NCBI GenBank assembly: GCA_964436975.1
Contig: CAYTET010000001.1
Span: 1-32,000, forward strand
From: an uncultured Erysipelotrichaceae bacterium
GTDB taxonomy: Bacteria > Bacillota_I > Bacilli_A > Erysipelotrichales > Erysipelotrichaceae
Direction of reading: 5' to 3'
Length of the DNA: 32,000 nucleotides
Positions 1 through 32,000 of the stretch are shown piece after piece. Position numbers and translations under genes: made by a program. How positions within the stretch are numbered: the stretch's first letter is position 1; each line of letters begins with the position of its first letter. The notes beneath the pieces were generated by a model that did no database searches, was not told the origin of the DNA, and was given only the letters and a program-made list of their open reading frames with translations.

Positions 1-1
1 T

Positions 2-1711
2 TTATTTTGTGTTACCCTCAACTCCCACTGAAACAGAATTAAACAGCGCCGTGGACAGGAAAATCTGGCCGTCGGTGATGGAAATGACATTAGTGGGAAT
101 ATAAGCTGAAATATCGCCGGCCTGGGTTTCCACGATTGGCAGAGCGGTCAAAGACCCGCCGCCCAATTCATCGGAAAGCTTGGCGCTGCGTTCCAGCAGA
201 CGGGAATGCAGATAGAAAACATCTCCGGGATAAGCCTCCCGTCCCGGCGGCCGGTGCAGCAACAGCGACAGGGTCCGGTAGGCAATGGCATGCTTGGACA
301 GGTCATCATAAACTATCAGGACATCTTTGCCCTGCTCCATCCATTCCTCGCCGATGGCACAGCCCGCATAGGGTGCCGCATACTGCAAAGCCGGCAGATC
401 AGCGGCCGAACTAACCACCACAGTGGTGTATTCCATGGCTCCGAACTGCTTCAGCTTTTCAACCAGCCGGGCCACCGTCGCGTTTTTCTGGCCGATGCTG
501 ACATAGATGCAGTAAACATTCTTATTCTTCTGATTGATGATGGTATCCACCGCAATGGCCGTTTTGCCGGTCTGGCGGTCGCCGATGATCAGCTCACGCT
601 GGCCCCGGCCGATAGGAATCATCGAGTCAATAATCTTCAGTCCCGTCAATAGCGGCTGTTTGACCGGCTGGCGGCTGATAACACCCGGCGCCAGTCTTTC
701 AATCGGTCTGCTCTTGCGAGTATCAATTTTGCCCAGGGCATCCAGCGGATGGCCCAAAGAGTCGACAACCCGGCCAATCAAAGCATCACCGACCGGAACT
801 TCCATAATCCGCTGGGTTGCCGTGACCGGCGATCCCTCGGTTATATTGTTGTCTTCATTCAGCAGAACAGCTCCGACATTGTCTTCTTCCAGGTTCATTA
901 CCATGGCACTGGCGCTGCCGACTTTCAGGATTTCACCGATCATCGCCTCGCGCAGGCCCTTGATATTGATGATGCTGTCAGAAATGCTGTAAACGTAGCC
1001 GGTGGTATTGGCCAGGGCATCGTCCAGCTCATTGCGGCTGTTCAGACCGTCCAGCTGCTGTTTTATCAGGGATGAAATATCCTTGGTATCCAGCGGGGTC
1101 TGGTAGTCATCCAGCTTCTGCTGAATCAGTTTGGTGATATCCGAGGACTCCAGGGGAGCCTGCTCGCCTATCCGCAGAAGGCTCTGCTTCAGCTGGTCCA
1201 GCTTATAGCGGTAGGAGCCGTCATAAGACTGGTTGTCAACAACGACTTTAATGCCGCCCAGCATCTTGGTATCGACTTTGCCCGTCAGCTGGACATTCTT
1301 GCCCAGCCGCTGGCTCATGGCCTGGCTGATCTGGGTTACCTGCTCAGCGGTCAGCGGACTGGCCGAATAGACCGTGCCGCGGCTGACCCGGCCGGCCTCG
1401 TCGCTTTCATTTAAAAATTCCTTCAGCGTCTTGCCGGGGATTTCCGGGTGCTGCATATCAGCACTGTCGCTGATGACATCCAGAAAGGCATCAATAAAAT
1501 CAGCATCCAGCTGCTGCTTGAATACCTGATTGATGACATTAGTTTTTTCGCTTTTGGAAATGCGCGGGTTGCACAGATACCAGTTCAGATCTTCCGACGT
1601 CTTTAACGTATCAGCCAGGGCATTGGCCCCGACCCGGTACGGAGTGGTTTTTTTCTGATCGGCAGCGCGTTTCAGCATCACCAAAGCGTTGTGTTGCGTT
1701 ACCGTACTCAT
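2..1711 (-). CDS. atpA: F-type ATP synthase delta(OSCP)-alpha fusion protein; the alpha part ends prematurely at a TAA at positions 2-4
   Basis: 569-aa ORF. Residues ~1-182 end in the delta/OSCP C-terminal signature [28 protein letters not shown]. Residues ~190 onward are alpha subunit: Walker [38 protein letters not shown] and [25 protein letters not shown]. The start overlaps the atpF stop by 4 nt (ATGA). Confidence 0.85.
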
Positions 1712-2229
1712 TTTTTCATTACTTCCTTAACAAAGTCCTCAACCGCCTGTTTCTGGCCGACGGCGCCTTCGTCAGTGGTCTTCTGCTTCAATACTTTAGC
1801 GGAAGCTTCCATGGCGACATCTACAATATCGTTATACATATCGGCCCGCATCTGCTGCTTCTGGGCGTCAATATCCTGCATGGCCTTATCCATAGCCAGT
1901 TTGGCCTGGCTGCGGCCTTCGCTGATCAGTTCGTCTTTAACTTTCTGCCCCTCAATTTTGCCTTCTTCGATATAGGCATGGGCCTGTAAGGCGGCCTGCT
2001 CGCTGTCAGCCTTGCTCTGCTGCTGCAGACGGGCTGTCTCTTCTTTCATCTTAACGGCATCATCCAGCTGCTGCTGCTCAAAATCGGCTCTTTTGGTCAG
2101 AATCTGCTTGACCGGTTTCCAGGCCAGTTTCTTCATGACAAAGAAAAGAACAGCGGTTGCACATAACTGGGTGACAAACGTCAGGAAGTTAGGAATCAGT
2201 TTTTCCAGAACATCCAGAGTAATATGCAT
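1708..2229 (-). CDS. atpF: F-type ATP synthase subunit b
   Basis: 173 aa with one N-terminal hydrophobic helix followed by a long charged, Ala/Gln/Lys-rich helical region. It sits between the c and delta-alpha genes. Confidence 0.85.
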
Positions 2230-2238
2230 GATTAATCC

Positions 2239-2469
2239 TTACTGTCCTAAAACGAAGATGATCAGAAAGGAAACCAGCATGCCGTAAATAGCGCAGGTCT
2301 CTGAGATAGCCGCGCCGACAATGGCCATTGACCGTATTTTATCGGTCGCATCCGGATTCTTGCCGATAGACTCAACAGCCTGCCGGGCGACACCGGCTTC
2401 GCCGATAGCCGTCAGCATGCCGGTCATAACCGCTAAAGCGGCTCCGATTGCAACTAAACCTTTTTCCAT
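2239..2469 (-). CDS. atpE: F-type ATP synthase subunit c (start trimmed to the ATG at 2469)
   Basis: 76-aa helical hairpin MEKGLVAIGAALAV...GKNPDA...AISETCAIYGMLVSFLI with the conserved ion-binding Glu. RBS AAAGGAGAA lies 8 nt upstream of the ATG. The track ORF begins at an upstream TTG that overlaps the atpB stop. Confidence 0.9.
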   Translation of the reverse strand: MEKGLVAIGAALAVMTGMLTAIGEAGVARQAVESIGKNPDATDKIRSMAIVGAAISETCAIYGMLVSFLIIFVLGQ

Positions 2470-2486
2470 GTTTTTAATTCTCCTTT

Positions 2487-3173
2487 TCAACTTTCTTTGG
2501 GCAACGCGTTGCCAATAAAGGTAATAGACAAAGTTATGAAGATATAAACCTGCATCACTCCGGCAAACAGATCAAAGTAGAAATGCAGGGCCGGAGCTAC
2601 CACAATGCCGACAATATTGAAATTGCCGATAAGCGGTATCTTGGAGGAGATCAGGGCCATCATCTGATAGATGATTTCCATGATCAGCGAGCCGGACAGG
2701 ATATTACCGAACAGACGCAGTGACAATGACGCCCATGTCGACAGCTTATCAATAATGTTCAAAGCCAGAAACGGCGCCATCGGCTCGCACAAGCTCTTGA
2801 AATAAGCCTTGAAGCCCACCGCTCTGATACCATAAACTTCAATCATGACAACCGTAACCGTAGCTAGCGCCAGGGTTACCGAGAAGTTGGCCGTTGGGCA
2901 CTCCAGGGCAAACAGACCAGCGATGTTACATAAGAATATATAGACGGCAACTGAACCGAAATAAGGTCCCAGCTGGTCGGTCACTTTCTTATTTTTGGTT
3001 TCCTGCATCAGCATGCCATCGATGAACTGAACCAGTATCATCGTCAGCAGCACAACACCTTTGGGTTTAGATAAAGGATCAAACTTTTTAAGCTTTGAAT
3101 TGATATACAGCAGTAACAAGATGATTAAAACCGTAATCAGAAGAATATACCAGACTGTGCTTTGCACTACCAT
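2487..3173 (-). CDS. atpB: F-type ATP synthase subunit a
   Basis: 228-aa polytopic membrane protein carrying the essential-Arg motif LSLRLFGNILSG. RBS GGGAGGTGA upstream. Confidence 0.9.
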   Translation of the reverse strand: MVVQSTVWYILLITVLIILLLLYINSKLKKFDPLSKPKGVVLLTMILVQFIDGMLMQETKNKKVTDQLGPYFGSVAVYIFLCNIAGLFALECPTANFSVTLALATVTVVMIEVYGIRAVGFKAYFKSLCEPMAPFLALNIIDKLSTWASLSLRLFGNILSGSLIMEIIYQMMALISSKIPLIGNFNIVGIVVAPALHFYFDLFAGVMQVYIFITLSITFIGNALPKES

Positions 3174-3187
3174 AACGTCACCTCCCT

Positions 3188-3529
3188 TCAGCCTTTTTTG
3201 ATGGCGGCATCAATGATTGTAACAATCTTGAAGGCCATCAATCCGCCGAAAATGCCGAAAATATTGACATAATCAGGCCACACAGCGCCAATTGCCAAAG
3301 CCACTGCGAATACCAATAATCTTACCATTCTAGCCAAAGTTGTCAATAATTTCGGGCCGGGACCGCCGGCAATCTGATCATCGATGTCTTTGGTCAGCAG
3401 CAGCATGTACACCGCAAAGAAAGCCGTGCCTGTGATTATGCCGGCCGCCACCGGAACAGAAAAGAAAAAAGCGATGGCCGCCGCCGCCAGTGCCGCAATT
3501 ACAGAGATACGGTAAGTAGGGGTGTCCAT
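3188..3529 (-). CDS. atpI: AtpI-like small membrane protein (ATP synthase protein I family)
   Basis: 113 aa with about four hydrophobic helices, immediately upstream of atpB as in Bacillus atpI. The call rests on position and topology only. Confidence 0.55.
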   Translation of the reverse strand: MDTPTYRISVIAALAAAAIAFFFSVPVAAGIITGTAFFAVYMLLLTKDIDDQIAGGPGPKLLTTLARMVRLLVFAVALAIGAVWPDYVNIFGIFGGLMAFKIVTIIDAAIKKG

Positions 3530-3550
3530 CGCTAATTCCTCCTGATCTGT

Positions 3551-4171
3551 TTACTTGGTTCCGAAAATACGGTCGCCGGCATCACCCAGCCCCGGAACGA
3601 TATAGCCAATCTCATTGAGATGGTCATCCTTGGCAGCCAGGTAGATATCCACATCCGGATGCGCCTGCTGCACAACATCTATGCCCTGCTGAACGCCGAC
3701 CAGACAGACCATTTTAATGGTCTTGGCGCCATGCTTCTTAACAACATCAATGGCCGCCTTGGCACTGCCGCCGGTGGCCAGCATCGGATCCAGAATCATG
3801 ACAATGGCCTTGTCCAGATCCTTGGGGAACTTGGCATAGTATTCATGCGGCTCCAGAGTCTTCTCATCGCGGTACAGGCCGACATGACCGACTTTGGCTG
3901 TCGGAATCAGATTCTGAATGCCGCCGACCATGCCTAAGCCGGCTCTTAAAATCGGCACCAGGACAACCGGCTTATCCAGTTCATAGCCCGTGCACCCTCC
4001 CATCGGAGTGGTGATTTCAACCGGCCGCAGAGGCAGATCCTTGCTGATCTCATAAGCCATCAGGCTGGCGATCTCATCCAGATTCTGCCGGAAATCCTTG
4101 GTTCCGGTTTCAACCTTTCTCATCGTAGTCAGCTTGTGGATAATCAGCGGGTGATTCAATACGTTTACCAT
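3551..4171 (-). CDS. upp: Uracil phosphoribosyltransferase
   Basis: 206 aa with the PRPP-binding loop [15 protein letters not shown] and the C-terminal [17 protein letters not shown] typical of Upp. Confidence 0.95.
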
Positions 4172-4188
4172 TTCAATGTTCCTCCCAT

Positions 4189-5412
4189 TTATTTATAAAG
4201 CGGCAGCCGGTCGGTCAATTCGCTGACCTGCTGGCGCACTTTATCTAAAGTCTGGCTGTCCTGGCCGTTTTTCAGAACCGTTCCAATCCAACTGCCGATA
4301 GCGGCAAAGTCATTTTCATCGCAGCCTCTGGTCGTCATGGCCGGAGTGCCCAGTCTGATTCCCGAAGTCTGCATCGGCTTTTCCTGGTCAAAGGGAATGG
4401 TGTTCTTATTGACGGTAATGCCGACGCTGTCCAGCAGCGTCTCGACCTGCCGGCCGGTCAGGCCGGTGCTGGCTTTGACGTCAACCAGAACCAGGTGGTT
4501 GTCGCTGCCCCCGCTGACCAGACGGAAACCCTGCTGTTTTAATGAAGCGCACAGGGCCTGGCAGTTGGCCAGAACCTGTTTCTGGTAAGCAATGAATTCA
4601 GGCTGGGCGGCTTCATAGAAGCAGACCGCTTTAGCCGCAATGATATGCTCCAGCGGACCGCCCTGCACTCCGGGAAAAACCGCCCGGTCCAAATCTTTGG
4701 CATATTTTTCCTGGCACAGAATGGCGCCGCCGCGCGGACCCCGCAGCGTCTTATGGGTCGTAGTGGTCACAAAATCAGCCGTCAGGCAGGGATTGGGATG
4801 CAGACCGGCCGCAATCAGGCCGGCCACATGGGCCATATCCACCATCATGTAGGCCCCGCAGGCATCGCAGATCTGTCTGATCCGGTCATAGTCAATGAAG
4901 CGGGAATAGGCACTGGCTCCGGCCACAATCATTTTGGGCTGGTAGGCCATGGCCTTGTCATACAGGGCATCATAATCAATCCGTTCGGTTTCAGGATCAA
5001 CGCCGTAGGCTTCAAACCGGTACAGCTTGCCGGAGAAAGACAGCGGATGGCCGTGGGTCAGATGACCGCCGGCGGTCAAATCCATGCCGAGCACCTTATC
5101 ACCCGGCTGCAGAACCGTAAAGTAAACCGCCATATTGGCCTGGGAACCGGAATGAGGCTGGACATTGGCATGGTCCGCCTTGAAAAGAGCGGCCAGCCGC
5201 TGGCGGGCAATCTCTTCGACCGTGTCAACATTGACACAGCCGCCATAGTACCGGTGGTTCGGATAGCCTTCGGCATACTTGTTAGTCAGAACCGAGCCCA
5301 TTGCTTCCCGGATTTCATCAGATACATAGTTTTCCGAGGCAATCAGTTCGATGTTGTGCTGCTGCCGCTGCTGTTCGGCATTAATGGCGGCGGCGATTTG
5401 GGGATCTTTCAT
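4189..5412 (-). CDS. glyA: Serine hydroxymethyltransferase
   Basis: 407 aa with [22 protein letters not shown] and the PLP-lysine motif [14 protein letters not shown]. Confidence 0.95.
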
Positions 5413-6014
5413 TCGGCCAGCTCCTTTTCTATTTCAGCCAGACTGATCTGGCCTTCTCTTAAACAGACTAATTTTTCTTTGGTGCAATCAATTACTGTTG
5501 AGGCCACATGGGAAAAGCTGGATCCGGTGACGACAGCCGCAATCCGGCCGTCCAGCTGGGCCAGCACCTGTTCATCGGTGTTAGCGGCAGGATGATCGGA
5601 CAGATTGGCACTGGTCACAAACATCGGACCGGTCAGCCGCAGAAGGGCTAATACAAAATCGTCATCAGGGATCCGGATGCCAACGGTTTTGAAACCATTG
5701 ACACTTTCATCACTGATGACGTCTTTCTTATTCAGTACAACGGTTAAAGCCCCGGGCATAAAACGAGCCGCTATGGCAGCGGTACGTGAATCAACAGCGG
5801 CCACTTCTGCCATCTGACTGACATCGGCAACCATTAAGGGAAAAGGTTTGTGGGGATCGCGTCCCTTGGCCTGCCGCATCAGCTCAACAGCCGCCAGATC
5901 ATCATAGCGGACCCCGATGCCGTAAACCGTATCGGTGGGAAAAGCGACAACCTGACCGCTGATAATTAAAGAAGCGGCCTTTTGGATCTCTTCTCTGCTC
6001 AGCACCAGTGTCAT
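5409..6014 (-). CDS. tsaC: L-threonylcarbamoyladenylate synthase (YwlC/TsaC/Sua5 family); start trimmed to the ATG at 6014
   Basis: YrdC-domain motifs [26 protein letters not shown] and [20 protein letters not shown] precedes the internal ATG. The 4-nt ATGA overlap with glyA matches Bacillus ywlC-glyA synteny. Confidence 0.85.
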
Positions 6015-6039
6015 GATTCTCACCCCTTGCTCGCCTAAT

Positions 6040-6049
6040 ATCATAGCAC
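6040..6049 (-). promoter_or_regulatory. Candidate extended -10 element (TGcTATGATA) upstream of tsaC
   Basis: The minus strand reads gTGcTATGATAtt about 25 nt upstream of the tsaC ATG. I could not identify a good -35. Confidence 0.3.
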
Positions 6050-6094
6050 AGATTAAGGTAAACTGATGTATCAATCCGCAAATTGAAACGGGTT

Positions 6095-7189
6095 CTATTC
6101 CTGGGCCTGGGCAATGCTCTGGCGCAGGATCCGCATAATGGTGGCGGCGCCGGCGCGATTGGGATTGATGCGGATCATTCGCTTCTTTAAAGACGGATCC
6201 ATCTTCAGGAAAGTGCCGCTGACCTTATAGAACATCGGAGCCAGCTCATATTTGGATTCGGCGCCCACCGGATTGGGCAGGGCGCCTAATTCAGCCGCCC
6301 GGGCTAAAACCGCCTCGGCGATATCATCTTTAAATTCCACCAGCAGAACCTTGGACTGGCTGTTGGCCAGAAAAGCGTCCTTGATCTGGGGAATGGCCGC
6401 CGCCTTAAGCTCTTTGACCAGCTTCTCATTCTGCTCGGCCTGCACTGCCAGCAGAACCGGAGCACTGACCAGACCGCGCAGAACTTCCATTGCCTGCCAG
6501 CCCTGGACTTTAGAACCGCCGGAGTAATTCATTTTATCAATGCGTTCAATAATATCCTTTCGGCCCACAACAATGCCGACTCCCTCCGGTCCCAGCAGTT
6601 TAAAGGATGAAAAGGCAGAGATGTCAGCACCGCATTCAACGCCGATTTTTTCAACCTTCATCACGGCATAGTTGTCATCAACGATGACCGGAATGTTTTT
6701 TTCCGCCTTGATCGTCTTTATGACATCGGCCAGCTGATAGCTGTCAGAGGGAACCTGACGGGTGTGCTGCAGAAGGACTACATCGATATTGTTGCTCTTA
6801 AGCGCCGCCGTGATACTGGCAGCTTGATTGAAATCGGCCCGGACAATCCGCAGATTCAAGCCCTGCAGTGTGGTTTCACTGCTGGGGTAGATGGGTGCCT
6901 GGTGAACCAGGATAGTGCTGTTGGGCTTAACCGCTCCCATCAAGGCCCACCGGATAGCTCCGGTGCCGGCTCCGGTCACCAGCTGGCAGGCCTGACTGCC
7001 GAAGAAAGCCGCAATGACCCGCTCCGCCTTGGCGGCCGTCTGCGGCTTGTTGATTCCGGCTGTACAGCCCAAATCACCCAGGCTGAGTGACGCGGCGCCC
7101 GCAAATTCTTTTGTGATGCAGTCAACCAGGGCGAACTGCTTTTCTTCCGCCTGGGTCAGGGAGATGCTGTGTAAAGGATAAGTCTTCAT
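6095..7189 (-). CDS. yhfS: PLP-dependent fold-type I enzyme, YhfS/SelA-like
   Basis: 364 aa. It has the glycine-rich stretch LVTGAGTGAI, an aspartate in VIVDDNYA and a candidate PLP lysine in SAFSSFKLLGPEGVG, resembling the SelA/DgaE-type S-x-x-K-LLGGP motif. Size and position match E. coli YhfS (recalled, not searched). Confidence 0.6.
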   Translation of the reverse strand: MKTYPLHSISLTQAEEKQFALVDCITKEFAGAASLSLGDLGCTAGINKPQTAAKAERVIAAFFGSQACQLVTGAGTGAIRWALMGAVKPNSTILVHQAPIYPSSETTLQGLNLRIVRADFNQAASITAALKSNNIDVVLLQHTRQVPSDSYQLADVIKTIKAEKNIPVIVDDNYAVMKVEKIGVECGADISAFSSFKLLGPEGVGIVVGRKDIIERIDKMNYSGGSKVQGWQAMEVLRGLVSAPVLLAVQAEQNEKLVKELKAAAIPQIKDAFLANSQSKVLLVEFKDDIAEAVLARAAELGALPNPVGAESKYELAPMFYKVSGTFLKMDPSLKKRMIRINPNRAGAATIMRILRQSIAQAQE

Positions 7190-7220
7190 AACGATCTTTC
7201 TCCTGTCTTTTTATACGATA

Positions 7221-7291
7221 CCGATAAAAGGAAACGGACGTCAATCCTTTTAGATACATCATCGTATCCGCCGAATCAGAATTGACGTCCG
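7221..7291 (-). terminator. Long interrupted hairpin with a T-rich tail between the yhfT-like and yhfS-like genes (terminator/attenuator-like)
   Basis: An 11-bp perfect stem: CGGACGTCAAT (7235-7245) pairs with ATTGACGTCCG (7281-7291). A GATAC/GTATC sub-stem lies in the loop. On the minus strand the stem is followed by TTTCCTTTTAT. Confidence 0.45.
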
Positions 7292-7325
7292 CTGCTAATA
7301 TCAGGAAATGATAATCAGATTACGG

Positions 7326-8609
7326 CTAGGCTACAGTATACAGGCCGACTAAAGCCAGTATATTGATGACAACGCCGACAATGATCATTGCAATCGGGCC
7401 GACGGCCAGACGGGTAATCGGCTTTTTGAAATACTCATTCATGACAAAGAAGGCCGAGACAATCAGGAAGCCATAGCCGGGAGCCATGCCTTCGGCAGCA
7501 TACATGGAGCCGACCAGCAGAGCAACTTCCAGCAGTTTTGTCATCGCAACCCGCATATCATCACCCAGCTTCTTGAAAGCCGGGAACTTGTCAAACAGCT
7601 TGGCAATCCAGACCAGACCGAAAGCTTCCAGCGACATGGTCAGAGCACCCAGAATGGCGGCCACAATGGCATTGGGAGCCAGCAGACCGACCGTGGCCGT
7701 AAAGCCGATACCGTCAGTAACAAAGGTTCCGGTCATGATGCTTGTTAAACCCTTCAGAGGAATAAAACTGAGCGCCCGGGCGATCGTAATGGGAATAGCC
7801 GAACTGATGTTGCCTTCACCTACGGCAATCAGCGACTGCGGGCCTTCCATCAGCAGACCGATATTGCAGGCCACGCCGTAAATGGCGCCCATCGCGGCAA
7901 TCCAGCCGATATTCTTGCGGATGTTGCCGATGCGGTCAGCAAAAACAGTGGAAAGATTGGTGCTCTTCTGACTCTTGTCGAGACCGGCAAAAATCATAAC
8001 AATAATCAGACCGGCCAGCATGGTGATGCCATCGGCGATGCCGGAATTGACAATTTCCATGATGGATCTGATTAATACCACAATGCCTAATGAGCCAAGT
8101 CCCTTCTTCCAGCCGTAATCCATAGCGATAACCACGCACGGGAAGACGCTGAAGCAGGCGATGACAGGATTGGAAATCTCCTGCCAGGAATTGAAGATGT
8201 TGACCGGCAGTTTGGCCGCCAGATCAACTACGGACTGCAGGCCGCTCAGCAGCAGAACGCCATAAACGCCGCCGGCTAAAGCTGCCAGCAGGGAGAACAG
8301 CAGACTCTTGTTGTTCTTATACCATTTGTCACTCATGTCAGCCGGGAAGGCAATGCCGATGATATCGGTGCCCAGCCACAGGCAGTGGACCAGAATGATG
8401 CTGTACATCAGCGAATACGGAATACCGAAACCGATAACCAGACCAAAACTCAAGCCAAACGTCGTGGCCAAAAATTCACCGTGTTTCAACCGCCCCTCGC
8501 GGTACTCCGGTACAATCGGCCTGACTGCATCGTTGAAGACAGCGATGCCGCGGTTAGCTTCGAAGGCGCCCATGGCACCCGCTAAAAAGATAATAATATA
8601 ACGTAGCAT
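7326..8609 (-). CDS. yhfT: Polytopic membrane permease, YhfT-like
   Basis: 427 aa and hydrophobic throughout (more than 10 predicted TM helices). RBS AAAGGGGA. Size and position next to the yhfU-like and yhfS-like genes match E. coli YhfT (about 434 aa, recalled). Confidence 0.6.
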   Translation of the reverse strand: MLRYIIIFLAGAMGAFEANRGIAVFNDAVRPIVPEYREGRLKHGEFLATTFGLSFGLVIGFGIPYSLMYSIILVHCLWLGTDIIGIAFPADMSDKWYKNNKSLLFSLLAALAGGVYGVLLLSGLQSVVDLAAKLPVNIFNSWQEISNPVIACFSVFPCVVIAMDYGWKKGLGSLGIVVLIRSIMEIVNSGIADGITMLAGLIIVMIFAGLDKSQKSTNLSTVFADRIGNIRKNIGWIAAMGAIYGVACNIGLLMEGPQSLIAVGEGNISSAIPITIARALSFIPLKGLTSIMTGTFVTDGIGFTATVGLLAPNAIVAAILGALTMSLEAFGLVWIAKLFDKFPAFKKLGDDMRVAMTKLLEVALLVGSMYAAEGMAPGYGFLIVSAFFVMNEYFKKPITRLAVGPIAMIIVGVVINILALVGLYTVA

Positions 8610-8664
8610 ATTGTTAATCCCCTTTTCTTTTTTCCTGCTTTATGATTTCCTGCCGCCCAATGTC

Positions 8665-9045
8665 TCAGCCGGTCACCTCCGCATCCTTTTCCAGATAATG
8701 ATTGATGATGACGGGTACGACCCGCTTTATATCTTCAGGCACCATGCCAAAGGCCTGCTTGCCCTCATCAATTCCCTTGCATATTTCTTCTTCGCCAAGC
8801 ATCCGTCCCGGCATGCTGACGGTCAGGCATTTACCGTAGCCGATGATGGCAATGGCCATCGCCAGCGCTCCGCCGCCGCCGGTATCGCAGGCTCCCAGAT
8901 ACAGATCTGCGGTGCCGCTTTTAATCTCCATGGCCGCTTCAATATCGCCCATTACCCGGCATTCAATCCGGCCGGCGGCTGTTTCTTCGGCGGCTTTCAA
9001 AATCTCTTCCTTGGCCAGCTGGCCTCCAATAACGATTTTCAGCAT
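8665..9045 (-). CDS. yhfU: DUF2620/YhfU-like small soluble protein (start trimmed to the ATG at 9045)
   Basis: 126 aa, MLKIVIGGQ...DIEAAMEIKSGTADLYLGACDTGGGGALAMAIAIIGY. RBS AGGGAGGG. The start lies 8 nt after the upstream gene's TGA. Confidence 0.6.
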   Translation of the reverse strand: MLKIVIGGQLAKEEILKAAEETAAGRIECRVMGDIEAAMEIKSGTADLYLGACDTGGGGALAMAIAIIGYGKCLTVSMPGRMLGEEEICKGIDEGKQAFGMVPEDIKRVVPVIINHYLEKDAEVTG

Positions 9046-9053
9046 TGTCTGTT

Positions 9054-9401
9054 TCAGCCCTCCCTGTTCATCAGATTGCACAGATGCATGATCATAAACT
9101 GCTTCTCACTTTCCGGAAAAACCACCGGCGCCGGCTGGCTGATCTGTTCAAACAGCACGGCCGCATTCTGGTAATATGGCGATCTGACAACCTGCTGCCA
9201 GATATCAGCACCCAGCTGACCGGCCGGCTCATTGTTTTTTATCCGCTGGCTGGCCATGGCCAGGTGGGTGGTGAATACTTCCATTTTGCGCTGGTCATAA
9301 TCCGCGGCAGTCAAAAAATCAATGATCTGATTGGTATACTCCGCCACATCATCATCGATAACCCCGGCCGTCTGAAGAAGTTTAACGCGCTGTTTCAGCA
9401 T
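9054..9401 (-). CDS. yhfY: Stand-alone PRD-like domain protein, YhfY-like (start trimmed to the ATG at 9401)
   Basis: 115-aa helical protein containing ...TTHLAMASQRI.... The longer track ORF (to 9509) would run through an intrinsic terminator, so the internal ATG is preferred. The RBS is weak. Confidence 0.5.
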   Translation of the reverse strand: MLKQRVKLLQTAGVIDDDVAEYTNQIIDFLTAADYDQRKMEVFTTHLAMASQRIKNNEPAGQLGADIWQQVVRSPYYQNAAVLFEQISQPAPVVFPESEKQFMIMHLCNLMNREG

Positions 9402-9494
9402 AATATTCAAAATTTTGTATATTGTTCCTGCCCTTATAATAGTTTGCCCGGGCTGACTTGTCAATGCCTTGAAAAAATAAAGCGCCCCTGACCG

Positions 9495-9518
9495 CAAAAA
9501 AACGCCCAAAGGCGTTTA
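9495..9518 (-). terminator. Rho-independent terminator between the yhfZ-like regulator and the rest of the cluster
   Basis: The minus strand reads AAACGCC-TTTG-GGCGTTT followed by TTTTG: a 7-bp stem, 4-nt loop and U-tract, 45 nt downstream of the yhfZ-like stop. Confidence 0.7.
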
Positions 9519-9563
9519 GCAACAGGCAGCAGCTCCCGACCGGCCGGCTGGGCGCTGATTATT

Positions 9564-10490
9564 CTAATAGCTGGGAATGCGCTGGCCGGTTTCAACGCTG
9601 TGCTGGATGCGCAGTATTTCATCCCGGTCAATTATCCGCTTCAGCAAAAGGCCAATGATCGGCTCGTCTTTTTTGGTAATAATGACGGCATTGGTATCTT
9701 CTGATTTGCCGTAAGAAACCGGCACGCAGTGCACATCACTCATTTTCTCGATTATCTCATCCTCATTCCAAACCGTCGCATCCAGATCCCCGCTCTGAAC
9801 CAGTGACAGCAGCCGGTTGTACTCCACCGGACAGTACTGGACTGTTTTGCCGCGGCAGGCATTGTGCGTCATATCGCTCTGGTCAATGGAATCGGCATCA
9901 ATGCCGATCCGCATGCCGTCTTTGATGGCGCTGTCGGCCGGATTATGGAAAATGATTACATGCGACGAGCAGTATGTGCCGATGCCGAATTCACAGACGA
10001 TGTCGATGCTGTCGGCATGCTGACGGATATACTTTTTGGCCGCATATTTAGAGACAACCGCAAAATCATAGCGGTTTTCCAAAACCATGGCGATCCGGTT
10101 TTTGGCTCCCCGCATATAAGACAGGCTGACCGGAATCTCATCCTTGTTTTCCATTTCACTGATAAGACCGGTGGCCAGGCCTTCGTATTTTTTTGAATAT
10201 GGCAGCGGCATGGCCCCGACCAGCATTTCAATGCCGGCAAACTCTAAAAGGATGTGGTCGTTCTTCTGCGTCAGAAAGGAACCCAGATAACCCCGGCTGG
10301 TGATATGGATAGCCTCATTGTCCTGCAGGGTGCGGATGGCCGACTGCACTGTTCCCCGCGAGATCTGCAGCTTTTCGCTCAGCTCGGTGACAGTCGGGGT
10401 CTTAGCCAAAACCGCGCAGATTAAAAATTCTTTGGCAATGCTTTTAACGGCCAGGCCGTTCTTGCTCATTAAGATGTTTTGATAATCCAT
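9564..10490 (-). CDS. yhfZ: Transcriptional regulator, YhfZ-like (N-terminal wHTH plus C-terminal ligand-binding-like domain)
   Basis: 308 aa. The HTH segment is PTVTELSEKLQISRGTVQSAIRTLQDNEAIHITSRG. It is the first gene of the cluster, as in E. coli yhfZ. Confidence 0.55.
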   Translation of the reverse strand: MDYQNILMSKNGLAVKSIAKEFLICAVLAKTPTVTELSEKLQISRGTVQSAIRTLQDNEAIHITSRGYLGSFLTQKNDHILLEFAGIEMLVGAMPLPYSKKYEGLATGLISEMENKDEIPVSLSYMRGAKNRIAMVLENRYDFAVVSKYAAKKYIRQHADSIDIVCEFGIGTYCSSHVIIFHNPADSAIKDGMRIGIDADSIDQSDMTHNACRGKTVQYCPVEYNRLLSLVQSGDLDATVWNEDEIIEKMSDVHCVPVSYGKSEDTNAVIITKKDEPIIGLLLKRIIDRDEILRIQHSVETGQRIPSY

Positions 10491-10519
10491 TTTGCGGGCT
10501 GCCTTTTCTTTTCATCCGT

Positions 10520-10529
10520 ATCATAGCAC
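10520..10529 (-). promoter_or_regulatory. Candidate extended -10 element (TGcTATGATA) upstream of the yhfZ-like gene
   Basis: The minus strand reads cgTGcTATGATAcgg 30 nt upstream of the ATG at 10490. The -35 is weak. Confidence 0.3.
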
Positions 10530-10653
10530 GGAATAAACCCCTAAGAGAATATCCATTATGCTTTTTGCCGCCGGAATCAGACCGGCCGCCGTTTTATCAA
10601 AACTTTTTTTGTGATATCGTATATCTAAAGAAGATTATCTACAGGAGGATAAT

Positions 10654-11778
10654 ATGCCCAGAAAATATGATCCGGCAATAATTGAGGCAATGAACCGGAA
10701 GGCCTGTACTGTTGAATATGAAGGTGTAAAGGTTTTGGTAAAACCGATTCCGGAAGGCGGGGATGACGGGGACATGGATCCCCGGCTCTACCAGTCCATG
10801 AAGAAACTACCGTTTCTAGCCCATTTCATGCCCAAGCCCAAAAAGGACGCAACGGTGCTGGAGCAGATCATGCCGCTGCGCAAGATGTTTGGCGAGTATA
10901 AGGGTGAAATCCTCGTGACGGAAGGCCTTCATAAAGAAGAAATCACCGTGCCCAGCGCTGACGACTATGCCGTCCCGGTCCGGATTTACCGCCGGCAGTC
11001 AGCCGGCCAGAATTTGCCGGTGATGGTCTATATCCACGGCGGCGGCTTTTTTGGCGGCGGCATGGATATCGTCGAACAGATGTGCGAACTGCTGGTGACT
11101 GATCTGGACTGTGTCTGTCTGAATGTCGGCTACCGGCTCTGCCCGGAAAACCATTATCCCCAGCCTTTTGATGACTGCTGGGCCGCCGTTAAGTATATCT
11201 ATGACCACGCCGGCCAGTACGGCGCTGATAAGAATAAGATTGCGGTAGGCGGCGACAGCGCCGGCGGCAATCTGGCCGCCGGACTGGCCCTGAAGGACCG
11301 CGATGACAATACCGGCATGATTAAGCTGCAGGTGCTGATCTATTCTTCCGTCAACATTGCCGGTCAGAAAACAGCTTATTACAAGGGTGTTGACAACAGC
11401 CTGTACCATACTTCCCGCAAGCATGCCAAAGTTTTAAATGCCGTCTTTAATCTGATGGGCGGTCTGCTTAATGGCAATGGCAGCCTGCTCAACGATGTCT
11501 ATCTGCAGAACAGCGTTGCGCCTGACTGCATATACGTATCCCCGCTGCTGGATGACTTCCACAATCCGACCCCGGCTTTGCTGGCGTTCGGCGAGCATGA
11601 CATGCTGGCCTTTGAAGATTTTGCCTATGCCCAAACGGCGACAGCCGCCGGCATGGATCTGAAAACCATCATCTACCGCGGCTTAAGTCATGGCTTTGCC
11701 GATCAGATTGGCGTCATGCCGCAGGCAGAAGACCTGATGGCCGAAACGGCCCGGCGCATGCAGGAAGTCTTGAAATAG
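10654..11778 (+). CDS. Alpha/beta-hydrolase esterase/lipase, hormone-sensitive-lipase (Aes) family
   Basis: 374 aa with the oxyanion-hole motif VYIHGGGFFGG and the nucleophile elbow GGDSAGGNLA. RBS AGGAGGA. Confidence 0.8.
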   Translation: MPRKYDPAIIEAMNRKACTVEYEGVKVLVKPIPEGGDDGDMDPRLYQSMKKLPFLAHFMPKPKKDATVLEQIMPLRKMFGEYKGEILVTEGLHKEEITVPSADDYAVPVRIYRRQSAGQNLPVMVYIHGGGFFGGGMDIVEQMCELLVTDLDCVCLNVGYRLCPENHYPQPFDDCWAAVKYIYDHAGQYGADKNKIAVGGDSAGGNLAAGLALKDRDDNTGMIKLQVLIYSSVNIAGQKTAYYKGVDNSLYHTSRKHAKVLNAVFNLMGGLLNGNGSLLNDVYLQNSVAPDCIYVSPLLDDFHNPTPALLAFGEHDMLAFEDFAYAQTATAAGMDLKTIIYRGLSHGFADQIGVMPQAEDLMAETARRMQEVLK

Positions 11779-11849
11779 CGGTTCAGATTTTCGATTGATC
11801 CGCAGATAGGCATAAAGCCGGCCTTAATGCCGGCTGAAAGGAGTCAAAC

Positions 11850-12761
11850 ATGAACCGGAAAACATATCTGGCTGTCGATATCGGCGGCACGGAAATAAAG
11901 TGGGCTCTGATTGATGAAGAGCTGCAGATAATCAAGCAGGGCCGGTCGGCCAACAATATTAAAAGCACAGCTAAAATGGTTGATGCAATTGAACAGCTGG
12001 CTAAAGAAAACCAGGATTGCGGCGGCATCGGAATCAGCGTGCCCGGCACGGTTAAGATGGATGATCCCGACGGCACCGTCTATGGCGGCGGCAACTGTTA
12101 TTTTCTTGACAGGGCCCCTTTGGGAAAACAGGTCAGGGAAAGATGCCAGCTGCCCGTGGCGGTGCTTAATGACGGCAAGTGCGGCGTACTGGGTGAATAT
12201 GAAGCCGGCGTTCTGAAAGGTGTTTCCAGCGGAGTGGTTCTGGCTTTGGGAACCGGCGTCGGCGGCGGCATTATCATCAACGGCAGCATTCTTGAAGGCT
12301 TCCATAGTTTTGCCGGCGAATTCAGCTTTCTGAGCACCAATACCGAAAAGCCTTTCTCCATCAGCTCGGCCGTCGGCGGGGTATGCGGCTGGCCGGCCCT
12401 AAAAAACGATGTCCTGACCGCCATGAATAAAAAAGACAGTGCTGGTATCAACGGCTACACCATCTTCCAGTGGATTGAAGAAGGCAATAAAGATGCCCAG
12501 AAGGGTCTGGACACCTATGCCTTCCGGATTGCCCAGCTGATCATGCAGCTGCAGTCTGTCGTTGATCCGGAATGCTTCGTTATTGCCGGCGGTATCAGTG
12601 CCCGCCCGGCGCTGCTTAAGGCCATTCAAAACCAGCTGGATGCCATCCGCAAAGCCATCCGCTTCAGCCAGATTCCGGCCCCCACGGTCAAAGCGGCCGC
12701 CCTGGGCAATGATGCCAATCTGGTCGGAGCCGCCGCTTTTCTGCTGAAGCAGCTATCGTAA
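11850..12761 (+). CDS. ROK-family sugar kinase
   Basis: 303 aa with the N-terminal ATP-binding motif LAVDIGGTEIKWAL and glycine-rich LALGTGVGGGIIING. RBS GAAAGGAG. Confidence 0.85.
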   Translation: MNRKTYLAVDIGGTEIKWALIDEELQIIKQGRSANNIKSTAKMVDAIEQLAKENQDCGGIGISVPGTVKMDDPDGTVYGGGNCYFLDRAPLGKQVRERCQLPVAVLNDGKCGVLGEYEAGVLKGVSSGVVLALGTGVGGGIIINGSILEGFHSFAGEFSFLSTNTEKPFSISSAVGGVCGWPALKNDVLTAMNKKDSAGINGYTIFQWIEEGNKDAQKGLDTYAFRIAQLIMQLQSVVDPECFVIAGGISARPALLKAIQNQLDAIRKAIRFSQIPAPTVKAAALGNDANLVGAAAFLLKQLS

Positions 12762-12772
12762 TATTCCTCTGA

Positions 12773-12800
12773 CAGGGCTGGCTGACAGCCCTGTTTTTTT
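12773..12800 (+). terminator. Rho-independent terminator after the ROK kinase gene
   Basis: CAGGGCTG-gctga-CAGCCCTG (8-bp stem) followed by TTTTTTT. Confidence 0.85.
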
Positions 12801-12900
12801 ATTGCTAAAAAGAGTCAGCCGATTTCCGCCATTTTATGGTCATATTGTTGATGGCATCGGCAGATGCCGTCAGCTATACTTTCAATGGAGGAATTGTCAT

Positions 12901-13716
12901 ATGAATTACTATCATCACCAAATTCTGTCACCCCGGATTATCCGCATTATCGATTTTCTGGATGTCTGCTGCTACCTGGTCATCGGAAATGAAAAAGCCG
13001 TTTTAATTGATACCTGCGATGGTTTCGGCAATATACGGCAGTATGCGCAGACTTTGACCGATAAGCCTGTTTTTGTCATTCTGACCCACGGTCATATTGA
13101 TCATGCGCCCGGCGCGGTCTATTTTGATGAAATATATATGAATCATAACGACATGGCTCTGCTCAGCGAATCCGCCAGCCGGGCTAACCGGCTGCAGTCT
13201 TTCGGTCAGGATCCCAGATGCGCTGGCATCGCCGAGAGTGAATATGCACCCGACATCAGCCAGCCGATCAAGGATATTGCGGATGGTCAGGAATTTGATC
13301 TGGGCGGCTGTACCGTAAAAATGCTGCTGTGCCATGGCCATACCCAGGGAATGATGATGGCTTTGATCAAAGAAGAGAGAACAATCGTTTTCGGAGACGG
13401 CTGCGGTGTCGGCGTGCTGCTGTTTGGAGAGCACTCCTCCTGTGTGTCCGCTTACCGGAAAAGCCTGCTGGCAATCAAGCAGCATGAAGACGAATATGAT
13501 ACCGTCATCCGCAACCACGGCACTTTTGAATCACCGAAGCAGCTGCTGGACAATGTCATCGGCTGCTGTGATGATATCCTGAACGGCCATGCCTGCGGTC
13601 AGACCATTGTGACCCACGGCATCAAGTTCTTTATCGCTGAAGCCATTGACGAAAAAGAAAACCGTCTGGACGGTTTGCAGGGCAATATAAAATACACGGC
13701 CGACAAGGCCTGCTGA
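12901..13716 (+). CDS. MBL-fold metallo-hydrolase (start trimmed to the ATG at 12901)
   Basis: 271 aa with the metal-binding motif ILTHGHIDHAPG and a later CHGHTQG. RBS GGAGGA lies 7 nt upstream. The longer track ORF starts inside the upstream terminator region. Confidence 0.8.
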   Translation: MNYYHHQILSPRIIRIIDFLDVCCYLVIGNEKAVLIDTCDGFGNIRQYAQTLTDKPVFVILTHGHIDHAPGAVYFDEIYMNHNDMALLSESASRANRLQSFGQDPRCAGIAESEYAPDISQPIKDIADGQEFDLGGCTVKMLLCHGHTQGMMMALIKEERTIVFGDGCGVGVLLFGEHSSCVSAYRKSLLAIKQHEDEYDTVIRNHGTFESPKQLLDNVIGCCDDILNGHACGQTIVTHGIKFFIAEAIDEKENRLDGLQGNIKYTADKAC

Positions 13717-13720
13717 ATAA

Positions 13721-15737
13721 TCAGTTAAAGCTGCGGCCGTTGAGCAGAATCTGCTCGTTATACTGCCGCAGATATTTTTTAAGCTGCTCCAGATCCATTC
13801 CGTCCAGCAGCATCTTGGTTACAGTTTCGTCTGAAACGGTAATGTTTATGAGGTGGGGCAGCGACTCATTTTCAAAATTGTTAGCCTCGGATGTGACCAG
13901 GCCCCGGTCCCAGTAGACAATGATCTGGGCCTTGTGCAGTTTCCACTGAATAGCCTTCTTCAAAATGAAGATGCCCACAAACACCTTGGCGGTATGCCCT
14001 TCCAAAGGCGTCAGGTAAACAACATTGTTAAGGTCCATGCTCTGAAAATAGCGCTCGGATTTCAAAAGCGAATCATAGACCCCTTTTTTGGTGGCTGATC
14101 TGGCTTCAACATAGGATGCAATATAGCGGAAAACCTCATCCTTATTCTTAGCCGGCAGACCGTTTTCAATGCTGATTCCCTCATTCATATAGACATGATT
14201 GGAAATGCCCTTGGAAGCAATGTGCTGAACGATAGTCCAGCGAATCTGCTGCTTTTCCTTCTCGCTGAAAAAGACGTCGGTATTGATGACGGTTATATTA
14301 GATGGCATGATAGGCAGGGTCTGAGACGGTACGGAGGTAAAGACAAAATCATAATGTGAAAGGTCAAGATTATGCAGTTCATAGATATTGCAGGGCACAA
14401 AATCCTGAATCTTTCCGCCAAAATTACGCTGCAGTCTTTCGGCCATGCCCTTGGCAACCGATTTATTTACCTGGGAAACCACCAGAGCCTTGGCTGACCG
14501 GAAACTGAAGGGATAGCGGCCGAATACCGGATGAATCAGGCAGGCCAGCTTATAGATTTCATCAGCATCAAGTTTAATCTTGTACTGCTCCTCCAGAAAT
14601 ACGGCCGACTGAATAGCCAGTTTGCGGGCCATCAGACCCAGCGGAAGACCGGACAGCCGGTAGTTAGTGTGCAGATGAAACTCCATCCGCATGCTTATCT
14701 GCAGCAGATTCATGCTGATAGTATCAATCAGTTCCATATCTTTGCCGATATAATCAAAATCGTTGATATCGTGCAGGTAGTTTGAAACCGCAAACGCCAT
14801 CTCGCGGCAGGTCAGATAGTTCTCCCTGAGGGGGAAATCAGAGGGCTGCAGCATATTGCGGTTGGCAATAATGAAGATCGCGATATAAATATCATCGCAG
14901 GTATAAAAGGCCGTCTTGAGCAGTTCCGCGGCTTTTTTAGTTATAATTTTAGCCGTGTAATAGGAATTGCGGGCCAAAAAGCGGTCCTGGACATCATCAT
15001 CATAACTTAGCCGGTAACCCTGCCTGTTGCGCTGGCCCATAATGTAAATGCTGCTGGCCAGACTGGCAATTTCAGTGTCGGACAGGTCATTGCGGGAATA
15101 AGCATCCACATTTTCCAGCACAATCTGCTGCAGAGCATACATTGTCTCTTCCGGCATCTGGTATAAGGTCCCGTAGTCTTCAGCCAACTGCAGCTGGCAG
15201 CGCTGATAATAGTAGTTTTCACAGTTCAGGCAGGCCCGGATGTCAGCTTCCCTGCCATCGATATACAGACCGTGCTTGCTGCGGGTCTTAACTTCAATCG
15301 CAAAACCAGCCAGAATCTCTTTGGCATTATTGTAGTCATTCAGCACCGTCGTCCGGTTCAGGTACATCAGTGATTCCAGATCCTCGATCCGGCTGTATTC
15401 TTTCTGGCAGAGCAGGTAGCGGACGATCAGGTGGGCCCGCTGCTCAAACAGCGGAATCATCTGGTCGGTCTGATTATCATAGGCGCAGGCTTTGATGTAA
15501 TTGTCCAGCTTGGCTTCGTCATTGACGATCAGAAGATAGCCGGCCCCGGACCGGCAGTCCAGTTCTGCCCCGTTTTCTTTAAGCTTGTCCTGCATGTCCG
15601 CCAGAATCGTGCGGATTGTCTTGCTGGAAAAACCCAGATTGCCGGCAAAAAAAACCGGAACTCAGCCGCTGCTGGCGGTCCCGCATCAATTCAACTATTT
15701 TGATCTGAATCCGGTTCAGCTGTTCTGCCATATTCAT
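13721..15737 (-). pseudogene. PRD-containing HTH transcriptional regulator (MtlR/LicR/ManR-like) disrupted by a +1 frameshift in an 8-nt homopolymer
   Basis: The 624-aa ORF (13721-15595) lacks an HTH. Upstream, M(N)MAEQLNRIQIKIVELMRDRQQRLSSGFF runs into the T8 tract. Removing one T restores ...SSGFFAGNLGFSSKTIRTILADMQDKLKENGAEL..., a typical HTH, in frame with the long ORF. Confidence 0.75.
15647..15654. repeat. A8/T8 homopolymer at the frameshift site of the PRD regulator
   Basis: Read directly: ggc-aaaaaaaa-ccgg. Confidence 0.95.
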
Positions 15738-15747
15738 ATTTTAGCAT

Positions 15748-15768
15748 ATTAGCCCGGCCGGGGCTAAT
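15748..15768. promoter_or_regulatory. Perfect 8-bp inverted repeat in the divergent regulator/GNAT intergenic region (possible operator)
   Basis: ATTAGCCC-ggccg-GGGCTAAT. Confidence 0.3.
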
Positions 15769-15826
15769 GACTGCTCCTTTCAATCAGGCCCGAAAAACGA
15801 TAAAATAAACGGGAAAAGAGTCTGCC

Positions 15827-16369
15827 ATGACAAATCATCTGTCGCTTTATATCCCGGCTGTCAGCCAGCTTGGCTACCGGCAAAAACTGCTGGCTGATCC
15901 GTCTACCATGGCCTGCAATAAGGACTGCCCTCTGCCAACCCCTAATTATCACAATGACACCGGCTGTCTTGATTTTTTTGAAACGCAGTGGCAGGACTGG
16001 TACCGCCGCTTTGTCACAGCCTGACCTGACCGCTTCTATGCCTATATCCGGCGCGATGAGGATAACATCTTTATCGGTGAAACCGTACTGCGCAGAGATG
16101 ACATCGGCTCATTCTATAATATGGGCGTAGTCATCCAGCATAAGTTCCGTAACTGCGGATATGGCGCCGTCGCCCTGGACCTGCTGCTGAAGCAGGCCTT
16201 TGAGCAGATGGCCATTGCCGAACTGCATAACGATTTTGAAGTCAGCCGCATCGCAGCTCTTAAGATTCATCTTGCGGCCGGTTTTACAGTTGTATCCCAG
16301 ACCGGGCCGCTGACCCATCTGGTGCTGACCCGTCAGCAGTATGCTGCCAGCCGGAAAAACCAACGTTGA
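15827..16369 (+). pseudogene. GNAT-family N-acetyltransferase interrupted by an in-frame TGA at 16022-16024
   Basis: Both pieces lie in the same frame: ...TGCLDFFETQWQDWYRRFVTA*PDRFYAYIRRDEDNIFIGETVLRRDDIGSFYNMGVVIQHKFRNCGYGAVALDLLL.... The acetyl-CoA motif (Q/R-x-x-G-x-G/A) is HKFRNCGYG. Confidence 0.7.
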
Positions 16370-16371
16370 AC

Positions 16372-16394
16372 AAAAAGCGGCTCGGACCGCTTTT
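16372..16394. terminator. Bidirectional terminator between the convergent GNAT and hypothetical genes
   Basis: AAAAGCGG-ctcgga-CCGCTTTT, with A/T runs on both sides. Confidence 0.5.
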
Positions 16395-16403
16395 AGTAGG
16401 CTA

Positions 16404-17459
16404 TCAGTCAAGGCTGCCGAATTCCTTCTGCAGATCAACACACTGAAACTTTTTATCATAGTCATAGATCAGCTTTTCAACCTGCGGCTGCAGGGTCTGA
16501 TCAAAAAGGAAGTAATCAAGGTACTCATAATGCCGGCCGCGGGCGCTGTTGACCACCGCTCCCTGACCGGCCAGCAGTTCCGTCAGCCTTCTTTCCATGG
16601 TATCGCGCAAAGCCTGGTCAGCCGCATTATTGCCGACTGTCCGCTTGAAAACCAGAGAATAGTAACCGACGCCGCATGAAATGACGTAGGCGGTTTTATA
16701 GTGATTGGCCTGCTGCTGGTCATTGAGCAGATCAAGGCAGTAGGAAGTCCCCTGGTAAATATCCTTGCGCACTTCATTTGACCGGGCGGCCGTCTCATAA
16801 CTGTCAGCCACCAAAGTAATGTCTTTGGGCAGCGTCCAGCTGCTGGCAGCACAGGCGTTGAGCATATAACTGTCCAGCTCATCTAAAGCCATGATCTGAC
16901 CTTGGTGCAGCAGACGCCCCAGCCGGGTCAGCAGCCCGATTCTGCCGATATAGGCTTCGGTGGCCAGTTCACCGATATAATCCTGCAGCAGCAGGAATAA
17001 AACCGTATAAGTATCAGCCGGAACAAAACCGGCAAAATGTTTTTGATTGGAAAAATCAACATCGAACCTTTTTCTTTTCTTATCCACACTGACCGATACC
17101 TTCATCGCATGGCCGTCAAACTGGCGCTGCTTGTATTCCAAAACTCCCTTATAGGCATGATGGTAATAGTTAAAATTCCACAGCCCCTTCAGACAGGGAT
17201 CCATCTGATCGCACAGATACTTGAACAGCACAAACTTGCTGCCGTCACTGCCGGCATTGAATTCCAGAATATACCGCTTTTCCGCCGCAGGCTTGTAAAG
17301 CCGGAAGATGGCCTGCCCGATGACCGGTTCTAAATGCTGGTGCATGACCGCCGCCGCCTTTTCAAAACTGCCTTCATCAAGCAGGGCTGAAATTTTCTGC
17401 TGGTTGGATGCCAGCCACTGGCTGAAAGTCTGGCAGCGCTGTCGGTAATCGGGAGTCAT
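16404..17459 (-). CDS. Hypothetical protein (351 aa from the ATG at 17459; a GTG at 17462 is also possible)
   Basis: Long ORF with a strong RBS (AGGAGGT). It lies between the PTS operon terminator and a bidirectional terminator. I recognise no motif. Confidence 0.6.
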   Translation of the reverse strand: MTPDYRQRCQTFSQWLASNQQKISALLDEGSFEKAAAVMHQHLEPVIGQAIFRLYKPAAEKRYILEFNAGSDGSKFVLFKYLCDQMDPCLKGLWNFNYYHHAYKGVLEYKQRQFDGHAMKVSVSVDKKRKRFDVDFSNQKHFAGFVPADTYTVLFLLLQDYIGELATEAYIGRIGLLTRLGRLLHQGQIMALDELDSYMLNACAASSWTLPKDITLVADSYETAARSNEVRKDIYQGTSYCLDLLNDQQQANHYKTAYVISCGVGYYSLVFKRTVGNNAADQALRDTMERRLTELLAGQGAVVNSARGRHYEYLDYFLFDQTLQPQVEKLIYDYDKKFQCVDLQKEFGSLD

Positions 17460-17487
17460 CACGGCATACCTCCTGGTGTCTGTTTGA

Positions 17488-17532
17488 ACAAAAAAGCCGG
17501 GCAGACATATCGTTTAGGTATGTCTGCCCGGC
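17488..17532 (-). terminator. Rho-independent terminator after PTS IID
   Basis: 14-bp perfect stem GCCGGGCAGACATA/TATGTCTGCCCGGC, followed on the minus strand by TTTTTTG. Confidence 0.9.
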
Positions 17533-17546
17533 CGCTAAACTTGCTG

Positions 17547-18350
17547 TTAAGCTAAAAAGCCGATAGCGCCTAACAGAATACCTACTGCAATAATAATCCA
17601 AATCATCTTGGTTGAAGTCATCTTTTTCAGACCCAGGCCCCAATAAATCAGGGCGACAGCCACAACGTTGCCAAAATGAGGGACAATGGTGTTCAGCAGA
17701 TCATTCAGATTCTGGGAGACTTCCCCGATAGTGAAGGTCAGGCCGAATTTGACATTGACCGTAGAAGCCACCAGCGCACCGACGACGGTAATGCCGACGA
17801 TGGAGGCGACTTCAGTCAGATTATGCAGCTGGGCCGTCCGGTTAGTAACAAAGGAAACACCCTGGTCATAAGCAACATAGAACAGTCTGTTGAAAGTAAA
17901 CCAGATCACCAGTTGGACTGCTTCGGCAATGACCCAGCCGAAGATGTTGCCGGCTAAAGCCTGATAGGCGGCAATAGCCCCGAAGATAGTCGGGAACAGA
18001 ACCCAGATGATGGCATCGCCGATACCGGCCAGCGGGCCCATCAGAGCAGTTCTTAACTCAACAGCTGTAAAGGTGGCATCATCGCTCTTGCTTGACTCAA
18101 TGGCCAGGCAGGCTCCCAGCACCAGGTTGCCGCACCAGGGATGCGTATTATAGAATTTGAAATGGCTTCTGTATTTTTCTCTGAGAACTTCGTCATCGCC
18201 ATAAATCTTCTTCATGGCCGGATGAATGGACCAGACCCAGCCGCCCGACTGCATTGTTTCATAGTTGAACGGTGCCTGCCGGGTCCAGATGTATCTGTGC
18301 AGAACCTGCGATAGATCTTTTTTGGTCAGAACGGAATTGTTGTTACTCAT
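17547..18350 (-). CDS. PTS mannose/fructose/sorbose-family EIID component (start trimmed to the ATG at 18350)
   Basis: 267 aa starting MSNNNSVLTKKDL...FNYETMQSGGW...GPLAGIGD, as in ManZ-type IID proteins. RBS GGGAGGAG. Overlaps the IIC stop by 8 nt. Confidence 0.85.
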   Translation of the reverse strand: MSNNNSVLTKKDLSQVLHRYIWTRQAPFNYETMQSGGWVWSIHPAMKKIYGDDEVLREKYRSHFKFYNTHPWCGNLVLGACLAIESSKSDDATFTAVELRTALMGPLAGIGDAIIWVLFPTIFGAIAAYQALAGNIFGWVIAEAVQLVIWFTFNRLFYVAYDQGVSFVTNRTAQLHNLTEVASIVGITVVGALVASTVNVKFGLTFTIGEVSQNLNDLLNTIVPHFGNVVAVALIYWGLGLKKMTSTKMIWIIIAVGILLGAIGFLA

Positions 18351-19134
18351 CTTCGTTAGCTCCTCCCTTAACGGCATTCTGCTGAATAGCCGCCATTTTG
18401 TCGTTATTCTCCAGATACAGATAGATTATGTAGGCAACTACGGCTGCCAGACAGGCAATGGCCAGCATCGGCAGATTGGCATAGGCATACAGCACAAAGC
18501 CGAAGACCAGGAAGATGCCCCATTTTTTGACCGGCAGATACTTCATCAGAATCGCAAAGCCCAATCCAGGCAGCAGACCGGCGCAGACTGACAGGCCGTT
18601 CATCAGCCAGCCAGGAATAGCCGCTATCATCGAGTTGATAAAGTGGGAGCCGACAGTCATAACTAGCAGCACCGGCAGGGTATAAAGCAGGGAACGGGCG
18701 ATCATCCAGCCCCAGACCCAGAAGGTCATGCCCTTCCAGTCGCATTTCTCACTGCAGGCCATCTCGCGATGGATGAACAGTGAACCCATCATCTTCATTA
18801 AAACGTCAAACTCGGTTCCTAAAGTGGCAACCGGAATACCGACAGCCAGACCGGCTTCAATACCGCTGCCGGATGAGATGGCAAACAGCGTGCCGACGGT
18901 TGTTCCCAAAGCATAATCCGGAACAGAAGATCCGCCGTAGCCGCCGATACCCAGACCCATCAGACACATCGTGCCGCCGACAGTAAGTCCGGTGGTCACA
19001 TCGCCCATGATCAGACCGATCACAAAGCCATACAATACCTGTACCCCGTAAGCGAAAACCTGCGCGCTCCAGCCAACCAGTGACATTACGAACACGAACA
19101 GGCAGCTTAACAGGATCTGCATAAATGTAAACAT
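18343..19134 (-). CDS. PTS mannose/fructose/sorbose-family EIIC component
   Basis: 263-aa polytopic membrane protein placed between the IIB and IID genes. RBS AAGGAGAGG. Confidence 0.85.
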   Translation of the reverse strand: MFTFMQILLSCLFVFVMSLVGWSAQVFAYGVQVLYGFVIGLIMGDVTTGLTVGGTMCLMGLGIGGYGGSSVPDYALGTTVGTLFAISSGSGIEAGLAVGIPVATLGTEFDVLMKMMGSLFIHREMACSEKCDWKGMTFWVWGWMIARSLLYTLPVLLVMTVGSHFINSMIAAIPGWLMNGLSVCAGLLPGLGFAILMKYLPVKKWGIFLVFGFVLYAYANLPMLAIACLAAVVAYIIYLYLENNDKMAAIQQNAVKGGANEDE

Positions 19135-19176
19135 ATGTACACCTCTCCTTTTCTTTTTTCCTTGTTCAGCAAACTT

Positions 19177-19677
19177 TTAATCCAGAATAGTTGTGCAATG
19201 CGTAATAGGATCTTCCGTGCGGAACTGGCAGTCAATTTCGATACCGGCATCCCGCATTTCTCTCAGCATCTGCTTTTCATCATCATTAATCCGCACCGTC
19301 TTGGCTAAAACCAAAGTCGGATGCAGATTCTGGGTGACATCACCCAGGTTGAGCCGCTTGAACTTGACGCCGCCTTTGAAGATCTCATAGATGTCCTGAA
19401 TCTGCCGGCCGACAACAAAGACCCGCTGACCGGCATATTTATTGACCCCGAAATTTTCAATCGCCTTGCTGGGCGAGATACATGACAGGGCAACTCCGAC
19501 CGGAGTGGCCATTTTAATTGTGGAGCGGATCATATCATTGTGGGAAACGCTCTCGTTTATAACCATAGCCCGGGTGGCCTTGAGTTCGGGAATCCACTGG
19601 GTAGCGACGATTCCGTGAATCATCCGATCATCAATGCGGACATCGATAATGCCGTTTTCTGTTTCGTAGCTGTTCAT
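19177..19677 (-). CDS. PTS mannose/sorbose-family EIIB component
   Basis: 166 aa with the phospho-histidine motif VRIDDRMIHGIVATQW. RBS AAAGGAGGAG. Confidence 0.85.
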   Translation of the reverse strand: MNSYETENGIIDVRIDDRMIHGIVATQWIPELKATRAMVINESVSHNDMIRSTIKMATPVGVALSCISPSKAIENFGVNKYAGQRVFVVGRQIQDIYEIFKGGVKFKRLNLGDVTQNLHPTLVLAKTVRINDDEKQMLREMRDAGIEIDCQFRTEDPITHCTTILD

Positions 19678-19779
19678 AGCTCCTCCTTTCTCTCACCAAT
19701 ATCCTGGTTTCTATTAAAGATTCTACCGACTAGAATCACAGAATGGCATAAAAGGAAATGGCTTGATTTTGCGCTTTTC

Positions 19780-19793
19780 TGACAGCGCTTTCA
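19780..19793. promoter_or_regulatory. Candidate catabolite-responsive element (cre, CcpA site) in the PTS IIB leader
   Basis: The minus strand reads TGAAAGCGCTGTCA, which fits the cre consensus TGWAANCGNTNWCA at every specified position. Confidence 0.55.
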
Positions 19794-19886
19794 GTCAAAA
19801 CAAGCCCGATTTACGGTCATTGCGGCAATCACTGTAACTAAAAAGCACCTTATTGTTTACTTTAGGTTGACGCCATTTGATAACCG

Positions 19887-19904
19887 GGCGGACAAAAAAA
19901 CCGC
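19887..19904. repeat. Intergenic motif GGCGGAC-A7-CCGC (copy 1 of 2)
   Basis: ATAACcgGGCGGACAAAAAAACCGC. Compare the copy at 21914-21930. Confidence 0.5.
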
Positions 19905-19919
19905 TTCAGGATAAAGCGG
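19893..19919 (-). terminator. Rho-independent terminator directly after the PTS EIIA gene
   Basis: The minus strand reads CCGCTT-tatcctg-AAGCGG followed by TTTTTTT. Confidence 0.75.
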
Positions 19920-19946
19920 CTGTGGCTGACATAATTGGCTGATTAT

Positions 19947-20357
19947 TTATTCGTCCTGATCGCCAAATGATTCAAATTTATAATCGTTCATGCAGACGGC
20001 TCCGTCTTTGCCGGCTTTCTCTAGGGCCTTGATTTCTTCCGCTGAAGCATCCGGCGGCAGGCAGCTGGCCTGGATAAGCATCGGCAGATTCATGCCGGAA
20101 AAGATAAAGGTGTCCGGCCGGCTCAGCTGGGGAATGACAAGCTGATTGACGCTGCCGCCCATGATATCCGTGAATATCAGCACCTGATCATCAGTCGCCG
20201 TCTGCTCCCAGAAGCGGGCCAAGTCAGCCTTAGGATCACAGTCATCCACGTAGGCACTGATGGCACTGTAGTTTTCTTTCTCCCCGATAAACAGCTGCAG
20301 CGAATTAAGCAGTCCTTTGGCCATGCCGCCATGGCTCAGCAGCAATATCTTTCTCAT
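19947..20357 (-). CDS. PTS mannose-family EIIA component
   Basis: 136 aa with N-terminal MRKILLLSHGGMAKG (active-site His) and FTDIMGGS. Confidence 0.8.
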   Translation of the reverse strand: MRKILLLSHGGMAKGLLNSLQLFIGEKENYSAISAYVDDCDPKADLARFWEQTATDDQVLIFTDIMGGSVNQLVIPQLSRPDTFIFSGMNLPMLIQASCLPPDASAEEIKALEKAGKDGAVCMNDYKFESFGDQDE

Positions 20358-20391
20358 TTGAAAATCTCTCTTTCTTTTTTAATTAAGTTCT

Positions 20392-21795
20392 TTAAACCGC
20401 AATGCGCTTCCAGCTGCCCTTCTTTAGCCGGCTGTTGGAAACAAGATTGCGGGTAATCTGGTCAACCAGCAGACCAATCCAGGCCCCCAGCAGACCCAGT
20501 CCGCACGGATACGCCAATAGATAAGCCAGACCGGGCCGGATGATCGTGACACTGATCAGCATCAGGGCTGCCACAAATTTGACATCACCGGCTCCCCGCA
20601 GGGCGCCGATGACAATTACCTGGGGAATCTGGAAGAGCACGGTAACCGACAGGATCACCAGCGGAATAGTTGAGGCCGCAATAACTTCGGCGTCATTTGT
20701 GAACAGTTCGGTAATCTGGGTGGAAAAGACGGCAATCACTATGGCAATGACAATGGCGATAACCATGCCGATCCGCTTGGCCACTCCGGTATAGATCTGG
20801 GCCATGTCGATTCGCCGCTGGCCCATTGACTGGCCGACCAGGGAGGTGTTGGCCACCTGCAGGCCGTCGCCAAAAGAGAATGTGATATTCATGATATTCA
20901 TGCAGACCTGATGGGCTGAATAGCTGACCGTGCCTAAAGAAGCAACAGCTTTGGAATAGACAAAAAAGCCAATCCGCATAAAGACCTGCTCTACCAGGGA
21001 ATGCCGGGAAATCTGCCAGATATCATTCAGATCCGACCGGCTCGGCTTAATGATGCCGGCAAGGTGCAGATGCAGGTAGCCCTTTTTGCCCAGCACCGAT
21101 ATAATGGCAATCAGACAGGCCACAATATTGCCAATCGCTGTGGCAATCGCGGCCCCTTGTACACCCAGTTTGGGAAAGCCGTAAAGGCCGTTGATCAGCA
21201 GGGCATTGAAAATTAGATTGATAATATTGGCCGCCAGATTGGTAATCATACTGATGCGGGTGTTGCCGATGCCCCGCTGACCGGCCGAAATAGTCAGGCT
21301 TATGGAGTAAAAGATGTTGCCGAATTCAGTAATCCGGAAGTAGAGAACAGCCAGATCAATGTAGTCATCTCCGGCGCCGGCCAGCCGCAGAAACGGCTCG
21401 GCAAAGATGATGCCCAGAACTGACAGGATGACCGCTGCCAAAGCACAGACAGCCAGCGAACTGTTCAGATAGGAATTGGCTTCGGCCTGCTTCTTTTCAC
21501 CCCGGCGCCGGGCTACCAGAACCGTCACCCCGATATTCAGGGCAAATATTGGGGCCAGGATCATATAGCGGGGCTGGGTGCAGATGCCGACAGCCGAGAT
21601 AGCTTCCTTGTTAAGGGTGCCGACCATAGCAGTGTCAACCGCTCCGATCAAGGCAATCAGCACCATTTCCAAAGCGCTGGGCCAGGCCATGGCCAGTGTT
21701 TTCCGGTAAATCTGCCGGTTGGAGGGTATCGGGCCTTCAATTTCGCTTTCCTTAAGCATGCCCTGCCACCCGAACAGTCTTTTTACTAGATTCAC
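20392..21795 (-). CDS. MATE-family efflux transporter (GTG start)
   Basis: 467 aa with about 12 TM helices. The N-terminus ...IYRKTLAMAWPSALEMVL... is typical of MATE/NorM proteins. RBS AAAGGAGTG lies 5 nt before the GTG. Confidence 0.85.
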   Translation of the reverse strand: MNLVKRLFGWQGMLKESEIEGPIPSNRQIYRKTLAMAWPSALEMVLIALIGAVDTAMVGTLNKEAISAVGICTQPRYMILAPIFALNIGVTVLVARRRGEKKQAEANSYLNSSLAVCALAAVILSVLGIIFAEPFLRLAGAGDDYIDLAVLYFRITEFGNIFYSISLTISAGQRGIGNTRISMITNLAANIINLIFNALLINGLYGFPKLGVQGAAIATAIGNIVACLIAIISVLGKKGYLHLHLAGIIKPSRSDLNDIWQISRHSLVEQVFMRIGFFVYSKAVASLGTVSYSAHQVCMNIMNITFSFGDGLQVANTSLVGQSMGQRRIDMAQIYTGVAKRIGMVIAIVIAIVIAVFSTQITELFTNDAEVIAASTIPLVILSVTVLFQIPQVIVIGALRGAGDVKFVAALMLISVTIIRPGLAYLLAYPCGLGLLGAWIGLLVDQITRNLVSNSRLKKGSWKRIAV

Positions 21796-21913
21796 CGCCG
21801 CACTCCTTTTAACGTCCTTTTAAAGACAAACTATCTCTTTTATACCATATATCCCTCTGCCCTTGGCAAAGACCGCATCAAAATGCCGGCTTTTCCTCCT
21901 TTTTATAATAACA

Positions 21914-21930
21914 GGCGGACAAAAAACCGC
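21914..21930. repeat. Intergenic motif GGCGGAC-A6-CCGC (copy 2 of 2)
   Basis: ATAACaGGCGGACAAAAAACCGC. Both copies sit downstream of minus-strand genes. Confidence 0.5.
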
Positions 21931-22046
21931 CGGAAGTTGTTTTTCCCTCCTATTGTGTCCTTTAATTATATGTTTCAAACCCAACTCTTCTGGCCGGCCC
22001 AAGGGCCGCTTTTTATCTTATATAATTTTATTTTGTATTAGTCTGA

Positions 22047-23342
22047 TTATTTCTGCTGCCAGTAACCGGTCTTATTAGAACCCTGATGAATCAGACAGCC
22101 CTGACTGACAAGCTGCTTTATGGCCCGGTATATCGTACTCTCCGACACCTGAAGCATCTTGGCTAATTCACGGCGGCTTAAGGACGGATTCTCTTTTAAC
22201 TTTTCCAGTATCTTCTCATTCAGCCTTTTTGAACCGGTCTCATCCAATTCATTTGTTCCCCCGTTTGGACCGCCGGCAAAAGGGATTCTCACTTTGATAA
22301 AGTTTTTAGAGAAGCTGAAGACGTTTCTGTCATATACACGCAAAACCCTTCTTATTCCGGTTCCCAAAAACTCCACCAGTCCCAGATCATGAAACACTCG
22401 CATCAGTTGCGGATTCACCGACAGTGAAAAACCTCTGAAGAAATCTTCTTCACTGTAATTATCCGGCAGGCCGCCAAAAGAAGATATCTCAGCATAGCTG
22501 TCGAACACCTCGAATTTCGGCAGACCGCCGTCAACATAGTTATTATGAACAAAGGCATTAATTATCACTTCCCGCATGGCAATACCATCAAAGCGTCTGA
22601 CTTCCTGGCGCTGGCTGCCGGTTATTCTGGTATAAATGCAGTTTTCAGCCTGCATTCTCTGCAGAACCTGATCAACCGAAGTTATGACAGACTGATTGAT
22701 AAATTCGGCCCTTGCGGTAAGATCGAACACATCGTTGCCCCGGTATTTAGCAAATTGAAAGGGCAGTCCGTTTTCGTCGGCCAGAAGATAAGCCAGATAG
22801 TTATACAAACCATCTGCGCTGTATAGGCCGAACTGCTGATATAAATTAGGCCCTATTTCGCAGCCTTTATTGCGATAATAGATTTCCAAGGCTGAAAAAT
22901 GCAGATCCTGACGGGGCGACGTCTTAGTAGAAAGAGTAATCTTGTTCCTCTTCTGATATAGAGCAAAAATCATATCTTCCGGCATTTTTTCAACCGCTGT
23001 ACCAATTCTTATAAATGTCCCTTCCGGAGACATTCCCAAACGGCTCAGATAATAAGGCTTCTGATTTCCGGAAGAGACCATTACCTGAATATACTGCCGA
23101 TCCCCCTTTTTTAGCTTAATTATGTCAAATAAGCCCAGCGCTGACGGTTTGATTTTGTTCTTCAGACGGTCTTTTATTTTCAGTTCGGTTTCATCAACAT
23201 CAGGCACTCCGACAACCGTACCGCTGTCAGAAACGCCAATGTAAATACTGCCGCCGCCTTTTGAATTTAAAAAAGCGATGACTTCTTTTTCAAATTTATC
23301 ATTTAAAACTTCCTTAAATTCATTATGTTCATTTTCTATCAT
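22047..23342 (-). CDS. AlbA_2 (Schlafen-like, 'divergent AAA') / HATPase_c_4-type ATP-binding protein with a C-terminal wHTH (start trimmed to the ATG at 23342)
   Basis: 431 aa. The N-terminus is ENEHNEFKEVLNDKFEKEVIAFLNSKGGGSIYIGVSDSGTVVGV (AlbA_2 signature). The middle has MREVIINAFVHNNY...GTGIRRV. The C-terminus has LSRRELAKMLQVSESTIYRAIKQLVSQG. RBS AGAGGTG. By eye it looks AT-richer than its neighbours. Confidence 0.7.
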   Translation of the reverse strand: MIENEHNEFKEVLNDKFEKEVIAFLNSKGGGSIYIGVSDSGTVVGVPDVDETELKIKDRLKNKIKPSALGLFDIIKLKKGDRQYIQVMVSSGNQKPYYLSRLGMSPEGTFIRIGTAVEKMPEDMIFALYQKRNKITLSTKTSPRQDLHFSALEIYYRNKGCEIGPNLYQQFGLYSADGLYNYLAYLLADENGLPFQFAKYRGNDVFDLTARAEFINQSVITSVDQVLQRMQAENCIYTRITGSQRQEVRRFDGIAMREVIINAFVHNNYVDGGLPKFEVFDSYAEISSFGGLPDNYSEEDFFRGFSLSVNPQLMRVFHDLGLVEFLGTGIRRVLRVYDRNVFSFSKNFIKVRIPFAGGPNGGTNELDETGSKRLNEKILEKLKENPSLSRRELAKMLQVSESTIYRAIKQLVSQGCLIHQGSNKTGYWQQK

Positions 23343-23369
23343 TATCAGCACCTCTGTCTCGGCTATTCC

Positions 23370-23405
23370 ATGAAGCAATAAATGAAGCAGTAAATGAAGC
23401 GATAA
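23370..23405. repeat. Three tandem 12-nt repeats ATGAAGCNNTAA upstream of the AlbA_2-like gene
   Basis: ATGAAGCAATAA / ATGAAGCAGTAA / ATGAAGCGATAA, read directly. They lie 28-63 nt upstream of the ATG at 23342. Confidence 0.9.
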
Positions 23406-23413
23406 CGGCTGCA

Positions 23414-23441
23414 ACAAAAAGAAAACGGCAGCGCTGCCGTT
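23414..23441 (-). terminator. Rho-independent terminator after the nfnAB-like operon
   Basis: The minus strand reads ACGGCA-gcgc-TGCCGT followed by TTTCTTTTTG. Confidence 0.7.
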
Positions 23442-23465
23442 CTCTTAAGTGTATTATCAGTATCT

Positions 23466-24845
23466 TCAGCGGGCCTTGAGCCGGGCGTTGATAGCCGCGG
23501 CGGCCGCTTTGCCGGCCCCCATGGCTTTGATAACCGTAGCTGATCCGGTTACCGCATCGCCGCCGGCAAACACATTGGCCAGCGTTGTTTCTTCCGTGTC
23601 GGAAACAATCAGGCAGCCGTGGTCATTGACCTGCAGGCCGGCGGTTGTCTGGGTCAGCAGCGGGTTGGGGCGGGTGCCCAGCGCCATGATGACCATATCG
23701 ACATCCATCATGAATTCACTGCCTGCAACGGCCTTGGGCCGGCGCCGGCCGGATTCATCCGGCTGTCCTAATTCCATCTTAATGCATTTCATGCCGCTGA
23801 CATTGTATTGCTCATCCCCGCAGATTTCGACCGGGTTAATCAAAAGATCAAACCGGATGCCTTCCTGACGGGCATGCTCTACTTCTTCTTTACGGGCCGG
23901 CAGTTCTTCCATGGAGCGCCGGTAGACAATATGGACTTCATCCGCTCCCATCCGCAGAGCGCAGCGGGCGGCATCCATAGCCACATTGCCGCCGCCGACA
24001 ACGGCGACTTTACGGCCGACATGAACCGGCGTCGCGCTGTCCTTCTGATAGCCCTTCATCAGATTGATGCGGGTCAGAAATTCGTTGGCCGATAAAACAC
24101 CGTTGTATTCCTCCCCGGGAATGTTCATGAACATCGGCAGACCGGCGCCGGTGCCGATGTAGACAGCCCGGCAGCCCTGGGCGAACAGATCTTCAATGGT
24201 CGCCGACCGGCCGATAACGGCATCGGTAACCACCGCTACGCCCTTCTGCTTCAGGGCTTCAACTTCCCTGTCAACAATATCCTTAGGCAGACGGAAAGCC
24301 GGAATGCCGTAAGTCAGCACGCCGCCGGCCTGATGCAGAGCTTCATATATGGTTACTTCATAGCCCCATTTGGCTAATTCGCCGGCACAGGTCAGCCCGG
24401 ATGGGCCTGACCCGATGACCGCCACTTTTACCGCGTTGGGCAGGGCTTTTTTAACCGGTTCATTCTGGGCATTGTGCCAGTCGGCCACAAAGCGCTCCAG
24501 CCGGCCGATGGCCACTGCTTCGCCCTTAATGCCCCGGGTGCAGTTTTTCTCACACTGGCTTTCCTGCGGGCAGACCCGGCCGCAGACCGCCGGCAGACAA
24601 CTGGCCTGGGCAATGACATCGTAGGCCTGCTGATACTCTTTATTCTTGACATGCTGGATGAAGGCCGGAATATCAATGCCGACCGAACAGCCGGAAACGC
24701 AGGGCTTGTTGCGGCAGTTGATGCAGCGGTCAGCCTCACTTAAAGCCATTTCTTCGGTATAGCCTAACGCCACTTCATCAAAGTTGTGCGCTCTTATTTC
24801 GGCCGGCTGAACCGGCATTTCGTTTTTAACATTGCTGGTGTTCAT
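23466..24845 (-). CDS. NfnB-like / glutamate-synthase small-subunit-like NADPH oxidoreductase (2x[4Fe-4S], FAD)
   Basis: 459 aa with N-terminal Cys clusters CINCRNKPCVSGC and CGRVCPQESQCEKNC, plus dinucleotide folds VAVIGSGPSGLTCA and VAVVGGGNVAMDAA. RBS AAGGAGG. Confidence 0.8.
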   Translation of the reverse strand: MNTSNVKNEMPVQPAEIRAHNFDEVALGYTEEMALSEADRCINCRNKPCVSGCSVGIDIPAFIQHVKNKEYQQAYDVIAQASCLPAVCGRVCPQESQCEKNCTRGIKGEAVAIGRLERFVADWHNAQNEPVKKALPNAVKVAVIGSGPSGLTCAGELAKWGYEVTIYEALHQAGGVLTYGIPAFRLPKDIVDREVEALKQKGVAVVTDAVIGRSATIEDLFAQGCRAVYIGTGAGLPMFMNIPGEEYNGVLSANEFLTRINLMKGYQKDSATPVHVGRKVAVVGGGNVAMDAARCALRMGADEVHIVYRRSMEELPARKEEVEHARQEGIRFDLLINPVEICGDEQYNVSGMKCIKMELGQPDESGRRRPKAVAGSEFMMDVDMVIMALGTRPNPLLTQTTAGLQVNDHGCLIVSDTEETTLANVFAGGDAVTGSATVIKAMGAGKAAAAAINARLKAR

Positions 24846-24847
24846 AA

Positions 24848-25690
24848 TCAGGCGACCTCCTTATTGAACAGATGGCAGGCCGCTTCGTAGGCATGCCGCT
24901 CATAATCTTTATAAGCCCGGCTGCGGGCGATGGTCTGGTCAAAATCGACCTGGTGACCGTCAAAATCCGGTCCGTCGACGCAGGCAAACTTCATCTTGCC
25001 GCCAACACTCAGCCGGCAGCAGCCGCACATACCGGTGCCGTCGATCATGATCGGATTCATGCTGACAACTGTTTTGATATTGTATTTTGCCGTCAGCTGG
25101 CAGACAAACTTCATCATGACCAGCGGGCCGATGGCGATGACTTCATCAAACTGCTGGCCGTCATCAATCAGTTTCTGCAGGGCCTGGGTGACCAGACCTT
25201 TGTTGCCGTTGGAACCGTCATCCGTCATCACGGTCAGCTGGCTGCTGGCCTGGCGGAATTCATCTTCCAGGATAATGAGGTCCTTGTTCCTGAAACCGGT
25301 AATGGCCGCAACCTCACAGCCCTGCTTATGCAGCTGCTTGGCTAAAGGCAGGGCAATGGCACAGCCCACTCCGCCGCCGACGATGGCCACTTTATGCAGG
25401 CCGTCAAGATGCGAAGGCGTACCCAGCGGACCGACAAAGTCAGCCAGACTTTCCCCGGCTTTCTTCTGATCGAGAAGGAACGTCGTCGCTCCGACGATCT
25501 GGTAGATAATGGTGACCGTTCCGGCTTCACTGTCGCTTTCAGCGATAGTCAGCGGAATCCGCTCGCCGTTTTCATCAACCCGCAGGATTATAAACTGGCC
25601 GGGCTTGGCTTTGCCGGCAACCAGCGGCGCCTCGATAACCATCTTGCCGACAGTCGGGTTGAGCGCCTCTTTAGAAATGATTTTGAACAT
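24848..25690 (-). CDS. NfnA-like / PyrK-like FAD-NAD(P)-binding ferredoxin-reductase subunit with [2Fe-2S] (start trimmed to the ATG at 25690)
   Basis: 280 aa with MFKIISKEALNP...GQFIILRV...RIPLTIA, GGGVGCA and the C-terminal cluster motif DGTGMCGCCRLSVGGKMKFACVDGP. Its stop lies 2 nt before the downstream gene. Confidence 0.8.
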   Translation of the reverse strand: MFKIISKEALNPTVGKMVIEAPLVAGKAKPGQFIILRVDENGERIPLTIAESDSEAGTVTIIYQIVGATTFLLDQKKAGESLADFVGPLGTPSHLDGLHKVAIVGGGVGCAIALPLAKQLHKQGCEVAAITGFRNKDLIILEDEFRQASSQLTVMTDDGSNGNKGLVTQALQKLIDDGQQFDEVIAIGPLVMMKFVCQLTAKYNIKTVVSMNPIMIDGTGMCGCCRLSVGGKMKFACVDGPDFDGHQVDFDQTIARSRAYKDYERHAYEAACHLFNKEVA

Positions 25691-25846
25691 TATCACAAGT
25701 TCCTTTCTGTTATTTATATTAATAGCCGTCTTCTGCCCTTTTATTGTACCGCTTACACTCACTTTCAGGCAAACCCAAACCCGTAAAGACGGCCTATACC
25801 GCTTCAAGAATGACACAAACGGCAATTTACAGCTTCCGGCAGTATT

Positions 25847-27022
25847 TCAGCGGGAAGTACCGGCCGGCAGTTTCTTGTAGACAGCCAGCAGGCTCAGGGG
25901 AATAACCGCAATAAGACCGATGATGATTAAAGCAGTGTTGATGCCGAATACGGTCTCCAGGACGCCTGACAGCAGCGGGGCTGCTAAAAGCGAGCCGCTG
26001 GAATACAGGGCCAAGGCGGTCTGCTGACCGCTGGACTTGAGATAAGCCGGTGTCTGTTCGTCAATAATCCGCTTGGCGGCCACCATCTGCAGGCCGAAAC
26101 TGAAAAACTGCAGCAGGCTCAGCAGAATCATCTGGGTGGCATTGGCCGCAAAGCCATACAGCACATAGCGGATTCCTAAAGCCAGGGCCGCCACCTTCAG
26201 CATGTCCAGCAGACCGAATTTCTTGTTTAAGAAGTCCCCGGCAAAAAACATCGGCAGTTCCACAATGGCCTGCAGCGTCCAGTACCAGCTGATCTGCATA
26301 TCCGTCGCCTTGAGAATGGTCAGTTTGTCAATGACGGCATAGTTGCACATATCGCCGATCAGAAAGATGAAAAACAGAATGGCAATCGCCAGCCGGTAGC
26401 GCTGGTTTTTCAGCAGCTGTCGGGTATCACTGAATTTGAGCGGGGTCGCGCTGCCCTTTTTCTGGGCATCGGGAATCAGCAGGGCAATCAGCAGAATGAT
26501 CAGACAGACGGACGCAAAGCCCCATGATAAGCCCTTATAGCCAAACTGGCTGACAATAAAAGCCGCCAGCGGCGAGCCGACCGCCCAGCCCAGCGAACCC
26601 TGGGCCCGGATCGTGCCGTAATGGCTGTTGCATTCGCTGTCAGACTCTAAAACCCAGCTGTCCAGCAGGCCGTCGCAGATATTCATCATAGCTCCGGTAA
26701 AGGCCGCCAGAAGCAGGTGCACCAGATAGTCATGCCCCGGATACAGGTAGAAAGCCGCATTTATGAAGATATAGAAGATAAACAGAATAAAGGCCAGCGG
26801 CTTGATGAAGCGGAACCGGTCGCACATAAAGCCGACGATTACCTGGCCCAGAATGGAGAAAACGGCCACGCCGGCAAAAATGACGCTGCGCTGCATGGTG
26901 GAATAGCCCAGGCTGATCAGATAGGCCATCATAAAACAGTAGGAAACCGCTTCGGCCACAAAGGCAAACAGGTAAATGGCGCTGAACTTCAGGCTTTTGG
27001 GAGTCAATTTCATAACTGACAT
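25847..27022 (-). CDS. MFS transporter
   Basis: 391 aa with about 12 TM helices and a central loop (PDAQKKGSATPLKFSDTRQ). Substrate unknown. No clear RBS. Confidence 0.7.
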   Translation of the reverse strand: MSVMKLTPKSLKFSAIYLFAFVAEAVSYCFMMAYLISLGYSTMQRSVIFAGVAVFSILGQVIVGFMCDRFRFIKPLAFILFIFYIFINAAFYLYPGHDYLVHLLLAAFTGAMMNICDGLLDSWVLESDSECNSHYGTIRAQGSLGWAVGSPLAAFIVSQFGYKGLSWGFASVCLIILLIALLIPDAQKKGSATPLKFSDTRQLLKNQRYRLAIAILFFIFLIGDMCNYAVIDKLTILKATDMQISWYWTLQAIVELPMFFAGDFLNKKFGLLDMLKVAALALGIRYVLYGFAANATQMILLSLLQFFSFGLQMVAAKRIIDEQTPAYLKSSGQQTALALYSSGSLLAAPLLSGVLETVFGINTALIIIGLIAVIPLSLLAVYKKLPAGTSR

Positions 27023-27046
27023 TGTAGCACAAAGTATCCGGCCCGT

Positions 27047-27075
27047 TTGTGAAAAGGGCGGAATTGCTATAGAAT
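27047..27075 (+). promoter_or_regulatory. Candidate sigma-A promoter for the GH1 gene
   Basis: -35 TTGTGA (27047-27052), 17-nt spacer, -10 TAGAAT (27070-27075). Confidence 0.4.
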
Positions 27076-27118
27076 TGAGAAAATGCTTCGGCCAATCAAC
27101 AAAAGAAAGGTTACTGCC

Positions 27119-28570
27119 ATGACTGACTGTCTTAAAACTGCACCGTTTCCCGCCGATTTTATCTGGGGAGCTTCCAGCAGCGCCTATCAGTGTGAAGGCG
27201 CCTATAACCAGGACGGCAAGGGCTTATCTGTCCAGGATGTAACCCCGCATCTGCCTCACACCGCCAGCTTCAAAGCCGGCGTTGATCACTATCACCGCTA
27301 TAAGGAAGACATTGCCCTGATGGCGGAGATGGGCCTGAAGGCCTACCGCTTTTCCATTGCCTGGACCCGTCTTTTCCCTAAGGGAAGCGGCCAGGTCAAT
27401 CCGGCCGGCGTCGCCCATTATCATGACGTCATCAATGAGTGTCTGAAATACCACATTGAGCCGATTGTCACGCTTTATCATTTTGACCTGCCCCTGGCCC
27501 TGCAGCTGAAAGGCGGCTGGAACAACCGGGCCACCATTGACGCCTTTGTCAATTACAGCACCCTTTGCTTCCGGGAATACGGGTCTAAAGTTAAATATTT
27601 TCTGACCATCAACGAGCAGAATATGATGGTGCTTTATAATCTGGGCGGCTATGGCAGTGCTAAAAAGCGCTGGCAGGCCAGTCATAACATGCTGGTAGCC
27701 GCCGCCTTAGCCATGCAGCAGTGCCATTGCCTGTGTGCAGCCAAAATCGGGCCGGCACCCAACGTGCCCTGCATTTATCCGCTGACCGACAGCCCGGCCG
27801 ACCAGCAGGCTGCCTTGAATTTCGCCCAGCTGCGCAACCACATGTTCATCCAGCCCCTGGTTGACGGCACTTATCCGCCCCTGGCCGCGGCCTACCTGAA
27901 GAAGCATAACTGCTACCCGGAGTTTGAACCAGGTGACCAGGAGGCTTTGCGTCAGGCCCATCCGGATTTTATTGCTTTCAATTATTACGGAGGTGAAACG
28001 GTCCGCTATACCGATGCCGCCCAAAGCCGCCTGCTGATTGCCAAAGGCCGGAAGTACTGGCATGCCTTTACCGATTTTGACGGCTTCAAACAGGACTTTA
28101 CCACGGCTAAGATGACCTTTGCGGATTATGCTTCCCTGACGGTCAACCCGCGCCAGAAAATGACTTCCTATAAAATGGCTATTGATCCGGACGGTCTGCT
28201 GGTTATTCTGCATGAACTGACCGATCGCTATCATCTGCCGCTGCTGATAACCGAAAACGGCTGCGGGGTCAAAGACGTGCTTACTTCCGATGACCGCATC
28301 CATGACCCCTACCGCATCGATTATCTGCGGCTGCATATTAAAGCCTGTGCGGCCGCCATTAGCCAGGGCGTCGATCTGATCGGCTACTGCCCCTGGTCGG
28401 CGTTTGATTTGATTTCAACCCATCAGGGCATCACCAAGCGCTACGGCTTTATCTATGTTGACCGGGAGGAAAAGCATCTCAGGCAGCTGCGCCGGCTGCG
28501 CAAAGACTCCTTTTTCTGGTATAAAAAGGTCATTGCAGCCAACGGCAGCGAGCTGGACGATGATAAATGA
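27119..28570 (+). CDS. GH1 6-phospho-beta-glucosidase (start trimmed to the ATG at 27119)
   Basis: 483 aa with FPADFIWGASSSAYQCEG, acid/base Glu in FLTINEQN, nucleophile Glu in LLITENGCG, and the C-terminal CPWSAFDLIS...KRYGFIYVD that is typical of the phospho-specific subgroup. Confidence 0.85.
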   Translation: MTDCLKTAPFPADFIWGASSSAYQCEGAYNQDGKGLSVQDVTPHLPHTASFKAGVDHYHRYKEDIALMAEMGLKAYRFSIAWTRLFPKGSGQVNPAGVAHYHDVINECLKYHIEPIVTLYHFDLPLALQLKGGWNNRATIDAFVNYSTLCFREYGSKVKYFLTINEQNMMVLYNLGGYGSAKKRWQASHNMLVAAALAMQQCHCLCAAKIGPAPNVPCIYPLTDSPADQQAALNFAQLRNHMFIQPLVDGTYPPLAAAYLKKHNCYPEFEPGDQEALRQAHPDFIAFNYYGGETVRYTDAAQSRLLIAKGRKYWHAFTDFDGFKQDFTTAKMTFADYASLTVNPRQKMTSYKMAIDPDGLLVILHELTDRYHLPLLITENGCGVKDVLTSDDRIHDPYRIDYLRLHIKACAAAISQGVDLIGYCPWSAFDLISTHQGITKRYGFIYVDREEKHLRQLRRLRKDSFFWYKKVIAANGSELDDDK

Positions 28571-28618
28571 GCCGGCCGGTTGTGCTATACTAATCACGGA
28601 CTTATAAGGAGATACGGC

Positions 28619-29881
28619 ATGCATCAAGTACTTAAAATCGAAGGCGGACATCCTTTATCAGGCCGGATTGAAGTGTCCGGGGCTAAAAATGCGACTGTCG
28701 CCCTGATTCCGGCGGCCATTCTGGCCAGCCAGGTTGTCACCATCACCGGCATTCCTGATATTGACGATGTTGCTTCGCTGATGGAGATTCTGCATTACCT
28801 GGATGTCGATGTTCAGATTGTCGACACCGGCCATATTATCATTGACCCCTCCAGGATGACCAACAAACCGCTGGTCATTGATGCTGTCACCAAACTGAGA
28901 GCTTCCTACTATTTCATGGGCGCCCTGCTGGGCACGTATAAACATGTCATCATCAAAATGCCCGGCGGCTGCAATCTGGGCCCCCGGCCGATTGATCTGC
29001 ACCTGAAGGCTTTCGAGGCCCTGGGCGCCACGGTCAAATACAAAGACAATACTTATGAACTGACAGCTGACCGGCTGGTGGGAACCCGGATCTATCTGGA
29101 CTTCTGCTCGGTGGGAGCAACCATCAACATCATGATGGCGGCCTGTATGGCTATGGGCCGCACCTATATCCAGAATGCGGCCAAAGAGCCGGAGATCATT
29201 GATGTGGCCACCCTGCTGAACAAGATGGGCGCCCGCATCCACGGCATGGGCACCAATGTCATCACCATTGACGGCGTTGACCGGCTGGACGGCTGCTTTC
29301 ATGAAATCATTCCCGACCGGATTGAAGCCGGCACCTTCATCATCATGGCGGCAGCCATCGGTCACAATGTCACCGTCAACAACATCATTCCCAAGCATCT
29401 GGAAGCTTTGCTGTCAAAACTGACTGAAATCGGCATCGGACTGGATGTCGGCCTGGACCATCTGACCGTCAATTCATCATCCCTGCTGACGGCATCCGAT
29501 ATAATGACAATGGTTTATCCCGGCCTGGCCACTGATCTGCAGGCGCCTCTGACGGCTCTGCTGACCCAGGCCCAGGGCCGCTCCACAGTGACCGAGACCA
29601 TCTACCCCCAGCGCTTCAAGCACTGCGAGCAGCTCAACAAGATGGGAGCTGACATCAGCGTCACCGCTCCGACGGCGGTCATCAACGGTCCGACGGCCCT
29701 GCACGGGGCTGATGTGGTTGCCACCGATTTAAGATGCGGCGCCAGTCTGGTTGTTGCCGGGCTGCTGGCCCAAGGCATCACCACGATTGAAGACATTTAT
29801 CATATTGACCGCGGCTATGAAAACCTGGACGGCAAACTGCAGGCTCTGGGTGCACATATCTGGCGGCAGAACGTTGACTAA
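28619..29881 (+). CDS. murA: UDP-N-acetylglucosamine 1-carboxyvinyltransferase (start trimmed to the ATG at 28619)
   Basis: 420 aa with [21 protein letters not shown], the active-site Cys loop [17 protein letters not shown], and the C-terminal [15 protein letters not shown]...[21 protein letters not shown]. Confidence 0.95.
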
Positions 29882-29908
29882 GTTGTTTTAACAATCACTA
29901 TTGACTGA

Positions 29909-29936
29909 GGCCGGAGTTCTATGCTCCGGCTTTTTG
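29909..29936 (+). terminator. Rho-independent terminator after murA
   Basis: GCCGGAG-ttctatg-CTCCGGC followed by TTTTT. Confidence 0.85.
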
Positions 29937-29958
29937 GCGGTCTGAATCATGTATTGAT

Positions 29959-29987
29959 TTGATACCGGAGCTGAAAACTCTTATGAT
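29959..29987 (+). promoter_or_regulatory. Candidate sigma-A promoter for the HNH/methyltransferase pair
   Basis: -35 TTGATA (29959-29964), 17-nt spacer, -10 TATGAT (29982-29987), about 70 nt upstream of the ATG at 30057. Confidence 0.45.
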
Positions 29988-30056
29988 ACTATTAAATATA
30001 TTGGCAAAGACCGATCCAAAATAATCATTCTTTTCAGCCCGCAAAGGAGATCAATT

Positions 30057-31190
30057 ATGCCGCTTCCTTATTCAGACACCCTGCCGATAGGCCGGCTGGC
30101 CAGGATATTTGACAGCACCAGCGAATGTTACAAGTTCTTCTGGTTCAAAGCCGTTTTTAATTTCACCATCGAGGGCCAAACGGTCATGCGCTATGAAGAC
30201 CTGGTTGATGAAATGATTGCTGACGCCTGGTATATGGTTACGGAATACCATCTGAATCTCGGCCCGGCCGATACCCTGGAAAAAGTTGTCAGCATGATAA
30301 GCCAGCGTTCGGCGCTGCGCTCAAATCAGAAAAAAACCAGCATCATTGACTGGCTGAAAAACTCCGAAGACAAGGAAATAATCCGCTGCAAAAACACTTT
30401 GATAATTAACGTCCCCTACCGCCTGCAGTCGCCTTTCTTTACGGCAATCCGCTCGTCAACCGGTGACTGGAAACTGCCAAAAGACGGGCTGATAGTCAGG
30501 CTGAACAGTTATACCGACGCGCTTTATTCCTATGGGCCTTATAAAGGCCTAGATACAGTCATCACCGTAAGACCGGAATGGGCTCTATATCTTATAGCCA
30601 ATCAGCAGGTTATCAGTGGCTGGGTTGAATACTGCATGATCCAGTATCTGCAGAAACGAAATCCGGGGATTCCCGGAATCATCGACAAAATATATCCGCC
30701 GTGTGAAAGAGACTTAAAACTGGTTAAGGTTTATTACAAAGAACTGCTGCAGATTAGAGCCATGCATGACATATATTCCAGCATCACTATAGACAGTAAT
30801 ACCGATATTTCGATAGACCATTTCATTCCCTGGTCATTTGTAGCTCATGACGAATTATGGAACCTGTGCCCGACTTTGAAATGCATTAACAGCAGCAAGA
30901 ATAATTCCCTTCCGGACTGGGTTTCTTACTTTCCGAGGCTTCGAGAACAGGAGTATGAAAACTGCCAGTTAATCTGGAGTTATGATTCTGTTCGCCGGGC
31001 CTTTGAAAGCTGTGCCCGTAAAAATCTTAATGATGATCACATTAAGGCGGTTTTATACCGGCCGGATATTGCCCGGGACGATTTTTACCGCCGACTGGAG
31101 GAAATAATCAAACCATCTTATTTATCAGCAAAAAACAGCGGTTTTGCGAGTTGGAAATATGACAAGGAAAGTTTAAAACATGGCGAATAG
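30057..31190 (+). CDS. HNH(HNN)-endonuclease-domain protein with a large uncharacterised N-terminal region
   Basis: 377 aa. The C-terminal third carries DISIDHFIPWSFVAHDELWNLCPTLKCINSSKNNSLP, the His-Me finger pattern DH...WNL...N. Residues ~1-250, including ECYKFFWFKAVFNF, match nothing I can name. RBS AAAGGAGA. Confidence 0.7.
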   Translation: MPLPYSDTLPIGRLARIFDSTSECYKFFWFKAVFNFTIEGQTVMRYEDLVDEMIADAWYMVTEYHLNLGPADTLEKVVSMISQRSALRSNQKKTSIIDWLKNSEDKEIIRCKNTLIINVPYRLQSPFFTAIRSSTGDWKLPKDGLIVRLNSYTDALYSYGPYKGLDTVITVRPEWALYLIANQQVISGWVEYCMIQYLQKRNPGIPGIIDKIYPPCERDLKLVKVYYKELLQIRAMHDIYSSITIDSNTDISIDHFIPWSFVAHDELWNLCPTLKCINSSKNNSLPDWVSYFPRLREQEYENCQLIWSYDSVRRAFESCARKNLNDDHIKAVLYRPDIARDDFYRRLEEIIKPSYLSAKNSGFASWKYDKESLKHGE

Positions 31191-31770
31191 AACTATTGCC
31201 TATTACGATGAAAATGCCGCTTCTTTTGCGGACGGTACAAAACAGGCCGACATGCACCTTACGGCTGATTTATTTCTGCGCCACCTTCCGGCAAACAGCC
31301 TGATTCTTGATTTTGGCTGCGGCACCGGCCGGGACAGTCTGTACTTCATTAAGCATGGCTGCCGGGTTTCGGCAATTGACGGCTCTGTTGAAATGTGCCG
31401 GATGGCGAGCTCTTTTACAGGACTGCCGGTCCGCAAGGAAGCCTTCGCGGATTTTGCGGATAAAGACACCTATAACGGCATCTGGGCCTGTGCTTCGATC
31501 CTGCATATGCCAAAAGACGATCTGCCTGACATGTTTACCAGACTTGCGGATGCTCTTTTAAATAAGGGTGTTCTATATGTCTCATTCAAGTATGGCGACT
31601 TTGAAGGAGACCGGGACGGCCGCTATTTCACGGACCTGAATGAAGCTTTGCTGCGGGGTATAGTTAATAATGTCTTATCGCTGCACGAGCTTACCATGTG
31701 GATCAGTAATGATGTGAGAACGGATCGTACTCAGCAGAAATGGCTTAATGCGCTGTATGTAAAAGGATAG
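31180..31770 (+). CDS. Class I SAM-dependent methyltransferase (small-molecule/RNA-type fold, not an obvious DNA MTase)
   Basis: 196 aa with motif I ILDFGCGTGRDSLYF, post-I SAIDGS and IWACASILHM. It has no (D/N/S)PP(Y/F/W) or PCQ motif. The start overlaps the HNH ORF by 11 nt, with RBS AAGGAAAG inside that ORF. Confidence 0.8.
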   Translation: MANRTIAYYDENAASFADGTKQADMHLTADLFLRHLPANSLILDFGCGTGRDSLYFIKHGCRVSAIDGSVEMCRMASSFTGLPVRKEAFADFADKDTYNGIWACASILHMPKDDLPDMFTRLADALLNKGVLYVSFKYGDFEGDRDGRYFTDLNEALLRGIVNNVLSLHELTMWISNDVRTDRTQQKWLNALYVKG

Positions 31771-31921
31771 AAATAAGTGACAGCGGCCCTTGCACCGAGG
31801 GCCTGAAAACAGTTCAAGTTAGCTTAAACTCGTCCTTGCATCACGGGGAAAGCTATGGTAGCATAATAGAGCACTTACTTTGATTCGATCAGAGATTCAA
31901 GGCAGAAGGAGAAAGAGAAAA

Positions 31922-32000
31922 ATGAAAAAAGAGATCCATCCTACCGTTTACGAGACCAAGGTTGTCTGCACTTCCTGCGGCAATGAGTTTACGACCCATT
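31922..32000 (+). CDS. rpmE: 50S ribosomal protein L31 (5' part; runs off the window)
   Basis: MKKEIHPTVYETKVVCTSCGNEFTTH, with RBS AAGGAGAAAG upstream. The CxxC marks the zinc-ribbon (type A) form. Confidence 0.85.
   Translation, partial: MKKEIHPTVYETKVVCTSCGNEFTTH

Follow-up and report, generated by a model that had tools for sequence, protein, structure and literature searches.

Five co-directional open reading frames, all on the minus strand, occupy positions 6095-10490 of the window, by which we mean the whole stretch of 32,000 nucleotides analysed here. A first-pass annotation had read them as a minimal core of the E. coli yhf operon, consisting of a regulator, a PRD protein, a small cysteine-containing protein, a permease and a PLP enzyme. 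The locus thus raises the question of whether these five genes make up a complete system, and of what kind. It had also been stated that the yhf family has no established function, and our literature search agreed with this in finding none for the cluster. The answer developed below is that the orphan yhf catabolic regulon occurs here in a seven-gene form without php, of which the window contains the larger half, and it is the split, php-less arrangement of yhf genes that is new here.

Profile searches placed all five proteins, at the sizes first given for them, in their proposed families, and the genes can be regarded as clear orthologues of those for E. coli YhfZ, YhfY, YhfU, YhfT and YhfS. 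The regulator scored 235 bits on YhfZ_C and 365 bits on NCBIfam YhfZ_full (cut-off 260), its DNA-binding part matched HTH_41 and GntR in Pfam, and PDB entry 2ozz was found with an E-value of 4e-30. YhfY reached 27.4 bits on Pfam PRD (cut-off 23), YhfU 139 bits on Pfam DUF2620 and YhfT 389 bits on Pfam YhfT, while YhfS gave 142 bits on YhfS-like_C and an E-value of 2e-120 with PDB entry 4j8l. For yhfY an alternative TTG start at 9410 gives 118 aa, which is the version of public gene callers. The adjacent pair yhfU-yhfT is spaced by 55 nt. The genes tsaC and then glyA come after yhfS, a divergent esterase gene precedes yhfZ, and the same gene arrangement is repeated in six contigs assembled independently from other samples. 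The features of the locus are collected in Table 1.

Table 1. Genes and candidate regulatory elements of the yhf locus in the window.
Feature	Position	Strand	Length	Description
yhfZ-like gene	9564..10490	-	308 aa	GntR-type winged-HTH regulator with YhfZ_C sensor domain
yhfY	9054..9401	-	115 aa from ATG	Stand-alone PRD protein
yhfU	8665..9045	-	126 aa	DUF2620 protein
yhfT	7326..8609	-	427 aa	Polytopic membrane protein, presumed permease
yhfS	6095..7189	-	364 aa	Fold-type-I PLP enzyme of the YhfS family
Terminator-like hairpin ending the yhfZ transcript	9496..9516	-		6-bp GC-rich stem and T run, read from sequence
Promoter-like site of the yhfY-U-T-S operon	9436..9464	-		TTGACA-17 nt-TATTAT, 11/12 matches
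Palindromic operator, presumed YhfZ site	9403..9422	.	20 bp	Core TTCA-N6-TGTA
Long hairpin in the yhfT-yhfS spacer	7233..7293	-		16-bp stem, then T-rich tail

From these signals, yhfZ is predicted to form its own transcription unit, and yhfY-yhfU-yhfT-yhfS one operon with a strong promoter and a palindrome directly after it. The promoter-like site is the top match of its kind within 5900-10800, and the palindrome lies after the -10 hexamer and before the yhfY start codon. The RNA of the yhfT-yhfS hairpin folds at -40.3 kcal/mol (z -2.9 against shuffles) and may serve as an attenuator or to stabilise the RNA.

The palindrome, with the general core TWCA-N6-TGWA over 20 bp, is common to the yhfY promoter and to a yhfXW promoter elsewhere in the genome. 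The scanning matrix, for which sites of 15 other genomes were used, is partly dependent on the window site, because the pattern by which these training sites were looked for had originally been derived from the window's own palindrome; with this matrix the site at 9403 ranked first in the whole 1.75-Mb genome (31.3 bits), a site at position 733 of contig C85 second (25.0 bits), and the third-best match scored 19.7 bits. The scan gave no operator upstream of yhfZ itself. Both sites are located inside or directly after a promoter-like element, the C85 palindrome within the spacer of the yhfXW promoter. The palindrome is present at yhf loci of at least 15 other genomes, and in E. coli, Hungatella, Maledivibacter and one shuffled metagenome locus the motif stands in front of yhf transcription units. 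With its winged-HTH domain, and with this conserved palindrome at the two promoters, YhfZ is presumed to be a local repressor of the GntR superfamily.

It had been reported that php, yhfX and yhfW are absent. Neither the ORFs nor the profile searches revealed any of them at the window locus, but for the genome the statement fails, as yhfX and yhfW are paired on C85, a contig of the same assembly, unlinked to the window locus and with their own promoter. YhfX, a fold-type-III PLP enzyme, matched PDB entry 4kbx with an E-value of 5e-96, and YhfW, which is phosphopentomutase-like, scored 578 bits on NCBIfam PRK12383. Each of the two loci is unchanged in six independent contigs, and in two samples both are present, each on a contig of its own that measures 20 kb or more. 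Since yhfX and yhfW are kept elsewhere behind the same operator, the system has seven genes and not five. The notion of a minimal core is further contradicted by the 29 other loci examined, in all of which T and U are accompanied by S, X or W. An unlinked X-W pair is the sole case among the 30 loci, and X and W are adjacent in 17 of 21. The split is recent, because the nearest relative (YhfT 91% identical) still has yhfX directly after yhfS; as that yhfX fragment is only 42% identical to the YhfX of this genome, the pair on C85 may have arisen by replacement and not by simple relocation.

For php, no match to PF02126 was found in this genome, a metagenome bin of 99 contigs and 93% completeness, nor was php found by tblastn, and the amidase gene common in relatives was likewise not found; at this completeness the absence of php means 'not found' and falls short of proof. 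Most yhf relatives have php and the amidase. Both are missing, while S, X and W are retained, in every one of the seven loci whose YhfT is closely related, and on this basis we define a php-less seven-gene subtype. The YhfT proteins of the php-less loci form a single clade with 100/100 support, and the relatives concerned are Hungatella, Olsenella, Maledivibacter and metagenome contigs.

We consider a split seven-gene regulon the best explanation, and a probable one. YhfZ would bind the palindrome and repress both units, yhfYUTS and yhfXW, until a nutrient or pathway intermediate bound its sensor domain and released them. Import of the compound would be the task of YhfT, which would depend on YhfU as a partner on the cytoplasmic side; YhfS, YhfX and YhfW would then convert an intermediate that resembles a sugar acid, is phosphorylated and bears an amino group. 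YhfY, through its PRD, would report the PTS phosphorylation state to the system, and php and the amidase would form a front end for particular substrates, dispensable in this subtype. We infer the substrate, the phosphate source and the role of YhfU alike.

The role of YhfU can be read in more than one way. Its GACDTGGGGAL motif spans residues 51-61, and the cysteine, Cys53, whose conservation had been proposed as a check, is invariant in 60 homologues as part of the loop Cys53-x-Thr55-Gly4. The structure model (pLDDT 94.9) is alpha/beta, and its best Foldseek matches are to RpiB (TM 0.56-0.68), followed by receiver domains and flavodoxins. Cys53 and Thr55 align with the catalytic Cys66 and Thr68 of E. 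coli RpiB, and the modelled fold is RpiB-like with a counterpart of the catalytic Cys-x-Thr loop. A pathway outside the PTS can be built on this, in which YhfT is an ion-coupled carrier, YhfU a soluble RpiB-like isomerase, the kinase is unlinked and YhfY provides catabolite control only. Such a pathway would agree with the invariant charged residues in which YhfT is rich, like carriers (D27, R30, E35, R40, H75, D82, E328 and R353), with a BadF/BadG-type ATPase inside the cluster of one close relative, with the ROK kinase gene 1.3 kb from yhfZ, and with the match of a YhfU homologue, an SFCGS protein, to Pfam LacAB_rpiB (E 3e-4; 21.1 bits, cut-off 24.7). YhfU itself, however, has no LacAB_rpiB match at E <= 0.01, the hhalign alignment with RpiB covers just 27 columns and is not significant (E 0.067), and the other catalytic and phosphate-binding positions of RpiB are not evidently retained. 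T and U are adjacent in all 21 loci while all the other genes shuffle, which points to a complex more than to an enzyme acting on its own. Most clusters are without a kinase, and none of the esterase, ROK kinase and MBL genes was found near the yhf clusters in the other fetched loci; this neighbourhood is therefore species-specific and little guide to the substrate, contrary to its earlier use as a clue. Altogether we regard the non-PTS pathway as possible though unlikely. As to YhfU alone, an RpiB-like isomerase acting on the imported compound is a tentative assignment with somewhat less than an even chance, and both a Cys-phosphocarrier in the manner of EIIB and a YhfT partner of another kind, thiol-dependent or purely structural, are doubtful.

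We think it improbable that the five genes are a self-sufficient minimal PTS-like system, with YhfU as an EIIB-like Cys-phosphocarrier, YhfT as an EIIC-like permease, YhfY as controller and YhfS as the sole enzyme. The PTS analogy of the first-pass annotation survives in YhfY, which is a real PRD. Its profile is closest to PRD1 of BglG (E 1.4e-5), and among 23 homologues H46, R53 and E99 never vary and 96% have H106, the two histidines aligning with His101 and His160 of BglG. Further points in favour of the PTS-like system are the invariant YhfU cysteine, whose Gly-rich loop lies at the N-terminus of a helix, the constant U-T adjacency, EI and HPr genes in this genome, and a conserved gene set without a kinase, though YhfW requires a phosphorylated substrate. 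In the homologous SFCGS clusters, moreover, the partners of the U-like protein are a SelA-like enzyme, a KDGP aldolase and a regulator with a PRD, and a mannose-class PTS does lie nearby, as had been noted. Against this model, yhfX and yhfW are kept under the same operator, and the analogy breaks down at YhfU and YhfT. A Cys-type EIIB fold was rejected for YhfU, as the top 50 Foldseek matches include no PTS EIIB and the cysteine follows strand 3, as in RpiB, and not strand 1, as in Cys-type EIIBs. YhfT, modelled at pLDDT 88, matched no solved fold (best E 0.23, TM <= 0.21) and resembles no EIIC family in sequence or fold; the YhfT family is its sole Pfam match, and an isolated one, which counts 263 representatives in 1.84 billion. 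In the 30 neighbourhoods sampled, neither an EIIA nor an HPr gene was seen, and the co-occurrence of EI is uninformative (it is present in 22/22 genomes with YhfT, and equally in 48/48 genomes of the bacterial family). YhfS, with a Schiff-base Lys197 invariant in 26 homologues, had been likened to the DgaE ammonia-lyase; it scored 18.7 bits on TIGR01437 (cut-off 385) and belongs to its own family.

That the locus is a decaying, no longer functional remnant of a full yhf operon after loss of php, yhfX and yhfW is very improbable, for although it is shorter than the 29 other loci and php and the amidase were not found, the five ORFs are intact in seven assemblies, the six same-species contigs differ at 18 synonymous and 0 non-synonymous positions, and the genes are under purifying selection. 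Conservation extends to Lys197, Cys53 and the histidines of the PRD, the operator persists together with a near-consensus promoter, yhfXW is kept with its own operator, and a lack of php is normal in this YhfT clade.

The split regulon can be compared with several known systems. RpiB/LacAB shares with YhfU the fold, the top structural match, and the Cys-x-Thr-Gly loop after strand 3; YhfU differs in being shorter, in being always encoded beside a membrane protein, and in having Gly-Gly-Gln in place of the Asp-His that comes after strand 1 in RpiB. Clusters of the EF_0830/AHA_3911 type consist of the Gly-rich SFCGS protein, DUF4312, DUF4311, DUF4310, an EF_0837-like amidohydrolase, a SelA-like PLP enzyme, a KDGP aldolase and an Mga-HTH/PRD regulator. 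Like yhf, they bring together membrane proteins, control through a PRD, a fold-type-I PLP enzyme and an enzyme of the amidohydrolase superfamily, and their SFCGS protein is a homologue of YhfU by hhalign (109 columns, E 4.9e-4, cysteines aligned). Their regulator is of another type, and they have an aldolase and lack YhfX and YhfW. The yhf locus was rejected as such a system, YhfU scoring 18.9 bits on Gly_rich_SFCGS (cut-off 27.3) and YhfT having no similarity to DUF4311 or DUF4310 detectable by hhalign; no EF_0830-type cluster was found in this genome. The D-glucosaminate PTS pathway of Salmonella, dgaABCDEF, is alike in its general logic as a PTS-linked amino-sugar-acid route with a PLP-dependent deaminating last step, but the yhf set has neither a mannose-type EII nor an aldolase, and YhfS stands outside the DgaE family.

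The closest counterparts are the php-less clusters of Hungatella hathewayi, H. effluvii, Olsenella sp., Maledivibacter halophilus and metagenome contigs, which have the same seven families as Z-Y-U/T-S-X-W and YhfT proteins 58-77% identical to that of the window. Maledivibacter has the order Z-Y-U-T-S exactly as in the window; S-X-W are contiguous in these relatives, whereas X-W is unlinked in the window species. For the E. coli K-12 cluster yhfZ-yhfY-yhfX-yhfW-php-yhfU-yhfT-yhfS (b3376-b3383), structures exist of YhfS (4j8l), YhfX (4kbx) and the C-terminal domain of YhfZ (2ozz). Unlike in E. coli, the order here is Z | Y-U-T-S without php, X-W being unlinked with its own promoter and operator, and the window YhfT, only 31% identical to that of E. 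coli, falls in the separate php-less clade. Common to both are Z, Y, U, T and S in the window, X and W on C85, and an operator of the TWCA-N6-TGWA type before the transcription units.

The five ORFs of the yhf locus in the window are assigned to the YhfZ, PRD, DUF2620 (YhfU), YhfT and YhfS families by profile searches with Pfam and NCBIfam, as the first-pass annotation had proposed. They form two transcription units, one with yhfZ alone and one with yhfY-U-T-S, and yhfU, yhfT and yhfS each have a clear ribosome-binding site. The coordinates of the features are listed in the table.

Features of the yhf system and its surroundings (window positions unless a contig is named)
Feature	Position	Strand	Description
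yhfZ	9564-10490	minus	308 aa; NCBIfam YhfZ_full 365 bits (cut-off 260)
yhfZ 3' hairpin	9496-9516		followed by a T run; ends the yhfZ unit
Promoter-like site	9464-9436		TTGACA-17 nt-TATTAT, near-consensus, best in region; ahead of yhfY-U-T-S
Putative operator, yhfY	9403-9422		20-bp palindrome; stops one base short of the yhfY ATG
PRD gene (yhfY)	9054-9401	minus	115 aa; Pfam PRD 27.4 bits (cut-off 23)
yhfU	8665-9045	minus	126 aa; DUF2620 139 bits
yhfT	7326-8609	minus	427 aa; Pfam YhfT 389 bits
yhfT-yhfS spacer hairpin	7233-7293	minus	16-bp stem, T-rich tail; z -2.9 against shuffles
yhfS	6095-7189	minus	364 aa; YhfS-like_C 142 bits
Putative operator, yhfX	C85 733-752		between the hexamers of a TTGACA-17-TACATT promoter ahead of yhfX
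Mannose-class PTS	16404-20357		with a PRD regulator of its own
Homopolymer	15647-15654		splits a PRD/Mga-type regulator

The enzyme genes yhfX, yhfW and php are indeed missing from this locus, and the five genes had for that reason been read as a minimal core. We searched the window's own assembly (1.75 Mb in 99 contigs; 93% complete) by tblastn with the proteins of relatives, and found yhfX and yhfW as neighbours on a second contig of 5.7 kb, C85. The YhfX encoded there is matched by the structure of its E. coli counterpart (4kbx) with an E-value of 5e-96, and the YhfW scores 578 bits on the model of YhfW-type phosphopentomutases. The minimal-core reading is therefore abandoned, as the two genes are kept at a second locus behind a related putative operator. 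Neither php (PTE family) nor a homologue of the amidase gene described below was found in this 93%-complete, 99-contig assembly, and no further yhf gene was seen in the 10-kb flanks of either locus.

Both loci are genuine features of the species and not binning artefacts, because each arrangement recurs in independent contigs and two samples hold both, again on separate contigs. The order yhfZ-Y-U-T-S-tsaC-glyA is repeated in six independent contigs, and the order ICMT / yhfX-yhfW / ApbE in six others. The genes are also maintained and not decaying. In six further assemblies of the species all ORFs are intact, the same-species differences comprise 18 synonymous (3 in yhfZ, 11 in yhfT and 4 in yhfS) and no non-synonymous changes, and both operators are identical across the same-species assemblies. 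The Schiff-base lysine of YhfS, K197, is invariant in 26 sequences. Conservation of the GACDTG cysteine of YhfU had been set as a test beforehand, and this residue (Cys53) is invariant in 60 homologues together with Thr55 and the glycine run.

The gene company of yhfT and yhfU was compared over 30 loci: those of 22 YhfT-carrying genomes of the same phylum, E. coli and two Hungatella species, and six reached via close YhfT/YhfU homologues. This set, obtained by family searches over genomes, replaced a single-protein scan of contigs with YhfT, which had returned the two Hungatella loci only. In every locus outside the window's species yhfS, yhfX and yhfW are clustered with yhfT and yhfU as far as the contigs extend, so the five-gene set is unique to the window's species among the loci sampled. 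Strict pairing was found for yhfT and yhfU, which are adjacent in 21 of 21 loci; yhfX and yhfW are adjacent in 17 of 21, and the remaining genes shuffle. In most of the 30 loci php is also present, along with one further gene that has an amidase signature and encodes about 330 aa. Immediately upstream of yhfU in one locus (L035:5967-8306, genome G107), a pair of small ORFs of 87 aa and about 100 aa, without Pfam match, is present in three tandem copies.

A sequence motif was derived from the window locus and the C85 locus. It has the core TWCA-N6-TGWA with AT-rich flanks, and occurs intergenically before yhf units in most other loci, including E. coli. In the shuffled cluster of one relative, L067, operator-like sites precede yhfU and yhfW, and in Maledivibacter they precede yhfZ and yhfY. 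A weight matrix was then built from sites of 15 other genomes only, selected by a pattern that had originated in the window itself, and when scanned across the whole genome it ranked the yhfY site first (31.3 bits) and the yhfX site second (25.0 bits), with no other site reaching 20. The same matrix scan found no operator before yhfZ in the window's species. As judged from these sites, yhfY-U-T-S and yhfX-W probably form one regulon sharing a putative operator, which is presumed to bind YhfZ. The third-best site in the genome (19.7 bits) lies at about 32122 of contig C10 (L058:2123), between a nanE-like gene and a gene in which 6-phospho-N-acetylmuramidase (MupG) is fused to two GNAT domains. 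This site may be due to chance or may mark a weak extra member of the regulon.

A weak promoter-like site overlaps the 3' arm of the yhfT-yhfS spacer hairpin, and this hairpin may control how strongly yhfS is expressed relative to yhfYUT. The 211-nt leader of yhfX is not unusual in structure (z -1.3), and no Rfam family matches the window or C85.

Absence of php and the amidase gene is shared with seven loci whose YhfT is 58-91% identical to that of the window, from Hungatella, an Olsenella-type contig, Maledivibacter halophilus and four metagenome contigs. Wherever their contigs extend far enough, these loci are without both genes, yet contain yhfZ, Y, U, T, S, X and W. In the tree of YhfT proteins, those of the php-less loci group in a single clade (support 100/100), the sole extra member of which is the second permease of a two-permease locus; the php-type permeases of other members of the window's taxonomic family are found elsewhere in the tree. 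No such division between php-less and php-carrying loci is seen in the X and W trees, and thus it is the permease type, not the enzymes, that co-varies with php and the amidase gene. This pattern fits a system in which S, X and W would be a common trunk, and php and the amidase a front end specific to the substrate. The window's species carries a true and intact representative of the orphan yhf system, of the php-less seven-gene form.

The two-permease locus (L084:2725-12330, a Negativicutes MAG) holds two YhfT paralogues, of which one adjoins a PRD gene and php, and the php-less-clade copy adjoins yhfU and an amidase gene, with an NYN-domain gene between them. L067 (L067:1510-12241, a metagenome contig with a YhfT 75% identical) is a shuffled php-less cluster with two operators beside a transposase gene, and additionally encodes a Y_phosphatase3 protein and a BadF/BadG-type ATPase.

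In the nearest relative (YhfT 91% and YhfS 78% identical) yhfX follows directly after yhfS, and the order in Maledivibacter is Z-Y-U-T-S-X-W; the separation of X-W in this lineage is therefore recent. The YhfX of the window's species groups with that of L067, as its YhfT does, and the YhfX fragment of the nearest relative (73 residues) is only 42% identical to it. The split may represent relocation of the pair or its replacement; since the X and W trees do not divide php-less from php-carrying loci, they do not choose between the two.

The esterase/ROK/MBL operon next to yhfZ was rejected as a part of the system, being without the operator and not recurring near other yhf clusters, and neither this operon nor the mannose-class PTS, both taken earlier as substrate clues, bears on the substrate. 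The regulator split by the homopolymer is one intact 671-aa ORF in four other same-species assemblies, where the run is one base shorter, so the split is confined to this assembly (error or phase variation). At the start of the window (2-1711; L051:17335-19500 of the same species), ATP synthase delta (OSCP) and alpha are annotated as one 721-aa protein, which is found in several independent assemblies and is therefore not an artefact of the window.

An EIIC-like nature of YhfT, suggested earlier, is supported by nothing found here. The structure model (pLDDT 88, pTM 0.86) has about a dozen hydrophobic helices, and no solved fold in the PDB resembles it (best E 0.23, TM at most 0.21). No internal sequence repeat was detected, nor any similarity to DUF4311 and DUF4310, the latter a weak test because a profile was set against single sequences. 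Among 1.84 billion cluster representatives, searched exhaustively, only 263 relatives were found, many of them fragments. YhfT forms a small and isolated family. Its invariant charged residues (D27, R30, E35, R40, H75, D82, E328 and R353) would suit a carrier whose solute is charged or zwitterionic.

Membership of YhfU in the EIIB family is likewise weakened. The model built with 60 homologues (pLDDT 94.9, pTM 0.89) predicts a five-stranded alpha/beta protein with the invariant Cys directly after strand 3. A Foldseek search against the PDB placed ribose-5-phosphate isomerase B first (3s5p, 3k7s, 6fxl, 1o1x and 3he8; TM 0.56-0.68), followed by CheY-type receivers and flavodoxins, with no PTS EIIB among the best 50 matches. 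Profile alignment with E. coli RpiB covers this stretch only and is not significant alone (E 0.067); it places Cys53/Thr55 on Cys66/Thr68, of which Cys66 is the catalytic base of RpiB. A phospho-Cys function of YhfU may be compatible with such an RpiB-like fold.

The stand-alone PRD protein proposed earlier is real. Of the BglG modules, PRD1 (E 1.4e-5) gives a better alignment with its profile than PRD2 (E 6e-4). In antiterminators, PRD1 is the target of phosphorylation by the cognate EII. His46 and His106 align with His101 and His160 of BglG and are kept in 100% and 96% of homologues, respectively, E. coli being the exception for His106. One relative from the same taxonomic order (L040:4706-5926, genome G025) encodes a natural fusion of a PRD (residues 40-108) to a Php/PTE hydrolase (122-401), which hints that the PRD acts on proteins of the pathway and not on transcription alone. 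Genes for EI and for two HPr proteins are present in the window's own genome. The annotated yhf neighbourhoods contained neither an EIIA nor an HPr gene. Co-occurrence of YhfT with Enzyme I was discarded as evidence, since EI is present in 22 of 22 YhfT genomes but also in 48 of 48 genomes of the family.

It is conceivable, if rather unlikely, that YhfU, YhfT and YhfY together constitute an unrecognised phosphotransferase-type uptake branch. A Cys-phosphocarrier of RpiB-like fold (YhfU) would be paired with a permease without solved-fold relative (YhfT), and the free-standing PRD1-like protein (YhfY) would sense the phosphorylation state of the carrier. The question of interest is whether YhfU/YhfT represent a novel type of phosphotransferase transporter, or else a carrier to which an isomerase is attached. 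If the former holds, the php-less split regulon of this species would provide its simplest naturally occurring form for a test.

The yhf genes are long-standing unknowns of E. coli, four of whose proteins have solved structures, and nothing on yhf function was found in the literature by gene and family names. The window adds the split regulon and the link of permease type to php. In its species the pathway dispenses with php and the amidase, the permease type goes with the presence of those two genes, and the predicted operator may be used to find dispersed regulon members. Taken together, these points narrow the demands on the common trunk (S, X and W) and define a working set of seven genes, with YhfZ and the two putative operators as experimental handle.

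Among known systems, the related clusters are those of the EF_0830 type, which encode a Gly-rich SFCGS protein, DUF4312, DUF4311 and DUF4310 proteins, a PLP enzyme, an aldolase and a PRD regulator. The SFCGS proteins are homologous to YhfU (E 4.9e-4 over 109 columns, Cys aligned), and one of them weakly matches Pfam LacAB_rpiB. The content of these clusters, with their PRD regulator, SelA-like enzyme and KDGP aldolase, is the strongest indirect argument that such systems may act on phosphorylated amino-sugar acids although they encode no kinase themselves.

Follow-up and report, generated by a model that had tools for sequence, protein, structure and literature searches.

A mobile HNH nuclease–methyltransferase gene pair between murA and rpmE as a candidate restriction-like defence module

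Results

Organization of the locus

The window analysed here is a stretch of 32,000 nucleotides at the start of contig CAYTET010000001.1 of an uncultured Erysipelotrichaceae bacterium. Near its end, murA and rpmE are separated by two overlapping genes, coding for a protein with an HNH nuclease motif (HNH gene) and for a small methyltransferase (MT gene); their features are listed in Table 1. The original prediction had placed two overlapping genes past the terminator of murA, with a promoter-like site ahead of them, and this layout holds in its coordinates, in the 11 nt shared by the two reading frames and in the internal ribosome-binding site AAGGAAAG.

The murA terminator folds at -22.1 kcal/mol (z = -3.99), a stability reached by 0 of 200 shuffled sequences. 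The promoter-like site ahead of the pair is by itself weak evidence for a promoter, a scan of 2.3 kb having returned 6 such sites where 3.4 are expected. Downstream of the MT gene, the hairpin region at 31771-31830 folds at -17 kcal/mol (z = -1.8). It is followed by a match to the L31 leader of 28.5 bits (E = 0.0026), which is below the gathering score of 33.3, and by the rpmE start at 31923.

Table 1. Features of the HNH–MT locus and its edges, in positions of the window
Feature	Position	Strand	Description
murA intrinsic terminator	29908-29935	+	Hairpin 29908-29932 and T-run; upstream edge of the inserted interval
Sigma-70-like promoter candidate	29959-29987	+	TTGATA-17-TATGAT, 5' of the pair; 10/12 consensus matches, by consensus only
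Ribosome-binding site of HNH gene	30043-30049	+	AAAGGAG, 7 nt 5' of ATG 30057; read from sequence
HNH gene	30057-31190	+	ORF, 377 aa; stop codon TAG at 31188-31190
HNH N-terminal domain	30057-30761	+	aa 1-235, mainly helical; no family match
HNH (His-Me finger) catalytic core	30780-30914	+	aa 242-286, SIDH(255)F…WN(269)L…IN(278)SSKNN
HNH C-terminal helical extension and stop codon	30915-31190	+	aa 287-377
Ribosome-binding site of MT gene	31164-31171	+	AAGGAAAG, within HNH gene; read from sequence
MT (methyltransferase) gene	31180-31770	+	ORF, 196 aa; start codon ATG at 31180
GC-rich hairpin 3' of MT gene	31785-31803	+	No T-run; weak or uncertain terminator
L31 ribosomal-protein leader of rpmE	31878-31911	+	Rfam RF03156; flank outside the module, downstream edge of the insertion

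The pair is an insertion

The spacing between murA and rpmE is 2042 nt in the window and about 107 nt in about 50 related loci with MurA identity of 62-65%. This comparison, which had been proposed as a check, confirms that the HNH–MT pair is an insertion of about 1.9 kb in the murA-rpmE gap. The pair is present in all contigs read that have an identical MurA and reach far enough downstream, and no empty site was found within the same species among contigs with identical MurA. Because every one of these carries the pair, the insertion can be demonstrated only against the relatives at 62-67% MurA identity.

Base composition also sets the pair apart. The AT-richness that had been noticed by eye in the 3' half of the HNH gene is borne out by calculation, with a GC content of 0.417 in the part coding for the C-terminus, 0.452 in the whole HNH gene and 0.489 in the MT gene, compared to a mean of 0.526 ± 0.033 in the 18 other genes of the window. 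GC3 is 0.53 in the pair and 0.636 ± 0.052 in the other genes (z about -2). A search for insertion scars disclosed neither direct nor inverted repeats flanking the pair, and no homing-type target either. The HNH–MT pair is a real, mobile unit, probably acquired horizontally.

HNH protein

Pfam recognizes the HNH protein solely at residues 242-286, by the HNH_4 family (E = 1.1e-8). This core aligns with the HNH domain of Cas9, and across 30 homologues there is no variation at residues D254, H255, N269 and N278. On these grounds the protein is assigned to the HNH / His-Me finger nuclease superfamily. The original prediction was right about the presence of the core, while its position in the last third of the protein is not strictly correct: about 90 helical residues follow the motif, with AF2 helices at 288-360. 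In the C-terminal extension that they form, conservation is lower than anywhere else in the protein (identity 0.56). AF2 confidence is low in the HNH core (pLDDT about 50-60) and mostly 80-97 in the N-terminal domain.

Residues 1-235 have no match in Pfam, NCBIfam or PADLOC, in agreement with the earlier statement that about 250 N-terminal residues contain no recognized motif. Foldseek searches with this domain against PDB and BFVD gave zero matches with E < 0.7, and the modified-base sensor folds SRA, PUA/EVE/ASCH, DUF3427 and SBD were not detected in it. Its possible identity as a BrxA/DUF4007-like DNA-binding module was rejected at an hhalign probability of 0.2%. The domain is characterized by the motif S-E-C-Y-K-F-F-W-F, and its profile matched 1877 cluster representatives. 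Mean pairwise identity over residues 1-70 is 0.77, level with the 0.765 of the catalytic core, and the N-terminal domain is therefore unlike a variable sequence-recognition domain.

The HNH family comprises more than 2000 sequence clusters, with relatives in 349 GTDB species. Its viral relatives are limited to three IMG/VR contigs and one unannotated phage record, all without an MT gene. Hits this few indicate that the HNH gene is no typical phage homing HNH, and a phage origin of the pair was likewise rejected. In PADLOC-DB v2.0.0 the HNH protein gives just weak matches to Cas9 HNH domains (E ≥ 1e-3), and PADLOC, PHROGs and NCBIfam hold a specific family for neither the HNH nor the MT protein.

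Methyltransferase

The MT protein matches Methyltransf_25, 23, 12 and 11 of Pfam (E = 6e-11 to 1e-7), and its AF2 model has a pLDDT of 94.9. The closest solved relative is RPA2492 (PDB 3e23, SAM complex), with a profile E of 3e-38, a Foldseek TM of 0.87 and 31% identity. Motif I (ILDFGCGTGRD) and D67 are invariant in the MT family; besides GCGxGRD, the invariant residues include C104, S106, H109, Y133, K137, R148, D178, R180, R183, W188 and N190. Both sequence and model thus point to a class I (Rossmann-fold) SAM-dependent methyltransferase of an RPA2492-like, small-molecule-type clade. Judging from the conserved active-site and SAM motifs, both proteins of the pair look catalytically intact.

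By every test available, the MT protein is not a DNA methyltransferase. As had been noted originally for the single protein, the (D/N/S)PP(Y/F/W) and PCQ motifs are missing, and this extends to the family consensus. The Pfam and NCBIfam matches contain no DNA methyltransferase family, none turned up among 60 profile hits in PDB or the 50 best matches by fold, and a length of 196 aa leaves no room for a target-recognition domain. The nearest relatives in sequence and fold are RPA2492 and the toxoflavin, phosphoethanolamine, tellurite, halide and protein N-terminal methyltransferases. A PADLOC match to mad2 (E = 8e-11) covers only the generic Rossmann methyltransferase region and was not accepted as the identity of the protein; the literature on MADS held nothing informative for this match. 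The subfamily has more than 1500 clusters. More distant relatives in Ralstonia (~35% identity) are orphans in ordinary contexts, and the chemistry of the MT may for this reason predate its link to nucleases.

Pairing, fusion and exchange of partners

Co-occurrence of the two genes in other genomes, another of the proposed checks, was readily observed. Among the 80 species loci most closely related to the pair, 35 have the MT gene directly beside the HNH gene, with spacing from a 41-nt overlap to a 111-nt gap. Natural fusions of the N-terminal domain, HNH and MT exist in L048 (570 aa, among the 35 paired loci) and in P0179 (578 aa), and P0139 represents a fusion of the N-terminal domain with MT on a contig of only 1.8 kb. 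Furthermore, the pairwise distances of HNH and MT proteins are correlated (r = 0.78; reached by 0 of 2000 permutations in a Mantel test). These results support the HNH and MT genes as a genuine co-inherited unit. Beyond close relatives, the pair was found in an Anaerolineaceae MAG and in Solobacterium, Francisella, Acinetobacter, Pseudoalteromonas and Roseomonas, in either gene order. The two HNH proteins compared from this set, those of Acinetobacter and Pseudoalteromonas, match the architecture of N-terminal domain plus HNH with hhalign probabilities of 93% and 86%, respectively.

Of 78 HNH genes from close relatives, 44 (~55%) have no MT within 6 kb, and in locus L059 it is reduced to a 42-aa remnant. 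HNH proteins without MT retain the invariant active site, and no alignment columns separate them from MT-paired ones. Since they are intact and indistinguishable from their paired counterparts, the nuclease is evidently tolerated without MT. The logic of a toxin and its antidote, or of obligatory protection, that had been proposed for the pair is contradicted by these loci.

All seven sampled MT homologues (45-55% identity) abut or overlap a nuclease gene, which is of the HNH type in four cases and of the PLD–ResIII–Helicase_C type in three. The one PLD-helicase partner tested, in locus L179, is similar both to type I R subunits and to the "dnd restriction enzyme" model, and an MT-helicase fusion is located on a Polaromonas plasmid. 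This second kind of partner belongs with the HKD–SF2 helicases of PbeA or "dnd restriction" type (PMC10853773). MT is a dedicated nuclease partner, and the type of nuclease is swappable. In one HNH clade, the position of MT is filled by a 102-aa protein, in islands with MazG-like, NUDIX and SauUSI-like genes. By eye this protein resembles pyrophosphohydrolases of the MazG/PRA-PH type, a label that we do not claim, as searches of Pfam, NCBIfam and PDB gave no match for it.

Genomic neighbourhoods

Many relatives are situated in defence or mobile-element contexts, as had been suspected, judging from contexts read locus by locus. Among their neighbours are a SauUSI-like enzyme, NUDIX (PDC-S07) and PDDEXK genes and an integrase island. 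Further neighbours are GmrSD, a type I S subunit with SLATT, AbiEii, a I-F CRISPR system and pAgo, and PADLOC hits are also present among the neighbours of relatives. Housekeeping genes flank the pair in the window and in numerous other loci, which we counted against a role in defence. A few isolated loci have a Tpt1/KptA (PTS_2-RNA), Macro or RtcB gene after or near the pair.

Distant HNH relatives (27-29% identity) occur next to genes related to phosphorothioation (PT). In Hymenobacter, such a relative adjoins SspABCD-like genes for a cysteine desulfurase, a DUF4007 protein and a PAPS reductase, and in Synechocystis one is inside a PT-related island on plasmid pSYSM. DUF4007 corresponds to SspB (PMC12839542). 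PT synthesis genes were detected neither within 8 kb of the pair, nor among the families most frequent in 142 neighbours, nor in the Lachnospiraceae loci.

Discussion

Comparison with known systems

The pair fits no modelled defence system in PADLOC-DB v2.0.0, and no described system of an HNH protein with a small methyltransferase was found in the literature searched, a coverage that ended at subscription journals, so that an earlier description is possible. It also fits no canonical restriction-modification (R-M) type, and on this point Pfam, PADLOC v2, PDB profile and fold searches side with the original prediction. Type II R-M systems whose endonuclease is of the HNH kind (for example KpnI and Hpy99I) are similar in that they combine HNH with a SAM methyltransferase in a compact, mobile and often overlapping operon. 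They are unlike the pair in that its MT is of a small-molecule clade, without amino- or C5-methyltransferase motifs or a target-recognition domain, and in that its HNH nuclease is commonly found without MT and has a conserved rather than variable N-terminal domain.

Type IV enzymes such as TagI (SRA-HNH) share the single chain in which a non-catalytic N-terminal domain precedes HNH, and in them, too, the nuclease needs no cognate methyltransferase to be viable. In addition, a gene similar to that of SauUSI (PLD-helicase-DUF3427) is co-located with HNH in one clade. In contrast to type IV, where a recognized sensor domain is fused to the nuclease, the N-terminal domain of the HNH protein appears to have no known sensor fold, and a dedicated methyltransferase partner is no type IV feature.

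SspABCD–SspE and Dnd-associated nucleases resemble the pair because a modification module is located beside a nuclease of the HNH type or of the HKD–SF2-helicase type, and because SspABCD-like genes adjoin distant members of the HNH family itself. SspE senses PT, and loss of its modification arm is tolerated, which is a further likeness to the HNH–MT pair. The differences are that the modification enzyme of the pair is a small class I methyltransferase, that PT synthesis genes are absent from the locus, and that the N-terminal domain of the HNH protein is not similar to DUF4007. The HNH protein also lacks the domains of SspE (DUF262/DUF1524) and of ScoMcrA (SBD/SRA). The uncharacterized RPA2492 of Rhodopseudomonas palustris has Y-S-x-K and R motifs in common with MT.

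Interpretation

Our preferred reading, which we put forward tentatively, is that horizontal transfer brought in the pair as a cassette of the defence (conflict) type, composed of a modification-linked nuclease and a dedicated but dispensable MT. The HNH protein would be the effector, with a Cas9-type HNH DNA nuclease attached to a conserved helical domain of about 235 aa that may sense or bind a constant nucleic-acid feature and not a variable sequence. Through the overlapping frames, MT would be made in fixed proportion to the HNH protein. It may act as a modification arm that places a non-canonical methyl mark on nucleic acid of the host or on a ligand that resembles a nucleotide; by reading this mark the nuclease could tell self from invader. 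PT modules seem to hold the position of MT beside the distant nuclease relatives. By analogy to SspE, the mark may license or tune the nuclease instead of merely blocking cleavage, in which case the loss of MT would be tolerated for that reason. A more specific version, in which a methyl mark on nucleic acid replaces phosphorothioation in an Ssp-like defence and the N-terminal domain is a new reader, is decidedly improbable; candidate sites of the mark would be a backbone or terminal phosphate (methyl phosphotriester, 5'-phosphate cap) or a ring nitrogen.

It is somewhat doubtful that the HNH protein is instead an autonomous type IV-like nuclease, dependent on a modification or a trigger, with an accessory MT that marks no DNA. 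The N-terminal domain would then silence HNH until modified or foreign DNA is met, and the substrate of MT would be a small molecule, a nucleotide or the HNH protein. It could, for example, report SAM depletion by phage SAM lyases, inactivate a nucleotide ligand or methyl-cap the DNA ends cut by the nuclease against religation. Such an arrangement is consistent with the many MT-less HNH genes and their unchanged proteins, with an N-terminal domain as conserved as the core and unlike one for sequence recognition, with the small-molecule and protein methyltransferases among the fold relatives of MT, and with the clade in which the 102-aa protein takes its place amid MazG-like, NUDIX and SauUSI-like genes; the invariant K137, R148, R180 and R183 would also suit an anionic, phosphate-bearing substrate. 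However, SRA, PUA/EVE and DUF3427 sensor folds were not detected in the N-terminal domain, and the steady tie of the MT subfamily to nucleases, together with the fusion of the N-terminal domain to MT, is left unexplained. The overlap, variable gene order, fusions and horizontal spread are typical of classical R-M or toxin-antitoxin cassettes, in which a constitutive HNH nuclease would be lethal unless MT shields the DNA or neutralizes the nuclease. This possibility is very remote: it is largely refuted by the loci in which HNH is intact without MT or next to its remnant, and it agrees neither with an MT that has no DNA-methyltransferase motif or fold nor with an N-terminal domain, the presumed recognition domain, that is not variable.

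We also consider it improbable that the genes have no part in conflict, and form a couple for nucleic-acid processing or repair (e.g. RNA cleavage and methylation) or are unrelated genes on a selfish HNH element. Housekeeping flanks, the RNA-related genes near single pairs and the scarcity of viral and phage relatives would be in line with this. Against it, neighbours for RNA repair were seen only sporadically, the two genes travel together into unrelated sites, plasmids and defence islands among them, the nuclease partners are enzymes of the DNA-restriction type, and the flanking repeats or homing-type target of a selfish element were not found.

Significance

Proteins of the pair are at present annotated merely as "HNH endonuclease domain-containing protein" and "class I SAM-dependent methyltransferase". 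Most likely, they constitute an uncharacterized restriction-like defence module that recurs over several bacterial phyla, is sometimes fused, and matches no described system in the sources searched. If a role in defence is true, this would be a compact system of two genes, frequent in Lachnospiraceae of the gut and rumen and on plasmids of proteobacteria and cyanobacteria, and it would add a protein domain of unmatched fold and a methyltransferase outside the DNA-methyltransferase families. The occurrence of one MT with two unrelated nuclease types, and of one nuclease type beside PT modules, suggests a modular logic of a modification arm plus a nuclease arm, which would be broader than classical R-M. 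In the improbable case that the N-terminal domain reads a methyl mark which MT sets in place of phosphorothioation, the pair would represent an epigenetic self/non-self system of a new class, based on a small-molecule-type methyltransferase and distributed over several phyla.

Organization of the locus

The HNH nuclease gene and the small SAM methyltransferase (MT) gene lie between murA, which ends at 29881, and rpmE, which starts at 31923 and is immediately preceded by the L31 leader. According to the ORF reading, the ATG of the MT gene is located 11 nt ahead of the TAG of the HNH gene. An AAAGGAG motif is positioned 7 nt upstream of the HNH gene ATG, and a GC hairpin lacking a T-run follows the MT gene. 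The L31 leader is apparently intact, which places the insertion point upstream of it.

Features of the HNH–MT locus and its flanks in the window
Feature	Position	Strand	Details
murA terminator	29908-29935	+	hairpin and T-run; -22.1 kcal/mol, z = -4.0 (RNA fold)
Promoter-like TTGATA-17-TATGAT	29959-29987	+	consensus score 10/12
HNH gene	30057-31190	+	ORF, 377 aa
Putative MT ribosome-binding site AAGGAAAG	31164-31171	+	within HNH gene, sequence reading
MT gene	31180-31770	+	ORF, 196 aa
L31-Firmicutes leader RF03156	31878-31911	+	28.5 bits, just below gathering score 33.3

GC content is 0.452 in the HNH gene and 0.489 in the MT gene, as against 0.526 ± 0.033 in the 18 other genes of the window, and GC3 of the pair is 0.53 compared to 0.636 ± 0.052. 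The AT-richness noted by eye in the original prediction is thus confirmed by calculation, though it is moderate. A minus-strand ORF at 22047-23417, some 7 kb ahead of the pair, encodes a SLFN_AlbA_2 / HATPase_c_4 / HTH protein, as judged from the genes called on contig L001, which is identical. Genes of this type are frequently found near defence genes.

Insertion between murA and rpmE

The pair was read in all contigs that carry an identical MurA and reach far enough downstream. A metagenome scan for MurA relatives returned sequences of 42-67% identity. In about 50 loci of relatives with 62-65% MurA identity, the HNH and MT genes are both absent and the murA-rpmE spacing is ~107 nt, compared to 2042 nt in the window. 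Flanking repeats were looked for at the insertion borders and none were found. In one metagenome relative (L106:5261-7823), the same gap holds a different 2.5-kb cassette, which carries a 197-aa flavodoxin-like gene together with an overlapping pair of 134-aa and 224-aa genes, the product of the latter being nucleotidyltransferase-like by eye. The presence of this second cassette suggests that small cassettes insert into the gap repeatedly.

Characterization of the two proteins

The Pfam HNH_4 match (E = 1e-8) is confined to aa 242-286 of the nuclease, while aa 1-235, here called the N-domain, have no Pfam match. Only generic HNH-domain matches, mostly to Cas9, were obtained in PADLOC, NCBIfam and PHROGs searches. 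Residues D254, H255, N269 and N278 are invariant across 30 homologues. So are numerous N-terminal positions, among them the Y-K-F-F-W core of the S-E-C-Y-K-F-F-W-F motif. Identity in the N-domain (0.77) is on par with the active site, making it unlike a sequence-recognition domain. The AF2 model (pLDDT 80.8) is mainly helical, with low confidence near the HNH core. The family is large, at 2157 clusters, and relatives are found in 349 GTDB species, chiefly Lachnospiraceae; a profile built from the N-domain alone retrieved 1877 cluster representatives. The N-domain also occurs in N-domain–HNH–MT (P0179) and N-domain–MT (P0139, without HNH) combinations, and at the start of two long proteins, P0170 (1343 aa) and P0193 (1297 aa). 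The ~1000 further residues of these two have no Pfam match, nor, in P0170, any NCBIfam match.

Pfam matches (Methyltransf_25/23/12/11) identify the MT as a class I SAM methyltransferase, whose subfamily includes 1557 clusters. Conserved in the family are motif I, D67, C104, S106, H109, Y133, K137, R148, D178, R180, R183, W188 and N190. Among solved structures, the uncharacterised RPA2492 (3e23; profile E = 3e-38, TM 0.87) is nearest to it, followed by toxoflavin, mitomycin, phosphoethanolamine, tellurite, halide and protein N-terminal methyltransferases. DNA-methyltransferase motif IV is absent, as reported in the original prediction, and no DNA methyltransferase is found among the top 50 matches; by motif, homology and fold alike, the protein falls outside the DNA methyltransferases.

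Co-inheritance and alternative partners

Of the best 80 species loci, 35 have an MT homologue immediately adjacent to the HNH gene, with spacing that ranges from a 41-nt overlap to a 111-nt gap. One of these has the MT upstream (L054), and another a single 570-aa fusion (L048). Pairwise distances of the two proteins are correlated (r = 0.78; Mantel 0/2000), and MT-paired HNH genes are scattered across the entire HNH tree. The nuclease is retained without MT in ~55% of loci, and in L059 the MT is reduced to a 42-aa remnant. Conservation of the HNH protein does not differ between loci with and without MT, and no alignment column tells the two groups apart. A 102-aa protein takes the place of the MT in one HNH clade, and in 31 loci neither the MT nor this protein is found beside the HNH gene.

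The 102-aa protein, present in L008:2718-12137 and ~13 other loci (e.g. L011, L020, L053, L066), has no match in Pfam, NCBIfam or PDB. Several of these loci share a cluster of genes for a Schlafen-group-3 helicase, MazG-like protein, PDDEXK_4 (seen in L008), HNH, the 102-aa protein, a PLD–DEAD–DUF3427 (SauUSI-like) helicase, NUDIX (PADLOC PDC-S07) and an integrase.

Seen from the MT side, a nuclease gene is overlapped in all seven sampled homologues (45-55% identity). In four the partner is an HNH_4 protein, 378-398 aa long, with either gene order, and in three it is a PLDc_2–ResIII–Helicase_C protein of 827-842 aa. Similarity to type I R subunits and to the ‘dnd restriction enzyme’ model was seen for L179, the one PLD-helicase tested. 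MT with PLD (HKD)–SF2 helicase is a second, parallel two-gene module. Overlap or fusion of close MT homologues with a restriction-type protein of this kind was observed in metagenome contigs L178-L181 and L194, and on a Polaromonas plasmid (L197:4998-6755; MT–helicase fusion).

On other annotated plasmids, HNH precedes MT in Francisella and Roseomonas, while MT precedes HNH in Pseudoalteromonas and in Acinetobacter, there adjoining I-F CRISPR; Marinomonas carries a WYL gene, MT pseudogene and HNH, and Ralstonia a lone MT (35% identity) in ordinary context. The full N-domain and HNH architecture is present in the Acinetobacter and Pseudoalteromonas proteins (hhalign probability 93% and 86%, respectively). 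In single loci (L195:4142-4699, L184:5766-6278, L187:10801-11997), a Tpt1/KptA (PTS_2-RNA) or Macro-domain gene follows the pair with an overlap or 6-nt gap, and in Allochromatium an RtcB gene is close by. These neighbours hint at a possible RNA or ADP-ribose link.

Genomic neighbourhood

Distant HNH relatives, only 27-29% identical, adjoin SspABCD-like phosphorothioation (PT) genes. On a Hymenobacter plasmid (L189:8119-14743) the neighbour is a cluster of cysteine desulfurase, DUF4007, a large protein and PAPS reductase. Besides DUF4007 and cysteine desulfurase, the island on Synechocystis pSYSM (L186) has a ‘DNA phosphorothioation-associated putative methyltransferase’; an AAA and DUF4276 pair was also observed nearby. 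DUF4007 is the SspB counterpart (PMC12839542).

HNH and MT genes also occur in defence or mobile-element surroundings. One island, of the cluster type described above, contains Schlafen-type helicase, MazG-like, PDDEXK_4, HNH, SauUSI-like, NUDIX and integrase genes. Other neighbours include GmrSD, a type I S subunit with SLATT, AbiEii, HipA and further toxin-antitoxin genes, and pAgo. PADLOC matches among 142 immediate neighbours comprise Type IV and Type I enzymes, AbiEi, DRT, PDC-S07 and PbeA, an HKD–SF2 helicase (PMC10853773). Many of the other neighbours are housekeeping genes.

Interpretation

The nuclease and methyltransferase genes make up a mobile module that is inherited as a unit, with exchangeable nuclease partners and intact catalytic motifs. 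In its classical form, the restriction-modification or toxin-antidote logic proposed in the original prediction does not fit the module: its methyltransferase is not of the DNA-modifying kind, the nuclease frequently persists without it, and the N-domain is as strongly conserved as the catalytic core. A classical pair of either type is accordingly very improbable.

We tentatively favour a modification-linked, defence-type system. The HNH protein would act as the effector and the N-domain would read a constant feature, while the MT, likened here to the PT module adjoining the distant HNH relatives, may not merely shield DNA but provide a mark or ligand through which the nuclease is tuned or licensed. 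Somewhat less probable is an autonomous, Type IV-like nuclease, with an MT whose target would be a small molecule, the nuclease or the DNA ends that the nuclease generates. A role outside defence appears unlikely.

PADLOC v2 has no model for the pair, Pfam and NCBIfam hold no specific family for its proteins, and a literature search of incomplete coverage found no description of it. On the tentatively preferred modification-linked reading, the pair would be a conflict system combining modification with a nuclease, in which the methyltransferase is of small-molecule type and one domain has an unknown fold.
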